A stretch of 64,000 bases of DNA, taken from NCBI GenBank assembly GCA_963662625.1, contig OY759726.1, forward strand, positions 704,001 through 768,000. The letters run 5' to 3'. Source of the DNA: Nitrosopumilus sp. (GTDB lineage Archaea > Thermoproteota > Nitrososphaeria > Nitrososphaerales > Nitrosopumilaceae). The position numbers and the translations under genes are program-made. This document shows positions 1 through 64,000 of the stretch, one piece after another (the stretch's first letter is position 1; the number at the start of each line of letters is the position of its first letter). The notes beneath the pieces are model-generated. The model did no database searches, had not been told where the DNA came from, and saw only the letters and a program-made list of their open reading frames with translations.

Positions 1-400
1 GGGTGTGCAGCACGCACTCTACGGTTTGGAGCCTGTTTACAAGGTTCAACAGGACGCTGTTTTTTGAGAGCAGTTTATTGGCATCGTCAAGATCTGTTAT
101 CTGATCGTCATCTGGCAGATCTATGGTGTTGTTGAGTTCCGTTTTGATCTGTTTTATCTGTTCCAGCATGTTGTCTAGCATGGCCTGGCCTATGTCGTCT
201 TTTGAGATCTTACGCAGGTTTGTGGCGTATTCTTCAAGGTGCCGCGGCTTTTCATTCAAGAATTCCATCATCCTGCACATTGCCAACTCCAGCTGATCCC
301 GTATGGCTCTGTGGTGGGTCTCGTTCAAATCCCCCAGCCTCCTTCGCATGCGAGTAATTTCATCGATGAGCTGCCGTGAATTGTTATTACGCGTTGACAT
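1..400 (-). CDS. Hypothetical helical/coiled-coil protein, runs off the window start
   Basis: ATG at 400 overlaps the stop of 387..923; the frame stays open to position 1 (MSTRNNNSRQLIDEITRMRRRLGDLNE...). Translated by hand. Confidence 0.6.
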   Translation of the reverse strand, partial: MSTRNNNSRQLIDEITRMRRRLGDLNETHHRAIRDQLELAMCRMMEFLNEKPRHLEEYATNLRKISKDDIGQAMLDNMLEQIKQIKTELNNTIDLPDDDQITDLDDANKLLSKNSVLLNLVNRLQTVECVLHT

Positions 401-923
401 TCTTACCCCTGAGAATCTTTATGGCATAGTCGTGCACCTTCATTTTTGATTTTTCCGCGGATTGCTTTAGGCCGTCGTACGTGTTTTTATCCAATGGCAG
501 CACCAGCAGGCTTATCTGCTCGGGCCTTGTCTTGTCCAGCAGTGCCTTGCACTCTGCAACCGAGAGCGACGGGTTCTTTCGTATGAGGTGCATCAGCGTG
601 CGTATGTCGTCGCTTTTCATGTCCTTGGCGATTTTGGCAACTTGTGATCGTTTTGGTTCGTCTAGCCGCCACATGTGATAAAACATTTCTATTCCGGAAT
701 GGCTTTCTTTTGCAAGCTCTTTGAGCGCAGGGTCAAGATCGTTTATCTTGTCTATTTGGCGTATCTGGTATGCTGTGACGCCAAAATATCTCGACATCTC
801 TTTGATCCCCCACTTCTCCAAGAGCGTCCTGCACGCAACGGCGAAACGGAACAGGCTTTCCGGTTTTATTTTTGGGCCCTTAAAGCATCCCATGCATATG
901 GCTACCGCGTCTTCTTCCTTCAT
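387..923 (-). CDS. HTH protein resembling the C-terminal half of ParB, with a putative C-terminal ribbon-helix-helix
   Basis: Segment GIKEMSRYFGVTAYQIRQIDKINDLDPALKEL resembles the HTH of the adjacent ParB; 4-nt overlap with the ParB ORF. Confidence 0.55.
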   Translation of the reverse strand: MKEEDAVAICMGCFKGPKIKPESLFRFAVACRTLLEKWGIKEMSRYFGVTAYQIRQIDKINDLDPALKELAKESHSGIEMFYHMWRLDEPKRSQVAKIAKDMKSDDIRTLMHLIRKNPSLSVAECKALLDKTRPEQISLLVLPLDKNTYDGLKQSAEKSKMKVHDYAIKILRGKNVNA

Positions 924-1729
924 CGGTGTCCCCCCTCGTTATATTCCCGTATCCAAGTCTCCACAATGTCAACAAGCAGGTCCTCTCCGTCAATTCTCCT
1001 GATGTGCGCCACCTTTTCTATCAGCTTGTAGTAGTTGTCTGGCAGAATGATCTTGTACGTTTTCTCGCGAAGCATCTTTTCTGCGCGCCTCTCGATCGTA
1101 GGTATGTCGTCTGACGGGGTGGACTGTCTTATGGCAGCGTGCATCTTTCTTTTTTTATTCCGATCCTCTATTTTTGATAATTTCTTCGCCACCAGTATTC
1201 CCTTGTCGGTGTCTTGAAATTTCATGTAAATGTCTTCCACCTGCTTTGCGGACAGCTTTCCGTCCCGCCTGGCGAATTTTTTCAGGTCCTCGGGAATTGC
1301 GTCATATGTGAAGTATCCCCGCACTGCACTATCTGACACCCCCAAAGCCTTGGCCACTCGCCCCAGATCCTTGAATTTTTCAAACAGTGCCTTGGCCGCC
1401 AGTGATTTGTCTTCTTTTGTCATCGCCTCACGATAAAGATTCTCGCTAAGCGACAACACCATGGCATCGTGCAGCTTGATGTTCTGGAAGACAAAACAGG
1501 GAACCTCTGCCATTTTTGCGGCCTTGCATGCTATCAGCCTTCTCTGCCCGCTAAATACGAGATACCTGCTATTTTCCGGCTTTACTAGCAGGGGCACGCG
1601 CAGCCCGTTTTTCTTGATGTTCCCAGCGAGTTCCTCGATGTTGGTCAGCACTTCGCTTTTCCTGACATTTGCGCCGTCCCATAATTCCAGTTTTTCTAGT
1701 GGAATTTGTTCAAGCTTTGGCTCGGCCAT
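920..1729 (-). CDS. ParB/Srx-domain protein
   Basis: NVRK..IEELAGNIKKNGLRVPLLV..YLVFSGQRRLIA..LSENLYRE is the ParB N-terminal signature, followed by an HTH. Confidence 0.85.
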   Translation of the reverse strand: MAEPKLEQIPLEKLELWDGANVRKSEVLTNIEELAGNIKKNGLRVPLLVKPENSRYLVFSGQRRLIACKAAKMAEVPCFVFQNIKLHDAMVLSLSENLYREAMTKEDKSLAAKALFEKFKDLGRVAKALGVSDSAVRGYFTYDAIPEDLKKFARRDGKLSAKQVEDIYMKFQDTDKGILVAKKLSKIEDRNKKRKMHAAIRQSTPSDDIPTIERRAEKMLREKTYKIILPDNYYKLIEKVAHIRRIDGEDLLVDIVETWIREYNEGGHR

Positions 1730-2119
1730 ATGATATACAGATCAGGATAAATATATCAACCTGATCATGGCTCTGGCGGGAAAAATTGCCGATCGCGGTG
1801 CTATTTGCTATCCGCCTGTGCGCACACTCGGAATACTGGCAAGATGGGCATGATTGTTGCGGCACCGACATATGATCACATGATGGCCTCCACGCCTTTG
1901 ACAGCACCCCGGATCCGCCCATGCCGTGCCACGTCAGCCCCGCCCCCATACCAGGACCCCTCTTCTGCTACCTCCGGTTTCGGGCCCCTACCCGTAAGGC
2001 CGCCGACTGACCGAATCCCCCGTCGGGCCACGCCACTCCATCCTCCCGACCTGCCGCCGCCCGCATGAATTCCTTGTGCAGGCCAGCCCCCGCACCATGT
2101 CGTGTATGCCGCACAGCAT

Positions 2120-2164
2120 CTCCCCGCCATTGCATCTGACGCGGGGTTACGTTTCGCTTGACTG
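2120..2164. mobile_element. Remnant end of an ISH3-like element
   Basis: Reverse complement reads CAGTCAAGCGAAACGTA versus CAGTTAAGCGAAATGTA at 62630; CCCCGCCAT sits at the same spacing from the end in both. Confidence 0.5.
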
Positions 2165-2329
2165 GTTTCTGGGAAGACTATTTGTAGAGCATGATGCCTA
2201 GGTTTGGTAGAATGATGATAACCCCCTCCATGGCTGATGAGAAAATAAAAGGGGGTTTTTACGTGTTCTTGGCACATTGTTGTCAGGATGAATTCAAGGC
2301 GAGTGTTAAGCTACAAACAGTGGGGGCAA

Positions 2330-3025
2330 ATGTCTGACCTAGCAGAGTACCCATCCATTCAGTTATCGGGTTTGCTTGGGCGTCAACTAAATGACGTCGA
2401 GTCGAAATTTTCCCCAAAGGGCGGCGTGTTCTACGAGGGAGCCATGGGAATTCCCTTGCCGTGCCCACGAGTCTCCATAATAGGTTCTAGAGGGGCATCA
2501 GGGCAAGGACTCTCGGACGCCAGAGAAATCACAAAATTCCTAGTTGAAAAAGGGGCGGTTATTGTAAGCGGACTCGCCAGGGGCATCGATACCGTGGGAC
2601 ATGAAACCGCCATAGAGTGTGGCGGCAGGGCCATTGCCGTAATAGGAACCCCGCTAAACAGGGCATACCCCAAAGAAAACACCGAGCTGCAGGGCAAAAT
2701 CATGGAGAATTGCTTGGTCATTTCACAGTATCCGGTGGGTCACCCGACAACGCCAAAAGACTTTGTGTTGAGGAATAGGACCATGGCGGTAATTTCTGAC
2801 GCGACCGTAATCGTGGAGGCCGGAGAATCCAGCGGCTCATTGCATCAGGGCTGGGAGACGCTCAGGATAGGCAGGCCGCTGTTTGTCTGCAGGGCAGTAG
2901 TAGAAAACGAAAAACTAGAGTGGCCAAAAAAGATGATCAATTACGGCGCAATGGTGCTTGATGAGCCCTCTGACATTTTAGAAAACCTGCCGTCAGACAT
3001 CAAAATGCCTGGGCTATTTCAGTAG
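2330..3025 (+). CDS. dprA: DprA/Smf-like Rossmann-fold protein (core domain only)
   Basis: VSIIGSR, IVSGLARGIDT..H, FVLRNR, VIVEAGESSGSL motifs. Confidence 0.85.
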   Translation: MSDLAEYPSIQLSGLLGRQLNDVESKFSPKGGVFYEGAMGIPLPCPRVSIIGSRGASGQGLSDAREITKFLVEKGAVIVSGLARGIDTVGHETAIECGGRAIAVIGTPLNRAYPKENTELQGKIMENCLVISQYPVGHPTTPKDFVLRNRTMAVISDATVIVEAGESSGSLHQGWETLRIGRPLFVCRAVVENEKLEWPKKMINYGAMVLDEPSDILENLPSDIKMPGLFQ

Positions 3026-3034
3026 TTGCCCGAC

Positions 3035-3675
3035 ATGGAAATTACGGAAGTTGGTTTTGGCTCGCTGCTAGCTTATACTCCAAGAGGCGACTTGCCTGAA
3101 CACCGCGAGTCTGTAACCCTGATGAGGCGCCTCAAAAACGATGCTGTTTTGTCGTCGAAAAGACTAATGTCGCTGGCTATTGCGGAACACATCAAAATGG
3201 GCCTTGGCGGCTTCCCGTTTTCTGATTATTTCAATAAAGCCACGGTATTGATTCCTGTCCCGAAAGGCTCCATGCTGCCAAGGGATGGGCTTTGGGTGCC
3301 CTGGCGCATGGCGACTGCGTTAGAAAGCAGGGGTTTGGGGACAAACGAGGATTGTTTGGTTCGGGAAACGCCCCTGCCAAAATCATCTACAGTTTCAGCT
3401 CCAAATAGACCAAAAGCGTTTCAGCATTACGAATCAATGGGGGTTAGAGGGCCATCACCTCCCCCGGGGAAATCGTTTTGGTGGATGATGTGATGACACG
3501 GGGGGCGACGGCCCTGGGCGCGGCAAACAGAATCAAGGAAGCGTTTCCCAACGCAAAAATACGCGTGTTCGCAGCAATGAGAACAATCAGTAACCCTTAC
3601 GAGTTTTCAAGTTTTATTGCACCGTGTACTGGCAAAATAAAACTAGCGGGGACGGAGACGTTTCGGAGACCCTGA
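3035..3675 (+). pseudogene. Phosphoribosyltransferase (ComF/ShosT-like), split by a 1-nt frameshift
   Basis: LIPVP is in the first frame; the PRPP motif GEIVLVDDVMTRGAT is in the -1 frame; the shift is near the C5G4 run at 3461-3469. Confidence 0.75.
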
Positions 3676-4232
3676 TGCCTTGGGAAGCTGCCTAAACGCA
3701 GAATGCCAGAACTTCCATCTGTTCCGCGTATTGCAAAATGCTAGCGCCCTAATGATCTGGCAAAGCTACCTATTGCGGCGATCAAAAGTCCTTGGAGGGA
3801 AGGACTGGTCGGGAGCTTCACCCTCCCAGTGTCTGCGACAAGCGCTGGCAAGCTTGCCGGGCCAGGGTTCGTTGGCTGGAAAGCCGTGCCTGCAAGATCG
3901 TATTTGGCGGTGCTGCCGGGGCGGCCGGGAATGGACAAGGCGGTCAGGAGGAGGTACGCGGGCGACCTGGGACTCTACATAGACGCCATTAGGTCCAAAC
4001 CCACCAAGGCATGGGACAAGATAACCAGCGTCGCGCCGCCCCTCAGGGGGAAGCTTGCGAGCACCGCTTTAGCTACTATCTCGAGCTGCCCGGATCTTGA
4101 AAACGGCGTATGACCCGCATAGCGAGGCGGTGGTTGCAAGTAATACCGGCATGTTCGTGAAAGGCGCCTCGTTGGGCGGTGGCGACGGCTTGTAATACAC
4201 TACCGCGGCGATCAGAATAACCGACGCCACAA

Positions 4233-4484
4233 TCAAAGCCTGATGGCATTGCGGCGAGTCCCGGACAGTACCGTGAAGGCGCCGTCAAACCTGGATCTCA
4301 TGGTGCCAAACCAAGAGCCTACACCATATGCCAATCCGATCGCCAAAGACATGGCGACATCCGTCAGATATGCCTGATCATACATGTCAGTGCGGGACAG
4401 CTCGTATGACAGTGCGGCGGGCATAAGAATCACCACGGGGAAGATCACGACGGCGTAATCGCCGGGTAGCGAGTCTGCATTCAT
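4233..4484 (-). CDS. Possible small membrane protein
   Basis: Two hydrophobic stretches in the 3' part of ORF 4233..4706. Confidence 0.3.
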   Translation of the reverse strand: MNADSLPGDYAVVIFPVVILMPAALSYELSRTDMYDQAYLTDVAMSLAIGLAYGVGSWFGTMRSRFDGAFTVLSGTRRNAIRL

Positions 4485-4778
4485 GCCAGGTCTGGCGCGC
4501 CAGCGCATATAACGCCATCGTTTGGGGCCGCGCCGGCATTTCTGAAGGGGGCACGTCCTATTAGGACGGTGCATCGTTCCACACCGCCAAGGTCGTGAAG
4601 GGACACGTCTCGCGCAATCCCGCGCGAGGGTCACGTGCCTTCCCGCCCGCCACGCACGAGGGCCGGACGCGGCGGCGCGGCCCGTCCACCATTGCGCCAA
4701 TTTCAATTGCGTGCATCTTTGTCATCCCAACCTGCAACAGTCAAGCACAGCCGGGGTGCGGGATCTATTAGAGAGGAT

Positions 4779-5084
4779 TCAGCCCAATCGCCCGTTGTGC
4801 GGGGGAAGTTTCCCATCATGGGTTTTTTGGTATTTTCTCAGTTCGGAGCGTTCTCGTTCTTCTGCACGCTGCTTGCTTCCGGCGGTCTCTGTTCTGTATT
4901 TAGCGGAACGGCCTACGGGATCACTTCCATTTACAAAATGGGATCTTAATCTATCTCGTATCTTGCCCTCCCCGACATACATGATCTTGCCATTGCTGTC
5001 CCCTATTTCGTAAATGCCAAGACCGTTTGGTTCTGCTGAGACGTTCGTTTTGTTAAATGCAGTCCATTTCTTAGTAAGTGGCAC
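4779..5084 (-). CDS. Small stand-alone GIY-YIG nuclease
   Basis: GIYEIG..MYVGEG..RDRLRSH..AEERE..PPHN motifs. Confidence 0.75.
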   Translation of the reverse strand: MPLTKKWTAFNKTNVSAEPNGLGIYEIGDSNGKIMYVGEGKIRDRLRSHFVNGSDPVGRSAKYRTETAGSKQRAEERERSELRKYQKTHDGKLPPHNGRLG

Positions 5085-5130
5085 TCCGGTGATTATTGGC
5101 AGCCATTGCCATTAATCTTCTTCCAAGTGC

Positions 5131-5155
5131 CAGTTAAGCAAAACGTGTCGGATCC
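5131..5155. mobile_element. Remnant end of an ISH3-like element
   Basis: CAGTTAAGCAAAACGTGTCGGATCC versus CAGTTAAGCGAAATGTACCCGATCC at 62630. Confidence 0.45.
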
Positions 5156-5398
5156 AGCCCCGTCCGTTGGCGTCGCGGGCCTGCCTTCGGATTTCTTGGC
5201 CCCGTCCCGCCCATCCACAGCGGCTGAAAATGCTGTCTGGTTCGCATCCATGAAAAAATTGGGGCTGACTGTTAGTCAATGGGCAGGTTTTTCAAACGCC
5301 AGCCAATACCAAAACGGCCACATTTACGCGAGGGGCATGCATTTGCAACCCGTAGCTGTATTTTCTTATTTTATTCCATGGCCAGGGGCATGCTGGCA

Positions 5399-6258
5399 TC
5401 ACAATAGCTGAAGCAATCTTCCTTCGTCGGGTTGAAATATGCCATTGTGGCTGGGGCTCTTTCGGTCAAAATAAGCGGCCGGCGTGCCGTCAAGCTCCAT
5501 TTTATCCTTGGCGAGTAACTCGCATCCACGCATTTTTGTGATCCTATGGACGATCTGGCGGTTGGAAAGTTTGGAGCATCTCATTAGCTGGTTCGCCGCC
5601 GTTTTTCCACGGTAAGCCAGTTCCAATATTTTTGCGTCTTCTTTGTTTATTTTAACTTTGTATTCGCACTCAACAAAAGCGACTGTTTTGCCAGACCGCT
5701 CGCGATTCACGTTTTTTGCCTGAGCACGGTTCTAGAAAAATGCAGTTCTGCGTTCCGCCAATTAGATCTAAGCAAATTTTTTAATAGGGCGGCCAAGGCG
5801 GCGAGTTCGATCGCAAGTACTAGCAACAGCATACCAAGAGCCAAGGGCCATAACAATATTGATTGGGATCCATCCCAAGACTCAAGACGGCCGTCAGAGC
5901 TTATGGCGATATCCAAACCCGAGGGGTTTGAAACATACAACTCAAACTCACGCGGCATTTTTGGTGACATTCTAGGAAACTCCGCAACCAGTGTTTTATT
6001 GTCCATTCTGCTGATTTGCCCCTCCGCACATGCGTCAGAAAACTTTGTTATGGTGCTGTTGCCTGCCACAATCGACATAACTGCGTTATCAGCTTGTACA
6101 AATCCTGTGTTGTTGATGCTTATTGTGTTGAGTTTGTCCGGCTTTACTTCGTCTGGCGATACTTCAAAATTCGTCAAAAGTTCAGCTTTGAATGTGCCAG
6201 AACCTACAAACGCCATATCCAACAGCAGGACAGGATGCCATGCAACACGATTGTTCAT
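5399..6258 (-). pseudogene. Membrane-anchored protein with C-terminal winged HTH, probably split into two ORFs
   Basis: 5707..6258 has a beta-rich domain plus a TM helix; 5399..5710 is wHTH-like (ILELAYRG..ANQLMRCSKLSNRQIVHRI). They could also be two genes. Confidence 0.4.
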
Positions 6259-6531
6259 GCGTTATCTGCTTCCTCCTGCTTTAACTGAGGTGCCACCCTC
6301 TCCGTCTGTCGCCTGACCTGATTCCGCCCCCATACTCTTGCATGCAGCGTGTTGCCGACTCTTTCTTTGCCATTTCCATTCAGCCCCCAGGTTGAACAAG
6401 CGGGAGACGGCATATCACACCGCCGGTCTTCGCCTGCTTAAACTGCGCCTGCGAGGAATTGTGCCGTATGGGAATAACTCAAGCGTCGTCCCGAGGAAGG
6501 CGGGCGGCGGGTCGTAGCGATTTTTGGGGGC

Positions 6532-7332
6532 TCACGCGGCTGCCTGGCCAACGTCTTCCCTGATCTTTTTGATCGCGCCGGGCTGCTGGGCCGGGTCAAC
6601 TATGCGGATGCCATCGCCTCGGAGGAGGTCGATCGACTGGCGCGTTTTTGTAGGCAGGTTTTGCGTCCTTAGCCGCGAGGCGCTGAATACCAGCGGGGTG
6701 TTGTCAGGATACTTCCTTGATGACGCGATGGCTTTGATTTCGTACAGGAACAGGGTCAGGCTATCAACCACGGCGTTGCTGGCAAAGTTTATCACGTCTA
6801 TCGTGTTTACCAGTTTTTCGCCACGCATGAATGCAAAGTCCCGCGTCTGGGGGATTTCCATGGCGTCTATGGGGTATTTTTCCAAGTATGAGTTTTCTGG
6901 AAAGCTGAGTCTTCTGACATGGTTCTTTATTTGCGCCTTTGTTTGACGGACCGAGGCGGCCTCGCCCGCCGGTTGCCGCGTCCCATGAACGCTTATCATT
7001 TTATCGAATACGTCTTGCAGGGCGGCGTCGATGCTTTTGGCCTGTATTTTAACCGGCTCCGAGTAGAAGACGCTGCCGTGAAAGGAATCATGGAGTTTCC
7101 ACAGGTGATCGTCGCCGTCGACGTCCAAGACCGGCTTGTAGTTCTCAAAGGATTTTTCCAAGCCGCGTATTGTCTCAACGCCCAGCCGTTTAAAAAATTC
7201 CCTGAAATTCGTGATGTGCCTGTTGTGCAGCCGCCTGTTTTTTTTATCAAGCAGCGCTATGCCGATGTTGACTGGCTCGAACCTTACGGCATTGGGGACG
7301 TATTTGATTACCGAAAACTCGCACTCTTGCAT
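6532..7332 (-). CDS. DUF3037-domain protein, partner of the HipA-like kinase
   Basis: N-terminal FSVIKYVPNAVRFEPVNIGI; lies directly downstream of the kinase. Confidence 0.75.
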   Translation of the reverse strand: MQECEFSVIKYVPNAVRFEPVNIGIALLDKKNRRLHNRHITNFREFFKRLGVETIRGLEKSFENYKPVLDVDGDDHLWKLHDSFHGSVFYSEPVKIQAKSIDAALQDVFDKMISVHGTRQPAGEAASVRQTKAQIKNHVRRLSFPENSYLEKYPIDAMEIPQTRDFAFMRGEKLVNTIDVINFASNAVVDSLTLFLYEIKAIASSRKYPDNTPLVFSASRLRTQNLPTKTRQSIDLLRGDGIRIVDPAQQPGAIKKIREDVGQAAA

Positions 7333-7335
7333 TTT

Positions 7336-8068
7336 TTATCCTTGTAACGATGGTAATTTATCCTTATTAGTCTCCACGTGCTCTACTGCCATCCTTTCAG
7401 TGAACCGGCTGAGCAGGACCTCCACGCTGTTTATATAGTCTTCGTGGCCGGCTTTCCAGCTTGGCGGGATCTTTTTGATGATCTCCGGTATCGTGCCAGA
7501 CAGGCCCACGACGTTGCTTATTCCCCTCTCAAAAAGTTGCATTTTATTAATTTGTTCCACAATAAAGTACATGTGCTGTAACTTTGTTCGCATTTTCCGC
7601 AATCCAGAGACGTCACGCTTGGGGCGATTTCTCTGGAAGGCCAAATCGTGATCAAATAAGTAATAGTCAACCTTGCTGGGCAGGGCCTCGTTTGGCAGTA
7701 GGCAGATGTTGCCGCCGTGCCTATCAAAATTCTCAACGTACTTGTCAAATATGATAAAAACCGGCACGTGGCTTATGTTGCCCACCATGTGTTGGCTGAT
7801 TTCCCTTCCTTGCTGCGTGTACGAGTTGACGGTTTCAAACGGCTCCAGGTAGACCTGGGCAAAATGTTCTCCGGGGCAAAGCTGTTCTAGATCTTTATTG
7901 CCTTGAATGATGCCTCGGGAAATCTTGGCGATGACGGGCTCGAATACCGGCAGTTCTAGTTCCAGGCCGATGAGATTGCATACCAGTTCGTTTATTCCGA
8001 TTCGAAAGTCATCCGGCTTGTTGAACTTAATTTGGTAGGATTCGTTGTCGTCCCCCACCATCAGTACG
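7336..8068 (-). CDS. HipA-like kinase, 5'-truncated and fused in frame to an IS481 fragment (ORF 7336..8559)
   Basis: PVLMVGDD..YQIKF, INELV, FDKYVENFDRHGGN and YLFDHDLAF kinase motifs. Confidence 0.75.
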
Positions 8069-8699
8069 GGGCGGTGCGGTCTGGAGTTTATGAGCTCGAT
8101 CCCGAGGTCCAGCAGCTCCGCCCCGGACGCGGTGGGCTTCCACGACCGGGGAGGATCCTTCCTGCGGCCGTTCCGGCCCACGAAGCACGAGCCGTTGTCG
8201 GAGAGTACGGTCGCAGGCGTGCCGAACAGCCCGATCGCGTCCCTGGGCGCCGGCACGGCGTTCTCCGACGTGGCCTGTGTGAACACGCGCGCGGCCACCG
8301 CCCCGGCCTTCTTCAATATCCGGCATGCGGAGCAGTAGCTTATGTCATGGCCCCTCCTGAGGCGCCTCGCGGTGCGCACCACGCCTGCCGGGCGCCTCCC
8401 GTGGGCGCCGGTGACCAGCCGTATCCGGGCGGCGGTCATGCAGGCCCGCGGCCTGCCCATCCTAGCCACCGTCGTTCCGGTCTCCAGGAACCCCGCCCAC
8501 GGCCTCCGCACGTGCCTGACGGTGATTCCCAGATCCCGGGCCACCCGGGCGGCCGGCACGCCATCTTTGGCTGCCTGGCCAGGTACTTCCGGGACCCCCC
8601 AGCAAGTCTCCCTGTCATAGCCTTCCGTGATCGGTACAGCCTAAAATGGCCGGCTACCGTCCTCTTGATCCGGCGCGGACCGACTTTCCGTACAATTGA
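8069..8699 (-). mobile_element. Truncated, internally deleted IS481-family fragment
   Basis: Clearly homologous to 16907-17700; lacks 159 bp between two GCGGTGGCCGCG repeats and lacks the 3' end. Confidence 0.85.
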
Positions 8700-8902
8700 A
8701 TAGTCAAAGCATTATGAAATGGCTCAACAAGCCACCCACCAGTGCGTACCATGTGGATGAGTCCGTGATTGTTGTTAGGCGCAAAAAGGCACTCATCCCT
8801 GTCAAAAGGAAAGGTTGCCCAAGACTTTGGCCATGAGGCAGTCTTTCCGGCACGACGGCTACATGCGCGGTGGGATTGGGAGGAATGGCTTCATGTAGCT
8901 GC

Positions 8903-10491
8903 CTAGGATTCTGGGTTTGGGTCGCTTTGGATCTTCCTTTCCAGTAAGCCCATATACTGTTTCGCTATTTCCAGCGTGTCTTGATCGTTGATGTCAATGG
9001 TTCCCACGTCTTTCACGGTTAATTTCCCCAGTGCGGAAATTGATTCGCGGGCGGGTGTCAGGCTTTGCGCGCTTGGTTTTTTCTTAGGTTTTGGTTTGGG
9101 CTTGGCGCTGTTTTTTTGGGGTTCTTTTGGGCGGTGGCAGGGTGCCCGGAGACATCTAATTCAATGCCCGGAATTAGGTTCGCGTCTTTGAATATGTGCA
9201 GGATGGTTCTTGCGCCAGACGCATGTGGGGAACTCATGCCGGTGATCCCGCGACCCGGGGCCAGCCGGGCCGACGTTCTAATCGACGAGTAGAGGCCTTC
9301 CAAAGTCATGTTTTTGTTTATCTGTAGTTGGTCTGCCAATATCTTCAGGTGAGAGTTTTGGATTAGTTGGGCCGATGTCGACTCTAATAATTTTCGATCT
9401 CCTGAAAAGTGGGCTTTTGTGTAATCGCTGCCATGAGTAGTCAGCTTATACGTGTGGGGATCCAGCTCTTCGATAATGTGAACTGATTTTAAAAACGAAA
9501 TGCTGTATAACAGGGTTCGTTGGCTCAATGAAGTCAGTGATGCGAGCTTTGCTAAGGAAATTGATTTGGCATCTGCGCGCTGCTGGTATAGTGCCTTGTT
9601 AATCGAAATGAACTTGTCATAACCAATGTTGGCTGGAATTTTCCAGCGCTCTTCGTTCGTGGTGTCATCCATTTCTCTACCCAAATTTTTTGTGACGGTT
9701 TGCCTTATAAAACCACCCACCACGTTTTTTATTTCGGCCGATTCCACCCCGATTGCGGTGGAAGCCTCTTGGTAATCGGCGTCCTCTACTTGTGAGAATG
9801 CCTTTCGGACGTCTTTCTGGGATAAAAGGCTCAACACTCTTGATTTTAATGCCGCTGGTTTTTTTCCTGAATGCCAGATTAATGCATAGATATCGGCAAT
9901 GTCCTTCCATTTTTTATGGTCCTTTGTCCTTTTAGGCAGTGATATGAGTTTGGTTGCCAACAGCACGCCGGCGGTTGGAAGCCTGATTGTCACCCCATAT
10001 TCCTTCACTTCAACAAACTGCCCCTTTTCAAACACGGCCTCCAGCAGCCGCTCGTCTGCAGGCGTGATTCCCAGTACATCATGGATTCTGTCGGGGGTGT
10101 TGTCCACCAACGGGTCGACGTACAGATCAAACAGGTTGTAATATGGTATTTTTTTCGCCTGCTCGGGCGTTAATGCCTTTCGAGTATCCCTATGATAGTG
10201 CTGGACAAACCTAAAACCAATTGAATAGAATCCAATCCCCTCCAACGCTTTGACGGACTGGTTGAATGCAGAGTTTATCAGGGACTCCCTGGATTCTTTT
10301 TTTGAAAAATGGAACCCCAGATCAATGTCTTTTGATCCGTGGTAGTTCCTTCCTTTCTCTTTTCTGTAATTTTCATTTACGGTCAAGTACACGGCCCATC
10401 CCCCAAGCAGGCATGTCGGTTTTGTGACTTTTGAAAGTACGGTAGCCAGGTTGTTTTTTGAGATTTCAGTCTCATGGTTTTCGTAAAGCAT
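8903..10491 (-). CDS. AbiEii-like nucleotidyltransferase with C-terminal wHTH extension; frameshift near the 3' end (in-frame stop at 9058)
   Basis: LLGGWAV..GSKDIDL..LLATKL..KDIADI motifs; one extra A in the A7 run (9111-9117) would extend the frame to TAG at 8903. Confidence 0.7.
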
Positions 10492-11077
10492 CTTTCTCCA
10501 TCTTTTCCAATAGCATGTCCCCCGCCTCGACGCACGCGCCGCCTTCACGGTACAAGTCCAGGGTTATTTGGGGCATCGATACGAGCGTCAGGCCGTCCAC
10601 CTGAAACGATTTGTAAAATACGTGGTCATCGCCAGTCAAGATTCTCACGTTTCCCTTTCCGACTAGCCCGTTTTCGACCAGCGACTCGTGCCAGAGGAGT
10701 CTGTCTGATGGCCGTATGTAGATGTCGGTCCGTGACGGGAACAGGTAGTTTTGTACCTTGTTGTCTGCCTGGTACGTCGTTAGGGCATACTCCAGGCCGG
10801 TTTCCCCCAGCAGCTCCAGCGGTCTTTGTACCAGATAGTCCCTGTATTGCGGGATCGGCTGCCACCGCAGCCACCAGTCCATCAGCGACTTGAAATCCCT
10901 CACCTTGGTTTTTTTGGTTGCCCCTTGCTCTTCTAGTTTTTTTAGTAAATTGTGGACCCATGAGTATCCGCTGTCTGCCAGCTTTGCTATTCGGTATTTT
11001 GTCAGCGTGCCGGTGGGTTCGTTGAGCAGTATCCTGGCCACCCGGCCTTTGATGTTGGTTCGCGTTTCCTTTTTCAT
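10472..11077 (-). CDS. AbiEi-like antitoxin/transcriptional regulator
   Basis: N-terminal HTH, TDIYI, VSMPQITLDLYREGG..EAG; overlaps the start of the AbiEii-like gene. Confidence 0.7.
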   Translation of the reverse strand: MKKETRTNIKGRVARILLNEPTGTLTKYRIAKLADSGYSWVHNLLKKLEEQGATKKTKVRDFKSLMDWWLRWQPIPQYRDYLVQRPLELLGETGLEYALTTYQADNKVQNYLFPSRTDIYIRPSDRLLWHESLVENGLVGKGNVRILTGDDHVFYKSFQVDGLTLVSMPQITLDLYREGGACVEAGDMLLEKMEKDALRKP

Positions 11078-11401
11078 TCCAGCACTTTATTTCGATCCCG
11101 GTTCCAGTATTATATGTTGTTTTAATTTAAATAATGTCTCTAACAACAATATATCGTTTTACATTAAATATACTTCATAAAAGCGATAAAACGTGCCTGA
11201 ATCAGGCGGCACGGATCGAAAGATGCGTGTATTTTGCCTTTAAATATGGTATTATGGCGGGCAAAGGTTCCCGATGGCCGTGGGCCCCCACAGGATTAGC
11301 GCCTGAAAGGATGCTGATCACCTGCTTCGCGCCTGCCATATCCGGGGGCCCGGCGGCGTGCACTCTGCACCTCATGGGGGGTTGTTTGCGGACGTCGCGG
11401 C

Positions 11402-11511
11402 CAAGGTTGCTGCGGCGCGACAGAACCGGCGTTTCCACGCCCAGGTCGCCGAAAGGGGCCGTGCGGCCGGCGGACAAGGTTGCTGCAGCGCGACAGAACC
11501 GGCGTTTCCAC
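11402..11511. repeat. Two 37-bp direct repeats separated by 36 bp
   Basis: CAAGGTTGCTGC(G/A)GCGCGACAGAACCGGCGTTTCCAC at 11402-11438 and 11475-11511, one mismatch. Confidence 0.9.
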
Positions 11512-11646
11512 TGTACGGTTTTTATAATACGTGTCTCCAAAACATCTTACAAGCTTGTCGTTTTCTCCGGTCGGCTCTGCCGGTTAGAGGGGACGTAGTC
11601 TTGGGCCAAGGTTTAAGCTAGGACCACCCAAGGCATTTTTAAAGAT

Positions 11647-11730
11647 GCAGGGATCTCCTAGCTTGGTATGGAGCTTACCTTAAGAGTAAGAGTCCTAGCG
11701 GATTCGTGGGTTCGAATCCCACTCCCTGCG
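11647..11730 (+). tRNA. tRNA-Leu (anticodon TAA)
   Basis: Acceptor stem GCAGGGA/TCCCTGC; anticodon arm CTTAC-CTTAAGA-GTAAG; long variable arm; GTGGGTTCGAATCCCAC T-arm; TTTAAG about 30 nt upstream. Confidence 0.93.
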
Positions 11731-11801
11731 TCAAAGCCCACGCCCCAGACCCGTGCAGTCGCCATAAGGGGGGGGCCACGGCCATGTGCGGGCTTTGTGT
11801 C

Positions 11802-12042
11802 CGTTTAGGCGGGTTGGGAACCCGATCCGCCTCGTGATCGTGCTACGCTGCCCGGCAGGGGCATAACGTGGAAGAGGGACCAGTGCGTTCTGGAGACGGC
11901 GCCTTGGAATGGGCGGGGGTCGTTCACCATGCCGCTGCCCTGGCGGGTCTTGTTTCGAGACAACTCAAGCCTTGCAGGGGCCATCCCCCGTTGATCCGTT
12001 TGGAATTGCGGTGGCTGACTGTGTGTGCATTTCGCGTAACTG
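11802..12042 (-). mobile_element. Internally deleted, MITE-like ISH3 derivative
   Basis: 11892-12042 aligns with 63721-63875; the left part weakly resembles the other end (ACCCGATCC), so the left boundary is uncertain. Confidence 0.65.
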
Positions 12043-12102
12043 GTTCCCAAAAAACACATTAAGTGTAGGCTTTTCTTTCCTAGAAGGATTAAGCATCAAA
12101 AC

Positions 12103-12333
12103 ATGGCTGGAGTCAAGCTGGTTATTGTAGGTTTAACAGTTGTAGGAATCGGAGCTTCCTTATGGTGTGGTGTTGTCTACCAGGCAGGCACCGATGCCAC
12201 GTTGGCTGACTTTATGGACGGCTTTCCTGTAGCAGTAAAAGGCATCATGGTTCTGGCGGCGGTGGCCGGGGTAGGGTTTGGCATTTTTGCGTGGGGCATT
12301 CGTGCTAAAATCGGATCTAGCGGGAACCTTTGA
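12103..12333 (+). CDS. Small two-TM membrane protein
   Basis: 76 aa, two hydrophobic helices, AT-rich upstream region. Confidence 0.55.
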   Translation: MAGVKLVIVGLTVVGIGASLWCGVVYQAGTDATLADFMDGFPVAVKGIMVLAAVAGVGFGIFAWGIRAKIGSSGNL

Positions 12334-12487
12334 GGCAGGCAGACTGCCGCCGACCACCCTTCAACTCCAAGCTGTGCGGCCTTCACAGGTTAGGCGTATG
12401 CGTTCTGGCACCCCATGCCGCGCCACGGCAAAAGGGTCCACGGCCGCTTCAGGAAAGCAGACACGCCCATGGAAGGCGGGGGCAAAA

Positions 12488-13774
12488 TCAGGAAGGCCCG
12501 GGGCGGGAAGGGATCCGCGATACTGCCCGCGTCAGGCCGTCGCAAATGACCTTCCAATTGCCGTGATCGGGGCCGTACGAGCTAATGCTCTCCAGCGCGG
12601 CCTCCATGACACTCTCTTCGAGGCGTTTTTTCATGGTTGCCTCGGGCACCCTGTACCTTTCGACGTTGTCCAGGCCGCCCCCGCCAAACGCACGGACGTC
12701 GTGCCCGCGCCGCAGCTCTTCAACAGCCTCGTCCACGTCTGCGGCGGTAAGCGAGTATGTGGAACGGCCTACAAGCGGAATGCCGTCTCCGACCGTGATG
12801 ATCTTGAGCTTCTCACGCGTGCCAAGGCCGCCGAACCACCTCTTCTCGCATTCTTCTGACAGGCCATTAAAAATGACGTGGGTCGCGATATCGTTGTTTA
12901 CGATGTGGTAGACGAGCCACTCCTTTTCCGGCCTTAGCGTCTCGGATTCGAGGAATCTGGACACGAAGCGGGTTGCGTGGCGCCAAAACCGGTTTTCCCT
13001 CCCAAGGTAAGCCGCGTCGACGAAAACCATCGGGTCAAAAACGCGGGGGCGCTCCGGGGGGCGGGAATAAGGCGTCATGATCGGCTTGACGCGGCGATCC
13101 TGTTTTTTTCCGATCCTGGCCCTTTCCAGCCTCTTGGGATAGGCGTCAACTGTTCCGTCTTCCTTGCGCAGTTCCAGCCGAATCCTGCTGAACCCGAACG
13201 AAACTGCGTCCCGGCAGTACTCCTCCTCGATTCTCCTGTGCTGCCTTTCGGTATACTCGGACAGTTCCCCCAGTTTCTTGACCGTTGGCCGGTTGCGATC
13301 AAGCAGATCCAGGATGACCATTTCGCCCAAGGCGTTGATCCGTTCCTGAATCCTCTTGGCGTTCGATATTTTTTCATTTATCCGCCTCCTGTTCTCCCAG
13401 TACCTGCGGGCATGCAGGTATGGAATGTTCCAGTCCACGTGGTGCCGCGGGCGGCAGCCCCCGCCATGCTTGCCGGCAGGGGCCATCTTTAAGAGCATCC
13501 TGTCGAATGCCGCGCGCCATGAATGATATTGCCTGTCAACCTCGCGCCCGTCGGCCATCCTGCGGGAGATCTCCTGATCCCCGTAGGTGGAGGGATCAAA
13601 TTCCAGCGAATCGTCCCAGGAGTCGTGTACCTTTTTCTGCACGGGGATCCAAGACGCCGGTTTCCTTTTAAAGAAAGCGGGCAGGAGAGGGGCGACCCCT
13701 CTTTCAGAGGTGTGGGCGGGAGGAGCCAAAGGCTGAGGCGGCGCCCGCCGCAGAAAGGATCCGGCAAGCGGCAT
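12488..13774 (-). CDS. Hypothetical protein (start uncertain)
   Basis: 428-aa ORF with protein-like composition; no recognised motif. Confidence 0.5.
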   Translation of the reverse strand: MPLAGSFLRRAPPQPLAPPAHTSERGVAPLLPAFFKRKPASWIPVQKKVHDSWDDSLEFDPSTYGDQEISRRMADGREVDRQYHSWRAAFDRMLLKMAPAGKHGGGCRPRHHVDWNIPYLHARRYWENRRRINEKISNAKRIQERINALGEMVILDLLDRNRPTVKKLGELSEYTERQHRRIEEEYCRDAVSFGFSRIRLELRKEDGTVDAYPKRLERARIGKKQDRRVKPIMTPYSRPPERPRVFDPMVFVDAAYLGRENRFWRHATRFVSRFLESETLRPEKEWLVYHIVNNDIATHVIFNGLSEECEKRWFGGLGTREKLKIITVGDGIPLVGRSTYSLTAADVDEAVEELRRGHDVRAFGGGGLDNVERYRVPEATMKKRLEESVMEAALESISSYGPDHGNWKVICDGLTRAVSRIPSRPGPS

Positions 13775-13912
13775 GGCAGTGGCGTCGGCGCCGTTTTAAA
13801 AAAAAGCCCAGCCCATCACTGGGCTGGGCGCATGGGCTGTTCTTCCAGCATGCCCCCGCCGAGGGGCAAGGCCGGACAATCCCCGCGTGCCGGAATTTTG
13901 GGCGTTTTGTAA

Positions 13913-13999
13913 CTAGTGCGGGTTCTTCCCGGACGGGTTTCCTGTCTTGCTGGCGCCGCCGGATTTGCCTTTCCCGCCGCCGCGTCCTGCCTTGGCCAT
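13913..13999 (-). CDS. 28-aa Gly/Lys-rich peptide
   Basis: GGAGGTGA Shine-Dalgarno just before the ATG; MAKAGRGGGKGKSGGASKTGNPSGKNPH. Confidence 0.5.
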   Translation of the reverse strand: MAKAGRGGGKGKSGGASKTGNPSGKNPH

Positions 14000-15424
14000 T
14001 ATTTCACCTCCCTTAGTTTCATATGTATTGTTACCCAAAATGCCTTTTAAGGAAAGCGGACAGTTGTGCGTGCTCCCTAGAGTGACGCTCACAAATAATT
14101 TCGCCTCCTGAATGGCCATACGGCAGCACGTCGCATGATCCGGCACGATCCACGGATTATGGCCCGGCCGTGCCGCTTGGAGTCCCTGCGCCCCAGCCTC
14201 CCCCGCCCACCGGTCGTGCTGGGCCGCCGTGGGCCTTACCCCCTGCACGATGTTCTCCCACCTGCGCGAGCGCGCGTGGTCCCCGGACGTCCCCTTGAAC
14301 GCCGACATGGTTATCCCGGTCGGCCGCCTCCTGCCGTACCCCTTCCTGGCCTCCCGGTACCGGGCATTCTCCTCCCTCTCCCTCGTGCCCGTCCTGCCGG
14401 CGCGCGCCTCCGGGCCGCCCCCCGGCCGGCCCCGCGCCGCCCCGCCCCACGCGCCGCCAGCGCCCCTGCCCCAGGCGGCGGGCGCCACCCTGGCCGGGAT
14501 GATCGGCCCCACGCCCATGCCGCGGCACCTCCGCACGTTGTCCCGCGACGCGTACGCCCCGTCCGCGATCAGGCGCGCCCCGCGGGGGCCGGGCGGCTGG
14601 CCGCACTGCAGCGCGAGCGGCGCCACGCCGCTCGCGGGGAGGTTGGGCGGGGGCGAGCCCGCGCGCGGCAGGGGATCCCCCGCCGCGGCGGCCTTCCCGC
14701 GGATCAGCGCCATGCGCCTGTCCTGCTTCCCGCCCTGCTTCCCCTCCTGCTTCCCGCCCTGCTTCCCGCCCTGCTTCCCCTCTTGCCGCTTCCCGTCACG
14801 CGGCCCCGCCACGGTTCCCAGGAGCTCCTTCAGCATGGGGGAGTCGCCCGTCCTGTCGTCGGTCACCACCGCCGCGGGCATCTTCTTCGTGTCGGCGTCG
14901 GCCAGCAGGTGCAGCCTGGCGAACCCGCGCCTCGCCTCCCGCTTCTTCCGTATCCACTCGCCCCGGTTGCACTGCTTCAGGCCGGTCGAGTCCGCCAGCA
15001 GGGTCATGGGCTGGCCGCCGCCGGAGACGCGGACGACTCCCCCGCCGATGCCCGCGCCGGGGCGCGCCATCCTCCTGGCCAGCACCGAGTAGTGCGGCGC
15101 GCCGCGCCCCCCCAGCATCCCCGCGAGGAGCCCGGACAGCTGCCTGTACTGGACCCCGAGCGAGGTCCTCACCGCGGCGGCGGCCATGACCAGCGCCCAG
15201 GCGTACCTGAACGGGGCGCCCTCCTTGCCGGCGTTGGCCTCCCTCAGGTCGTCCCCCGGCCGGGGCCATGCGACACCGCCAGGCCCCGCCCGCGCCTGGC
15301 GCATTTCTCGTTGTCGGTCGCAGCCAACGGGGACGGTGCGCGGCCGTGATCCAAGGCCTTTTCGGTTTGGCGTGGTTGGGCCCGGGGTTCAACTGTTCAG
15401 GCCCGGCAATTTCTGGCAGTTGTG

Positions 15425-16831
15425 CACCTATGTTAACCACTCAGGCGTAGTTGCCGCAATGCATCCCGCGGTTTTTCCGATCCGTGACTGGGTTGCATGG
15501 CATGAGATTTATAGCTAGCGCTGGCAAGACGATCCGGGATGCGGGCAGCGCGGGGGGCCGCCCCCGGCGCGCCTTCCCCGTCCCGGCCAGCTTGCGCCGG
15601 CACGGCCCCTCGTTGCGGGACTCGTAGGGTGTCTTGGTGGTCAGCATGTGCCACATTATGGTGACCATCTTGTGGGCCACCACCATGATTGCCGGCCCAT
15701 GCTTGTCCGCGTGCCTCCGGCGCGCGGACGCATACACGGCTTCCATCCTGGCGTCGTGCCGCACGGCGGTGTTCGCGGCCTCGCGCATGGCCCAGTTGAC
15801 CAGGCTGCCGGGGTCGATCTTCTTGATCCTCCCCGCGTACGGCCGGTTCCCCGACTGGCAGGCCGCCGGGCACAGCCCGGCCCACGACACCATCTGCCTT
15901 GGCCCCCTGAACCTGGAGACGTCCCCGATCCCGGGGGCCATCAGCACCGCGGTGAACGTGCCGACGCCGGTCATGCTGGCCAGCAGCCTCGCGTCACCGT
16001 TGTGGGCGGCCCCCGTCCCGGGGAGCCCCTCCGTCACGGAGATCTCCTCCGTCAGGTGCCTCACCTGCCGGGCGCACTGGCCCAGGACCAACCCGTCGTG
16101 CCCAGAGCCCGGCCCCGCGGATTCCAGCTGCCCCAGGGCCTTTTCGGAGTGCATGGTGGAGGCGTCCATTTGGATGTCGTGGCGGTCCAGGAGGCTGCGG
16201 GCGCGGCTTGTCACGCGCGTCCTGTCCCGGGCCAGCCTCACCCTCTGCCTGACCATCGCGCGTATCCCCCTGGTGTGGCCCGGGGGGACGTAGCACTCCG
16301 GTATCATGTCCATCCCCGGCACCTGCGCTATCTTCTCTGCGTCAATCCTGTCGGTCTTCTTGGCGGTCCTGGCTATCAGGGCCATCTTGTACGTGTTGGC
16401 CAGTTTGATGCCGGTCCCGGCCGCCTCGAAGGCGTCAAACGTCTTGTTCCACATGTTGCCAGTCGTCTCGCAGGCGGCCCTGCAGGGGCCGCCGCCCAGG
16501 TACCTGCGCGCCATCACCCCTGCGAACTTCGCCGCGCCGTCCCGGGTGTTGGGGTACTGCCCCCTCTCGAGAACCTTCCCGTTCCCGTCCACCACGCACG
16601 CGCCGCGCTTTCTCTTCCCCATGCCTGTCCCTATGCTTGTCTTTCTCATCCTTTCCTATCACCTCCTTTCGGATGTCTGACGGATCGGAAGCTGCACACA
16701 CCTATCAGGGCGCGAAGCCCAGTGACACGGCAGCTCGGATTGCCCCATTCAACAGAAAGGGCGCCAGGCCCACGCGCTACCAGGGGTCGATCCATCGGGG
16801 CAACTACGCCTGGGTGGTTATCATGTGTTCA
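15425..16831 (-). mobile_element. IS110-family element copy A (transposase 15441..16649)
   Basis: ACETTG, KTDRIDA, GVG, QSG motifs; CA core at both ends; reverse-complement match to 24472-25878. Confidence 0.92.
16679..16796 (-). ncRNA. Putative bridge RNA of IS110 copy A
   Basis: Reverse complement of 24507-24624. Confidence 0.7.
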
Positions 16832-16886
16832 ACAGACTACAGGCAAGGGTAATTATTAAAGCGCCGCCCGGTTTGCTTTATGGCTT

Positions 16887-17946
16887 TGTAGTAAATGCGG
16901 ATGTGGTCAATTGTACGGAAAGTCGGTCCGCGCCGGATCGAGAGGACTGTATCCGACTATTTTAGGCTGTACCGATCACGGAAGGCCATGACAGGAAGAC
17001 TTGCTGGGGGGTCCCGGAAGTACCTGGTCAGGCAGCGAGAGAAGGGCGTGCCGTCATCCCGGGTGGCGGCGGACCTGGGAATCACCGCCAGGCACGCACG
17101 GAGGATGCGGGCGAGGTTCCTGTAGACCGGAACGACGGTGGCTAGGATGGGCAGGCCGCGCGCCTGCATGAGTGCCGCCCAGATACGGCTGGCTACAGAC
17201 GCGCACCCGAGGCACCGGTGGGGGTGGTGCGCACCGCGAGGCGCCTCAGGAGGGGCCATGATATAAGCTACTGCTCCGCATGCCGGATACTGGAGAAGGC
17301 CGGGGCGGTGGCCGCGTCTGCCGCAAAACCGGGGAGGCGCGAGCGGGTGCGCTACGAGCGCAAATGCCCGGACGCCATGTGGCACGTCGACTGGCACGAG
17401 ATGAAGGACCCCCGGTTCAGGGGCCTCCAGCTGGTCGCGTACCTGGACGACGCCTCGCGGTGCGCGGTGGCCGCGCGCGTGTTCACGCAGGCCACGCCGG
17501 GGAACGCCGTGCTGGCGCTCAGGGACGCGATCGGGCGGTTCGGCACGCCGGCCACCGTGCTCCCCGGCAACGGCTCGTGCTTCGTGGGCCGGAACGGCCG
17601 CAGGAAGGCCCCTCCCCGGCCGTGGAAGCCCACCGCGTTCGAGGCGGAGCTGCCGGGCCTCGGGATCGAGCTCATAAACTCCAGGCCGCACCACCCCCAG
17701 ACCAACGGGAAGATCGAGAGGTTCTTCCGGAGCGTGGAGGACGGGACATGGCACTACGAGAGCATGTCCGAGTACATGGCGTACTACAACGAGGACAGGC
17801 CGCGCTTCTCCCTGGACATCGACAACTACCAGACCCCGCTGAAGGCCTTCCATGACAAGGAGGCCGTGGCAGCGATCAGGGAGAGCAACCCGGGATGGAT
17901 GGAGGCGGAGGCGGATGACTAGCGGACCGACTTTTCATATACTACA
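16887..17946 (+). mobile_element. IS481-family element with pseudogenised transposase
   Basis: Ends TGTAGTAAATG / CATATACTACA; WHVD, YLDDASR, PQTNGKIERF motifs; TAG at 17123-17125, frameshift near 17215, second Asp replaced (PGNG). Confidence 0.88.
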
Positions 17947-17995
17947 AAGACTGCGAATGTAAAACAAGTGATATATATTTGAAGGACACAATACA

Positions 17996-18640
17996 ATGGA
18001 ATTGGGCTTTATAGATATTTTCAAGAAAAGCAGGAGACAGATAAACAGGGAGAACCAAGAACAGGGTAGGAGGGGAGAGAGGCAAATCAGGGAAAAATAC
18101 GAGTTCTCTGGCCATGAGGTTGAAAGGACCGGCAGGGGCCACGACTTTAAGGTGTCTAAGACCAACTGGCTTACAGGTAAAAAAGAAATCAAATACGTAG
18201 AAGTCAAGACCGGCAATTCAAGGCAGTCGCCACTGCAGAAAAAAAAGATGAGGCGATTGGGCGAGAGGTATGTGGTGGAAAGGGTGGGCACTGGGCTGTT
18301 TGGGCTTGGATCTACCACCACATACGGCACTCCCAAGAACCCACCTGCTGGAACCTGGGGCCCGGGCTCCCTGCTGGGCGGATCCGCCCCGAGGAAGAAG
18401 AGGTCGGCCAAAAAGCCTTCCAGCAGCATCTGGGGCCCGGGCTCCCTGCTGGGCGGATCCGCCCCGAGGAAGAAGAGGTCGGCCAAAAAGCCTTCCAGCA
18501 GCATCTGGGAATCGCCAAAAAGGAAGAGCAATCCCGGAAGGAAGAGCCCAACAAAATCATCTGCCAGCATCTGGGGCTCGGGTGTCTCTACCAGAAGAAA
18601 GAGCAGGGCCAAAGGATCTGGTTTCGGGATGTGGTCCTAG
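17996..18640 (+). CDS. PD-(D/E)XK-type nuclease domain with a basic repetitive tail
   Basis: GRRGE..GHDF..YVEVKTG..SPLQ, then WG...KK repeats. Confidence 0.6.
   Translation: MELGFIDIFKKSRRQINRENQEQGRRGERQIREKYEFSGHEVERTGRGHDFKVSKTNWLTGKKEIKYVEVKTGNSRQSPLQKKKMRRLGERYVVERVGTGLFGLGSTTTYGTPKNPPAGTWGPGSLLGGSAPRKKRSAKKPSSSIWGPGSLLGGSAPRKKRSAKKPSSSIWESPKRKSNPGRKSPTKSSASIWGSGVSTRRKSRAKGSGFGMWS
18355..18509. repeat. Perfect 75-bp in-frame tandem duplication
   Basis: 18355-18429 equals 18430-18504, encoding WGPGSLLGGSAPRKKRSAKKPSSSI twice. Confidence 0.9.
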
Positions 18641-19146
18641 CTCTAGGTAACGCAATACAGGTTTATTGGCACACTCTTGCCACTATCTAGTTGCAGGTGA
18701 CTGTATGGACCATGTACGTGGCAGGCTTTCAGGTCGCTGCCAGCTGCGCATCCGACTTGGCGTGGCCTAGGCCATTAGCGGCCTGGGCGGCAGGCACGCA
18801 TGGCAACTAACGTCACGATTAATATTTTGCACTGCACCACACAAGGATACGCAAGGACGAGGACATGGCAGAAAAACACCCCAGAAAGGGCAGGAGGTGC
18901 CAGCACAGGCATTCGCAAGGACGACTCCCAGTCCGTGGGAAGCCGTCACCAACGAACGGCAGAGGGGCGAGTACCATGCCGCACGTGGGGAGGCGGACTG
19001 GTCTTCGTAGGCCGCACTCTAGGGGGACGATTGGATGCTCCCACCTTTATGCCACCACGGGGGGCGTTATTAGTGCAGAAAATGCGGACATGTGCTGAAT
19101 GTAAGGAACGTGGGTAAGGCCACGGTGCCCGGATCAGGCTACAGAC

Positions 19147-19335
19147 GTGTGGCTTGATAGCACGTCGGGGTTGGGCTTTGAGGGCATCTGCAGCACCATC
19201 TTCGGCAGGTGCGGGTTCAAGACTAAGAAGATTGGCGGCACCTCCGACGGCGGACACGACATACTGGTTTGGGGAGATTCAGGCAAGATGGTCGTGGAGT
19301 GCAAGCACCAAGAAAAGAAGGCGGGGCGGCCTTAG
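19147..19335 (+). pseudogene. Mrr-like restriction endonuclease fragment
   Basis: SGLGFE..GF..SDGGHDI..VVECKH..GRP followed by a premature stop. Confidence 0.65.
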
Positions 19336-19608
19336 GCCGAAGTCCGGGGGGCGCGAGGTTGACGGGGAAACGCTTGACGGCCATCCCGAACCCAAGGTCA
19401 CGGCGGGGCGAAGACGTCGGGAGGGGGACCTGCGTGGCGGGGCCATCTCCGAATCGGGGCGCTCCGTGCCAGCCGCCGCCGGGCCGGATCCGGTCAGGCT
19501 TGCAGCCGACTCCAAAAGAGCGCGGCGGGGCGTCGGCCGATCCCCCTCAGTGGGGCCGGATCCGGCGCGCGGGTACTCGCTTTAAATATTCCCGCGCCAG
19601 ACCTTGGC

Positions 19609-20542
19609 CATGACGGCTGCCCGAAAGGACGGCGGGTACGAGGATCCCGCGCCGGACGACGTGATCGACGAGATCGAGGACCGTATGGGCGACGACGATC
19701 TTGCCGGCGCCCTGCTTGCAACAAACAGGGAACTGGCGAGGACGCCGGACAGCATAGAGCTCCACTCCCTGAAGGGCGAGATCCTCTCCAGCACGGGGAG
19801 GTACGGCGAGGCGTCGGCCGCGTATGACCGGATCCTGGAGTTGGAGCCGGACGATCCGGAGGCGTGGATCCACAAGAGCTTCGTCTTTTTAGCGCTGGAC
19901 CGCCCCGAGGACAGCCTGGATGCAGCAGACAGGGCGATTGGGCTTGGCCTGGACGACTCCGTGGCTCTGGTGGCGAGGGCCGAGGCGCTGCTGGAGCTGG
20001 GAAGGCACGGCGAGGCGATGAAGGTAGTCAACGACGTGCTCGCGGGGGACCCGGGGCACGTCGACGTGCTGGGCCTCGAGGCCGAGATCCTCTCGGCGAT
20101 GGGCAGGCATGGCGAGGCCGCGGCCCTGCTGGAAAAGCTTTCGGGCTGGGATCCGGGGTCGGCCGAGGCGCTGGTCCTGCTCTCCGGCGAGCACATGATG
20201 GCGGGGGACTTTGGGAGGGCCCTGGAGGTCGCAGACAGGGCCGTGGCGCTCGACGGGGACGATCCCGCGGCATGGGAGATCAAGGGCGCGTCGCTATACG
20301 AGCTTGGCAGGCCGGAGGAGGCCCTGGAGTGCATCCTGAATGCCCAAGACATGGATCCTGCAGGCGGCGAGACGTGGTACCAAAAGGCAAGGATCCTCGC
20401 TGGCGGCGAGCGGGACGGGGCGCTTGACGCCCTTCTTGTGGCCGTCTCGATAAATCCCGACAACAAGAAAAGGGCTGGCGCGGACGGGTCGTTTGCGGGC
20501 CTCCGGCAGGACGCGAGGTTCAAGAAGATGACCGGCCCCTAG
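19609..20542 (+). CDS. Tetratricopeptide repeat protein (start approximate)
   Basis: Repeated AW..KG..L..LGR.EEAL...D.P units. Confidence 0.85.
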
Positions 20543-20724
20543 CGGGATCCCGGGGCGCGGGGGCCGCGGTGCCGGGCGGCCTGCGCGCATGGCCGGCCCA
20601 AGAAGGGGGCACCGCATCCCAAAGACGGAAAGGCCGTCAGCCGTGGCGCGATCGCTGCGTGCGGGGGCAGGCGGGCAGCTGCCCGGGGGCAGGCCGGAGG
20701 GCGCTGGCCGCGGGCTCCCCGGCG

Positions 20725-22218
20725 TCATACTAGGACGAGGAAGAGAGGAACGGGGATCATCGTGCGCCCGTTCTTCGCCGAGAGATCACGCTTTGTCAGC
20801 ACCAGCCCCTCGGAGACGCCGCTGGCCTTCTTAAAGTCAATCAGCCCCTGCAGGTCGCCGGAACCAATCTGGTTTTGGTACTTTACTTCCACGGGGATCG
20901 TCCGATCGCCGGGGTATATGACAAAGTCCACCTCGCGGCCGCCGCCTCCCCGCCAGTAGGACACCGATTCCCGGTAGTCAAAGCTCATCCTAAACCTGCT
21001 CAGGCCGAAGGCAAGCCTTACAGAGTGATCCGCGACCACGTTCTCGACGAGCTTGCCGGTCAGGGCCTCGTCCTGGAGCGCCTTCAAGGAGAATTCAAAG
21101 GGCTCTTCCCTGCGGCTCATGGCGTTCAGTGCGTGGAAGAAGAACGGGTCCTGAAAGTAGATTTTCTTCGGCGATGGGTGGTGCGGCCGCCTCTGCTTGG
21201 CGTCGTACCTGTGCATGTATAATAGCACGAACGCGCCGGAGAGGGTCTTCGTATAATCCTCCACGGTGTGGTGGCTTCCCACGTCCGTGCCTTTTTTGAG
21301 CGACTGCCAAGAGGTCGGGGAGCACAGGCTCCGGACATAGTTGGGGGTCAGCTGCGGGAGGTAGTCCCCCCTGTGAACGCGCCCCATGTCCCCCTTGATG
21401 GAGTCCAGGCACGTGTGGTAAGTCGACGCGGGGATGTTCCCGTTTTCCAATAGATCGTTGACGGCCGGCGGGACGCCCCCCGTAATCAGGTAGTTCCCGA
21501 AGTGCTTGTCCAGGGCGTCCTGGTATGCCGAAAGCGAGGCGACGGTGCCGTCGATCTCGCCCCCAAGCAGGGCATCCAGCAGGTCGTGGCGGGTCGACAG
21601 GGCATGCATGTCGTTGTCTTTGATGAATTTCCCGAGTTCGGGATCCACCGACGAGACGTACTCGGCGAATTTCATCGGGGGCATGATCTTGTCCAAGGAA
21701 TCGCCCTGTGCGGCCCCCCTTCTGCCCGGCATCTGTTCCCCGCCCGGCCTCAAGTCAGCAGAGTGGGAGCCTGCCGCAATCACGGTGCAGTTGTCCAGCT
21801 TGCCCCGGTCCTTGAGTTTTTTGATGGCGTTTTGCCAGCCTTGAATGTTTGAAATTTCGTCAAGAAACAGGATGGCCCTGCTGCCTTTTCTGAACGGCGC
21901 GCTCCTGTCAAGGTACGCGCCGACCACGCCGGAGACGTCCGCGGGAGATCTCTCCACGTCAAACGAATAGTACATGAGGGTCCACGGATCCCGCCCCTCC
22001 CGGAGGCGCTCCCTGATCATCAGCTTGGCCATGGTCGTCTTGCCCACCTGCCTGGGCCCGCGAAGCGTGTAGATCAGATCCTCCTCAAGGAATTTTTTTT
22101 GGATCCTGGGTTTCCACTTTAGCGCGGAGTCCTCCCAACGGCGTATGGAGTGGTCGCCATCGATTGCTGCAGGATCCTTCCACCACGGGTTATATCCCAG
22201 CAGCTCGTTATATGACAT
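20725..22218 (-). CDS. AAA_14 ATPase with DUF4143 and a C-terminal nuclease-like motif
   Basis: NPWW, GPRQVGKTT, LFLDEI, YLITGG.P, KKIYFQDP, EVDFV..PVEVK. Confidence 0.88.
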   Translation of the reverse strand: MSYNELLGYNPWWKDPAAIDGDHSIRRWEDSALKWKPRIQKKFLEEDLIYTLRGPRQVGKTTMAKLMIRERLREGRDPWTLMYYSFDVERSPADVSGVVGAYLDRSAPFRKGSRAILFLDEISNIQGWQNAIKKLKDRGKLDNCTVIAAGSHSADLRPGGEQMPGRRGAAQGDSLDKIMPPMKFAEYVSSVDPELGKFIKDNDMHALSTRHDLLDALLGGEIDGTVASLSAYQDALDKHFGNYLITGGVPPAVNDLLENGNIPASTYHTCLDSIKGDMGRVHRGDYLPQLTPNYVRSLCSPTSWQSLKKGTDVGSHHTVEDYTKTLSGAFVLLYMHRYDAKQRRPHHPSPKKIYFQDPFFFHALNAMSRREEPFEFSLKALQDEALTGKLVENVVADHSVRLAFGLSRFRMSFDYRESVSYWRGGGGREVDFVIYPGDRTIPVEVKYQNQIGSGDLQGLIDFKKASGVSEGLVLTKRDLSAKNGRTMIPVPLFLVLV

Positions 22219-22227
22219 CACGCGCCG

Positions 22228-22312
22228 CTGCCAGTCCCTTTATAAGCATGGTTTTCTGAACTGCCAGTCCTTTTATAACCATTGGTGCCAACTGGTGCCA
22301 GTTCATTTATAA
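22228..22312. promoter_or_regulatory. Three TGCCAGTyCnTTTATAA repeats containing TATA boxes, in a divergent promoter region
   Basis: Copies at 22228-22245, 22261-22278 and 22295-22312. Confidence 0.65.
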
Positions 22313-22334
22313 ATCAACATGAAAGGCAGGGCCC

Positions 22335-22475
22335 ATGGTGGTGCCAAGGGAGGGCATCAGGGCATGCATGAAGTGCGGGTGCGTGTACTCGGAGATATCG
22401 TCGAACAACGCAATGAGGTGTCCCGTCTGCAAGAACATGCTGGGGGAGAAGATCGGCATAGTCCGGAACGGCTGA
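22335..22475 (+). CDS. 46-aa zinc-ribbon protein
   Basis: CMKC..CPVC; TTTATAA about 25 nt upstream. Translated by hand. Confidence 0.6.
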   Translation: MVVPREGIRACMKCGCVYSEISSNNAMRCPVCKNMLGEKIGIVRNG

Positions 22476-22597
22476 CGCGGTGATCGGTCGCGGCACCGCC
22501 GAGGGGCCGCTGTGGCAGGCCGGCCGCGGCTCCAAGCCGCACGGCGGTGTAAAAAACAGCCGTAAACAGTTATAATTACAGCGGCGAGACCCCAAGC

Positions 22598-23146
22598 ATG
22601 GAAGAGACCTCCGTGTTCCCCGGGGACAGGATAGCCTCCATAGAGGAGTACGAGGCGGGCCACAACGCCTTTGACGACGGCGACATGGTCCGCGCGGCCA
22701 CCATAGGCAGCGTCGACATAGACCGGGAGACGCGCGTCGCGAGCATCAAGCACCCCAAGGGCCAAGCCATGCCGAGGGTCGGCGACACCGTCATCGGCAC
22801 GGTCAGCGCCGTGATGTCGTCGATGTTCGCGGTGATAATAGACTACATCAACGGCAAGCCGACCGTGTCCAAGGTGGAGTGCATCTGCTCGACGCGGGAC
22901 GCCCGGAGGAGGAACGTCGCGCTCGCAAACGACATAGTCGCGCTGAAGATCCTCAACCACCTCAACGGCACGATACACGCCACCGTGGACGAGCCCCAGC
23001 TGGGGGTCCTGTTCACAAAGTGCAGGAAGTGCGGCGGCGAGGTGGTCCAGATGCGCGACGCCATAAAGTGCAAGGAGTGCGCGTGGATCGACGACAGGAA
23101 GCTCTCAAGGAAGTTCGGCAACGGCGACTTTGTGAGACTGGGATGA
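22598..23146 (+). CDS. csl4: Exosome complex RNA-binding protein Csl4
   Basis: VFPGD..EEY, S1 domain, LGVLFTKCRKC..CKEC..RKLS. Confidence 0.9.
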   Translation: MEETSVFPGDRIASIEEYEAGHNAFDDGDMVRAATIGSVDIDRETRVASIKHPKGQAMPRVGDTVIGTVSAVMSSMFAVIIDYINGKPTVSKVECICSTRDARRRNVALANDIVALKILNHLNGTIHATVDEPQLGVLFTKCRKCGGEVVQMRDAIKCKECAWIDDRKLSRKFGNGDFVRLG

Positions 23147-23958
23147 TCCGCGTCTCGTTCCAGGGGGAGCGTGGCGCGTACAGCGAGGCTGCCGCAAGGT
23201 CGTTCTTCGGGGGGGAGATCGAGGCCGTCCCCACGCAGACGTTCGCCGAGGCCCTCGAGCGCGCCTCGTCCGGGGATACCGGCTACGCCGTGCTCCCGGT
23301 GGAGAACTCGCTGGAGGGGAGCGTGGGGGAGAGCTACGACCTGCTGTACCTGACGGACCTCAGCGCGGTGGGCGAGACGTACCACAGGATAGAGCACTGC
23401 CTGATCGGGACCGGCAGGCTGGGGGGCATCGGGACCGTGTACTCGCACCCGCAGGCGCTGGGCCAGTGCAGGGGGTTTATCGAGAGAAACGGCATGAAGA
23501 CAGTGCCCGCGTACGACACCGCGGGGAGCGTGAAGATGATAAAGTCGATCGGCCGGGAGGACGTGGCCTGCATAGCGAGCAGGGAGGCGTCCGGGATCTA
23601 CGGCGTCCCAGTGGTGGCAAGCGACATCGCGAACAACCCCAACAACTACACCCGGTTCCTGGTGCTGTCCGGGGGGGCCAGCCCGGAGACCGGCAGCGAC
23701 AAGACGTCGGTGATATTCTCCATAAAGCACGAGCCGGGCTCCCTGTTCAGGGTGATAGGGAGGTTCCACGCGAGCGGCGTGAACCTCACCAAGATAGAGT
23801 CCAGGCCGGCCGGGACGGACGCCTGGGAGTACATATTTTACGTGGACTTTGAGGGGCACGCCGACAGCCCCGGCATCGCGGAGATGCTCAGGGGACTGGA
23901 GGCGGACACGGTCTCCCTGAAGGTGCTCGGCTCGTACCCCTCGGCCAGGCGCGGCTAG
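23143..23958 (+). CDS. pheA: Prephenate dehydratase
   Basis: FQGERGAYSE, PVENSLEGSV, SHPQALGQC, NYTRF, LTKIESRP. Confidence 0.95.
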   Translation: MIRVSFQGERGAYSEAAARSFFGGEIEAVPTQTFAEALERASSGDTGYAVLPVENSLEGSVGESYDLLYLTDLSAVGETYHRIEHCLIGTGRLGGIGTVYSHPQALGQCRGFIERNGMKTVPAYDTAGSVKMIKSIGREDVACIASREASGIYGVPVVASDIANNPNNYTRFLVLSGGASPETGSDKTSVIFSIKHEPGSLFRVIGRFHASGVNLTKIESRPAGTDAWEYIFYVDFEGHADSPGIAEMLRGLEADTVSLKVLGSYPSARRG

Positions 23959-24419
23959 AAGCCCCTGGGCCTCCTCAGCGTAAAGGCCGTGCTGAACCCG
24001 ATGATCACCACGCCGGACGTTATCACGATGATGTGGTAGGTGAACAGGATCGGGTCGGTGGTGATCTCGAAGGTGGCGTCCACCACCACGTCCGACGGGC
24101 CGGTGTTGCGCACGTTGATGTACGTGACGCCGTCCTGGGCGTGGCTCCATTCCTGGTAGGCCTCCCCCTCGAACGAGTCGGTGATGTCCAAGCCGCCGGC
24201 GGGGCTCTTGAGCACGAGCTCAAAGCTGTCGCCCGTGATCCCCATCTTCTGGGTGCCGCCCCGATCGGAGGTGACCTGGTACGAGGTGAACTCCCCCGGC
24301 CCGAGCGTGTCGCTGACCGGCACCACCTGGAGGCCGACGTCGGAGACGAACGAGAACACCCCGATGGCTATGATCCCTACCCCGATGATCATCCCGACGA
24401 CCGTCCACTTTGATATCAT
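23955..24419 (-). CDS. Hypothetical membrane protein with N- and C-terminal TM helices
   Basis: MISKWTVVGMIIGVGII... is the plausible 3' part of shadow ORF 23955..25655. Confidence 0.75.
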   Translation of the reverse strand: MISKWTVVGMIIGVGIIAIGVFSFVSDVGLQVVPVSDTLGPGEFTSYQVTSDRGGTQKMGITGDSFELVLKSPAGGLDITDSFEGEAYQEWSHAQDGVTYINVRNTGPSDVVVDATFEITTDPILFTYHIIVITSGVVIIGFSTAFTLRRPRGF

Positions 24420-24471
24420 GGTGTGGAGTCCCCGCGCGCCGCTTAAAAAACTAGCTCCGCGCGTAGTCTGT

Positions 24472-25878
24472 TGAACACATGATAACCACCCAGGCGTAGT
24501 TGCCCCGATGGATCGACCCCTGGTAGCGCGTGGGCCTGGCGCCCTTTCTGTTGAATGGGGCAATCCGAGCTGCCGTGTCACTGGGCTTCGCGCCCTGATA
24601 GGTGTGTGCAGCTTCCGATCCGTCAGACATCCGAAAGGAGGTGATAGGAAAGGATGAGAAAGACAAGCATAGGGACAGGCATGGGGAAGAGAAAGCGCGG
24701 CGCGTGCGTGGTGGACGGGAACGGGAAGGTTCTCGAGAGGGGGCAGTACCCCAACACCCGGGACGGCGCGGCGAAGTTCGCAGGGGTGATGGCGCGCAGG
24801 TACCTGGGCGGCGGCCCCTGCAGGGCCGCCTGCGAGACGACTGGCAACATGTGGAACAAGACGTTTGACGCCTTCGAGGCGGCCGGGACCGGCATCAAAC
24901 TGGCCAACACGTACAAGATGGCCCTGATAGCCAGGACCGCCAAGAAGACCGACAGGATTGACGCAGAGAAGATAGCGCAGGTGCCGGGGATGGACATGAT
25001 ACCGGAGTGCTACGTCCCCCCGGGCCACACCAGGGGGATACGCGCGATGGTCAGGCAGAGGGTGAGGCTGGCCCGGGACAGGACGCGCGTGACAAGCCGC
25101 GCCCGCAGCCTCCTGGACCGCCACGACATCCAAATGGACGCCTCCACCATGCACTCCGAAAAGGCCCTGGGGCAGCTGGAATCCGCGGGGCCGGGCTCTG
25201 GGCACGACGGGTTGGTCCTGGGCCAGTGCGCCCGGCAGGTGAGGCACCTGACGGAGGAGATCTCCGTGACGGAGGGGCTCCCCGGGACGGGGGCCGCCCA
25301 CAACGGTGACGCGAGGCTGCTGGCCAGCATGACCGGCGTCGGCACGTTCACCGCGGTGCTGATGGCCCCCGGGATCGGGGACGTCTCCAGGTTCAGGGGG
25401 CCAAGGCAGATGGTGTCGTGGGCCGGGCTGTGCCCGGCGGCCTGCCAGTCGGGGAACCGGCCGTACGCGGGGAGGATCAAGAAGATCGACCCCGGCAGCC
25501 TGGTCAACTGGGCCATGCGCGAGGCCGCGAACACCGCCGTGCGGCACGACGCCAGGATGGAAGCCGTGTATGCGTCCGCGCGCCGGAGGCACGCGGACAA
25601 GCATGGGCCGGCAATCATGGTGGTGGCCCACAAGATGGTCACCATAATGTGGCACATGCTGACCACCAAGACACCCTACGAGTCCCGCAACGAGGGGCCG
25701 TGCCGGCGCAAGCTGGCCGGGACGGGGAAGGCGCGCCGGGGGCGGCCCCCCGCGCTGCCCGCATCCCGGATCGTCTTGCCAGCGCTAGCTATAAATCTCA
25801 TGCCATGCAACCCAGTCACGGATCGGAAAAACCGCGGGATGCATTGCGGCAACTACGCCTGAGTGGTTAACATAGGTG
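24472..25878 (+). mobile_element. IS110-family element copy B (transposase 24654..25862)
   Basis: TG core at 24472-24473 and 25877-25878; 26-bp subterminal IRs at 24479-24504 and 25848-25873; translation identical to copy A. Confidence 0.92.
24507..24624 (+). ncRNA. Putative bridge RNA with target- and donor-binding loops
   Basis: Closing stem GATGGATCG/CGATCCGTC; two arms, each with GGGC-N5-GCCC followed 2 nt later by a 7-mer matching the target (TCTGTTG) or the donor (ATAGGTG). Confidence 0.72.
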
Positions 25879-27294
25879 CACAACTCGGCACGATCCCCGG
25901 GCCGTGGCCAGGCCGTGCCGCTTGGAGTCCCTACGCCCCCGCCTCACCCGCCCACCGGTCGTGCTGGGCCATCCTGAGCCTTGCCTCCTGCACGATGTTC
26001 TCCCACCTGCGCGAGTGCACGTGGTCCCCGAACATCCTCTTGAACGCCGATATGATTATCTCGATCAGCCACCTCCTGCCGTACCCCTTCCTAGCCTCCC
26101 GGTACCGGACGTTCTCCTCCCTCTCCCTCGTGCCCACCCTGCCGGCGCGCGCCTCCGGGCCGCCCCCCAGCTGGTCCCGCACCGCCTCGCCCCACGCGCC
26201 GCCGGTGCCCTTGCCCCTGGCGGTGGACGCCACCTTGACCGGGATGATAGGCCCCACGCCCATGTCGCGGCACCTCCGCATGTTGTCCCGCGACGCGTAC
26301 GCCCCGTCCGCGATCAGGCGCGCCCCGTGGGAGCCGGGCGGCTGGCCGCACTGCAGCGCGAGCGGCGCCACGCCGCTCGCGAGGAGGTTGGGCGGGGGCG
26401 AGCCCACGCGCGGCAGGGGATCCCCAGCCGCGGCTGCCTTCCCGCGGATCAGCGCCATGCGCCTGTCCTGCTTCCCCGCCGGCTTCCCGTCCGGCTTCCC
26501 GCCACGCGGCTCCACCACGGTTCCCAGGAGCTCCTTCAGCATGGGGGAGTCGCCCGTCCTGTCGTCGGTCACCACCGCCGCGAGTATCTTCTTCGTGTCG
26601 GCGTCGGCCAGCAGGTGCAGCTTGACGAACCCGCGCTTCACCTTCCACTTCTTCCGTATCCACTCGCCCCGGTTGCACTGCTTCAGGCCCGTGGCGTCGG
26701 CCAGCAGGGTCATGGGCTGGCCGCCGCCGGAGACGCGGACGACTCCCCCGCCGATGTCCACGTCGAGGCGCGCCATCCTCCTGGCCAGCACCGAGTAGTG
26801 CGGCGCGCCGTGCCCCCCCAGCATCCCCGCGAGGAGCCCGGACAGCTGCCTGTACCGGGCCCCGAGCGAGGTCCTCACCGCGGCGGCGGCCATGACCAGC
26901 GCCCCGGCGTACCTGAACGGGGCGCCCTCCTTGCCGGCGTTGGCCTCCCTCAGGTCGTCCTCCCAGCCGGGGTCATACGACACAGCCAGGCCCCTCCCGC
27001 GCCTGACGTATTTCTCGTTGTCGGTCGCAGCCAACGGGGACGGTGCGCGGCCGTGATCCAAGGCCTTTTCGGTTTGACATGGTTGGGCCGGGGGTTCAAC
27101 TGTTTAGACCCGGCAATTTCTGGCAGTTGTGCAACAGACTACCGCGCGATGCGTTCCCGGGAGGCGGCGCGGGGGGCCTGGGACCTGGCATACCTACCAC
27201 AGACACAGGAAACTAGCGGATCGATGTGGCTATCCACGGACTCGCACGTCAGTGTTACCCATGCCCAGTCAGAAAATCCTAGAAGCTGCAGGCC

Positions 27295-28728
27295 TTACAT
27301 CAGCGACACGTCGTGGGGCTGGCTTTCCGCGAACCCGGCCCTAGACATCTTGATGAACTCGGCGTTTGCCTGCATCTGCGGGATGGTGTGGGCGCCGCAG
27401 TAGCTCAGCCCGGAGCGGATGCCGCCCGTCAGCTGCTTCAGCATGTCGGTGACCGTCCCCTTGTAGGGGACCATCGCCTCCACGCCCTCGGCCACGTAGT
27501 CGTTGAGGTCGTCGTCAAGGGAGATCGTCCCGGTCTCCTTTGACTTCCTCCCGATGGAGGCCGCCAGGGACGCCATCCCGCGGTAGACCTTGAAGCGCTT
27601 TCCGTTCTTTGTCAGCACCATTCCGGGCGACTCGTCGGTCCCGCCCAGCATGCTCCCAACCATCACGCTCGAGGCGCCGGCTGCCAGCGCCTTCGTGGCG
27701 TCGCCGGAGTTCCTGGTGCCGCCGTCGGATATTATCGGGATGCCGCTGTCGTTGCCCACCCGGGCGCAGTCCACCACGGCGGTAAGCTGGGGCACGCCGG
27801 ATCCCGTGATGACGCGGGTGATGCAGATGGAGCCCGAGCCGACGCCGACCTTGACTGCGTCGACGCCAGCCTTGATCAGGTCGTCGGCCCCCCTGGCGGT
27901 GGCGACGTTCCCGGCAATCAGCTCGCAGCCGGGAAACGCCTTCTTTATGTTGCGCACGGTGTTGACCGCGTTCTCGCTGTGCCCGTGCGCAATGTCCACC
28001 ACCAGCACGTCCGCCCCGGCGTCCAGGATGGCCTCGGCCCTCTCCAAAAAGTCCCCCTTCACGCCGACCGCCGCCCCCACTAGCGGGCGGCCCTTCCCGT
28101 CCTTGGAGGCGGACGGGTAGTCCTCCGTGTTCGTTATGTCCTTGGACGTGACCAGCCCCCTCGCGACCCCGGAGTCGTCCACCAGCGGGAGCTTCTCGAT
28201 CCTGTGCTTGTGGAGGATGCGCTTCGCCTCGTCAAGGGAGATGCCCGGCCTGGCGGTGACGACGTCCTTGGTCATGACGTCCCTGATCGGCGTGTCCATG
28301 TTCGACTCAAGCAGCAGGTCCCTGGCAGTGACTATCCCCACCAGCTTGGAGTCAGAGTCGGTCACCAGGATGCCCGAGATGCCCTTGTCCGTGGCATAGT
28401 CGATCGCGTCCAGGATGGCCTTGTCCTGGCCTATGGAGTACGGGTTCTCTATCATGACGCTGCCGGATCGCTTGACCTTGAGTACCTCGCTTACCTGCTC
28501 CCTGATGGTCAGGAACCTGTGGATGATCCCGATGCCCCCCGCCCGGGCCATCGCCACGGCCATGGCGGACTCTGTGACGGTGTCCATGTTGGCGCTTACT
28601 AGCGGTATGTTGATCGAGATGTTCCGCGACAGCCTTGTGCTCAGGTCCGTCTGGGTGCGGCTGGTGATGTCAGAATACTTGGGGACTAGGAGAACATCGT
28701 CAAACGTCAACCCCTCCCTGAATTCCAA
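27295..28728 (-). CDS. guaB: IMP dehydrogenase
   Basis: LTFDDVLL, SANMDTVT, CBS pair, VGVGSGSICITR, YRGM; probable TTG start. Confidence 0.96.
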   Translation of the reverse strand: MEFREGLTFDDVLLVPKYSDITSRTQTDLSTRLSRNISINIPLVSANMDTVTESAMAVAMARAGGIGIIHRFLTIREQVSEVLKVKRSGSVMIENPYSIGQDKAILDAIDYATDKGISGILVTDSDSKLVGIVTARDLLLESNMDTPIRDVMTKDVVTARPGISLDEAKRILHKHRIEKLPLVDDSGVARGLVTSKDITNTEDYPSASKDGKGRPLVGAAVGVKGDFLERAEAILDAGADVLVVDIAHGHSENAVNTVRNIKKAFPGCELIAGNVATARGADDLIKAGVDAVKVGVGSGSICITRVITGSGVPQLTAVVDCARVGNDSGIPIISDGGTRNSGDATKALAAGASSVMVGSMLGGTDESPGMVLTKNGKRFKVYRGMASLAASIGRKSKETGTISLDDDLNDYVAEGVEAMVPYKGTVTDMLKQLTGGIRSGLSYCGAHTIPQMQANAEFIKMSRAGFAESQPHDVSLM

Positions 28729-28852
28729 GCTAAACCTTGTAAAGAATGCCCCGGATGGATTATAAGCCTTTGTTTCCGGCATGCCGGGCGCGCGGCCGCC
28801 GGGGCCGGGAAACGTCCGCTTCCTTTAAACAAAATCAGGACGGGGGGTCATC

Positions 28853-29650
28853 ATGGCTAAGAAGATTCATCAGGATGGCAGGAGGGGCAGGAAGGGCCCC
28901 GCCCGCGCGGGAAGGCCGGAGTTGGTGTATTTTGATACCAACGTGTGGGTCAAGTTGATGCTCAAGGCAGAATACGCCGGGATCCGGGACGTGCCGGATG
29001 CCGTGCGTGACGAGGTGTACAGCGTGCCGGACCACCTGCTGGACAGGCTAAAGCCCGGAAAGAGGTGCGTGGTCATAACCGACTGGCTGCGCGCAGAGGC
29101 GATGGGCGTGCTGCGGAAGACCCTTACCAAGATGGAGGAGTACGGCGGCAGCGAGCCAAAACGCATCAGGAGGGTGCAGGCAGCGGTAGAGGTCAAGGTG
29201 CGGCGGCGCCTGGAGGAGGACATGGAGTCCCTGGTGCGTTCGGGCAAGGCCGTCTACAAGAGGCCGGGCGTAAACTCGGCCGACCTGCACGCAAAGACCG
29301 TGAAAAGCATGGGGAAGGACGTCGGCTGGCGCATAAGGGTGGCCAACACGTGCCCCGAGTGCGAGAGGCGCCTGGGACGGGAGGACAATGGCGTGTGCCC
29401 GCACTGCATGGAGCAGATCACGCCCAACATGTCCTACGAGTGCCGCGCGCTGGAGTGCGAGGACTGGGTGCACGCGGTCGTCGCGGAGGCATGCGGCGTG
29501 AGGCTGTTCTACACCTTCGACAAGGGCTTCCGCAAGCCCCACGATGACGGGAAGTTCGGGTTCAAGGTCAAGGTGCTCAAGGAGAAGGCGGCGGGGCGCC
29601 AAAACGTGGACGCCGCCGGGGGAGGAGGGGGGTCCGGCCAGGATGCGTAG
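28853..29650 (+). CDS. PIN-domain protein with an inserted zinc ribbon
   Basis: VYFDTNV..E..CPEC..CPHC..EDWVH..FYTFDKGF. Confidence 0.7.
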   Translation: MAKKIHQDGRRGRKGPARAGRPELVYFDTNVWVKLMLKAEYAGIRDVPDAVRDEVYSVPDHLLDRLKPGKRCVVITDWLRAEAMGVLRKTLTKMEEYGGSEPKRIRRVQAAVEVKVRRRLEEDMESLVRSGKAVYKRPGVNSADLHAKTVKSMGKDVGWRIRVANTCPECERRLGREDNGVCPHCMEQITPNMSYECRALECEDWVHAVVAEACGVRLFYTFDKGFRKPHDDGKFGFKVKVLKEKAAGRQNVDAAGGGGGSGQDA

Positions 29651-30274
29651 GCGCCCTATGCGGCCTGCCGCCGGGACCAAAAAACCCCGCGGGATCTGGG
29701 GCGTCGCGCCCCGCGTCCGCGGCTGGCGCGTGGCCCGTCCCGCGATCCCCGTCGCCGCGAAGCCCGCCCCCCCCCCCGGAATTCGCAAGGACCAATCATG
29801 CGCAACGCCTAATAATTCGGCCGGCCAAGTACCGGCATGGCACATAGCGCTAACGTTACAAAGAGCAAGGGGAAGGGCGGGTGGCCGTCCAAGAACCCCG
29901 GCAAGCCGTCAGGCGGCGGCAGGGACAACAACTAGGGCCCCGCCCGCCATTCTTTTTTTTTGCAAGCCAGCGCGGCGCCCGCCGCGGGGTCTCCCGGATC
30001 TCCGGCGCGGGCTGTGCGTTTTGCGTCATCCCTGCAAACCGTTTCGTCGGCGCCCATGCCCGCGCGCACCGCCAAGGGGCATTCCGTGCTGTTTTTAGGA
30101 TCTGCGTGGGCCAGGGCGCGGCGTTTTGCGGCATCCCGGGGGCGATCCTCCCCTACGCACGGCCGGCCCCCCGCGAGCCCCCGTGCCGGGGGCCCGGGCG
30201 CGGGAGCCGGGGAATCGCCCCTGGCGCGCCGCCGAAGTAATATTAAAAAGGGGATGGATCGATACCCAATCTGA

Positions 30275-31903
30275 ATGGCATCGATTCAGCAGGGCCCGAA
30301 CGGGCCGGTACTGGTCCTAAAGGAGAGCGCCCTGCAGCAGAAGGGCAAGGACGCCCAGCAGAACAACATCACGGCCGCGAAGCTGGTGGCCGACCTGGTG
30401 CGCAGCAGCCTAGGGCCGCGCGGCCTTGACAAGATGCTGGTGGACTCGCTAGGCGACGTCACCATCACGAACGACGGCGCCACCATCCTCAAGGAGATCG
30501 ACGTGCAGCACCCCGCCGCCAAGATGATGGTCGAGATCTCGAAGACCGTGGACAACGAGGTGGGGGACGGCACGACGTCGTCGGTGGTATTCGGCGGGGC
30601 CCTGCTCGCCAGGGCCGAGGAACTGCTCAAGAAAGACGTCCACTCGTCGGTAATCGTCGAGGGGTACCAGGCGGCGGCCGAAAAGACGCTCGAGATTTAC
30701 GCCAAGCTGGCCAAGAAGATAGAGCCCGACGACCGCGGGTCGCTCCTGAAGATCGCCAACACCAGCATGCAGTCGAAGCTGATCTCGGAGGACGGCGACG
30801 CGATATCCAAGATCGTGGTCAACGCGATCCTGGAGGTGGCCACGAAGCAGGCAAGCGAGTACGCGGTGGACCTAGACAACATAAAGGTGGAGAAGAAGGC
30901 CGGCGGCTCCATCCAGGACACGCAGGTGGTCAGGGGGATAGTCTTGGACAAGGAGATAGTCCACAGCGCGATGCCCACGAGGATCGAGAAGGCGAAGATC
31001 GCGCTGCTGAACGCGGCGCTGGAGATAGAAAAGACCGAGATGAGCTCGGAGATAAGGATTACCGACCCGACCCAGATGCAGATGTTCCTCGAGGAGGAGA
31101 ACAGGCTGCTAAAGTCAATGGTCGACCAGATTCACGACGTCGGGGCCAACGTGCTGATCTGCCAGAAGGGGATCGACGACATCGCGCAGCACTACCTCTC
31201 AAAGCACGGCATAATGGCGGTCCGCCGCGTCAAGGAGAGCGACATGATCAAGCTCTCAAAGGCCACAGGCGGGCGCGTCACCACCAGCCTCGACGACCTC
31301 ACCGAGGGCGACCTCGGCGTGGCCGACCTGGCGCACCAGAAGAAGGTAGAGTCCGACAAGTGGGTGTTCATAGAGGGGTGCAGGCACCCCCAGTCCGTGA
31401 CCCTCCTGATCAGGGGCGGATCCCAGCGGGTGATCGACGAGGTGGACCGCTCGATCCACGACTCGCTCATGGTGGTCAAGGACGTCATAGAAAAGCCGGA
31501 GATCGTCGCGGGCGGAGGCGCCCCCGAGTCGTACGCTGCGGCCCAGCTGAAGGACTGGGCAGACAGCTTCGACGGCCGGCAGCAGCTCGCGATAAAAAAG
31601 TACGCCGAGGCGCTTGAGACCATCCCGCTCACCATAGCGGAGAACGCCGGGATGGACCCCATCGACACGATGGCCAACCTCAGGGCCAAGCAGAACCAGG
31701 GCCACAAGTGGACCGGCATAGACGCGAGGCACACCAAGATAGAGGACATGCTCTCGATCGACGTCATCGAGCCCATTGCGGTAAAGGAGCAGATCATAAA
31801 GTCGGCCACCGAGGCAGCTTGCATGGTCCTGCGCATCGACGACGTCATCGCGGTGTCCGGCGAGCCCTCTGGCGGCGGCCCCCCCGCCCCGCCGATGGGC
31901 TAG
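30275..31903 (+). CDS. Thermosome (group II chaperonin) subunit
   Basis: SLGPRGLDKML, TNDGATIL, GDGTT, LRIDD. Confidence 0.97.
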   Translation: MASIQQGPNGPVLVLKESALQQKGKDAQQNNITAAKLVADLVRSSLGPRGLDKMLVDSLGDVTITNDGATILKEIDVQHPAAKMMVEISKTVDNEVGDGTTSSVVFGGALLARAEELLKKDVHSSVIVEGYQAAAEKTLEIYAKLAKKIEPDDRGSLLKIANTSMQSKLISEDGDAISKIVVNAILEVATKQASEYAVDLDNIKVEKKAGGSIQDTQVVRGIVLDKEIVHSAMPTRIEKAKIALLNAALEIEKTEMSSEIRITDPTQMQMFLEEENRLLKSMVDQIHDVGANVLICQKGIDDIAQHYLSKHGIMAVRRVKESDMIKLSKATGGRVTTSLDDLTEGDLGVADLAHQKKVESDKWVFIEGCRHPQSVTLLIRGGSQRVIDEVDRSIHDSLMVVKDVIEKPEIVAGGGAPESYAAAQLKDWADSFDGRQQLAIKKYAEALETIPLTIAENAGMDPIDTMANLRAKQNQGHKWTGIDARHTKIEDMLSIDVIEPIAVKEQIIKSATEAACMVLRIDDVIAVSGEPSGGGPPAPPMG

Positions 31904-31928
31904 GGCGCGCACGATTTTCGCGTTGCCA

Positions 31929-32795
31929 ATGCACAGGATCGGCATCGACCTGGGCGGCACGAAGACCGAGGGCATCCTGCTCGACGGGTCCCTCGGGGTT
32001 GTCAGCAGGAAGAGGATCCCCACGCCCAAGGACGACTACCGTGGGATCGTCGGCGCCGTCGCGTCCCTGGTGGCCGAGCTGGCAGGCGGCATCGAGGAGT
32101 ATTCCGTGGGGGTGTGCACCCCGGGGGCCGTCGCCAGGGGCTCGGGCCTCATGCAGAACAGCAACACGGGGTGCCTGTCGGGCGCCCCGCTCGGGAGGGA
32201 CCTCGGGGAGGCGCTGGGCCGCGGGGTCGCCCTAGAAAACGACGCGAACTGCTTTGCCGCCGCCGAGGCGACGCTGGGCAGCGCCAGGGGCCACTCCGTG
32301 GTGTTTGGCGTGATAATGGGGACCGGGGTCGGCGGCGGGATCGCGATAGACGGGAGGGTGCGCCGCGGGAGGCTGAACATCGCCGGCGAGTGGGGGCACG
32401 CGGCCCTGCACCCCGGCGGGAACGCGTGCTACTGCGGCCGATCCGGCTGCGCCGAGGCGTACCTTTCCGGCCCGGCCCTCGAGGGCAGGTGGCGGGAGCT
32501 CACCGGCAGGCGCCAGGCGCTGCCCGAGATCGTGCGGGAGCTCGACTCCCCGGAGGGCAGGCGGTTCAAGCGCGGGTGGCTCGATGACTTTGGGCTGGGC
32601 CTTGCCAACGTGATCGACGTCCTGGATCCCGACGCGGTAGTGCTGGGGGGCGGGGTGTCAAACGTCGGCTTCCTGTACACCGAGGGCAGGGACGCCGTCT
32701 ACGAGAGGGTGTTTGCCGACTTTGTGGACACGCCGATCCTCAGGAACCAGCTCGGCGACTCGGCGGGCGTGTTCGGCGCCGCGCTGCTGGAGTGA
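31929..32795 (+). CDS. ROK-family sugar kinase
   Basis: IGIDLGGTK, ENDAN, GTGVGGG, AGEWGH, CYCG..GC.E. Confidence 0.92.
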   Translation: MHRIGIDLGGTKTEGILLDGSLGVVSRKRIPTPKDDYRGIVGAVASLVAELAGGIEEYSVGVCTPGAVARGSGLMQNSNTGCLSGAPLGRDLGEALGRGVALENDANCFAAAEATLGSARGHSVVFGVIMGTGVGGGIAIDGRVRRGRLNIAGEWGHAALHPGGNACYCGRSGCAEAYLSGPALEGRWRELTGRRQALPEIVRELDSPEGRRFKRGWLDDFGLGLANVIDVLDPDAVVLGGGVSNVGFLYTEGRDAVYERVFADFVDTPILRNQLGDSAGVFGAALLE

Positions 32796-32818
32796 CGCGC
32801 CCGGGCGCGCCCGCCGGC

Positions 32819-34342
32819 TCACTGCGGCTCGATGGTGGATGGCGGCTTGCTCGATATCGCGTAGGTGACCCAGGTGACGTCCTCTATCTCGTTTGTTATC
32901 CTGTTGCTCATCCTCTCCAGCAGGTCGTGGGGCAGCCTGGTCCAGTCGGCGGTCATGGCGTCGACAGAGTCGACCACCCTCACGGTCACCACGTTGCCGT
33001 ACATCCGCTCGTCGCCGACCACCCCCACCGCGCGGTCGTCGCCCACCGCGGCGTACGCCTGCCACACCTTCCCGTACAGCCCGGCCTCCCTCAGCTCGTC
33101 CTCGACTATCTTGCTTGCGATCCTCGCCGTGTCCAGCTTCTTCCCGGTGACCTCCCCCATCACCCGGACTGCCAGCCCGGGGCCCGGGAACGGGTGCCTC
33201 ATGAGGACGCCCTCCGGCACGCCCAGCAACCTCGCGATCTCCCTCACCTCGTCCTTGTACAGGTCCCGCAGCGGCTCCAGCACCTCCAGGCCCAGCTCCT
33301 CTGGCAGGCCCCCCACGTTGTGGTGCGACTTTATGACCGCCGCCGGCCCCTTCGAGACGCCGCTCTCGATCACGTCCGGGTAGAGGGTGCCCTGCGCCAG
33401 CCACCGGAACGGCCCGTTGCCCTCCGCAAAGCCGGTGAACGCCCGGGCGAACTCCCTGCCCACTATGGCCCTCTTCCTTTCGGGGTCTTCCACCCCCCTG
33501 AGCGCGCCGAGGAACTCCCGCGACGCGTCCACCGCGCTAAAGTCCACCTTAAAGTGCTCCCTGAACATCTTCCCGATCTCCTCGGCCTCGCCCAGCCTCA
33601 ACAGCCCGTTGTCCACGAAGACGCACTTCAGCCGGTCCCCGACGGCCCTGTGGATCAGTATGGCGGCCACCGTGGAGTCTATCCCGCCGCTCACCCCGCA
33701 TAGCACGTTGCCCTCGATCGCGGCGATCTTCTCCACCGCGGAGTCTACAAAGCCCTCCATGGTCCAGTCCTGCCTGGCCCCGCACACCTTCAGGGCGAAG
33801 TTCTCGAGGATCTTCCCGCCGCGCTCGGTGTGGGCCACCTCCGGGTGGAACTGTATCCCGTAGACCGGCCCCTCGTCCGAGGCGATCGCGGCCGCCCCCG
33901 AGGCCTCGGTGTGCCCTATCACCCTGAAGCCGGGGGGCAGCTCCTCTGCCTCGTCCCCGTGGCTCATCCACGCCCGGACCGGCCCGCCCAGCCCGCCGAG
34001 CAGCCCCCCGTCGTCGTCCACCACCAGCAGCGACGAGCCGTATTCCCTGTTCGCCCGCTTTACCCTCCCGCCGAACCTGTCGACTATCAGCTGGTGGCCG
34101 TAGCAGATCCCCAGGAGCGGCAGGCCGGCCTCGAAGATCGCGGCGTCGGGGGCCGGCGCGCCGGGGCTGTACACGCTCGACGGGCCCCCGGACAGGATCA
34201 CGCCCTTCGGGCCGTGCGCCCGCAGCTCGTCGGGGCCGATGTCGTACGGGACCAGCTCCGCGTAGACCGAGAACTCCCGGATCCTCCTGCATATGAGGTG
34301 GCTGTACTGGGAGCCAAAGTCCAAAACCAGAATCTTGTCCAT
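32819..34342 (-). CDS. guaA: GMP synthase (glutamine-hydrolysing)
   Basis: LDFGSQY, GICYG, QFHPE, SGGIDS, IKSHHN, HPFPGPG. Confidence 0.97.
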   Translation of the reverse strand: MDKILVLDFGSQYSHLICRRIREFSVYAELVPYDIGPDELRAHGPKGVILSGGPSSVYSPGAPAPDAAIFEAGLPLLGICYGHQLIVDRFGGRVKRANREYGSSLLVVDDDGGLLGGLGGPVRAWMSHGDEAEELPPGFRVIGHTEASGAAAIASDEGPVYGIQFHPEVAHTERGGKILENFALKVCGARQDWTMEGFVDSAVEKIAAIEGNVLCGVSGGIDSTVAAILIHRAVGDRLKCVFVDNGLLRLGEAEEIGKMFREHFKVDFSAVDASREFLGALRGVEDPERKRAIVGREFARAFTGFAEGNGPFRWLAQGTLYPDVIESGVSKGPAAVIKSHHNVGGLPEELGLEVLEPLRDLYKDEVREIARLLGVPEGVLMRHPFPGPGLAVRVMGEVTGKKLDTARIASKIVEDELREAGLYGKVWQAYAAVGDDRAVGVVGDERMYGNVVTVRVVDSVDAMTADWTRLPHDLLERMSNRITNEIEDVTWVTYAISSKPPSTIEPQ

Positions 34343-34346
34343 TTGA

Positions 34347-34946
34347 TCACTTTGCGTTCTCAAGCATGCGAGCCAGCGACCAGCCCGCCGTGTTGATGAT
34401 CTCGTCGGCCCTCTCCTTCAGCCGGTAGTTCCTGACGACGATCTCCCGTATCCCCGAGTCGTCCTCGCTGACGTCGCAGTCGATGACCGAGTCCCTCCGT
34501 ATGGCCCCGGCGTCCGCGTCAGAGGCGTCCTTCCTCCGCATGCCCCCGATTATCCTGTCTAGGAAAAACGACCTGAAGGGCGGCGTCTCGGCCCCGACCC
34601 GCACGCGGCCGTCAAGCACGATGGAGATCTCGCCGGGCGTGACGCGCGCCCTTGCCATCACCTGCCCGCCGCGCCCGTCGGTGATCGGGATGCCGTCCCC
34701 GGCGGTCCCGCCTTGGCCAACGCCGGGCTTCCGGGGGCTTTCCGGGTCGGCGCCCTCGCCCCCGGCGGTCCCGCCGCCGTGCGCCAGCGACGAGGCCTTT
34801 GCGAAGCTGGACCCCTTGAGGACGGTGTCCAGGATCCCGAGGTTCTGCTCCAGCAGCTCCGCTGCCTCCCTGTGCTCCTCGGCCCTGGCAGACAGGTAGT
34901 CCCTCAGCTCGATGATCTTGCGGATCTGCCCCTCCGAAAACCCCAT
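34347..34946 (-). CDS. Hypothetical protein
   Basis: ORF in operon position between mptE and guaA. Confidence 0.7.
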   Translation of the reverse strand: MGFSEGQIRKIIELRDYLSARAEEHREAAELLEQNLGILDTVLKGSSFAKASSLAHGGGTAGGEGADPESPRKPGVGQGGTAGDGIPITDGRGGQVMARARVTPGEISIVLDGRVRVGAETPPFRSFFLDRIIGGMRRKDASDADAGAIRRDSVIDCDVSEDDSGIREIVVRNYRLKERADEIINTAGWSLARMLENAK

Positions 34947-34980
34947 GGCCTGGTACCGCGCGGCGGGTATTAAATTCATT

Positions 34981-35718
34981 CTAGGGGATCAGGCCGCCCA
35001 GGTCGGCGGGCCGGACCTTCCTGAACCCCCGCACCGGGCGCGACACGGTCAGCAGCTCCGAGCCCGTCCTCCCCGACAGCCATTCCAGGAGCTCCCTTGA
35101 CTTTTCCAGCTTACGCAGCTTGGCCCGCACGTCGGATCCCCTCGTCCCCGAGAGCCTCCCCACGGCGCCGTCATAGTCCATGCCGAACAGCACGATCCTC
35201 CCGGCGCCGAAGTGGCTTGCGAGGAACACGGCCCTGTCGCCGTCCGTAAAGCCGCCGAAGTTCTGCACGGTCCCGTACGGCTCGGACTGCGTGGTGCCCA
35301 GCCGGTTCCTGAAGCTCCTCGCCAGGTGCAGCCTGTGGATGTTGTCGCCGTGGGCGTGCACCGCGAAGATCGTCCCCAGCCTGCCGCACCTCCTCAGGGA
35401 CTCCTCGTCCCCGTCAAGGTCCGTGACTATGACGTCTGGCACTATGCCACCGCGGATCAGCGGCTTTACGGCGCTGTCCGCGGCGATCTTGGCGACGCCC
35501 CCGAACCCCTTCAGGACGGGCACCGCCCTCCCGAGCGACGGCCCCGCGCCGACTACGAAGACGGTCCTGCCCCCGATCAGCGCGGCCAGGGCCCCGTCCG
35601 GGACGGTCCTGCCTGCCACGTGGTCCAGTATGATCGAGGCCTCGTAGTCCAGGCGCCGGTCGTATTTGAACTCCCTCGCGATCTCCAGATACTTGCCGCG
35701 CCACCCCCGAACCGCCAT
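34981..35718 (-). CDS. mptE: 6-hydroxymethyl-7,8-dihydropterin pyrophosphokinase (MptE-like)
   Basis: GAGPSL, AAD, VTDLDG, VHAHGDN, FGGFTDGDRA; divergent from folP. Confidence 0.88.
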   Translation of the reverse strand: MAVRGWRGKYLEIAREFKYDRRLDYEASIILDHVAGRTVPDGALAALIGGRTVFVVGAGPSLGRAVPVLKGFGGVAKIAADSAVKPLIRGGIVPDVIVTDLDGDEESLRRCGRLGTIFAVHAHGDNIHRLHLARSFRNRLGTTQSEPYGTVQNFGGFTDGDRAVFLASHFGAGRIVLFGMDYDGAVGRLSGTRGSDVRAKLRKLEKSRELLEWLSGRTGSELLTVSRPVRGFRKVRPADLGGLIP

Positions 35719-35752
35719 ACCACTCAAATTAGCAGGGTTTGTGATAAACCAT

Positions 35753-36616
35753 GTGAACAAGCTTGGGGGCGTGCCGGTCGGGGGGGGCAGCCCCGTCCGG
35801 GTGATGGGGATACTTAACGCGAGTCCCGAGTCGTTCTACAAGAAGTCGGTCATGGCCTCGCCGGCCCGGATGCGGAGCGCCGCGGCCCGGATGGAGATGG
35901 AAGGCGCCGACTTTGTCGACGTGGGGGGGGCGTCCACCGCGCCGTACCTGCCCACCGCGGTGCCCGAGAGGACGGAGGCGGCGCGGGTCCTCAAGGCCGT
36001 CAGGGCTGTCCAGGACGCTACGAACCTGCCCGTCTCGGTGGACACGTGCAGGGCGTCGGTCGCCAGGGCGGCGCTGGAGTGCGGCGCGGAGATACTCAAC
36101 GACGTCACGGGCCTCAAGTTCGACGCGGGGATGCGCGGGGTGGTCTCGGAGTTTGGGCCCTCGCTGGTCCTGTGCGCGTACGGGGCCGGGCGCGCGGCGG
36201 GCGATCCCGCCGGGTCGGCCAGGGCCCTGCTGCGGCAGAGCGTCTCGATTGCGAGGGGCTGCGGCGTGCCTTCCAGCAGGATCGTGCTGGATCCCGCCAT
36301 AGGGTTCTTCAGGAGGGCCGGCAGCGGGGGCGCCTTTACCAGGACGGGTTCCGACTGGGCCGACAGGGACGTCCGGGTCATCTCCCGGCTGCGGTCGATA
36401 GGGCGGGGGCGCCCCGTGCTGGTGTCCGTCTCCAACAAGTCGTTCCTGGGGAGGATCCTCGGCAGGGACGCGCCGGAGGACAGGCTGTTCGGGAGCGTCG
36501 CCGCCGAGGCAGTCTCCGTGGTCAACGGGGCGGACGTCGTCCGCACCCACAACGTCGCGCAGACCAGGGACGCGGTCGCTGTGGCCTCCAGGCTGTCCGG
36601 GCGCGCCGCCGGCTGA
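35753..36616 (+). CDS. folP: Dihydropteroate synthase
   Basis: VMGILN.SPESF, DVGG.ST, SVDT, LDPAIGF, SNKSF, RTHNV. Confidence 0.92.
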   Translation: MNKLGGVPVGGGSPVRVMGILNASPESFYKKSVMASPARMRSAAARMEMEGADFVDVGGASTAPYLPTAVPERTEAARVLKAVRAVQDATNLPVSVDTCRASVARAALECGAEILNDVTGLKFDAGMRGVVSEFGPSLVLCAYGAGRAAGDPAGSARALLRQSVSIARGCGVPSSRIVLDPAIGFFRRAGSGGAFTRTGSDWADRDVRVISRLRSIGRGRPVLVSVSNKSFLGRILGRDAPEDRLFGSVAAEAVSVVNGADVVRTHNVAQTRDAVAVASRLSGRAAG

Positions 36617-36640
36617 TCCCGGGGCGGCGGGCCGCCGCGC

Positions 36641-38407
36641 CTAGCTGCGCAGCGGCGGGACGACCTTCCTCCTCTTGACGTCCACCATGCCGCCCGACAG
36701 CATGCGCACCGACGGCAGCGCCAGGAACGGCAGGAAGAGCGGCACCAGGTGGGGCCTCGGAAACCTGCACCCGGAGTCCGCCAGGCACGAGTTGACCCCC
36801 TCAAAGTCCGACAGCACCCTTTCAAACGGGTCGGCCGACATTATCCCGGCGACCGGCAGCCTGAGGGACGCCAGGACCTTCCCGCCTGCGGCGACGCACA
36901 TCCCGCCCCGGCTCCTCACCAGGTGGTTTGCCGCCGCCGCCATGTCGGAGTCGTCGGTGCCCAGGACGATCATGTCGTTCTCGTGCAGGCTCCACGTCGA
37001 CGCGAAGGCGCCCACCCCCGCGCCGAAGTTCTCGAGGAACCCGACCGCGCGGCGCCCGGTCCCGTGGACGCGGTCTAGGGCCGCCACCTTCCACACGTCC
37101 CGGTCGCGGGACGCGGCGACGCCGCCGTCCCTCACCCGCAGTTCGGCCGCGCCCAGCTTCGTGATGATCTCGGTCAGGAGGAGGATCGTGTTTGCCGTGA
37201 CGGCGCCCTTTTTGGAGGGCACCGCGAAGTCTGCCGGGCGCAGCATGCGCAGCCTGACGGTGTCCTTGATCCAGGCCCGGGGGGCCTTCCTGCGGATCCT
37301 TGCCGCCAGCCTGCCGCCGGAGACGGCCAGCTTCCCGCCCACGAACACCGTGTCGGGCCTGATCGACTCCAGGTCGTCAAAGACCACCATGTCGGCCAGC
37401 CTCCCGGGGGCGATCCCGCCCAGGTCCCTCCCCATGCCGTAATAGTCAAAGCAGTTCCTGGACGCCACCGTTATCGCGTCCTCGGGCCTCATCCCCAGCC
37501 TGACCGACTCCCTGACGCAGTGGTCGATGTGGCCGTGCCGGTCCAGGCCCGGGGGGTCCAGCCCGTCGGAGCAGAACATCAGCCTGTCCGTGTACGTGCC
37601 GCTGGACAGCACCCCGGGCACTATCCTGCCCAGGTCGCGCCGGATGGATCCCTCCCTTATCATGACCCACATGCCCAGGCGCAGCCTCTCGAGCGACTGG
37701 TCAAAGTCTATGGGCTCGTGGCACGACATGATCCCCGAGGCCACGTACGCGTTGAGCTTCCTGCCCGCGGCGCCCGCGGTGTGGCCGTTGATGACGCGGC
37801 CCGCCTCCAGCATGGCCGACAGGGACCGCATCGTCCCGGGATCGCGCATGGTCACCTTGGTCCACGAGAACACCTCCCCCATCCCCAGGACGCCCGGGCG
37901 CTTCAGCGCCGCCCTCTCCTGCGACGGGCTGAGCGTCCTGGCGGTGCTGAACTTCACGTCCACCGGCAGCCCGCCGGGGACCACCTGGAAGACCCTTATC
38001 GGCAGGTCCTCGCCGAGCCGCAGGAACTCGAGGAACCCCCTGTACCCCGCGACGCTGACCACGTCCACCGGGTCGGAGAAGAGCGACGTCACCCCGCACA
38101 GCAGCGACCTCCGTGCCAGCTCGGAGGGCAGGACGAACTGGTCGATGTGGACGTGCGGGTCGGCGAGGCCGGGGCAGACGAACCTGCCCCCGGCGTCGAA
38201 CGTGGCCGTCCTGGGCCCCTCGGTGTGCCCCGCGTCCGGGCCCACGTACGCGATCCTGTCGCGGGTTACCGAGATCTGGGTGTCGGGGATCACCTCCCCG
38301 GTGTACACGGACACCAGCGAGCAGTTCTTCAGCACCAGGTCGGCCTTCCTGTCCCCCATGGCAGTCGAGTTCAGGGAGGGCGCCGCGGTCGCCAGGCTGG
38401 ATGTCAC
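36641..38407 (-). CDS. ade: Adenine deaminase
   Basis: DPHVHID, NGH, CHE, IREGS, GIAPGRLAD. Confidence 0.88.
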   Translation of the reverse strand: MTSSLATAAPSLNSTAMGDRKADLVLKNCSLVSVYTGEVIPDTQISVTRDRIAYVGPDAGHTEGPRTATFDAGGRFVCPGLADPHVHIDQFVLPSELARRSLLCGVTSLFSDPVDVVSVAGYRGFLEFLRLGEDLPIRVFQVVPGGLPVDVKFSTARTLSPSQERAALKRPGVLGMGEVFSWTKVTMRDPGTMRSLSAMLEAGRVINGHTAGAAGRKLNAYVASGIMSCHEPIDFDQSLERLRLGMWVMIREGSIRRDLGRIVPGVLSSGTYTDRLMFCSDGLDPPGLDRHGHIDHCVRESVRLGMRPEDAITVASRNCFDYYGMGRDLGGIAPGRLADMVVFDDLESIRPDTVFVGGKLAVSGGRLAARIRRKAPRAWIKDTVRLRMLRPADFAVPSKKGAVTANTILLLTEIITKLGAAELRVRDGGVAASRDRDVWKVAALDRVHGTGRRAVGFLENFGAGVGAFASTWSLHENDMIVLGTDDSDMAAAANHLVRSRGGMCVAAGGKVLASLRLPVAGIMSADPFERVLSDFEGVNSCLADSGCRFPRPHLVPLFLPFLALPSVRMLSGGMVDVKRRKVVPPLRS

Positions 38408-38483
38408 GGATCATGGTCGGGGCCCGCGCCTATTATAGGTTCGACGGGCGGCCCGGCGGCGCGCGCTTGGCCGCGCCCGGGGA

Positions 38484-38615
38484 TCAGATCTTGCCCAGGG
38501 TCTTCTTCTTGAAGGACTGGAGGTCGTCCCGGATCGCCTTCTCGAAGGCCTTGCGGTCCTCGCCGAGCTCGCTCTTCGACTCCTCCAGCAGGTTCTTGAG
38601 TTCGTCTTTTGCCAT
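38484..38615 (-). CDS. 43-aa helical protein at the end of the ATPase operon
   Basis: MAKDELKNLLEESK..., translationally coupled to the atpD stop. Confidence 0.6.
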   Translation of the reverse strand: MAKDELKNLLEESKSELGEDRKAFEKAIRDDLQSFKKKTLGKI

Positions 38616-39247
38616 TACTTCCTCTTCTCCATCACGGCCTTGAGTTTTTTTAACTTTGCGAATTCCTCGCGCTCCTTCTCCTCGAGCGTGGCGAGGATGA
38701 ACCTGATCCTCTGCTGGTACTGCGGGATGATGACGTTCTCGAGCGCGTTGAGGAGCTTCTGCGTCTTCTCGAGCGCCTTGGCCAGGCTGAAGATCGAGTT
38801 CTCGTACTCGGCGGCCTTGCAGATCTTGGGGAGCAGCTCCTTGATCTGCTTTGCGGCCCTGTCTATGGACGAGTTCGTGTCGGCAAACCCGTACGGCATC
38901 GACTTTGTGTCCTTTTCGGTGACGTGGAGCTCCGGGATCTTCACGTCCACCACCCTCCTCACCTTGATGTCCACCTCCATCACCGGCGGGGTGGACTCGG
39001 CCACGGAGTCCACCGTTACCGTGCCCAGCACCAGGTACGCCTCGTTCACGGACTTGTAGATGTCGTCGAGGGGGTCCCATATGCCCCCCCTGGCCTTGGA
39101 GGCCTCGTCGATCATCTCCTCGATGTTCTTCAGGAGGACCTTGCGCTTGTCGTCGAGGATCTTCTGGACCATCGTGGCGACCTGGTTGGAGCGCTTGTAC
39201 TTTAGCAGCTCGATCTTCGTTGCCGCCACGTTCTGCCCAAACGACAT
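38615..39247 (-). CDS. atpD: A/V-type ATP synthase subunit D
   Basis: TKIELL..LDDKR..LNALENVIIP..LEEKEREEF. Confidence 0.95.
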   Translation of the reverse strand: MSFGQNVAATKIELLKYKRSNQVATMVQKILDDKRKVLLKNIEEMIDEASKARGGIWDPLDDIYKSVNEAYLVLGTVTVDSVAESTPPVMEVDIKVRRVVDVKIPELHVTEKDTKSMPYGFADTNSSIDRAAKQIKELLPKICKAAEYENSIFSLAKALEKTQKLLNALENVIIPQYQQRIRFILATLEEKEREEFAKLKKLKAVMEKRK

Positions 39248-39251
39248 GCCG

Positions 39252-40637
39252 CTACTGGTCCTGGTAGTGCTGCTCTACGTACTTGTCCTTGATCTTGGTC
39301 AGCTCGTTCTTCGGAAGCTGGGACACGACCTTCCACAGGATGCCCAGCGTCTCCTCAAGCGTCCTGTTCTCGTCGGTCGCCTGGGAGAGGAACTCGTTCT
39401 CGAACACGTCCCCCACGTTCATGTACTTTAGGTCAATCTCGGTCAGCCCCGCCTTGCCGACGATCCCCGCCAGCGCCCTCACCTCCTGCGCCCTGGAATA
39501 CGCGTCGTAGTTCTGGTTTGAAATCTCGCCGTGGTCATCCCTGGTCCGCCCCTCGCCGATTCCGTCCTTCATCAGCCTGCTGAGGCTCATCAGGATGTTG
39601 ACCGGCGGGTAGACCCCCTGCCTGAACAGGTCCCTGCCCAGCACGACCTGGCCCTCTGTGATGTACCCCGTCAGGTCGGGGATCGGGTGCGTGATGTCGT
39701 CGGAGGGCATCGACAGGATCGGGACCTGCGTCACGCTGCCCTTCTTTCCGTTGAGCTTCCCGGCCCTCTCGTAGATGGTGGACAGGTCGGTGTAAAGGTA
39801 GCCCGGGTAGCCCTTCCGCCCCGGGACCTCCTCCCTGGCGGCGCTGATCTCCCTGAGCGCCTCGGCGTAGTTTGTCATGTCGGTGAGGATTACGAGCACG
39901 TGCATCCCCAGGTCGAACGCCAGGTACTCTGCGACCGTCAGCGCGACGCGCGGGGTGATGATTCTCTCGATTGCCGGGTCGTCTGCCAGGTTGAGGAACA
40001 GCACGCTCCTCTTCAGCGCGCCCGACTCCTCGAGGCTCCTCCTAAAGTATTCCGCCTCGCTGTACTGGACCCCGATCGCGGCGAAGACCACGGCGAACTC
40101 GTCCTGCGTCCCGATGACGGTGGCCTGCCTCGCGATCTGCGCCGCGAGGAGGTTGTGCGACATGCCGGATCCGGAGAATATCGGGAGCTTCTGGCCCCTG
40201 ACCAGCGTTATCATCCCGTCGATCACGGAGACCCCCGTCTGGATGAAGTCCTTGGGGTACTCGCGCTGTTCCGGGTTCATCGGCTCGCCGTTGATGTCGA
40301 TGAACCTGTCGGCTATCGGGTCGGGGAGGCCGTCCTTCGGCCTGCCCAGGCCGTCAAAGACCCTGCCCAGCACCTCCTTTGACACGGGCATCTCCATTAC
40401 CTTGCCGACGAACTTCGCGTTGGTTCCCGAGACTGACAGCCCCGTGGTCCCCTCGAACACCTGGACGATGGCCTGGCCGTTTCCCACCTCCAGCACCTTG
40501 CCCAGCCTGTGCTCCCCGTCGTTGGTCTCTACCTCGACCAGCTCGTCAAAGGCGGCGTTCTCGACGTCGTCGACCACCACCAGCGGGCCCTTTATCTCGG
40601 CAATCTTGCTGTACTGGACTCCGCCCTCGGCCGTCAA
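39252..40637 (-). CDS. atpB: A/V-type ATP synthase subunit B
   Basis: [39 protein letters not shown]. Confidence 0.97.
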
Positions 40638-42412
40638 TTCGTAACCTTCACTCCCGTGATTGATTTAAACTGTTCCTCCATGTCGGCGGCCATCTGGTCG
40701 AGCTTCGGCATCTCCTCGTCCTTGATGTCCATCCGCGCCTTCATGAGGGAGCCGATTATCGACATGCCCCGGATGTCCGGCAGGGTGGCCCCTTCCTTGA
40801 GGGCCTGCTGGCCCCTCTGGTAGAACTTGACCATCAGTTTCATCAGGTTGTACTGTTTTTCCGGGCTGCAGTAGGTGTCCACCTCGTCAAACGAGTTCTG
40901 CTGCAGCAGCCCGATCTTGACCATGCGTGCCACCTCGAGGATCAGCTTCTCCTCGTCGGGCAGCGCCTCCGGCCCCAGGAGCCTGACGATCTCCTTTAGC
41001 GTGTCCTCCCTCTGCAGGATCCCGTACGCCTCGCCCCGGAGCGCCAGCCAGTCGTCGCTGATGTGCTCGCCCCACCACTTTGAGATGTCGGATAGGTAGC
41101 CCGAGTAGCTGTTCATCCAGTTTATGGAGGGGTAGTGCCTAGAGTACGCGAGCTTCGCGTCCAGCGCCCAGAAGGTCTTGATGAACCTCATGGTATGCGT
41201 CGTGACGGGCTCCGTAAAGTCTCCCCCCGACGGGGACACGGCGCCCACCAGCGTCACCGAGCCGTCGCGGTCCGGGCTGCCCATCGCCCTGACGCGGCCG
41301 GCCCTCTCGTAGAATTCTGCCAGCCTGGACGCAAGGTATGACGGGTATCCCTCTTCTGCGGGCATCTCCTCGAGCCTCCCGCTCATCTCCCTGAGGGCCT
41401 CGGCCCACCTGCTCGTGGAGTCCGCCACGAGGACGACGTCCATCCCCATGTCCCTGTAGTATTCGGCGATCGTCACGCCGGTGTATATGCTCGCCTCCCT
41501 TGCGGCCACCGGCATGTTGCTCGTGTTTGCCACCAGGACGGTCCTGTCCATGAGCGGCTTTCCGCTGCGCGGATCCTTGAGGTGCGGGAACTCGATCAGG
41601 ACCTCCGTCATCTCGTTGCCCCGCTCGCCGCACCCGATGTAGACCACTATCTGCGAGTCGGCCCATTTCGCGATTTGGTGCAGCGTCACGGTCTTACCGG
41701 TACCGAACGCGCCCGGGATCGAGCCCGTCCCCCCCTTCGCGATGGGGAAGAACGTGTCGATTATGCGCTGCCCGGTGAGGAGCGGGACGGTGGGATCATA
41801 ACGCGTGTTGTAGGGGCGCGGCTTTCGTACCGGCCACTTGTGGTACATCTTCAGGGGGATCGACTTGCCGTCCTTTTCGGCGGAGGCGATCTCCGTCTCC
41901 AGGTCGTACTCCCCCTCCGCCACGATGCTGGTGATCTTCCCGCCCGGGTGGTCGGGCGGGACCATGATGGAATGCTCTATGAGGTCCGTCTCCTGCACGG
42001 TGCCGATCACGTTCCCCGGCGCCACCTCGTCGCCGCTGCTGGCGGAGGGCACGAAGTGGTACTTCTTTGTCATGTCCACGGGATCCGTGGTGATGCCCCT
42101 GCCGATGAACGGGCCCGACGCCTTCGACAGCTCCTTCAGCGGCCGCTGGATCCCGTCGTAAAGCTGCCCGATGATCCCGGGCCCCAGCAGGACGCTGAGC
42201 GGGTTCCCGGTGCCGATCACCGGCTCTCCAGGCTTCAGGCCGCTGGTCGACTCGTAGACTTGGATGAACGCGACGTCGCCGGTCAGCCGGATGATCTCGC
42301 CGATCAGCTTCGAGTCGCCCACCACGGCGGTCTCGTACATTTTGGCGTCGGACATGCCGTCTGCCTTTACTGCCGGGCCGCTGACCCAGACTATCCTACC
42401 TTGGGCTACCAT
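40634..42412 (-). CDS. atpA: A/V-type ATP synthase subunit A
   Basis: [24 protein letters not shown]; no intein. Confidence 0.97.
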
Positions 42413-43009
42413 CTACGATCTGACTCCGAATATGGTGGCAATTTCTTTCCTTATTAAAGGCTTCAGACGTTGGATGCGGGCGTCGATGGTATTGTCAAAC
42501 TTCATGGTGCCGTCCTTGGACTTGGCCACTATGCCGCCCAGGCAGTCTACCGCCTCGTCCGAGAGCTCCGCGCCCGGGAGCTGGGAGACGGCCGACTGCA
42601 CCACCTCCCTGTCCTTGGAGTTGGTAAATACGACGATCTCGGTGGTTCCCAGGATGCCGGTCGACTCGTCAAGCAGCGTCTTGACTAGGTTCGCATAGTC
42701 GCCGCCCCTGTCGGTGCCCTCTATCTGCCCTATGGCCTTTGCAAACACGTCGTCTACGGTCCGCTCGATGGCGACGAGCTGCTTGTTCCTGGCCTCGAGA
42801 TCGGAGCTCCCGACGATCTGTTTTTTAATCTTGTCGGCTTCCTTGTTGCCCTCCATTATGATCTTGTCGTATTCCTGCTCCAGCCTGGGCAGCGCGTCGT
42901 CCAGTTTTTGCAGGGATTCGGAATGGGAGCCCTCGAGGCTTGACAGGATGTCGCTTCCCGTCTTGTCGAGGATTTTGTCTATGGCCTGTTCCAATGAATT
43001 TGAGCCCAA
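42413..43009 (-). CDS. atpE: A/V-type ATP synthase subunit E
   Basis: LGGIV..DNTIDAR; operon position. Confidence 0.9.
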   Translation of the reverse strand: MGSNSLEQAIDKILDKTGSDILSSLEGSHSESLQKLDDALPRLEQEYDKIIMEGNKEADKIKKQIVGSSDLEARNKQLVAIERTVDDVFAKAIGQIEGTDRGGDYANLVKTLLDESTGILGTTEIVVFTNSKDREVVQSAVSQLPGAELSDEAVDCLGGIVAKSKDGTMKFDNTIDARIQRLKPLIRKEIATIFGVRS

Positions 43010-43281
43010 TGGTGGTTGTCAATTAATAATGGATTTTAATGTTTGGGAAGCGCAGGTGCGGGTATCCATGCACCCGGCGCTACATGCACCCAAACCGCGT
43101 TCGGCCCCCCCCCCGCTTTCCGGAAATTCCCGGGTTGCCCGTTGCGGTTCGGGCCGCTTTCGGGCGGTGGCAAGAACTGGTTTAATTACGTGTGGGTTGG
43201 AGGTGATACGGGGACAATGCCAGACTGCATGATCGGGCGGGGCGGGATTTCAACCCGTGGAAGCCTGCACGGGCGGGCGCC

Positions 43282-43842
43282 GTGACCAGCCATAGCAACC
43301 ACGGCCTCGTCTCGCTGGTCAGCGATTTGATGGCCAGGGGCGCGGGGGACCGGGAAAAGCTGGAGCGGATCAGATCCTACTGCGAGCAGGGAAAGGCGCT
43401 GCTCGCCCCGGACGAGAAATACGTGGTGGATCTGGCCGCGGAAGAAGGACTGGCGGTGCCTCCCACCCGGATGTCAGGATACGGAGAGTCTCCGGACCGG
43501 GGGGACGCCGTGATCAGCTATAGAAACCACAACCTCCTCAGGCTGGTTAGCGATTTGATGATCAGGGGCGTGGGGGACCGGGAAAAGCTGATGCAGATCA
43601 AGTCCGACTGCGAGCAGGGAAAGGCGATCTTCGCCTCGGACGAGAAATACGTCAGGGATCTGGCCCCGGAAAGACACGGCACGGATTCGGTAGGAGTCCG
43701 GGGCTGGCGCTCCGGGGCGATGCCGGCAGGATGGGGCGGGGCGCGGGGCGGGGCAGGCGTTACAAAAATGGTTTCCCGCTCAATGTCGGTCTTCAAGTCA
43801 AGGGGCAGTTCCATCTTCAAGAAAAGGTTCCGGCGAAAGTGA
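43282..43842 (+). CDS. Hypothetical protein with a duplicated ~50-aa domain
   Basis: NH.L..LVSDLM.RG.GDREKL..I.S.CEQGKA....DEKYV.DLA occurs twice. Confidence 0.65.
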   Translation: MTSHSNHGLVSLVSDLMARGAGDREKLERIRSYCEQGKALLAPDEKYVVDLAAEEGLAVPPTRMSGYGESPDRGDAVISYRNHNLLRLVSDLMIRGVGDREKLMQIKSDCEQGKAIFASDEKYVRDLAPERHGTDSVGVRGWRSGAMPAGWGGARGGAGVTKMVSRSMSVFKSRGSSIFKKRFRRK

Positions 43843-44040
43843 GCGCGGGGCGGCGGGCCGCGGCGTCCGATGCGGGCGCGCGGCGCGGCAGCCACGTTTG
43901 GCGGGCGGGATATGCCGGCCCGGCGCTCGCCGGGGAAGAGGCCCGGCCGTGATCGGCGCGTCCGGGGCCGGGCGGTCTCCCGGCACGCCGGGGGACGCCG
44001 GTGCAGTTAGCTTTTAAGTGAGCAGGTTCGAGGAGAACCA

Positions 44041-45600
44041 TTGAGGGCCGTTCTCTGCATCATTGCCGCGTCTTTTCTCGCAGTCGGGGCGGCACACCCG
44101 GCCTTTGCGCAGTACGACGACGCGCTGGTGGTGCTGGAGACGCCGCAGGGCCAGATCGTGATGGAGTTCTTCCCAGGTGACGCCCCGGACCACGTCGCGA
44201 ACTTTGTGGAACTGGCCAGGAGCGGCTTTTATGACGGCACGGTGTTTCACAGGATAATCCCCGGCTTTATGATCCAGGGGGGCGATCCAAACACGGTCAG
44301 CGGCGATCCCGGCACGTGGGGAACCGGCGGGCCGGGGGCGGCGGTGGCCGCCGAATTCAACACCATCAAGCACAACCGCGGGATCGTCTCCATGGCAAGA
44401 TCCGCGGACCCGGACAGCGCCGGCTCCCAGTTCTTCATAGTCCACCAGAACTCGAACTTTCTTGATCAGCAGTACTCGGTGTTTGGGCGGATCGCCACGG
44501 ACCAGAGCTTTGAGACGCTGGACAGGATTGCGTCGGTGACGACCTCGTTCCAGGACGCGCCGGAGGACCCGGAGATGGTCAGGATCCTTTCGGCAAGCGT
44601 CGTCGGCCGGTCGGACGTGCCCGGGCTCCTGTCCCCCGGCGAGCCGGAAAGGGTGGGCGCCGCGCCGGAGCCCGCCCAGAACCAGCTCTACGAGGACCCG
44701 GAACTCGGAATCGTGTTCTCGGCGCCTCCCGGCTGGCTGCTGCAGAGCCCCCAGAAGACCAGCGAGGACGTCCCGGACATCGTGGCCGTCGGGCAGTCAG
44801 TCGGGGTGGTGACGCCGGTGATCTCCCTGACCGTGCAAGACACCAAGGGGATGACGCTTGACGAGATGATCCGGTCCAAGGAACAGATGCTGGAGCCCGT
44901 GCTGTCCACGGGGGTGCTCAAGATCATCTCGCAGGAGAGGTCCACGGTGCGGGGCATGGACGCGTATACCACGGTGGCGCTAGGCACGTTCGAGACCGAC
45001 GACGGGATGCAGGACATAAAATTCAAGGACATAATGATGTACGGGCCAGGAAAGCTCTACACCATGGCATACAGCAACGGGATAGACGAGTTTGACTCCC
45101 AGCTGCCGCGCTTTGAAGAGTCGGTGCGATCCGTCGGGCTGGCCGGCGCCGCGGATCCCGCCGGGTCCCCGGGCGCGGCGGGCGAGGAACCCGAGGAGCC
45201 CGATGGGCAGCCCGGCGCCGGGGATCCCGCCGGCGGAGGGGGGTGCCTGATCGCCACCGCCACCTTCGGCTCCGAGCTTGCACCCCAGGTGCAGGCGCTA
45301 AGGGAGATCAGGGACGGCAAGGTGATGGGCACCGCGGCCGGCGCGGCGTTCATGGGCGGGTTCAACCAGGTCTATTACTCCTTCTCGCCCGCGGTGGCCG
45401 ACCTGGAGCGGCAGAACCCGGCCTTCAGGGAGGCCGTGAAGATCGCGATCACGCCGATGCTGTACAGCCTGTCGCTGCTGGACCACGCCGAGGCCGGCTC
45501 GGAGCACGGCATGCTTGGCTGGGGCCTGGCGGTGCTCATGCTGAACGTCGGGATGTACGTCGCGGCGCCCGCGGTGGCGATCAGCAGGATCAGGCGGTAG
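44041..45600 (+). CDS. Secreted cyclophilin-type PPIase with a C-terminal CFI-box domain
   Basis: FHRIIPGFMIQGGD, SMAR..DSAGSQFF, GGCLIATATFGSELAPQV. Confidence 0.9.
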   Translation: MRAVLCIIAASFLAVGAAHPAFAQYDDALVVLETPQGQIVMEFFPGDAPDHVANFVELARSGFYDGTVFHRIIPGFMIQGGDPNTVSGDPGTWGTGGPGAAVAAEFNTIKHNRGIVSMARSADPDSAGSQFFIVHQNSNFLDQQYSVFGRIATDQSFETLDRIASVTTSFQDAPEDPEMVRILSASVVGRSDVPGLLSPGEPERVGAAPEPAQNQLYEDPELGIVFSAPPGWLLQSPQKTSEDVPDIVAVGQSVGVVTPVISLTVQDTKGMTLDEMIRSKEQMLEPVLSTGVLKIISQERSTVRGMDAYTTVALGTFETDDGMQDIKFKDIMMYGPGKLYTMAYSNGIDEFDSQLPRFEESVRSVGLAGAADPAGSPGAAGEEPEEPDGQPGAGDPAGGGGCLIATATFGSELAPQVQALREIRDGKVMGTAAGAAFMGGFNQVYYSFSPAVADLERQNPAFREAVKIAITPMLYSLSLLDHAEAGSEHGMLGWGLAVLMLNVGMYVAAPAVAISRIRR

Positions 45601-45604
45601 CCCG

Positions 45605-46945
45605 CTACCAGACGTCGTCCACCTCGTCGAGGGCCTTGTATTCCTTGCCCTCCTCGCGCTTCATGAATTTCAGCCTCGAGATGTCCCTGTCAAAGAGAAA
45701 GTCGATCATCCAGTCCAGCATGACGTGCACCTGCTTGTCAAACGCGCTCATCTTGGACAGGTACACGCTCCTCCATATTATCCAGGCCGGAAACCCAGAG
45801 ATGTTCATGCCCAGGAACGTCGCGACCCCGGTCCTCTTCCCGATGATCGCCATCTGGCCCTTGGAGCGGTACTCGAATTTTTTCATGCCCGTGTTCCTTA
45901 TCAGCGCCTCCAGGTTCCCCGCGGCCGTCTTGGCCTGGGCCTCTGCAATCTGCGCCGTGGGCGGGAACGGCCTTCCGCTCTCGGGATCCACGAACAGCAT
46001 GCAGTCCCCGATGGCGAATACCCCCGGGAACTCCCGGACCTGCAGAAAGTCGTTCACGATGACCTGGCCCTTCTCCGTCTTGAAGACGGACCTCTTGATC
46101 GTGTTGACCGGGGTGACTCCCGCCGTCCATACCAGCGTCTTGGTCATCATGGACTCCGTCCCGGGCCCGGCCCCCTTGGCCACCGACTTTGTCGTGACCT
46201 CCGTGCCGTCAAAGCCGGTCACTGCAGTCTCCAGCCTGATGGCTATCCCCCTCTCGACCAGCTTGTCCCTCGCGAACGTGGCAAGCTTGTCGTTGAACCC
46301 CGGGAGGATCATCGGGAAGGCCTCCACGACGCTCACCTTGATCTCGTCCTTGCGGATGGTCGGGTAGTGCTTCCTGGCGTCGAGCAGCAGATCCAGCAGC
46401 TCCCCGGCGGTCTCGATGCCGGCGAAGCCGCCCCCGACCACGACGAAGTTCAGGAAGCTCCTGCGGAGGATCGGGTCCGTCTCGTTGTCGGCCTGCTCGA
46501 GCATGTCTATGGCCCTGTTCCGCAGCATCACCGCGTCGTTCAGCGTCTTCATGGTGTAGGCGTTCCTTTCCACGTCGGCCATGCCAAAGAAGTTGGTCTC
46601 GCTGCCCAGCGCGATCACCATGTAGTCGTAGTGGATGGAAAAGCTCCGCTTGTCGCCGGTCCCCCACAGCGTGACCAGCTTCCCGTAGGGGTCGATGTTC
46701 TTTATCCTGCCCTCGTAAAACTTCGCCTTCTTGCAGATGGTCCTGATCGGCATGACTATGTGCCGGGTCTCCACCATCCCGGAGGCCACCTGGGGCAGCA
46801 TTGGGGTAAACAGCAGGAAGTTGTCCTCGCTGATCACCACTATCTCGATGTCCGGGTCGCCGGCGAACCGGCCCTCCAGCTGCTTGGTGCACTTGACGCC
46901 GGCAAAGCCCCCGCCGATTACCACTATCCTCTTCTTCTTCCCCAA
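45605..46945 (-). CDS. Type II NADH dehydrogenase-like FAD oxidoreductase
   Basis: Two GGGFAG motifs, FTPML, FAIGD, AQ.A..Q. Confidence 0.88.
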   Translation of the reverse strand: MGKKKRIVVIGGGFAGVKCTKQLEGRFAGDPDIEIVVISEDNFLLFTPMLPQVASGMVETRHIVMPIRTICKKAKFYEGRIKNIDPYGKLVTLWGTGDKRSFSIHYDYMVIALGSETNFFGMADVERNAYTMKTLNDAVMLRNRAIDMLEQADNETDPILRRSFLNFVVVGGGFAGIETAGELLDLLLDARKHYPTIRKDEIKVSVVEAFPMILPGFNDKLATFARDKLVERGIAIRLETAVTGFDGTEVTTKSVAKGAGPGTESMMTKTLVWTAGVTPVNTIKRSVFKTEKGQVIVNDFLQVREFPGVFAIGDCMLFVDPESGRPFPPTAQIAEAQAKTAAGNLEALIRNTGMKKFEYRSKGQMAIIGKRTGVATFLGMNISGFPAWIIWRSVYLSKMSAFDKQVHVMLDWMIDFLFDRDISRLKFMKREEGKEYKALDEVDDVW

Positions 46946-46956
46946 CCGCCCCCAAC

Positions 46957-47619
46957 CTACCGCAGGATGTCCGAGTCCAGGACGTCGTACGCCCGGGAGG
47001 CGTCGCGCTCGTCCAGGATTATCGTGATGTTGTCCAGCCCGAAGAACGCGCTTTCCAGCTCTATGCCGTTCTCGTGGAGCACCTCGGCCACGTAGGACAC
47101 CACGTCCGACTTGTTCTGCCCCGCGGGGATCGAGATCCTGATCTTTGCGAGGCCCGTGCTGAACATGCCCTCCCTGGGCGGGACGCCCTCAAATATCTGC
47201 CTGACGTCCTCCAGGTCCTCTGCGAGGAACCTGAACGAGTCCGACACCCTGAAAAAGTCATAGTTGTCGGTCACCTTGGAGAACTTGTCCAGGACGGCCG
47301 CCGGATCCACCGCCTCGGAGTCCCGCACCGAGATCTTGACGTCCATTATGCCGTTGGTCAGGGCAAGCCGCGCGTTTTTCAGGACCGACCCGTCCCTCAC
47401 GCCCTCCTTTGTCTCAAGGGCGTCCGCGTACCGCTTTATCGCCACCACGATCGTGTTGAGGTTCACCGGCGCCCCGGCCCCCTTCTCGATCTCGGGCTGG
47501 ATCTTCACCGCCAGCGCGGTATAGTTTATCAGGTCCATCCTCATGCAGTCGTAGATCGACCTGTTCCGGGCGATTATAGTCCTGACCATCTCGGGCACCG
47601 ACACGTTTGAGATCCTCAT
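46957..47619 (-). CDS. ACT-domain protein, possible regulator
   Basis: LINYTALA..TIVVAIKRY N-terminus and ACT-like C-terminus. Confidence 0.7.
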   Translation of the reverse strand: MRISNVSVPEMVRTIIARNRSIYDCMRMDLINYTALAVKIQPEIEKGAGAPVNLNTIVVAIKRYADALETKEGVRDGSVLKNARLALTNGIMDVKISVRDSEAVDPAAVLDKFSKVTDNYDFFRVSDSFRFLAEDLEDVRQIFEGVPPREGMFSTGLAKIRISIPAGQNKSDVVSYVAEVLHENGIELESAFFGLDNITIILDERDASRAYDVLDSDILR

Positions 47620-47627
47620 AAAGTAAC

Positions 47628-47714
47628 ATTATATAATGTCAGTTATAATAGCATTATGTAATAAATCCTGTAACTATTGCAAATATTTATATTATGTCAT
47701 GCCTATTACATAAT
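47628..47714. promoter_or_regulatory. Four ATTAyrTAAT palindromes in the divergent promoter of hsp20
   Basis: 47628 ATTATATAAT, 47653 ATTATGTAAT, 47691 ATTATGTCAT, 47705 ATTACATAAT. Confidence 0.6.
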
Positions 47715-47724
47715 AGAGGTGAAT

Positions 47725-48219
47725 ATGACAGTGTTCTTTGACGAATACGAAAAAATCTTCAAACGCATGTCACGCCCCTTTTTTGACATAGGCGACATCG
47801 TGGAGGATCTAGAAAACAATTCCGGTACCGGCCCGTTTTACTACGGCTATACCGTGACCGTCGGTCCCGACGGAAAACCGGTGGTGAAGGAGTACGGGAA
47901 TGTAAAGCCGGGGCTGCTCCCGACGGCGGACGTCAGGGAGCCGATCGTCGACGTCATCGGCGGCGAGAAGGAGGGGCACGTGAAGCTCGTGGCAGAGATG
48001 CCGGGCGTCGAGAAGGGCGACGTGAAGATCACCGTGCACGACAACGTGGTTGACATATCTGCCAGCCGCGGGGACAAGAGGTACCAGGCCAAGATCCCGC
48101 TCAGGCACCAGGTAGACGAGGGTTCCGCAAGGGCGGCCTACAAGAACGGCGTCCTGGAGCTGTCGTTCAAGCTGCCAGAGTCCGCAAAGCCCGACGTCAG
48201 GACCGTGAGGGTGGAGTAG
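47725..48219 (+). CDS. hsp20: Small heat shock protein
   Basis: YYGYTVTVGPDGKP, AEMPGV.K, A.YKNGVLE; GAGGTGA SD. Confidence 0.92.
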   Translation: MTVFFDEYEKIFKRMSRPFFDIGDIVEDLENNSGTGPFYYGYTVTVGPDGKPVVKEYGNVKPGLLPTADVREPIVDVIGGEKEGHVKLVAEMPGVEKGDVKITVHDNVVDISASRGDKRYQAKIPLRHQVDEGSARAAYKNGVLELSFKLPESAKPDVRTVRVE

Positions 48220-48363
48220 CCGCCCCGCGTTTTTTTTTTTGCTGCGGCTCGGCCGCGCCGTGGGGGCGCGGCCGGTCCCGCGCCCGAGATCCTGGCTTGT
48301 GCGGCAAACTGGCCCATTGTAAACCTCTTTAAATTGGTGCGGCCCGATTATGTACGGTAGGGC

Positions 48364-50562
48364 ATGGACAAGGTGGTTTTGACGGTTCAGGAGCTCCCGC
48401 AGGAGCACATCGGCATGGGGCATGCGCTGGTCGACCCCAAGGTGCTCAAGGAGAAAGGATGGAAGGCGGGCCAGGTCCTGGAGCTGTCCCACAACAGGAA
48501 GACGTACGTGAGGCTCCCCCCGTCGTCCATCCGCCAGGTCGGCAAGAGGATGATCAGGCAGTCCATCACCAAGGTGAGGGACCACAGCAGGCTGTTCGCC
48601 TCCGGCGGATCCGACGCCGCGATGATCGGCATCGACGGCACCACCAGGCGCAACATCGGGGCCGGGATCGGGGACAGGATCACGGTAATGTCGGCCGGGG
48701 CCGCGGACGCGTCGCAGATCACCATATCGCCCACGAGGGAGATCGAGCTGGGGGGACTGGAGGAGTACATGAGGGATACGTACCGGGGGCAGGTCTTTAC
48801 GGTCGGGGACACCATCACCCTGGACATCCAGGGAAACGAGAGGGTCAGGTTCGTCGTCACGAGCACGAGTCCCGTGCGAAAGCCCGTGATCGTCACCGGC
48901 AAGACGGCGTTCAAGCAGGGGGGGATGACCAAGGAGGTGGACACCACGGTGTCCCTGGTCAGCTATGACGAGCTGGGCGGCTTCAAGGACGAGATCCCGA
49001 AGGTCCGCGAGATGGTGGAGCTGCCGCTGAGGCACCCCGAACTGTTCGAGACGATCGGTGTGGAGGCGCCAAAGGGCGTGCTGCTGTACGGCCCGCCGGG
49101 CACTGGCAAGACGATGCTGGCAAGGGCGGTGGCCGGGGAGAGCAACGCCCACTTCATAACGGTGAACGGGGGCGAGATCATGGGCAAGGCCTACGGCGAG
49201 AGCGAGAAGAGGATCCGGACCGTGTTCACCGAGGCCGAAAAGAGCGCGCCGAGCATAATCTTCATGGACGAGATAGACGCCATCGCGCCAAAGAGGGACG
49301 ACGTCCACGGCGAGGTGGAGAAGAGGGTCGTCTCCCAGATCCTGACGCTGATGGACGGGATGAAGTCCAGGGGCAAGATAGTGGTCATCGCAGCCACGAA
49401 CAGGCCCAACTCGCTCGATCCCGCCCTGAGGAGGCCCGGCAGGTTCGACAGGGAGATCGAGATAGGCGTGCCCGACGAGGAGGCGAGGCACGAGATACTG
49501 ATGATCCACACGCGCATGATGCCGCTGGGCGCCCGGGTGGACCTGGAGAAGATCTCAAAGGCCACGCACGGGTTTGTCGGCGCCGACATCAGGGCCCTGT
49601 CAAAGGAGGCCGGCATGAGCTCCCTGCGCAGGATCATGCCGGCCATCGCAGCCGACCAGGAGCAGATCCCGGCGTCCATACTGCGGAAGATCGTGGTCAC
49701 CGAGGAGGACTTTGGGCACGCGCTGAAGGAGGTAAAGCCCAGCGCGCTGCGCGAGGTCCTGGTACAGATTCCCAACGTGGGGTTCGACGACGTGGGCGGC
49801 CTCGAGGATCTCAAGGAGGAGCTGCGCCGGGCAGTCGAGTGGCCGCTGCGGTACAAGGACGCGTACAGCTACGCGGACGTCAAGGCGCCAAAGGGTGTGC
49901 TGCTGCACGGCCCGCCGGGAACCGGGAAGACGCTGATCGCGAAGGCGCTTGCGAGGCAGGCCGGCGTGAACTTTATCAGCGTAAAGGGCCCCGAGCTCAT
50001 AGCAAAGTGGGTGGGGGACTCGGAGAAGGGGGTTAGGGAGACGTTCAGGAAGGCGCGCCAGGCCTCCCCGTGCATACTGTTCCTCGACGAGGTGGACTCG
50101 ATGATCCCGAAGAGGGGGGCCGACTCCAGCGCGGGAGGGCGCGTGATCGAGCGCGTGGTGGCCCAGATGCTGACCGAGATCGACGGGCTCGAGGAGCTGC
50201 ACGGCGTGCTGGTGATGGGCGCCACCAACAGGATAGACATCATGGACGAGGCCATGCTCAGGCCCGGGAGGTTCGACAAGATCATCGAGGTGCCAAACCC
50301 GGACTGCGAGGCCAGGGAGAAGATACTGGAGATCCACACGAAGAGGAAGCCGCTGGCGGGGGACGTCAAGATGCCGAAACTGGCCAGGCTGACCGACGGG
50401 TTCAACGGCGCGGAGGTCGAGGCGGTGACCAACACCGCAGCGGTGACCGCGATCCAGAGGTACATCGACGGGGGGAAGGGGGACGTCGAAGAGATCGAGA
50501 TCACCCAGGCCGACCTGGTCGCCGCAATCAAATCCATCAAGCCCGGGAAGAGGCGCCAGTAG
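48364..50562 (+). CDS. CDC48/VCP family AAA ATPase
   Basis: Two GPPGTGKT / DE / RPGRFD modules. Confidence 0.95.
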   Translation: MDKVVLTVQELPQEHIGMGHALVDPKVLKEKGWKAGQVLELSHNRKTYVRLPPSSIRQVGKRMIRQSITKVRDHSRLFASGGSDAAMIGIDGTTRRNIGAGIGDRITVMSAGAADASQITISPTREIELGGLEEYMRDTYRGQVFTVGDTITLDIQGNERVRFVVTSTSPVRKPVIVTGKTAFKQGGMTKEVDTTVSLVSYDELGGFKDEIPKVREMVELPLRHPELFETIGVEAPKGVLLYGPPGTGKTMLARAVAGESNAHFITVNGGEIMGKAYGESEKRIRTVFTEAEKSAPSIIFMDEIDAIAPKRDDVHGEVEKRVVSQILTLMDGMKSRGKIVVIAATNRPNSLDPALRRPGRFDREIEIGVPDEEARHEILMIHTRMMPLGARVDLEKISKATHGFVGADIRALSKEAGMSSLRRIMPAIAADQEQIPASILRKIVVTEEDFGHALKEVKPSALREVLVQIPNVGFDDVGGLEDLKEELRRAVEWPLRYKDAYSYADVKAPKGVLLHGPPGTGKTLIAKALARQAGVNFISVKGPELIAKWVGDSEKGVRETFRKARQASPCILFLDEVDSMIPKRGADSSAGGRVIERVVAQMLTEIDGLEELHGVLVMGATNRIDIMDEAMLRPGRFDKIIEVPNPDCEAREKILEIHTKRKPLAGDVKMPKLARLTDGFNGAEVEAVTNTAAVTAIQRYIDGGKGDVEEIEITQADLVAAIKSIKPGKRRQ

Positions 50563-50633
50563 CCCCGCGCGGCCCCCGCCGCGCCACAGCGATCTTCATA
50601 TACGTAAAATCCCCCCCACAGGTGGGATCAAAG

Positions 50634-51038
50634 ATGCGAAGTGCGACCGTCCTGGGGCTAGTGGCGCTGGCCTCCGCCGTGCTGCTCTTCCAGGGCGCCG
50701 CCGCCCAGGAGGGGCCGGACCCCCCGAGCATGCCGGAGCCGTCGCCCGATCCCGACCCCATCCCCCTGCCCGATCCCGATCCCGTGCAGGAGCCGTTCCC
50801 CGAGGAGACAGACGCGGAGAAGCTGCAGAGGCTGGCCGAGGAGAACGAGGGGCTCAGGGAGGAGAACGCCGGGCTGCGGGACAGGATCGCGGGCCTCGCG
50901 CAGGAGGTCGAGGGGCTGAACGAGAAAATCGCCGAACTGTGGGAGATCATAATGGAGCAGGTCCGGGTCATCATGGGCATGGTGGAGGGCACTGGGGCGG
51001 CGCCGGGCCGCCCGGGCCCCGCCCACCCGAATGCCTGA
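50634..51038 (+). CDS. Secreted protein with a Pro-rich linker and coiled coil
   Basis: Signal peptide MRSATVLGLVAL..., PDP repeats, heptad pattern. Confidence 0.65.
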   Translation: MRSATVLGLVALASAVLLFQGAAAQEGPDPPSMPEPSPDPDPIPLPDPDPVQEPFPEETDAEKLQRLAEENEGLREENAGLRDRIAGLAQEVEGLNEKIAELWEIIMEQVRVIMGMVEGTGAAPGRPGPAHPNA

Positions 51039-51040
51039 CC

Positions 51041-51967
51041 TCACCCGGCGATCTTGATGGTCTTCTTGATCAGCGCCGCCCTGTTCCTTATCGTCACGCC
51101 GCTCACCCCGGACTCTTGCGCAAACCGCTTCTGGCTGATGCTCTCCCCGTTTATGACGCACGCCAGGTAGAGCGACGCAGTTGCCTGGGCCACCGGGTGC
51201 TTGCCGGCGGTGATCCTCTTGGCCTCGCAGCGCTTGAGGATGTCAAACGCGTCCCGCTTTGTCTTCTCGCTCAGGGCCATGTTGTTTGATATCTTTGTGA
51301 TGAACGACGCCGTGTCGTACTGGCTCAGGTTCAGGCCCAGCTTCCTGACCAGGGTCCTCAGGTCCCTTGAGAGCACCTTCCGCTCCACGTTTCCCGCGCC
51401 GCTTATGTCGTCGAGGGTCCGGGGTATGCTGTTCTCCCTGCATGCCGCGTAAAGCGCCGCGGCGATCAGCGACGCCATGCTCCTCCCCCGGGTGAGCCTC
51501 GCTGCCACGGCCTTCCTGTAGATGTAGGCGGCCCCCTCCACCACGTTGTTGGGGATGCCGAGCTTTGCCTGCATCGCGTGCAGCCGCGTGAAGGCCTTGC
51601 CCAGCTTGCTGTTGGAGCGCGACTTGCTCCTCTGGTCCCACAGCCGGAGCCTGTTGAACTCGAATTTCGTCTTGGTAGGCAGCAGGTGCCCGGACGAGTC
51701 CTTGTTGGCGCCGATCACCGTGGACAGGCCCTTGTCGTACATCGTCAGCGACGTCGCCGGCCCGGTCCTCGTCATCCTCATAAAGTCCTCCACGGAAAAC
51801 CTGCTGTTCTCGTGCGACATGTCGGCCATGTTTTGCACTAGGACAAGACCGCAACCCCCGCAGACAACCTCTCCTCGATCCGAATCGGTAACCATGGGGT
51901 AGGTTTGGCAGGTGTCGTGCTGGCACCTGGCCTGATAATCACTAGAAGAATGTACTACCACTACCAA
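51041..51967 (-). CDS. tfb: Transcription initiation factor IIB
   Basis: Zn ribbon, DKGLST, RGRS, PRTL, GKHP, VTIRNR. Confidence 0.92.
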   Translation of the reverse strand: MVVVVHSSSDYQARCQHDTCQTYPMVTDSDRGEVVCGGCGLVLVQNMADMSHENSRFSVEDFMRMTRTGPATSLTMYDKGLSTVIGANKDSSGHLLPTKTKFEFNRLRLWDQRSKSRSNSKLGKAFTRLHAMQAKLGIPNNVVEGAAYIYRKAVAARLTRGRSMASLIAAALYAACRENSIPRTLDDISGAGNVERKVLSRDLRTLVRKLGLNLSQYDTASFITKISNNMALSEKTKRDAFDILKRCEAKRITAGKHPVAQATASLYLACVINGESISQKRFAQESGVSGVTIRNRAALIKKTIKIAG

Positions 51968-52166
51968 TTACTATACGCGGCCATCGGATAAAAGGCGAGC
52001 GCAACAGGCAGTTTTGGTTTGCTGGCCGCGCCGGCGCGACAAAAATTTCCGGGTGATCCCCGCGGCGTGCCACGGCAGTGGTGGTACGCCCGCGCGCCGT
52101 ATTAAGTGTTGGCAGGCCGGCTGCGGCGCGGGGCCTGCCGGGCCACGGAATGCCGGGCCGGCGCGA

Positions 52167-52361
52167 TCACTGCTTCTTGATCGACTCTAAAGAATGGCCG
52201 CGGTTCATCACCATCTGGGTTATCGCCTCGGCCGTGTACTCTATTCCGTGCTCGCCTTCAAAATGCTCCCTGAGCTTTTCCAGCAGGCCGGTGTTCTTTT
52301 CGCCTTCCAGGACATAGTCGCACTCGAAACCATAGTCCCCGCACCTTAGTTTAAGGGTCAT
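52167..52361 (-). CDS. DUF1059-like small metal-binding protein
   Basis: C.DYGFECD..H..EHG. Confidence 0.75.
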   Translation of the reverse strand: MTLKLRCGDYGFECDYVLEGEKNTGLLEKLREHFEGEHGIEYTAEAITQMVMNRGHSLESIKKQ

Positions 52362-52424
52362 CAGGGTTTGAGAAATAACCAGCATATAAAAACCATAAAG
52401 CCCGGAACCGGCCCGGCGGGCCGC

Positions 52425-52634
52425 CTACCTGACGATCTGCTCCAGGTACTTTGCCTTGCCCTTTCTGCTCCTGGGCAGGCACCTCAGCTGCCTGTTGCAG
52501 CACGGGCAGCATATCCCGTCATAGTCCACGAACACCTCGCAGTGGTTGCACCTCTTCTGCCCCGCGGCATACCTGCCTATCTGCGCCGGCTTTGCGGCCT
52601 TGTACTTTCTGCACTCCCCGATGCAGTAAGTCAC
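52425..52634 (-). CDS. Small Cys-rich protein
   Basis: CIGEC..RY..GQKRCNHC..CPCC..LR..PR. Confidence 0.75.
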   Translation of the reverse strand: MTYCIGECRKYKAAKPAQIGRYAAGQKRCNHCEVFVDYDGICCPCCNRQLRCLPRSRKGKAKYLEQIVR

Positions 52635-52739
52635 GAGACTCCACCCAGCATGGCCATCTAATGTACCTAACAGCGAAAAAATAAAACTTTTGCTTGCGGC
52701 CCCCTTTAAATAATTTAAAGCCCGCGGCGGGCCCGGGGA

Positions 52740-53255
52740 TCAGATCAGGTCCCTTGACCGTAGAAAGTCCTTCACCTTGTTCACGCTGTCGGTGACGCCC
52801 TCGTTTTCCGTGTTTACCACCAGGTCGGCGTCGGGCGGGGCCTCGTAGGGGTCGTCTATCCCCGTGAATCCCTTGATCTCCCCCTGCCTGGCCTTGGCGT
52901 ACATTCCCTTGACGTCCCTCTCCTCGCACTCGTCCAACGAGCACTTTACGTAGCACTCTGCGAACTGGTCGCCGGCGCCGATGATCTGCCTGGCGGCCTC
53001 CCTGTTCTCGACGTAGGGCGAGACCAGCGAGACGGCGCTGGGCACCCCGTGCTTTAGCAGCAGTTTTGCGAGGTGCGCGACCCTCTTGTTGTGTTCGTCA
53101 CGCCCGGCCTTTGAAAAATCCTTGGGCGAGAACCACTCCCGCAGCTCGTCGCCGTCCAGCATCGCCAGGTTGGGGACGTCTTTTTGCAGGTCCTTTACTA
53201 TTGTCGTCTTTCCGGAGCACGGAAGGCCCGTCATCCATAGAACAAACGGCTTCAT
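52740..53255 (-). CDS. cysC: Adenylyl-sulfate kinase
   Basis: TGLPCSGKTT, LDGD, RDVKGMY, FTGIDDPYE.P. Confidence 0.93.
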   Translation of the reverse strand: MKPFVLWMTGLPCSGKTTIVKDLQKDVPNLAMLDGDELREWFSPKDFSKAGRDEHNKRVAHLAKLLLKHGVPSAVSLVSPYVENREAARQIIGAGDQFAECYVKCSLDECEERDVKGMYAKARQGEIKGFTGIDDPYEAPPDADLVVNTENEGVTDSVNKVKDFLRSRDLI

Positions 53256-53338
53256 GAACCAAGTCCCAAGTGGATCCCATAAAGAGCTTGTGTTGGCGGC
53301 GTGCGCCGGGCCGCCCGGGCCCCGCCGGGCGCGCCGCC

Positions 53339-53884
53339 TTACGCGTCCCGGAACCAGGGCCGCCCCTCGAGGAACTCGATCTCCCTTGCCACCTCCCCCA
53401 CCTTCCTGGTGGTGGCCATGACCGACCTGAACTGCTCGAACATCTCCTGCTCCTCCTCCCGGGAGAGGATCTCCGCCTCTGCCCTGTCGAAAAAGTCCTC
53501 CTCCTTTCTCATGTGGTCTGCCAGGTATATGGAGTAGGTCCTGAGGAACCTAGCGACTGGCTCCCTTGCGTCCCTGCCCTGCCTCCACTCCGACAGGTGC
53601 CTGGAGATCTGCCTTGCGATCCTCCGGGAGAACTCGTGCTCTATCATCAGGTTCTTTATCTCGGTCCTCAGGTGCCCGTAGCTTGCCACGCACGGGAAGT
53701 AAGAGTCCTCCTCCCGGGAGTAGTGGACGGAGTCGAGGAACTCCTCGATGACCCCCGTTATGCGCTCAATGTCCCCTAGCGGGACGTGCCTTCCCGCGTA
53801 AAGCTCGCCGTAGCATCTCACGATCACCTTCTCGAGGCGCCTGATCTGCACGTGGTCCTGGCGGAGGGACTCGGTGGCACTCAC
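53339..53884 (-). CDS. Hemerythrin-domain protein
   Basis: DH..H..REE..FP..EH..H..KEE pattern. Confidence 0.85.
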   Translation of the reverse strand: MSATESLRQDHVQIRRLEKVIVRCYGELYAGRHVPLGDIERITGVIEEFLDSVHYSREEDSYFPCVASYGHLRTEIKNLMIEHEFSRRIARQISRHLSEWRQGRDAREPVARFLRTYSIYLADHMRKEEDFFDRAEAEILSREEEQEMFEQFRSVMATTRKVGEVAREIEFLEGRPWFRDA

Positions 53885-54051
53885 GCGCCTTCTAGCGCGG
53901 CGCATGATTTAACTTGTGCCCCGGCGCGCCGGCCGTTGGCCCGCTTTGGCAGGGCGGGCCTCGTTCTGCGCGACGCTGGGGGCGTTTTGGCTGGAGGGTT
54001 GACGGCGCGCTGATCATGGTTTTTATTGCACGTGACGCAAGCTGGTACCCT

Positions 54052-55476
54052 ATGGACTGGATCGTTCTGTATGTCTTGGATTTGGTCAGGGGGCAGGGGG
54101 GAGAGGCGATACTGCCGGCGCTGCTGGATCCCGAGCAGATGATGGCAAGGGTGGCGGATCTGGAGGCCGTCATAGCCGGCATGGCCTTTAACGAGGATCC
54201 CATGGCGTCGGCGCCCGTGGTCCTGCTCGCGGCGGGGGTGGTGATCTTCCTCGGGGTCGCGGGGGAGGCGTTCTTCAAGCGGACCGGGATCCCCGACGTG
54301 GCGTTCCTGATGGTCCTGGGCGTGATCATCGGCCCGCTGCTGGGGATCATCCAGCCGGAGGTCGTGATCCAGATCGTCCCGTACTTTGCCGCCCTGGCGC
54401 TCATAATCATAATGTTCGACGGCGGGCTGAACCTGGACATCAAGCACATCATCAAGACGGCGCACTTTTCCCTCGTCCTCGCAATAGCCGGGTTCATCAT
54501 ATCGGTGGCGATCATCGCGACGGGCGCGTACTACCTGCTGGGATGGAAGCTGCTGGACAGCATACTGCTGGCCACGATCGTCGGCGGGAGCAGCTCCGCC
54601 ATAGTGTTCGGCCTGGTCCGCAACGTCAAGATCTCCAGGGAGGCCAAGTCCGTGCTCAGCTTCGAGTCCGCCATGACGGACATACTGGCCACGATAGTGG
54701 CGTTCGTCCTGTTCGAGGCGGTGCTGGCGGGCAGCTTTGACCTGCACACGCTCCAGGAGACCCTCGGGCGCGCCATCGCCGTCGGCCTGGTGCTCGGGTT
54801 CGGCGTCGGGATCCCGTGGATGTACATCACCACGAAGTTCACGAACGCGCAGCACGCCTACATGCTCACGCTGAGCATCCTGTTCGTGCTGTTCTTCCTG
54901 TCAAACTCGTTTGGCGAGTCGGGGGCGCTCACCGCGCTGGTGTTCGGGATGATGGTGGGAAACAAGGCCCGCCTGGCCGGCATCCTCAAGTTCAAGCTGC
55001 CGAAGATCAACGTCGACGATCCCACCCACAACCAGCTGACGTTCCTGGTAAGGTCGTTCTTCTTTGTGTTCGTCGGGCTGATGGCAAGCTTCGGCCGGAT
55101 AGAGTACATCGTGTTCGGGGTCCTGATCACCGTCGCCGTCTACTTTGGAAGGATGATGGTGGGCAAGGCCGTCCTGACAAAGAGGTTTTCAAGGCTGGAC
55201 AAGGCGGTGACAAACTCGATGATCCCCAGGGGCCTGGCCGCCGCGGTCCTTGCGACGTACCCGATAACCATGGGCCTGCCAAACGCGGAGGCGTACCCGC
55301 AGATAATCTTCTTCATCATCCTCGCGTCCGTGGTCATCACCACGATCGGCATGGGAAGGTCGAAGAGCATCCCTCCCCCGGAGCCGGTGGCCGGCGGATT
55401 CGTAAAGCCCCCGGGCGAGGAGCCCGAAGGCGAGGACGACGGGTGGGGCGGGGCGGCGCCGGGCGGGCGCGGCTAG
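54052..55476 (+). CDS. Cation:proton antiporter (start uncertain)
   Basis: Multi-TM; FDGG, FESAMTD, SFFFVFVG, PRGLAAAVLA. Confidence 0.9.
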   Translation: MDWIVLYVLDLVRGQGGEAILPALLDPEQMMARVADLEAVIAGMAFNEDPMASAPVVLLAAGVVIFLGVAGEAFFKRTGIPDVAFLMVLGVIIGPLLGIIQPEVVIQIVPYFAALALIIIMFDGGLNLDIKHIIKTAHFSLVLAIAGFIISVAIIATGAYYLLGWKLLDSILLATIVGGSSSAIVFGLVRNVKISREAKSVLSFESAMTDILATIVAFVLFEAVLAGSFDLHTLQETLGRAIAVGLVLGFGVGIPWMYITTKFTNAQHAYMLTLSILFVLFFLSNSFGESGALTALVFGMMVGNKARLAGILKFKLPKINVDDPTHNQLTFLVRSFFFVFVGLMASFGRIEYIVFGVLITVAVYFGRMMVGKAVLTKRFSRLDKAVTNSMIPRGLAAAVLATYPITMGLPNAEAYPQIIFFIILASVVITTIGMGRSKSIPPPEPVAGGFVKPPGEEPEGEDDGWGGAAPGGRG

Positions 55477-55601
55477 TGCGCCGCAGGACCGCCGGCCGCG
55501 CCGCCGCGCGCGAGGAGGCCGGCTGCAGGGCCACGGGGGCAGCTAGCCCTTGGTGCCCTTGTGCCTTATCAAAACCGCCGGTTGCGGGCGCGGATTCCTC
55601 G

Positions 55602-56516
55602 TCACAGGGACAGCGAGTCCTTGAGGCCCTTGTACCTGTTCCTGATGGTCACCTCGGTGACGTTCGCTGCCTCGGCTATGTCCCGCTGGGTCTTGTCCTC
55701 GTCGTTCTTCACGCATGACAGGTACAGCGCGGCCGCTGCCAGGCCCATGGGATCCTTGCCGGCCGAGACCTCGTTTTCCTGCGCCTTCTTGAGGACCTTG
55801 ACTGCGTGCCTCTTCGTCTTTTCGGCGATCCCCAGCCTGCTCGCGATCCGTGCCACGCACTGGATCGAGTCGGTCACCGGCATCTTCAGGTCAAGCTCCT
55901 TGACGAGCAGCCTGTAGCACCTCGCGATGTCCTTCCTCTTGATGTTGGCCGCCTGCTCCACGTCCTTGAGGTTTCGCGGGGTCTCGGTGTCGCGGCATGC
56001 CGCGTACAGCGCAGACGCCATCAGCGCGGAGATGGAGCGGCCCCTGACCAGGCCCTTGTCCAGCGCCTTCCTGTATATGTAGGCCGCCTTCTCGATCACG
56101 GCGTCGGATATGGCCAGCTTGTCCTTGAGCCTGTTCAGCTCGCTGAACGCCTGCCTGAAGTTCCTGTCCACAGGCTCGTGCACCTGGCTCCTGCTGTCCC
56201 AGGTGCGCAGCCTCTCTATGGTGCTCTTCATGGACGTGGTGAGCGGCCTTCCCGACGCGTCCTTGTTTGCAGGGTTGATGATCGTCGCCAGCCCCATGTC
56301 GTGTATCGTCAGCGACGTGGGGGCGCCCGCGCGCGCCCTGTCCCCGTGCTCGTCCTGGGTGAACGACCGCCATTCCGGCCCCGACTCTTGCAGCTTTTCG
56401 GTCAGCACGAAGCCGCATTTTGAGCAGAACATCTCCCCTGACTCGTTGTCGGTGACCAGCTTGCCGTGTGCGCACCTCGGGCACATCCCCTTCGTGTTGG
56501 ATGACTTGCCTGCCAT
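55602..56516 (-). CDS. tfb: Transcription initiation factor IIB
   Basis: CPRC..CSKCG, PEWRSF, HDMGL, GKDP, VTEVTIRNRY. Confidence 0.95.
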   Translation of the reverse strand: MAGKSSNTKGMCPRCAHGKLVTDNESGEMFCSKCGFVLTEKLQESGPEWRSFTQDEHGDRARAGAPTSLTIHDMGLATIINPANKDASGRPLTTSMKSTIERLRTWDSRSQVHEPVDRNFRQAFSELNRLKDKLAISDAVIEKAAYIYRKALDKGLVRGRSISALMASALYAACRDTETPRNLKDVEQAANIKRKDIARCYRLLVKELDLKMPVTDSIQCVARIASRLGIAEKTKRHAVKVLKKAQENEVSAGKDPMGLAAAALYLSCVKNDEDKTQRDIAEAANVTEVTIRNRYKGLKDSLSL

Positions 56517-56643
56517 GCTATGATTCTAGGTTCCTAGTCTCTTGTTATTTATGAATCAACAGCTTTTTGCTCCGGATCCGGGCCGTTTTGGGCCCACGGC
56601 AACACAGAATAGTCGCAAAATGGGCACAATCTCAGGAAAAATC

Positions 56644-57588
56644 ATGAGGGTTCTCTGGACGGCGGCGCTTGCGGTGGCCGCCCTTGGGGCGGTGTCGGGG
56701 GCGTTTGCCCAGACGATCAACCAGACCATGGAGGGCAGCATGGACGTCGAGATCACGCACCCGGGGGAGGTGGTGATCGGCAGGGAGGCGGCGATCTCGA
56801 TCCTGGTACGGAACAACGGGTGGGAGGACAAGCAGGACATCACCTTCGAGTTTTCCAGCCAGGACGGGAAGCTGGCGGCGACGCCCGCGAGGCTTGCCAT
56901 AGAGAAGCTGTCCCAGGGCGGCTCCTACGGGAGCAGCGTCGGCGTGGCGGTGGCGGGCGACGCGAACCCGGGGACCAACTTCCTGAACGTGGCGTACTCG
57001 CAGGTCCTGGTGGCAAGCAACGAGTCGCCACAGCCCGCCACCTTTCACAACATCGCGATCCCGATCACGCTGAAGGGGGGACCGCACGTCGCGATCTATG
57101 CCAAGGCGCCCGAGTCGATCTTCGCGTCCGCGGAGTTCCCGATCGAGGTGGGGGTGGCATCTGACGACGTCGACATCAGCGACGTCAGCATCTCGATAGT
57201 CCCGCCCGCGGACGTGGGGTTCAGGGGGGAGACCCTGCACGCGTTTTCGGCCATAAAGAAGGGCGAGCCCGTCTCCATCGCCTCGCGGATAGTCACGCCC
57301 GACGGGGAGGTCCTTGCGGAACACAGGCTGCCGTTTGAGATCGTCGTGGAGTATACCGACGACGTCGGGGAGCGGAAGACCGACTCGAGGACGGTGTCGG
57401 TGATCCTTAGGCCGAGGGTGTTCATGGAGCTTACCACCGAGGGCGGGATATGGGTGGGCGGCTTTTTCATCGCGCCGTATGTCTCCCTGGGGACCATCAT
57501 CGGCGTCCCGGCCGGGGCCCTGCTCACGCTGATCATAAGGCGGAGGACCAGATCCGGGTCGCGGGGCAGGAAGCGGCGCGGATCGTAG
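56644..57588 (+). CDS. Membrane-anchored protein with Ig-like domains
   Basis: Signal peptide, beta-rich domains, C-terminal TM plus basic tail. Confidence 0.7.
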   Translation: MRVLWTAALAVAALGAVSGAFAQTINQTMEGSMDVEITHPGEVVIGREAAISILVRNNGWEDKQDITFEFSSQDGKLAATPARLAIEKLSQGGSYGSSVGVAVAGDANPGTNFLNVAYSQVLVASNESPQPATFHNIAIPITLKGGPHVAIYAKAPESIFASAEFPIEVGVASDDVDISDVSISIVPPADVGFRGETLHAFSAIKKGEPVSIASRIVTPDGEVLAEHRLPFEIVVEYTDDVGERKTDSRTVSVILRPRVFMELTTEGGIWVGGFFIAPYVSLGTIIGVPAGALLTLIIRRRTRSGSRGRKRRGS

Positions 57589-57619
57589 GCCGGCGTCCCC
57601 GCGGGATCCCGGCGCGCGG

Positions 57620-58405
57620 CTACGCGCCGCTGAACTCGCGCACGATCCTGTCGTGGACGGGGCCGTTGGTGGCAAGGATCCCGTGCCGGTGGTACACGTC
57701 CCTGTTGTTGTACGTGAGTTCGTTTCCCCGCATGTCAGTCATCCTGCCCCCGGCCTCCCCTATTATGCAGTAGGACGCGGCGGAGTCCCATTCCTTCATC
57801 TTCTCGGTGGTGGCCATGTACACCTCCGCCTCCCCGGAGCTGATCTTTCCCACCTTCAGCGAGCTGCCGACGTGGGTAAACTTCCCGATCCCCAGTTTTT
57901 TGATGAGGGCCTTTTCCATTTCCGAGTGGCGGTGCCGGGAGCCCACCGCCCTGCACGCCGCCAGCTCGGAGGTCCCGGTGACGGCGAGCTTCTGCCACCT
58001 CCCGTCCGAATGCATGAACGCCCCGCCGCCCAGCTGTGCGGCATAGACGGTCTTCCCGGCGGGCCAGTTGATCACTCCCAGGACCGGTTTTTTGTTTCTG
58101 ACCAGGGCGATCATCACGGTAAACTCCCCTATCCTGTCAATAAAGTCCAGGGTGCCGTCAAGGGGATCCACTATCCAGACGGCCTCCTCGCCCAGCCTCG
58201 CCTCGTCGTCCCTGTCCTCCTCGGACAGGATCATGTACGGGGTGGCAGACAGTGCCCTCCTGATGACCTCGTTGCTTTTCAGGTCCGCCTCCGTCACGGG
58301 GGTGTCGTCGCTCTTCATGCGGGTCTCGAACTTCTTGCGGTAGACCCCCATGATGGAGTTTCCCGCGTCCACCGAGGCGCCGATTGCCAGGTCCAGCTCA
58401 GCCAT
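57620..58405 (-). CDS. cysQ: 3'(2'),5'-bisphosphate nucleotidase (inositol monophosphatase family)
   Basis: PVTEAD, LSEE, WIVDPLDGT, GSSLK, EWD.AA. Confidence 0.88.
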   Translation of the reverse strand: MAELDLAIGASVDAGNSIMGVYRKKFETRMKSDDTPVTEADLKSNEVIRRALSATPYMILSEEDRDDEARLGEEAVWIVDPLDGTLDFIDRIGEFTVMIALVRNKKPVLGVINWPAGKTVYAAQLGGGAFMHSDGRWQKLAVTGTSELAACRAVGSRHRHSEMEKALIKKLGIGKFTHVGSSLKVGKISSGEAEVYMATTEKMKEWDSAASYCIIGEAGGRMTDMRGNELTYNNRDVYHRHGILATNGPVHDRIVREFSGA

Positions 58406-58441
58406 GCTGCCTTTAATGGGAATTCCTTGCAACCGCATCCC

Positions 58442-58663
58442 CTATGTGGTGAGTTCCGGCCTTAGCGTCCAGACGACGCCCAGGACGACGAACGGGATCG
58501 ACATGATCCCCACGATTCCCAATATTATGTTGAATTGCGACTCTGATACCTGCGGGTTGTCGATTACCCAGGGGAGCGGGAGCGTGACTACCACCCAGAT
58601 CACGCCCAGCAGGATTATCAGCTTGGCCTTCTGCCTCTTCGTATGCATCATGGCCACTTCCAC
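58442..58663 (-). CDS. Small two-TM membrane protein
   Basis: Two hydrophobic helices. Confidence 0.7.
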   Translation of the reverse strand: MEVAMMHTKRQKAKLIILLGVIWVVVTLPLPWVIDNPQVSESQFNIILGIVGIMSIPFVVLGVVWTLRPELTT

Positions 58664-58847
58664 CGGGCGGTATTAAATTCATGTGAAACCTGTCCCCCGG
58701 GGCTGGCAGGCGGGCCTCCCGGGGCTGGGGGCGCCAAGAATTGCAAAAATCCCGCACGGGGGCCGCGAGATTTCATGTGAAATGTTAAATACTTAAAGTT
58801 CCTATACTGATTAATGCCGAAGGATGTAATTCCTATCGACTAAAACT

Positions 58848-58941
58848 GCGCGGCCCCGCAGAACAACCAAGGGAATCAGGCGTAAAACCGTCCTGACAGG
58901 AGAGGAAATCTCTCAACGTTCTGCAGTGAAGGGGGCTGCGC
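58848..58941 (+). ncRNA. Candidate structured ncRNA (family unknown, strand inferred)
   Basis: Nested stems GCGCGGCCCC/GGGGCTGCGC, GCAGAAC/GTTCTGC, TCAGG/CCTGA, GAGAG/CTCTC; TATA-like sequence upstream, T-rich sequence downstream. Confidence 0.5.
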
Positions 58942-58943
58942 CT

Positions 58944-59381
58944 TTAATTTCTTAAGAGATCCACCGAGACCGCGCCCCGGACGTTGCCGTTGGGGTCGAT
59001 CTCGATCAAGACGGCCCCGTCGCCCGGGACCGTGACCCGCTTCCGGCCGTCATAGTCCCAGGTGTAGTACTCGGAGATGCCCGTCTGGTGGGCGGTCCCG
59101 ACCAGCTCAAAGTCCTCCGAGAAGCCGAAGGCATCCCCCCGCAGCGTGATGCCCAGCACCCTGGGGCTGTCCCCGTTCGGGACGAATCTAAAGGTGTACT
59201 CTCCCCGGTCCAGGGCCACCCTCTCGGAGTAGACCCCGCCCTCGTACAGGTCCGGGCTTGCCAGCGTTATGTGGAACGCGACGTTGTTGGGCGCTTCCCG
59301 GCCCCCGTCGAGGAGGGCGGCGCCGGCGATGGCGGCGGCAACTGCGGCCGCCGCGGAGGCGGCGGCCAGTTTCTTGTTCAT
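58944..59381 (-). CDS. Hypothetical protein with an N-terminal membrane anchor
   Basis: MNKKLAAA..; FHITLA.P..Y..FVPNGDSP..YYTWDY. Confidence 0.7.
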   Translation of the reverse strand: MNKKLAAASAAAAVAAAIAGAALLDGGREAPNNVAFHITLASPDLYEGGVYSERVALDRGEYTFRFVPNGDSPRVLGITLRGDAFGFSEDFELVGTAHQTGISEYYTWDYDGRKRVTVPGDGAVLIEIDPNGNVRGAVSVDLLRN

Positions 59382-59602
59382 GCACCCCCTAGCCGCGCCA
59401 CGAAGATAAGTTTCTTGATCGCGCCTGGGGGCGGGCCCGCCGCGGTTGCCGGGCGCGTCCCGGCCGCCAGGCACGCTCCGTTGGCGGGGCCGCGGATTCC
59501 GCTGCCGGGCGGCCCGGGGCGCCGATCAGCTGCGTCAAATTTTACTATCTGTTAACCAATCTTTACACCTGAAATTAAGTACAAACTGCAGCATCCTAAC
59601 TG

Positions 59603-60244
59603 TTGCCAAGTTTTCAAGACAGGTGGATCCATAACCCGAACCCGGGCATGGGCGAGAAGATCAACGACGCCCTGAGGCCAAAGGGGCCGCTGAGGCCCAA
59701 GATCGAGGCGGGCATCAAAAAGCTCCAGGCGCAGATCTCCAAGCTTGACTCCATGCTGGCCAAGCTGAACGAGAGGGACGCCAAGCTGTTCAAGAGGATC
59801 GTGGAAGCCACGCAGTCCCACGACGCGGGCACGAGCAGGGTGCTGTCAAAGGAGCTGGCCGAGGTAAGGAGCGTGACCAAGGTTCTGGGCAACGCCAGGA
59901 TGGCCTTGGAGAAGATCGAGCTCAGGCTGACTACCTACCACGACCTCGGGGACACGGTGGGCACCATAATGCCGACGCTCGGCCTGATGAAGAACCTCAA
60001 GTCGTCCCTGGCAAAGTTCGTGCCCGGAGCCGATCAGGAGATCCACCAGATGGCGGAGATGCTGGGCGGGTTCATGACCGACAGCTTCTCGGGCGACGGA
60101 GCGTTCGGGCTGGACGAGGCGACGAGCTCAGAGTCCGAAAAGATCCTCCGGGAGGCGTCCGCCGTCGCAGAGAGCTCCGCCGGGGAGCGTTTCCCGACTA
60201 CGCCTGCCGACGTCATGGCGTCCACGACCACAAAGTCGCTGTAG
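59603..60244 (+). CDS. cdvB: CdvB/ESCRT-III (Snf7) family protein
   Basis: PLRPKI..Q..KLD..L.ERD..LF..ELAEVR..ALE.I.LRL.T..DLGD..IL.EA. Confidence 0.85.
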   Translation: MPSFQDRWIHNPNPGMGEKINDALRPKGPLRPKIEAGIKKLQAQISKLDSMLAKLNERDAKLFKRIVEATQSHDAGTSRVLSKELAEVRSVTKVLGNARMALEKIELRLTTYHDLGDTVGTIMPTLGLMKNLKSSLAKFVPGADQEIHQMAEMLGGFMTDSFSGDGAFGLDEATSSESEKILREASAVAESSAGERFPTTPADVMASTTTKSL

Positions 60245-60247
60245 CCG

Positions 60248-60772
60248 CTAGCCCTCCAGCTTTTCTGACTCCCGTATCCGCCTGATCCTGCTGCCCTCGT
60301 CGTCGACTATCCTGTCGATTCCCACGAGCCTGTCCCTCAGGCTGTTGATAAGCAGGCCTACCTCGTCTGCCTCGTTCTCCACCTGCTGGCGCTTTTCTGC
60401 CAGGTCCGTAATCCCCCTGTTCTCCTCGTTGATGTACTCGCCGACCTTCTGAAGCTTCTCCTTGAGGTTTTTGATGTCCACGGACTCTTCCTCGATCTCT
60501 TTCTCAAGGCCGGTCCTCTTGTCCTTCAGGTTTTTGATCATCAGGCCGACGTGATCGATTGCCTCCTCCAGCTGTGCGCGCTTTCCCATCAGTTCCCCGA
60601 TGCCTATCTGACTCGATGATCCGGGGCCCTCTGGCCCGCCGTCGGCCTCCTCGGGCCGCTCCACGGGCCCCTCCCGGGGGCCCTCTGGCCCGCCGTCGGC
60701 CTCCTCGGACCCGTCCCTTCTCTCCTCTACGGCCTCGCCGCCGTCGCCGTCCTTCTTGAATTTGTCAAACAC
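60248..60772 (-). CDS. Coiled-coil protein
   Basis: Heptad pattern; EEADGGPEGP occurs twice in the acidic N-terminus. Confidence 0.7.
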   Translation of the reverse strand: MFDKFKKDGDGGEAVEERRDGSEEADGGPEGPREGPVERPEEADGGPEGPGSSSQIGIGELMGKRAQLEEAIDHVGLMIKNLKDKRTGLEKEIEEESVDIKNLKEKLQKVGEYINEENRGITDLAEKRQQVENEADEVGLLINSLRDRLVGIDRIVDDEGSRIRRIRESEKLEG

Positions 60773-60980
60773 TCTGCTATGTTCTGGGAAAATAAGAATA
60801 AAAAGTTATTATAATCTAGCGCTCGCGCGCGATTTGGGTGCCGTAAAAGCCGCCGCGCGGCGCCCGGCCCCCCGCCGGCGCGTTTTTGCCAGAAAACGGG
60901 CGCCGGAACGGCGTTCCGCTACGCGTCCCGCTTTGGCGTTTCATGGTGTACCTCATACGCGCCGCTGCCGTATGGCATGC

Positions 60981-61268
60981 ATGGCAAAACAACAATACAG
61001 GTCAGAAATGGGCATAATGGGCGACATCCTGGACGTTGCCGCAGACGGCGGCCGCGGCGGGGTGATCGTGTCTGCAATATCCAGGAGGGCCAACCTGTCC
61101 CACTATGCGGTGCTCAGCAAGTGCGAGAAGCTGGTGGATGCGGGGCTGGTGGAGTCGGTCAGGAACGACAGGAACAGGGTCTTTTTGATAACCGAGAAGG
61201 GGCTCCAGTTCTTCCAGGAGTTCAACAGGTTCCGGGAGCTGGTCAAGAACCTGAACCTGAGGTACTAG
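60981..61268 (+). CDS. Winged-HTH transcriptional regulator
   Basis: YRSEM.I..DIL..I..ANLS..L...GL..ITEKG. Confidence 0.85.
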   Translation: MAKQQYRSEMGIMGDILDVAADGGRGGVIVSAISRRANLSHYAVLSKCEKLVDAGLVESVRNDRNRVFLITEKGLQFFQEFNRFRELVKNLNLRY

Positions 61269-61337
61269 GGGATGGGCGCGGCGTCAGGCGTCCCCGTGCC
61301 GGGGACGCCCCCCCTGAAGGGAATGCTTTTTGTAAGG

Positions 61338-62246
61338 ATGGCTGATACCCATGAAGCAATGACCAAGGCGCCTTTGATCATTGCGGGGCTGATCGTGGCC
61401 ATACTGGCAATGCCGGCGCAGGCATCGTTTGGCTCCGCCCGCGCGCTTGACCTGGTCGTAGGCCCCGACGGGACCACCCACGTCTCGGCGGAGATCGCCG
61501 TCGACTCTCCCGGATTCCGGGTGGGCCTCCTTGGCCCGCCCGTGGACAACCTTGTCGCCACGGACGGCAGCGGCGCCCGGCTGCCCCTGACCGTGGTCGA
61601 CGGCATGGCGGTCTTTGGCTCCGTCCCCGCGTCCACGGCCACCATCGCCTACGACACCCACGACCTGGTCTCGAAGGACGGCCGGGTCTGGACATTTTCC
61701 CTCGACTCGCCGTCCGGCTACTCGCTGGAGATGCCGGAAAATTCCGTGATAGTCATGATGGACGCCAGCCCGGGCAGGATAGTGGCAGAAGGCGGGAAGA
61801 TGAGGCTGGAGCTTGCGGCAGGGCCCGCCAGGATCGACTACGTCTTTGGGGCGCGGGCGGATCCCCAGCCGGAACCCGCAGGGGGGCCGGACTTTGTAGC
61901 CGCGGGGCTGATCGCCGGCCCGATCATCACGGCCGGGGTCGCCGCGTCGATCATACTAAGGAGAAGGAGGGCCCCGCCGCGGGAGGCCGGGGCGGGCCAC
62001 CCCGACCCCCGGACGATCTTCGGCCTCCGGCCAGACATGCGCGAGGACGACAAGGAGATCGTGCGGTTCATCCACGGCAACGGCGGCCAGGCGCTCGAGA
62101 GCACCCTGCGCAGGGAGTTCCTCCAGCCCCGTACCACCATGTGGAGGGCGGTAAAGCGGCTGGAGAGGATGGGCGTGGTCGAAATCTACAAGAAAGACAA
62201 GCAGAACGTGGTCAGGCTGAGAAGGGAAGTGGAGGGCGAGGGTTGA
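61338..62246 (+). CDS. Membrane-anchored protein with a C-terminal winged HTH
   Basis: Signal peptide, TM helix, PRTTMWRAVKRLERMGVVEI.K. Confidence 0.8.
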   Translation: MADTHEAMTKAPLIIAGLIVAILAMPAQASFGSARALDLVVGPDGTTHVSAEIAVDSPGFRVGLLGPPVDNLVATDGSGARLPLTVVDGMAVFGSVPASTATIAYDTHDLVSKDGRVWTFSLDSPSGYSLEMPENSVIVMMDASPGRIVAEGGKMRLELAAGPARIDYVFGARADPQPEPAGGPDFVAAGLIAGPIITAGVAASIILRRRRAPPREAGAGHPDPRTIFGLRPDMREDDKEIVRFIHGNGGQALESTLRREFLQPRTTMWRAVKRLERMGVVEIYKKDKQNVVRLRREVEGEG

Positions 62247-62590
62247 AGGCGGTTGCACTGCTGGCCCTGCTGGTCATGGCGGCGGCGCACCCGCCCGCGC
62301 AGGCGTTTGCCGAGCCGCTGGAGGAGGTCACGGCGTCGGTCTCAGACTATGACGGCGCCTCTGCGACGGTCACCATATCCTGGAACCACGACGGCGCCGC
62401 GGCAAGCCACCTGGCAGGCTGCGTCAGCTGCAGCCCGCACGTCTCGGAATCCACCGCGGGGGACGGCATAGAGCTGCGCGGCGTGACCCCGTTTCCCAAC
62501 AGCCAGCTGGCGATGCTCTACGTGATCGCGTATGACTCCGGAGGCGAGATAGTCGCCGCAAAGCAGCTGATCATCGGCCTCGGGGAGTGA
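62243..62590 (+). CDS. Secreted hypothetical protein
   Basis: TTG start overlapping the previous stop; signal peptide; GCVSC.P. Confidence 0.65.
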   Translation: MKAVALLALLVMAAAHPPAQAFAEPLEEVTASVSDYDGASATVTISWNHDGAAASHLAGCVSCSPHVSESTAGDGIELRGVTPFPNSQLAMLYVIAYDSGGEIVAAKQLIIGLGE

Positions 62591-62629
62591 CGCGCGCCCC
62601 GCCTGCCGGCGCCGCCGGGCGGGCGGCCC

Positions 62630-63875
62630 CAGTTAAGCGAAATGTACCCGATCCTGCCCCCTCATGGCGGGGGCTTGGGCTCCAGTATCCGGGCCGACTC
62701 CAACTGGTAGGCGAACGCCCGCTGGGTCATCACGCCGTTCCTGCAACCCCTTCCAGAAAGGACGGCCCGCACCACCACCCACTCGTTGTACGCCAGCAGC
62801 GAGTAGTAGAAGCACAGCATGCGGGCCCCCTCGTCGGCGACCCTGGTCTTGGCCCTCATGGACTCTATAACCCTGTACGACGTCTCGATGCCCCACCTGC
62901 GCGGGTACCCCCTTGCGCTGGCTGCGGGGCGGTTGGTCGCAAACCCGATGTACCGCTCCTCGGGGACGGAGGGATCGTCGCACTTCTTCCTCTCCTCGAT
63001 CTTGATGTGGTACCCCGCGGAGTTCCGCCCCTCGATCGTCACCGGGGACACGCCGGGCCTGGCGTTGCGCGCGAACTCCCGCAGCGCGGCCACCACGTTG
63101 CCGGTGTTCCTGCACGGCATGAGGTACCCGACGCGGGCCCTGTCCAGCGCCCTGATCGTCTCCACCGTGAAGAACTCCCTGTCCAGCAGGACGAGGCCGG
63201 GCCCGATTCCGGCGTCCCGTACCGACCGCAGCGCCTTTTCGACGAAACCAGGCACGGAATCGAACATGTTCACGCGGTACGCGCCCAAAACCAGCGGGTA
63301 CCTGCCCCCGACGCACTGGACCGTGATGTACCTCTCGAACAGCTTGGTCCCGTTCTTGCTCCTGGAGCGGGTCAGCCCGGGCCCCGGCGCGGAATCGTAG
63401 CGCGGTATCAGGTGCATGTCGATGGCGATGGAGGGCTTGCGGGGCAGCCTTCCGGCCTTTTTGAGCGCGGCCGCCTGCCTCCCCACGGCGCCGCCGAGGG
63501 CATCCTGGATCCCGGCGCCGCCTGCCCCCCTGAGCGCCGAGGCGAACCACCTGTCCGAGGGGGCCGCCCTGCCGTGCACGGCCTTGGCCGCGTTGGCGCA
63601 CCCCCCGACCGACGAGTCCCGGAGCGCGGCCCCAAGCATGCCCCGGTTGAGGGCGTCCACTCCGAACACGGCGTTGCGGCCCGCTGGCCGCATGAGCGGG
63701 GCCAGGAACCCGCGCATGCCGGAGACGACACCCTGATATAGGCGGGGGTCGTTCACCATGTCGCGGCCCTGGCGGGTCTTGTTTCGAGACAATTCAAGTC
63801 TTGTCGGGGCCCATCCCCTGTTGATCTGTTTGGAATTGCGAGAGTTGACTATTTGGTCTACTTTTCGCTTAACTG
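62630..63875 (-). mobile_element. ISH3-family (IS4-like) element, transposase 62662..63759
   Basis: TIR CAGTTAAGCGAAA / TTTCGCTTAACTG; 5-bp direct repeat GGCCC on both sides; IAID, LLDREF, RWGIETSYR motifs. Confidence 0.92.
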
Positions 63876-63919
63876 GGCCCACAACAAGCTTCATATACAT
63901 TTTCCAGGCAGCATTGGAC

Positions 63920-64000
63920 ATGGCTTCCAAGGAGATTGCCGCCGGCGTGGGGATCCCCATGATAGTCGTGGGAGCCCTCATGGCATGGCTCTGGGCCCCC
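63920..64000 (+). CDS. Membrane protein, partial at the window end
   Basis: MASKEIAAGVGIPMIVVGALMAWLWAP... Confidence 0.55.
   Translation, partial: MASKEIAAGVGIPMIVVGALMAWLWAP

Follow-up and report, generated by a model that had tools for sequence, protein, structure and literature searches.

Two identical IS110-family insertions within IS5 end repeats

The window (the whole stretch of 64,000 nucleotides of Nitrosopumilus sp. contig OY759726.1 that was analysed) carries two copies, A and B, of an IS110-family element, nested in the end repeats of two IS5-family elements, IS5-A and IS5-B:

14134-15426, plus strand: body of IS5-A, an old copy with a decayed left end repeat and a right repeat split by IS110 copy A (outer part at 16830-16839)
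15427-16829, minus strand: copy A of the IS110-family element (1403 bp, the same sequence as copy B)
15441-16649, minus strand: recombinase ORF of copy A, with an identical 402-aa product
24464-24473, plus strand: outermost 10 bp (TAGTCTGT plus TG) of the IS5-B left end repeat, severed from the rest by IS110 copy B
24474-25876, plus strand: IS110-family element copy B, 1403 bp, bounded by its identity to copy A and by an 8-copy genomic alignment
24479-24504, plus strand: left sub-terminal inverted repeat of copy B, ATGATAACCACCCAGGCGTAGTTGCC, separated from the element end by 5 bases, or by 7 when one core TG is assigned to the element
24654-25862, plus strand: recombinase ORF of copy B, 402 aa (Pfam DEDD_Tnp_IS110, 2.2e-17; Transposase_20, 1e-16)
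25790-25796, plus strand: TATAAAT, a motif resembling a TATA box, within the right end of copy B
25848-25873, plus strand: right sub-terminal inverted repeat of copy B, GGCAACTACGCCTGAGTGGTTAACAT, 3 bases from the element end
25877-27141, plus strand: rest of IS5-B, with its transposase ORF on the minus strand (25931-27061) and an intact right end repeat (27125-27141)

The reverse complement of copy A matches copy B at 1403/1403 bases (100% identity). Copy B has the core TG on both sides (24472-24473 and 25877-25878), in the context CCGCGCG (24457-24463)-TAGTCTGT (24464-24471)-TG-copy B-TG-CACAACT (25879-25885); copy A has CA on both sides (15425-15426 and 16830-16831; TG when read on the strand of the element), in the context AGTTGTG (15418-15424)-CA-copy A-CA-ACAGACTA (16832-16839). 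The target of both is the TG within the IS5 end repeat TAGTCTGT-TG-CACAACT, and both have the same orientation relative to it, the IS110 left end abutting the outer 8 bp plus TG, although they occupy opposite ends of two diverged IS5 copies. The preliminary description had claimed exactly this arrangement, and our reading of the sequence bears it out.

The two hosts, IS5-A and IS5-B, are 90-93% identical. IS5-A (75% GC) is old and decayed, and its second end repeat is no longer recognisable; IS5-B is 97-98% identical to other genomic IS5 copies. The intact end of IS5-B, AGTTGTGCAACAGACTA at 27125-27141, is followed by CCGCGCG (27142-27148), and this direct repeat, present also at 24457-24463, encloses the entire nested structure of IS5-B, so that the duplication is preserved as had been described. 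The host element has an IS5-type DDE transposase, short terminal inverted repeats and a target duplication, all features of IS5: the IS5-B transposase matches Pfam DDE_Tnp_1 (5.9e-21), DDE_Tnp_1_5 and the NCBIfam IS5-family model NF033579 (160.3 bits, cut-off 140), the end repeats of the host copies are a perfect 17 bp, and the duplications are of 8 bp at six copies and 7 bp at IS5-B. The genome also holds a MITE of about 85 bp, which has no IS5 body and an end repeat near-identical to that of IS5; it is derived from the resident IS5-family element.

As is usual in the IS110 family, the inserted element has no terminal inverted repeats and the 2-base core is identical on both sides of the insert. 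Its sub-terminal inverted repeats pair at 24/26 bases (24479-24504 with 25848-25873; two mismatches), and outside them lie extensions: on the left TG+AACAC, 7 bases with one core included, and on the right the 3 bases AGG. The TATAAAT motif reads outward and, after excision, would read across the circle junction; relatives from four other genomes have GCTATAAAT or GCTTTAAAG at this position, and decayed copies have the altered form CCATGAAT. It may be the archaeal counterpart of a junction promoter.

Site and orientation of insertion across the genome

By blastn the genome contains 27 matches to the IS110 element, 8 of them full length. TAGTCTGTTG (with at most one mismatch) directly abuts the left end in 9 of the 15 matches that retain this end, which is not chance, and in all 8 full-length copies; of the 14 matches that retain the right end, 6 continue into the inner half of an end repeat, either of IS5 or of the MITE. 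These six, together with one truncated copy, make up seven insertions with identical TG and orientation, four in IS5 ends and three in MITE ends, each in its own, different genomic context. The left end of the host is occupied in IS5-B, and the right end in IS5-A and in the IS5 copies at genome positions 1195697 and 1774526. TG flanks both sides in 7 of the 8 full-length copies, the exception (genome 1699637) having AG on the right.

The specific targeting of IS5 end repeats claimed in the preliminary description holds for these seven insertions, with MITE ends added to the targets, but not for every copy: in three of the eight full-length copies (genome 17308, 1507277 and 1699637; the oldest, at 87-88% identity) repeat-like sequence is present on the left only and the right flank is unique, so that the question it had raised, whether other copies lie in unrelated targets, is answered partly in the affirmative. 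The copy at 1699637 also has different guides, which do not match its own flanks. The empty end repeats that were to be looked for do exist, there being 14 perfect 17-mer IS5 ends still empty genome-wide.

A predicted guide RNA at the left end

The left end of the element, 180 nt of non-coding sequence, is predicted to encode a bridge/seekRNA-like RNA with two internal loops, in which we recognise the following parts (copy B; copy A positions in brackets):

24507-24624, plus strand: predicted bridge/seekRNA core, a basal stem around target-binding and donor-binding modules (16679-16796, minus)
24522-24530, plus strand: right target guide GGUAGCGCG (16773-16781, minus)
24547-24553, plus strand: left target guide UCUGUUG, equal to TCTGT+TG of the outer half of the repeat (16750-16756, minus)
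24574-24578, plus strand: right donor guide (C/U)GUGU, pairing with left-end bases 2-6, ACACA (16725-16729, minus)
24598-24604, plus strand: left donor guide AUAGGUG, which repeats the 5 terminal bases of the right end followed by TG (16699-16705, minus)

The consensus structure, obtained with RNAalifold from 12 sequences of five genomes, has 31 pairs, with 96.2% of cells paired and compensatory changes at 7 pairs; the observed values are equalled or exceeded in 0-1 of 500 shuffles, and pairing in slid controls amounts to 23-49%. Folded by itself, the sequence does not outperform shuffled versions in minimum free energy (z = -0.49), and Rfam gave no match for the left-end RNA. A covariance model (R1) gave 63 hits in 63 related loci from Nitrosopumilaceae/Nitrososphaerota MAGs, nearly all directly upstream of a recombinase gene. 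An alignment fitted to this model (A3) supplied the loop registers; for the guide counts 7 of the 63 hits were dropped, leaving 56 usable, and of these 36 were dropped for right ends, the right end being located in 20 of 56.

The target guides covary with the DNA around each element. The left target guide matches its own left flank at 127/195 positions (61.4 when shuffled; 0/20000 shuffles; 39 distinct variants), and the right target guide pairs with its own right flank at 67/91 positions (39.4 when shuffled; 0/20000 shuffles; 13 distinct guides). In the donor loop, the three left donor guide variants (ATAGG, ATAGA and ATGGA) each match their own right end at 7/7 positions, and the right donor guide tracks the left end, UGUCU occurring with left end AAGACATG and UGUAU with AATACATG (one relative); the permutation test for this guide is weak, as there is little variation (28/30 against 24.2; 685/20000). 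The right target guide of the window copies is a closer fit to the repeat of the MITE (TGCGCAACC) than to that of IS5 (TGCACAACT; two mismatches and two wobbles); against the left guide, the left half of the MITE repeat (TAGTTTGT) shows a single C:A mismatch. Inspected by eye, the right non-coding end of about 130 nt gave weak target matches only. The modelled RNA would have the complementarity to target and element ends that characterises the IS110 family, and guidance by RNA, which the preliminary description had stated for the family, gains support here from the conserved two-loop structure and from guides covarying with flanks and element ends.

A decayed recombinase and a possible helper copy

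The recombinase has the IS110-family domain layout, DEDD_Tnp_IS110 at the N-terminus and Transposase_20 at the C-terminus, for which the window copy scores 63.7 and 61.5 bits and a copy outside the window, at genome 1194294-1195696, 98 and 78.2 bits; the latter also matches NCBIfam NF033542, 'IS110 family RNA-guided transposase', with 242.9 bits (cut-off 140). In an alignment with this 363-aa copy (c1194k) and relatives from three other genomes, the columns invariant in the relatives are D9, E61, D100, D103 and S266 (intact-copy numbering), which would correspond to the catalytic residues of IS621. The copy at 1194294-1195696 has every one of them, and its recombinase is apparently intact. The window copies keep all but D9 and so lack the full Asp/Glu/Asp/Asp plus Ser set, the first catalytic Asp being lost by a change of GIDIGK to GTGMGK (Asp to Gly); their ancestral stop (after codon 363, 25743-25745) has become CGG, and the frame extends into the right end of the element.

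The RNA and the element ends of the window copies are preserved despite this decay, A/T sites being changed at 1/128 in the non-coding ends against 43/386 in the ORF (p=4e-5). Because their own recombinase has lost the Asp and the stop while RNA and ends are intact, the window copies, which are non-autonomous derivatives, were most likely mobilised in trans by the recombinase of the intact copy. The contrast of decayed recombinase and preserved RNA and ends is a clean natural pointer to the parts that act in cis; and since the copy at genome 1194294-1195696 is apparently intact, experimental reconstitution could be carried out without the transposase repair that had been envisaged.

Proposed mechanism and alternative explanations

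We propose that this is, very probably, an IS110-family (DEDD recombinase) insertion sequence with IS1111-type sub-terminal repeats and a left-end bridge/seekRNA which guides its insertion into IS5 and MITE end repeats. The element would be transcribed and would excise as a circle; in the RNA, the right and left target guides of the target loop would pair with the two strands around the TG in the 17-bp IS5 repeat or the MITE repeat, and the donor loop would carry one guide for the right end of the element together with TG and another for its left end. The recombinase-RNA complex could then pair the circle junction (..ATAGG-TG-AACAC..) with the repeat TAGTCTGT-TG-CACAACT, and strand exchange at the TG would place the element 10 bp inside the tip of the host IS, in a single orientation. 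Since both ends of an IS5 are formed by one sequence, in inverted order, either end is open to insertion, and copies A and B illustrate this. The split repeat would probably block transposition of the host IS5 until the element excises, a process that could switch a resident IS5 off and perhaps, reversibly, on again, which bears on the genome biology of ammonia-oxidisers.

The 100% identity of the window copies could also point to a single ancestral IS110-in-IS5 composite, spread by duplication, by IS5 transposition with its passenger or by gene conversion; IS copies within one genome do undergo conversion, and the shared AT-to-GC changes are nested among the copies. We consider this very unlikely, as one IS5 is occupied at its left end and three at their right; host IS5 copies are 90-98% identical whereas their passengers are 100% identical; direct repeats (7-8 bp) and flanks differ from host to host; three insertions lie in ~85-bp MITEs with no IS5 body; an IS5 whose end repeat is split would hardly transpose as a unit; and relatives with other guides occupy other repeats. 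That the nesting is an assembly artefact of collapsed repeats is scarcely credible: repeats of 1.3-1.4 kb are hard to assemble and the public runs, four of which were compared with the window as assembled contigs, offer short contigs only, but the genome is one contig, 99.5% complete, the seven separate junction pairs are all base-precise, and the same nesting is found in named MAGs of other genera. One contig of public run X2 (record 10) spans unique flank, split repeat and element, and another (record 13) spans the element right end and the inner repeat half, although both weigh little as this run may be the source sample.

Two further possibilities concern the left flank. One, to which we give very little weight, is that the recombinase protein itself recognises the repeat, in the manner of classical site-specific recombinases, and that the predicted left-end structure is no more than a leader or regulatory RNA. 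In its favour, the 10 bases of TAGTCTGTTG conserved in 8/8 full-length copies extend beyond the 7 bases matched by the guide; against it, guides covary with flanks across 39 left and 13 right variants (0/20000 shuffles), two copies within one genome (G016) differ in their loop and correspondingly in their flank, and the family is RNA-guided by experiment (PMC11208160 and PMC11187229). The other, very improbable, is that TAGTCTGTTG belongs to the IS110 element, whose true left end would lie 10 bp further out with a secondary likeness to the IS5 repeat. This would explain the left 10-mer in the three old copies with unrelated right flanks, but deleting 1403 bp and one TG restores a perfect 17-bp repeat that the direct repeats of IS5 bracket to the base (CCGCGCG at IS5-B; 8 bp at genome 1194k and 1774k). 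Moreover the 10-mer varies by host (TAGTTTGTTG in MITEs), and relatives have wholly different left flanks directly against the same AACACATG end.

Relation to known IS110 and IS1111 elements

Targeting the end repeats of other transposons is a known strategy of bacterial IS1111-group elements. IS4321 and IS5075, of this group, reportedly target the 38-bp end repeats of Tn21-family transposons (described, it is said, by Partridge and Hall in 2003). The archaeal element resembles them as a DEDD-recombinase IS with sub-terminal inverted repeats that sits at a fixed position and in one orientation in the end repeat of another transposon, such that either end can be occupied. It differs in its archaeal host, in its targets (a MITE and insertion sequences of the IS5 and IS66 families, where the bacterial elements use Tn3-family transposons), in having its guide RNA upstream of the recombinase gene and in a sub-terminal repeat of about 26 bp. 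It is an archaeal form of the known IS4321/IS5075-type targeting. A search of full texts by term found no published description of a thaumarchaeal case, and the habit, known from bacteria, appears undescribed in archaea.

IS1111 of Coxiella burnetii inserts into QMITE2 (PMC5896051), and the IS-carrying MITE copies are more diverged; this is likewise an IS1111-group element landing in a short repeated mobile element, but its target is a REP-like palindrome inside the MITE, whereas here it is an end repeat common to the autonomous IS5 and the MITE.

The bridge RNA of IS621 (PMC11208160) and the seekRNAs of ISEc11, ISKpn4 and ISPa11 (PMC11187229) share with the archaeal RNA the position in an element end, separate target and donor loops, a bottom-strand guide for the left and a top-strand guide for the right in each loop around a 2-base core, and natural reprogramming among relatives. 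The archaeal RNA lies in the left end, which is the IS110-group placement, and its right guide precedes its left guide in both the target and the donor loop; a top-strand guide first in each loop is the IS1111 order given in PMC11187229, which also mentions a few mixed IS110/IS1111 cases, such as ISMtsp17. Sub-terminal repeats of the IS1111 group, quoted as 7-17 bp (PMC11208160) or usually 11-13 bp (PMC11187229), are present but at 26 bp exceed both ranges, and the asymmetric extensions of 7 bp on the left and 3 bp on the right (PMC11187229) agree. The long downstream non-coding region with guide RNA of the IS1111 group is not found; the RNA is upstream in 12/12 aligned sequences and in the related loci.

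Conservation of the habit in relatives

Relatives were found only in Nitrosopumilaceae/Nitrososphaerota records, and the genome contains an archaeal amoA, an ammonia-oxidiser setting which confirms the archaeal context supposed at the outset. The targeting habit, now seen in archaea, is conserved across genera with different guides, and its targets here are insertion sequences instead of transposons of the Tn3 type. We regard the chances as evenly balanced that a clade of such recombinase elements with bridge RNAs, known to date only from Nitrosopumilaceae and archaeal ammonia-oxidisers related to them, lives as specialised transposon parasites, its guide loops repeatedly reprogrammed onto IS5- and IS66-family end repeats and MITEs, and here including non-autonomous derivatives moved in trans with selection on guide RNA and ends alone. 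If true, this would be a three-level parasitic hierarchy of host, IS5, and IS110 master with riders. Among the relatives, one compact archaeal bridge RNA (core of about 120 nt) also occurs naturally in many variants, at least 39 of the target loop and 3 of the donor loop, each with matching DNA sites; this is raw material for the pairing rules of an IS1111-like RNA in a left end.

A relative in G016, the genome whose two copies with differing loops have correspondingly differing flanks, is inserted 18 bp into an IS66-family end repeat, and empty copies of that element are also present. At nine loci from four other MAGs, IS5-like transposase sequence lies just to the right of the element.

Nested insertions in IS5 end repeats

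Reading the window sequence reproduced every coordinate that the preliminary description had assigned to two IS110-family elements (copies A and B), which split the end repeats of two resident IS5-family elements (IS5-A and IS5-B, respectively).

Features of the two nested insertions
15427-16829, - strand: IS110 copy A, between CA 15425-15426 and CA 16830-16831; outside reads AGTTGTG-CA ... CA-ACAGACTA
24474-25876, + strand: IS110 copy B, between TG 24472-24473 and TG 25877-25878; inside TAGTCTGT-TG ... TG-CACAACT
27125-27141: undisturbed end repeat of IS5-B, reading AGTTGTGCAACAGACTA
24457-24463 and 27142-27148: CCGCGCG, outside IS5-B on both sides

Copies A and B are identical at 1403/1403 positions; each holds a 402-aa ORF in which Pfam recognises the domains DEDD_Tnp_IS110 and Transposase_20, and the host elements encode DDE_Tnp_1 transposases scoring above the NCBIfam IS5-family cut-off. 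The mutual identity of IS5-A and IS5-B is just 90-93%, and IS5-A has no recognisable repeat at its other end, so the identical inserts were not derived by duplicating a single nested unit.

In IS5-B, the insert cuts the 17-bp repeat so that its outer 10 bp are parted from the remainder. Since the IS5-B ORF still resembles those of other IS5 copies, IS5-B is plausibly disabled by this insertion alone; IS5-A was either dead already at insertion or has died since. The longest ORF over IS5-A (window 13913-15304, - strand; 463 aa) extends from the decayed element into its flank and matches IS5 transposase domains over only its first ~165 residues; it is a fused or decayed frame, and no functional transposase.

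Target sites across the genome

The source genome is a single contig of 1.86 Mb (genome coordinates refer to this whole contig) and encodes an archaeal AmoA (2.0e-117), which identifies the host as an ammonia-oxidising archaeon. It gave 27 blastn matches to copy B, 8 of them full length with 87.5-100% identity. The sequence TAGTCTGTTG, with at most 1 mismatch, directly abuts the left end in 8/8 full-length copies and in 9 of 15 matches with a preserved left end. On the right side, the inner half of the IS5 repeat lies next to 3 full-length copies, and the inner half of a ~85-bp MITE repeat (TAGTTTGTTGCGCAACT.. / ..GGTTGTGCAACAAGCTA) lies next to 2 full-length copies and 1 fragment; a fourth IS5 holds a shortened copy at genome 1774206.

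The preliminary description had proposed that this element specifically targets IS5 ends. When the flanks of all genomic copies were collected, 7 insertions (4 in IS5, 3 in the MITE) shared one TG position and one orientation, the left end of the element meeting the outer part of the repeat. Three full-length copies, the oldest (genome 17308, 1507277 and 1699637), depart from this and have unique sequence on the right. The flanks are individual to each of the 7 insertions, as is the 7-8-bp IS5 target duplication, and both IS5 ends serve as insertion sites. The three oldest copies have kept the left 10-mer beyond the demand of a 7-base guide. Empty sites are also present, as 14 perfect 17-base repeats remain unoccupied in the genome.

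The ~85-bp MITE serves the IS110 element as an alternative landing site, and is also found empty at several loci. Members of the family lie at genome 1153758-1153837, 1543609-1543681, 700434-700509 and elsewhere; their end repeats (TAGTTTGTTGCGCAACT / TAGCTTGTTGCACAACC) are close to those of IS5, and they are presumably mobilised by the IS5 transposase.

Public contigs from 4 DNA or unknown-type runs of one study were compared with window 24000-26400. They showed no joints across this interval, and their loose ends were the flanks of other genomic copies and of empty IS5 ends; one loose end from run X1 (agreement 0.65) is absent from the genome at up to 4 mismatches.

Of the shortened copy (genome 1774206-1774530), 325 bases remain at the left end; the deletion starts at an internal GCGCA and extends 6 bases past the right end, into the IS5 repeat, with short microhomology at the joint. 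At genome 1194269-1194293 (locus L020, about 1296-1320), a 15-bp tandem duplication (CCTAATAGTCTGTTG twice), comprising 5 bp of the IS5 target duplication and the outer 10 bp of the repeat, abuts the apparently intact IS110 copy on its left; a similar partial repeat adjoins the copy at genome 1508668, also on the left.

Ends and architecture of the element

The element has no inverted repeats at its very tips. Instead, an imperfect 26-bp inverted repeat is set in by 5 bases on the left (7 when one TG is taken as part of the element) and by 3 on the right, in agreement with the 7/3 geometry of the IS1111 group described in PMC11187229. Non-coding stretches of 180 bases 5′ of the ORF and about 130 past the ancestral stop flank the coding sequence; this stop is TGA in the genome 1194294 copy and CGG in the window copies, by which their frame is extended to 402 aa.

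An outward-facing TATA-like motif in the right end (25790-25796), conserved in relatives and destroyed in the most decayed copies, may drive transcription over the junction of an excised circle, which would read ..AACATAGG-TG-AACACATG... Two copies in a related genome (loci L004 and L022 in G008) have the left tip ATTCATTT.. in place of AACACATG, and their guide UCAUUUG matches the sequence as far as the sub-terminal repeat; this may reflect an exchanged left tip or a moved boundary.

A predicted guide RNA in the left end

Left ends of three copies from the source genome (G000) were aligned with homologues from four related genomes (G016, G008, G001 and G002), whose recombinases are 45-60% identical to the window protein, giving 12 sequences. 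The RNAalifold consensus is a basal stem around two modules of like design, each with a short stem, an asymmetric internal loop and a capping hairpin. In this consensus 96.2% of cells are paired and 7/31 pairs have two-sided changes, values reached by 0-1 of 500 column shuffles; pairing falls to 23-49% once the partners are shifted by 1-3 columns. Single-sequence folds were no better than shuffles for the left end (z = -0.49) or the right (z = +0.66) and are uninformative, so that the comparative structure alone is informative. An Rfam scan of 24300-27300, with E up to 1, gave no match. The right non-coding end, the usual place for the guide RNA in IS1111 elements, was also considered; by eye it held just short matches (UGCAAC, AGUC) without conserved structure, and the left end was preferred.

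Guide segments of the predicted RNA in copy B
24522-24530: first loop, 5′ side, GGUAGCGCG; complements TG+CGCAACC
24547-24553: first loop, 3′ side, UCUGUUG; same as TCTGT+TG
24574-24578: second loop, 5′ side, (C/U)GUGU; complements bases 2-6 of the left end
24598-24604: second loop, 3′ side, AUAGGUG; same as the right-end tip + TG

These four segments follow the guide logic of the bridge RNA of PMC11208160, where the left guide serves the bottom strand and the right guide the top strand, for target and donor alike; the order of guides within a loop is that of IS1111-type seekRNAs as presented in PMC11187229.

A second guide subfamily is present in the source genome (1699637-1701037, 15962-16034 and 1229946-1230215), with target-loop guides GUA(U/C)GGUG with CGCCAUG or GCGCAUG. 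Its full-length copy at 1699637 has the left flank of the first subfamily (TAGTCTGTTG) and AG, not TG, on the right side, which suggests a recombinant or rearranged origin.

Covariation of guides with flanking DNA

Within G016 the loops change together with the DNA that they would pair with: GGUCGUG occurs with flank ..CGTCGTG in 3 copies and UUUUGUG with ..ATTTGTG in a fourth, and right ends terminating in ATAGA go with loops AUAGAUG. We gathered further relatives by scanning a species-representative genome collection with the recombinase alignment and two clade-specific peptide patterns; within a scan so limited, 66/66 loci returned were Nitrosopumilaceae, Nitrosopumilales or Nitrososphaerota records. 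A covariance model made from the 12-sequence alignment gave 63 hits across the 63 loci searched, 56 of which were usable (loops complete and left flank present). Loop registers were taken from the model-fitted alignment, and hits without complete loops and left flank, or without a located right end, were excluded. Right ends were located in 20/56 loci by a generic end motif with the same core next to it; this rule superseded the sub-terminal repeat alone (10/56) and a stricter version (6/56).

For the left target guide, the five bases on the 5′ side of the core agree with their own left flank at 127/195 positions, against 61.4 when shuffled (0/20000; 39 distinct target-loop variants), and the right target guide pairs with its own right flank at 67/91 positions, against 39.4 (0/20000; 13 distinct guides). 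The left donor guide occurs in three variants, each equal to its own right end (7/7), and the right donor guide shifts with the left end (AAGACATG with UGUCU; AATACATG with UGUAU); permutation tests of the donor guides, on 6 variants, are weak (right donor 685/20000, left donor 1951/20000). The guide-flank signal is so large that we hold RNA guidance of the IS110 element, which the preliminary description gave for the IS110/IS1111 family, to be well supported by this covariation.

Association of the clade with other mobile elements

Relatives with other guides also land in mobile elements. The G016 flank GTAAGTGTTTACGTCG-TG followed by CCTAGA.. is the end of a ~1.5-kb element that encodes an IS66-family transposase (NF033517, 217.1 bits, cut-off 180), carries an inverted copy of this end on its far side and has an 8-bp duplication; by an 18-base pattern, at least 7 such ends are empty in G016 and 3 are occupied.

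Landing site of the G016 relative
Locus L037, 1500-3017: IS66-family element; end repeats begin GTAAGTGTT; 8-bp duplication AAAAAAAC

A 3.2-Mb Nitrosopumilaceae MAG carries a 49%-identical relative in ten copies, whose left flanks read TAG(C/T/A)CTGTTG and whose right flank, TGCATAACC, agrees with their own guide; the site is an IS5-like end, entered at the same TG. Using tblastn with the window IS5 transposase, IS5-like coding sequence was found to begin at most about 250 bases right of the element at 9 loci in 4 MAGs, with any hit in 14/66 loci. The G008 copies (L004, L022) lie inside a short repeat bordered by inverted repeats CTGTGTCCTACA. The association with other mobile elements is thus conserved in the clade while the guides differ.

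IS1111-group elements that target the end repeats of Tn21-family transposons are already in print. An IS1111 inserted in a Coxiella MITE (PMC5896051), IS110 elements targeting REP sequences (PMC12288879) and archaeal IS110 recombinases as such (bioRxiv 10.1101/2024.06.21.599552) have also been described. Our full-text literature search, which covered the main text of openly available articles, found no description of a Thaumarchaeota/Nitrososphaerota IS110-family element targeting an IS end repeat. By the features of its protein and predicted RNA the element belongs to the IS110 family; its repeats, the geometry of its ends and the order of its guides are IS1111-like, but its RNA is at the left end. 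The insertions first noticed in the IS5 end repeat are confirmed, and their interpretation is supported by the 7 genomic insertions and by guide covariation; we consider RNA-guided targeting of the IS5/MITE end repeat highly probable.

Decay and probable mobilisation in trans of the window copies

The copy at genome 1194294-1195696 encodes 363 aa, as in relatives, and keeps all invariant columns including GIDIGK. In the window copies this motif reads GTGMGK, so that the first Asp is lost, and there are further replacements at conserved positions. All 44/44 differences from the intact copy are A-to-G or T-to-C toward the window copy, and they affect 43/386 A/T sites in the ORF against 1/128 in the non-coding ends (p=4e-5); the RNA core differs at 1/118 positions. 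This decayed lineage is present at at least 3 sites, the two in the window and genome 476458, which has more changes. Mobilisation in trans, with selection on the cis-acting parts alone, would be the simplest reading of a decayed ORF with kept RNA and ends, and we think it rather probable that the window copies moved in this way; gene conversion is a possible alternative origin for the decayed copies.

The direction of these changes also calls for an explanation. A-to-G hypermutation aimed specifically at repeats would give such one-sided divergence, but the host genes are already at a median GC3 of 0.89, for which reason we rate it below a strong AT-to-GC bias that affects the whole genome and acts where codon positions 1-2 are unconstrained. 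This genome-wide bias is the likeliest source, and leaves unaccounted for two features of the changes: they often form T(N2)A to C(N2)G pairs, and the copies share them in a nested pattern.

Nearly all IS110 divergence from the intact copy is A-to-G or T-to-C (window 44/44, 476458 89/90, 17308 199/210, 1507277 186/212), and the GC of the copies climbs from 63% to 77.5%. The changes are clustered, with 24 gaps of at most 5 nt against 6.2 expected (0/5000 permutations). The IS5 copies have diverged in the same A-to-G / T-to-C direction, more weakly.

Follow-up and report, generated by a model that had tools for sequence, protein, structure and literature searches.

Positions 24507-24624 (+) of the window, the 64,000-nucleotide stretch of a Nitrosopumilus contig analyzed here, very probably encode the bridge RNA (seekRNA) of an IS110-family element in a Nitrosopumilaceae-like, ammonia-oxidizing archaeon. 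The predicted core is 118 nt long and consists of a closing stem, a target-binding arm and a donor-binding arm. A preliminary description had proposed a compact archaeal bridge RNA of ~120 nt with a TG core. This reading held: structure and guides covaried among relatives, the covariance model R1 spanned 121 positions, and the host SSU scored 1456 bits with the archaeal model and 1085 with the bacterial one. The region also shows the features expected of a bridge RNA, namely a place in the end of an element linked to a DEDD recombinase, a structure of two loop-hairpins, a covarying target loop and a donor loop. By analogy with described bridge RNAs, we infer its transcription, its binding by the recombinase and the recombination chemistry.

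The element and its RNA structure

The element copy carrying the RNA (c1) occupies 24474-25878 (+), which is 1405 bp counting one TG core. Its boundaries were set by eight near-full-length copies with different flanks and by uninterrupted target sites, and both element ends and empty target sites were observed. The left subterminal inverted repeat (ATGATAACCACCC, 24479-24491, +) matched the reverse complement of the right one (GAGTGGTTAACAT, 25861-25873, +) at 11 of 13 positions. The right end runs ~130 bp past the natural stop of the recombinase gene (25745) and holds a T/A-rich ..TTAACATA.. stretch, of which relatives keep TTTTAACAT or TTTACAT; it might serve as a promoter.

The insertion point lies within a terminal inverted repeat that belongs to an IS5-like element. 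The left target TAGTCTGT and the core TG (24464-24473, +) are the first 10 bp of this repeat, and the full target is TAGTCTGT-TG-CACAACT, or TAGTCTGTTGCACAACT written in one piece. The rest of the host IS (IS5-like, DDE_Tnp_1) follows at 25877-27141 (+), with its transposase ORF at 25931-27061 (-). Uninterrupted targets were found in the genome as 14 exact 16-mers (TAGTCTGTTGCACAAC), plus variants, located at both ends of a DDE element of 1.27-1.31 kb. The window contains a second copy (c2, 15425-16829, -), whose bridge RNA (16679-16796, -) has the same letters as that of c1. An intact copy (c3), whose recombinase has 363 aa, lies elsewhere in the genome, outside the window.

The recombinase ORF of c1 (24654-25862, +) encodes 402 aa and is decayed. 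It matched NCBIfam NF033542 (IS110-family RNA-guided transposase) with an E value of 1e-56 and 192.6 bits at a cut-off of 140, as well as Pfam PF01548 (E 2.2e-17) and PF02371 (E 1e-16). A sequence comparison with the PDB matched IS621 and ISCro4 at no better than E 5e-5 to 7e-5, with the N-terminus unaligned, and the nearest named relative was ISHvo10 at ~30% identity. A Shine-Dalgarno sequence (GGAGGTGA, 24637-24644) precedes the recombinase ATG, which is separated from the bridge RNA end by 29 nt.

Among four runs from one study, no RNA run with this stretch was found. The contigs of these runs, compared with 23900-26500, confirmed the copies and contained other arm-1 variants as loose ends. 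In one contig of one run (X3), 25879 was joined back to 24472, that is, right end to left end. If the coordinates are literal, this joint, read from its coordinates, is 3 nt longer than a simple RE-TG-LE joint. It weakly hints at a circle or tandem form.

The predicted closing stem pairs GATGGATCG (24507-24515) with CGATCCGTC (24616-24624). In each arm, a short stem leads through a large internal loop to a G+C hairpin, and all these parts are on the plus strand. Arm 1 has the stem CCCC (24517-24520) with GGGG (24557-24560) and the hairpin GGGC-CTGGC-GCCC (24532-24544); arm 2 has AGCTGC (24568-24573) with GCAGCT (24608-24613) and GGGC-TTCGC-GCCC (24583-24595). The stems, arms, hairpins and two 7-mer guides were thus found base for base where the preliminary description had placed them. 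The hairpin motif GGGCYTSGCGCCCT, common to both arms, occurred four times in the window, twice per element copy; 0.32 occurrences were expected, and none of 100 shuffles reached four.

Covariation supported the predicted two-arm structure with its closing stem. Across 14 relatives, 89.9% of the cells of its 27 pairs were paired and 12 of the 27 pairs had changed on both sides. None of 500 shuffles reached any of the five structure measures, and slid controls were 29-49% paired. The hairpins varied as GGGC/GCCC, GTGC/GCAC, GATC/GATC and GGTC/GACC, and the closing stems of two distant members (G042 and G056) differed wholly in sequence with pairing kept.

Folding, the check proposed for the preliminary structure, bore out part of it. 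RNAalifold recovered both arms unaided; it paired the 5' GGA..G with the linker and did not choose the closing stem. The single-sequence minimum (-53.1 kcal/mol, z -2.42, with 2 of 200 shuffles as good) kept the closing stem and folded the arms differently from the proposal. The proposed structure had -39.8 kcal/mol, and became the optimum (-41.0) only with the four guide strands held unpaired. A search of Rfam in evalue mode over 23500-27000 assigned no family, its three matches (E 3.5-8.7) all falling below gathering.

R1 matched 74 of 80 related archaeal loci, from Nitrosopumilaceae, Nitrososphaerales and Bathyarchaeia, and every match was on the recombinase strand just upstream of the gene. 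With filters off, its best score on ISHvo10 (Haloferax), a Haloarcula plasmid, Rhizobium and Sphingobium was 7.7 bits (E 0.3). These four distant relatives have ~30% protein identity; the silence of R1 in them points to another RNA type there, or to none like R1.

Guide strands and the DNA that they match

In arm 1, the 5' strand GGTAGCGCG (24522-24530, +) is the predicted right-target guide, complementary to the top strand across the core and right target. Against TGCACAACT, the c1 guide forms 5 Watson-Crick and 2 G.T pairs among 9 positions, with 2 mismatches. The 3' strand TCTGTTG (24547-24553, +), the predicted left-target guide, is identical to the left target plus TG and recurs at 24467-24473 (7/7). 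Having the sequence of the left flank and TG, it would pair with the bottom strand. The AA that follows it (24554-24555) repeats the first bases of the left end, and relatives whose left end begins with ACT have ACT as the guide tail. These two or three bases occupy a handshake-like position.

In arm 2, the 5' strand CGTGTCACT (24574-24582, +; TGTGTCACT in intact c3) is the putative right-donor guide, directed to the left end. Its TGTGT is complementary to ACACA in the left end, and 4 of 8 positions are Watson-Crick in c1 and 5 of 8 in c3. The 3' strand ATAGGTG (24598-24604, +), the putative left-donor guide, is identical to the right end plus TG and recurs at 25872-25878 (7/7). Both 7-mer identities had been claimed from the window alone, together with only partial matches of the opposite loop strands, and both observations proved accurate.

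Arm 1 would thus read the target and arm 2 the donor, namely the joined ends RE-TG-LE, its 3' strand being equal to the right end plus TG and its 5' strand pairing with the left end. By analogy with IS621, recombinase subunits on both arms would bring the excised circle and the target into synapsis, and strand exchange at TG would proceed by way of a Holliday junction. About 14 bp of the target would be read by the RNA.

The preliminary description had predicted that guides should covary with their targets across homologous elements, and this was the case for all four predicted guide strands. The left-target guide, which took the form of 34 different 7-mers, was exact in 36 of 70 relatives and had at most one mismatch in 60 of 70, the other 10 having two or three. 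In shuffled pairings, 8.9% had at most one mismatch. For the right-target guide, 38 distinct pairs averaged 6.3 Watson-Crick positions of 9 (null, 3.5); 47% reached at least 7 (null, 1.2%), and four pairs reached 9/9. Some right-target guides fitted badly, such as those of L067 and L120 (each 2/9). The left-donor guide was exact at the right end in 48 of 61 relatives, in the classes ATAGATG, ATAGGTG, ATGGATG and ATGAGTG. The right-donor guide gave a weaker signal (mean 4.5/8; null, 2.9), with TGTAT found with ATACA, TAAAG with CTTTA, and TGCGT with ATGCA. One copy in the same genome (c7) carries arm-1 guides, TGTATGGTG and CGCCATG, that differ from those predicted by its own flanks.

These data bear on what the stem-loops are. 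They might form a protein-recognized element end or the 5' leader of the transposase mRNA, with the 7-mers arising by chance or as terminal repeats and guiding nothing. The region does lie in the 5' untranslated part, no terminator precedes the Shine-Dalgarno sequence, and the single-sequence minimum is unlike the proposed fold. However, no part of the RNA varies more than the loop strands, which change along with flanks and ends in relatives, the remaining scaffold being conserved, and exact left-target matches make up 51% of pairings as opposed to 0.4% after shuffling. An RNA with no guiding role is therefore very improbable, and we keep to the bridge RNA reading.

The strand was also considered. 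A functional RNA made from the minus strand, acting in antisense to regulate the transposase leader, would still pair in 92.3% of the pair cells, read as the reverse complement. The plus strand is favored by 89 G.U cells, with 94.6% paired, a modest margin, and all 74 R1 matches lie on the recombinase strand; on these grounds the minus-strand RNA was rejected. Both guides of each loop carry the core at the 3' end; on the minus strand the cores would fall at guide 5' ends, unlike in the bridge RNAs described in the accessible parts of PMC11208160 and PMC11208158. A minus-strand origin thus has a very small chance of being right, and the plus-strand bridge RNA is retained.

Loop geometry and handshake guides of IS621 are described in PMC11208160 and PMC11208158, as far as their text is available. 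According to the accessible part of PMC11208160, each IS621 loop devotes its 5' strand to the left side (bottom strand) and its 3' strand to the right side. A strict IS621-type bridge RNA would follow this order. Here the 5' strand GGTAGCGCGTG, when slid, agrees with the left target TAGTCTGTTG at 6 of 10 letters, and the left-end place of the RNA is that of the IS110 group. But the exact left-target and left-donor 7-mers are on the 3' strands, and among relatives it is the 3' strand that follows the left flank, the 5' strand being the reverse complement of the core and right flank; the available statement of the IS621 rule runs the other way round. The IS621 order, which is contradicted by this guide-flank covariation, was rejected and is barely credible. 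With a 3' strand that reads the left side, the DNA sites would have an orientation 180 degrees from that of the genes for the RNA and the recombinase.

Archaeal C/D-box sRNAs carry a C motif, RUGAUGA, and a D motif, CUGA. A comparison with them was prompted by the link between Nop5 and IS110 in the accessible part of a preprint (10.1101/2024.06.21.599552). The c1 RNA contains UGAUGG and CUGA. In relatives, the C-like position reads CAGTGG, GGCTGG or CAACTG and the D-like position TAAT, GTAT, GAAT or TCAT. Both vary freely, and a C/D-box sRNA was rejected.

Decay of the two window copies

Judged from its sequence, c1 is a decayed copy. Relative to c3 it carries 44 one-directional A>G/T>C changes, which cost the recombinase its first catalytic Asp (Asp9 to Gly; codon 24678-24680, GGC) and its natural stop (codon 364, 25743-25745, TGA>CGG). 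Both losses are also present in c2. The Asp loss was read from an alignment with five relatives and c3. The RNAs of c1 and c3 are one base apart (24574, T>C). We considered, and rejected, loss of endonuclease V as the source of the A>G bias. PF04493 (endonuclease V) was not found in genome G000; among 22 genomes of the same family it was not found in 18 either, both low-G+C ones of the same genus among them, and for this reason its loss explains nothing by itself.

The RNA family may be real while both window copies are dead relics outside transposition, a serious possibility that we consider almost as plausible as its opposite. The damage to Asp9 and the stop codon and the 44 changes relative to c3 fit this reading, as does the protein: 230 of 355 positions are identical to those of the relative L052, compared with 257 of 355 for c3, so that the decayed protein is further from the outgroups. 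Moreover, c1 and c2 are inverted relative to each other and ~7.6 kb apart, and their identity may therefore stem from gene conversion. Against it, the host IS copies of c1 and c2 are different ones and were entered at opposite ends, and the RNA is nearly that of c3, with the ends and both 7-mer guides intact, so the c3 recombinase could still move the copy and use its RNA. The c1 RNA, if made at all, could act only with the c3 recombinase.

Layout among IS110-family elements

The preliminary description had drawn a parallel with IS621. It stands as to the separate target-binding and donor-binding loops and fails as to the guide order, which is reversed. As far as IS621 is covered in the accessible parts of PMC11208160 and PMC11208158, both systems have a left-end RNA that precedes the gene of a DEDD recombinase, a protein with RuvC-like and Tnp domains, and a target loop and a donor loop, in each of which a hairpin is flanked by two guide strands. 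In both, the guides read a core dinucleotide at their 3' ends, the 5' guide is longer (9 nt) than the 3' guide (7 nt), handshake-like bases 3' of the 3' guide match the other DNA, and the right-donor guide is poorly contiguous. The differences are that the 5' strand of the archaeal RNA would read the right side on the top strand, that the core is TG here and CT in IS621, that the RNA is 118-121 nt with a terminal closing stem rather than 177 nt, and that the subterminal inverted repeats are 13 bp rather than 2-3 bp. Protein similarity is no more than remote (phmmer E 7e-5, 25 bits), and the host is archaeal.

The guide orders of IS1111 and IS110 elements are compared in the available text of PMC11187229 (Siddiquee et al. 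2024). There, the IS1111-type seekRNAs of ISEc11, ISKpn4, ISPa11 and ISPst6 resemble the archaeal RNA, with the top-strand complement 5' of the bottom-strand match, and these elements likewise prefer a specific repeated sequence. The archaeal RNA lies upstream of the gene, whereas IS1111 RNA lies in a long right end downstream of it. The ISEc21 seekRNA, of the IS110 type, is similarly short and upstream of the transposase gene (74 nt, of which 58 nt are enough), but its bottom-strand match precedes the top-strand match, the opposite of the archaeal order. Some known bacterial elements likewise target a terminal inverted repeat of some other mobile element, entering it at one fixed position; their hosts and targets are bacterial, and the likeness noted is one of habit.

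Subterminal inverted repeats are 2-3 bp in the IS110 group, which has its RNA in the left end, and 7-17 bp in the IS1111 group. The archaeal element shares the upstream left-end RNA with the former and departs from it in 5'/3' strand order and repeat length. With the latter it shares repeats within 7-17 bp and the guide order, and lacks the right-end RNA. Its predicted layout, drawn from RNA and end features, thus combines an upstream RNA with the IS1111 guide order and long subterminal repeats. The accessible parts of PMC11208160 and PMC11187229 do not describe an upstream RNA together with IS1111-like order and repeats.

Knowledge of bridge RNAs goes back to 2024 (Durrant et al. 2024, PMC11208160; Hiraizumi et al. 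2024, PMC11208158; both in their available text). A 2026 preprint (10.64898/2026.10.21.760802), in the part available, gives the guide lengths of 32,190 bridge RNAs under 86 covariance models; with so many already modeled, one more IS110 bridge RNA is no surprise. Among the titles listed in literature searches on archaeal or thaumarchaeal IS110 bridge RNAs, none describes this RNA, and the published model sets may include its clade.

What stands out here is an archaeal clade with a small, stem-closed scaffold of 118-121 nt. Retargeting appears to be natural in it: many different guides fit their own flanks, which in many cases belong to the inverted repeat of a single kind of IS. The mixed layout bears on the origin of the IS110 and IS1111 groups from one ancestor. 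We raise, as less likely than not, the possibility that the Nitrososphaeria/Bathyarchaeia clade represents a third IS110-family layout, a surviving intermediate stage in the proposed relocation of the RNA between element ends, with a compact, natively retargeted scaffold. This scaffold would be ~120 nt long, closed by one stem and found with 34 different left guides in mesophilic archaea. On that view, the imperfect guides of c1 would record a mutation process (A:T>G:C) that is specific to the lineage and runs in one direction. If active, c3 and its relatives would provide extra compact orthologues for programmable recombination.

An IS110-family element inside an IS5-like element

The ORF at 24654-25862 contained DEDD_Tnp_IS110 and Transposase_20 domains and passed the NCBIfam model 'IS110 family RNA-guided transposase' (E 1e-56, 192.6 bits, cut-off 140). 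The source genome (G000) is one contig of 1.86 Mb, and its SSU scored 1456 bits with the archaeal model versus 1085 bits with the bacterial model. It had eight near full-length copies of the element, plus fragments. We named the copy at 24474-25878 (+) c1, the second window copy at 15425-16829 (-) c2, and those elsewhere c3-c8. The left flanks of the copies diverged exactly at the junction of ..TAGTyTGT-TG with AACACATGATAACC.., and the right flanks exactly at the junction of ..GGTTAACATAGG-TG with CRCRAC... These divergence points defined the core as TG, as proposed in the preliminary description. Inverted repeats of 13 bp, matching at 11 positions, were located subterminally at 24479-24491 and 25861-25873.

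The uninterrupted site TAGTCTGTTGCACAAC had 14 exact occurrences in G000, plus variants. It was located at each end of an element of 1.27-1.31 kb whose ORF encoded a DDE_Tnp_1 transposase (E 5.9e-21), indicating that the IS110 element has its insertion point 10 bp into the terminal inverted repeat of this IS5-like host IS. The host IS remainder in the window extended to 27141. Many host IS copies had a TATA-like stretch (ATAAAA, TATAAA, TTAAAA) about 14-20 nt before the inverted repeat, in flanks otherwise unrelated, which suggests a preference of the host IS for sites just downstream of promoters. At c1, CTTAAAAAA was present at the corresponding position (24443-24449).

RNA structure and its conservation

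The stems, hairpins and 7-mer positions claimed for 24507-24624 (+) were all present in the sequence. The closing stem, 9 bp long (24507-24515 with 24616-24624), enclosed two arms. Arm 1, the target-binding arm, had the basal stem CCCC/GGGG and the hairpin GGGC-CTGGC-GCCC; arm 2, the donor-binding arm, had AGCTGC/GCAGCT and GGGC-TTCGC-GCCC. TCTGTTG (24547-24553, repeated at 24467-24473) and ATAGGTG (24598-24604, repeated at 25872-25878) were equivalently placed, 2 bases 3' of the hairpin and 3 bases 5' of the basal stem. The hairpin motif occurred four times in the window versus 0.32 expected, and the remaining two occurrences were those of the c2 RNA (16679-16796, -). Single-sequence folding agreed with the proposed structure in part. 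The minimum-energy fold (-53.1 kcal/mol, z -2.42) retained the closing stem and paired the guide strands to one another; the two-arm fold (-39.8 kcal/mol) was optimal only when the guide strands were kept unpaired.

Among 61 genomes of the same order, protein searches found relatives in 8, G000 included. Among named records, they found 80 loci in Nitrosopumilaceae, Nitrososphaerales, Bathyarchaeia, a single Methanosarcinales MAG and three contigs assigned to bacterial bins. In a 14-RNA alignment, 89.9% of cells were paired in the proposed structure and 12 of 27 pairs had changed on both sides. None of 500 shuffles matched any structure measure, and slid controls were 29-49% paired. RNAalifold recovered both arms and swapped the closing stem for a local GGA..G/linker pairing. 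The most distant members (genomes G042, G056 and G002) kept the closing stem with entirely different letters. A covariance model of the RNA, R1, matched 74 of the 80 loci (E 3e-9 or better), always on the recombinase strand and ending just 5' of the gene. Judged by their match ranges, five of the six R1-negative loci were fragments (protein match from residue 18-170), and one started at a contig end. The scaffold was conserved, and the four loop strands were the variable part. At one related locus (L127:1099-1168), the RNA lacked all sequence between the arm-1 hairpin and the 3' strand of arm 2, a loss that recombination of one hairpin with its similar counterpart could explain.

Guides and DNA among related loci

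Guides were compared with DNA at 70 loci. Of the 74 R1 matches, L127 was excluded for its deleted arm, and L071, L101 and L105 because upstream sequence was scarce or absent. The loci are not all independent, many being copies from the same genome; distinct guides numbered 34 left and 32 right. The arm-1 3' 7-mer, sought within 65 nt upstream of the RNA at each locus, was found exactly in 36/70 loci and with at most one mismatch in 60/70, versus 0.4% and 8.9% with other loci's guides (3,638 pairings). In most cases the match was 39-50 nt 5' of the RNA and immediately preceded the left end. The arm-2 3' 7-mer was sought downstream of the gene. Nine of the 70 loci, mostly with little downstream sequence, gave no match within one mismatch; 48 of the remaining 61 had an exact match, with a T/A-rich subterminal repeat just before it. 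Its classes ATAGATG, ATAGGTG, ATGGATG and ATGAGTG accorded with the right ends.

For the arm-1 5' strand, the comparison used the 46 loci where the right end was exact and the strand was 9 nt long, which gave 38 distinct pairs. Against TG plus the right flank, the mean was 6.3/9 Watson-Crick pairs versus 3.5 with other loci's guides; at least 7 pairs formed in 47% versus 1.2%, and four pairs reached 9/9. The arm-2 5' strand paired with the left end at 4.5/8 positions versus 2.9 in the null (26 pairs), and the two changed together (TGTGT/ACACA, TGTAT/ATACA, TGCGT/ATGCA, TAAAG/CTTTA, TATC/GATA). Covariation of guide and target across homologues, proposed earlier as a check, was thus positive for all four loop strands against the null. 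With its structure conserved in relatives and its guides tracking the DNA, 24507-24624 was correctly read as encoding a bridge RNA, a real one of an archaeal IS110-family element that is predicted to be transcribed.

Decay of the copies and one-directional changes

Copy c3 encoded a protein of 363 aa, which had the conserved motif IGIDIGK and the stop position of its relatives. Copy c3 is ancestral-like. Its protein was the closest to four outgroups; identity to the related locus L052 was 257/355 for c3, 230 for c1 and 141 for c6. In c1 and c2, IGTGMGK replaced IGIDIGK, so that the first DEDD Asp was Gly. In IS621 this residue is D11, whose mutation abolishes recombination (PMC11208158, as far as its accessible text goes). 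Their stop TGA was now CGG, hence the 402-aa ORF. They differed from c3 by 22 A>G and 22 T>C changes and nothing else, with one difference in the RNA, at 24574. The window copy c1 is decaying. In the more decayed c4-c8, ATGGGCG replaced ATAGGTG in arm 2, and closing stems were altered.

The window had a mirror layout (14141-16829 and 24464-27141), host IS with c2 (-), then c1 (+) with host IS, enclosing about 7.6 kb (16830-24463) in a composite-like manner. The 44 differences were identical in c1 and c2, and their host IS copies differed (91% and 97% identity to a reference copy).

A>G and T>C changes made up 44/44 of the differences from c3 in c1 and c2, 92/94 in c4, 199/210 in c6 and 186/213 in c8. 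They were nested, all 44 c1 changes being also in c6, and grouped in short clusters, and the 3' neighbour of a changed A was mostly G or C. Element G+C was 63% in c3 and rose to 77% in c6. The host IS family changed in the same direction (65:7, 52:5, 20:2). In six other genomes, related elements showed a much weaker bias among their copies, from 7:6 to 37:19 and no more than about 2:1. Differences of the A->G/T->C type between guides and DNA, reported in the preliminary description, fit this process, as does the CG that ends the c1 right-target guide where relatives mostly have CA. G+C was 63.4% in G000 and 62% in the window versus 39-44% in sampled loci of genomes G001 and G002. If their same-genus grouping is right, this shift is very large for a single genus; it accords with the one-directional changes. 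Either a bias acting across the whole genome or a process directed at repeats may account for the pattern.

Different arm-1 guides on the same scaffold were found in c7 (1699627-1701050) and fragments p13 and p15b (5' TGTATGGTG or TGTACGGTG; 3' CGCCATG or GCGCATG). Those of c7 did not fit its flanks, and its two strands could pair mutually; c7 was either inserted by another copy's RNA or recombined later. Contigs of four runs had loose ends at 24544 and 24552, where the conserved RNA part joined a different upstream sequence (one arm-1 3' strand, for instance, read ..TCTAGAGTG), indicating that the samples also contain variants carrying different target guides.

Possible circle junction and guide geometry

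The right subterminal repeat was T/A-rich in the element (25865-25873) and its relatives (TTAACATA, TTTTAACATA, TTTTACATA) and, were the ends joined into a circle, would lie about 45 nt upstream of the RNA. In bacterial IS110 elements, a junction promoter acts after circle formation. By analogy, the right repeat could serve as an archaeal TATA box, activating RNA and recombinase only once the circle has formed. In one run, a single contig joined 25879 to 24472 head-to-tail, which is compatible with a circle or a tandem; going by its coordinates, this joint was 3 nt longer than predicted.

The recombinases of IS621 and ISCro4 were only remotely similar to the archaeal one (E about 5e-5). Its nearest named relative was ISHvo10 (about 30% identity), and R1 had no match at the ISHvo10 locus. 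According to the available portions of PMC11187229 and PMC11208160, the RNA lies downstream of the gene in IS1111 and upstream in IS110, a placement restated in a 2026 review. IS1111-type seekRNAs have the top-strand complement first, and that of ISEc21 (IS110-type) has the opposite order (PMC11187229, same portions). The archaeal clade has the upstream RNA of the IS110 group, and the guide order and long subterminal repeats of the IS1111 group. This combined layout was not found described in the accessible parts of PMC11208160 and PMC11187229, and the clade may already be within published model sets.

In arm 1, the 9-nt 5' side is complementary to the top strand on the right, and the 7-nt 3' side equals the top-strand sequence on the left. 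The 2-3 bases 3' of the arm-1 3' guide matched the first bases of the left end (AAT against AAC or AAT; ACT against ACT in the Bathyarchaeia clade), the same place as the IS621 handshake guide, just 3' of the 3' guide (PMC11208158, accessible text). As in IS621, both guides end in the core. Because they do so and handshake-like bases still follow the 3' guide, we infer that the RNA-DNA complex is that of IS621 with the DNA turned 180 degrees; with respect to the polarity of the crossover site, the RNA and recombinase genes would thus be inverted.
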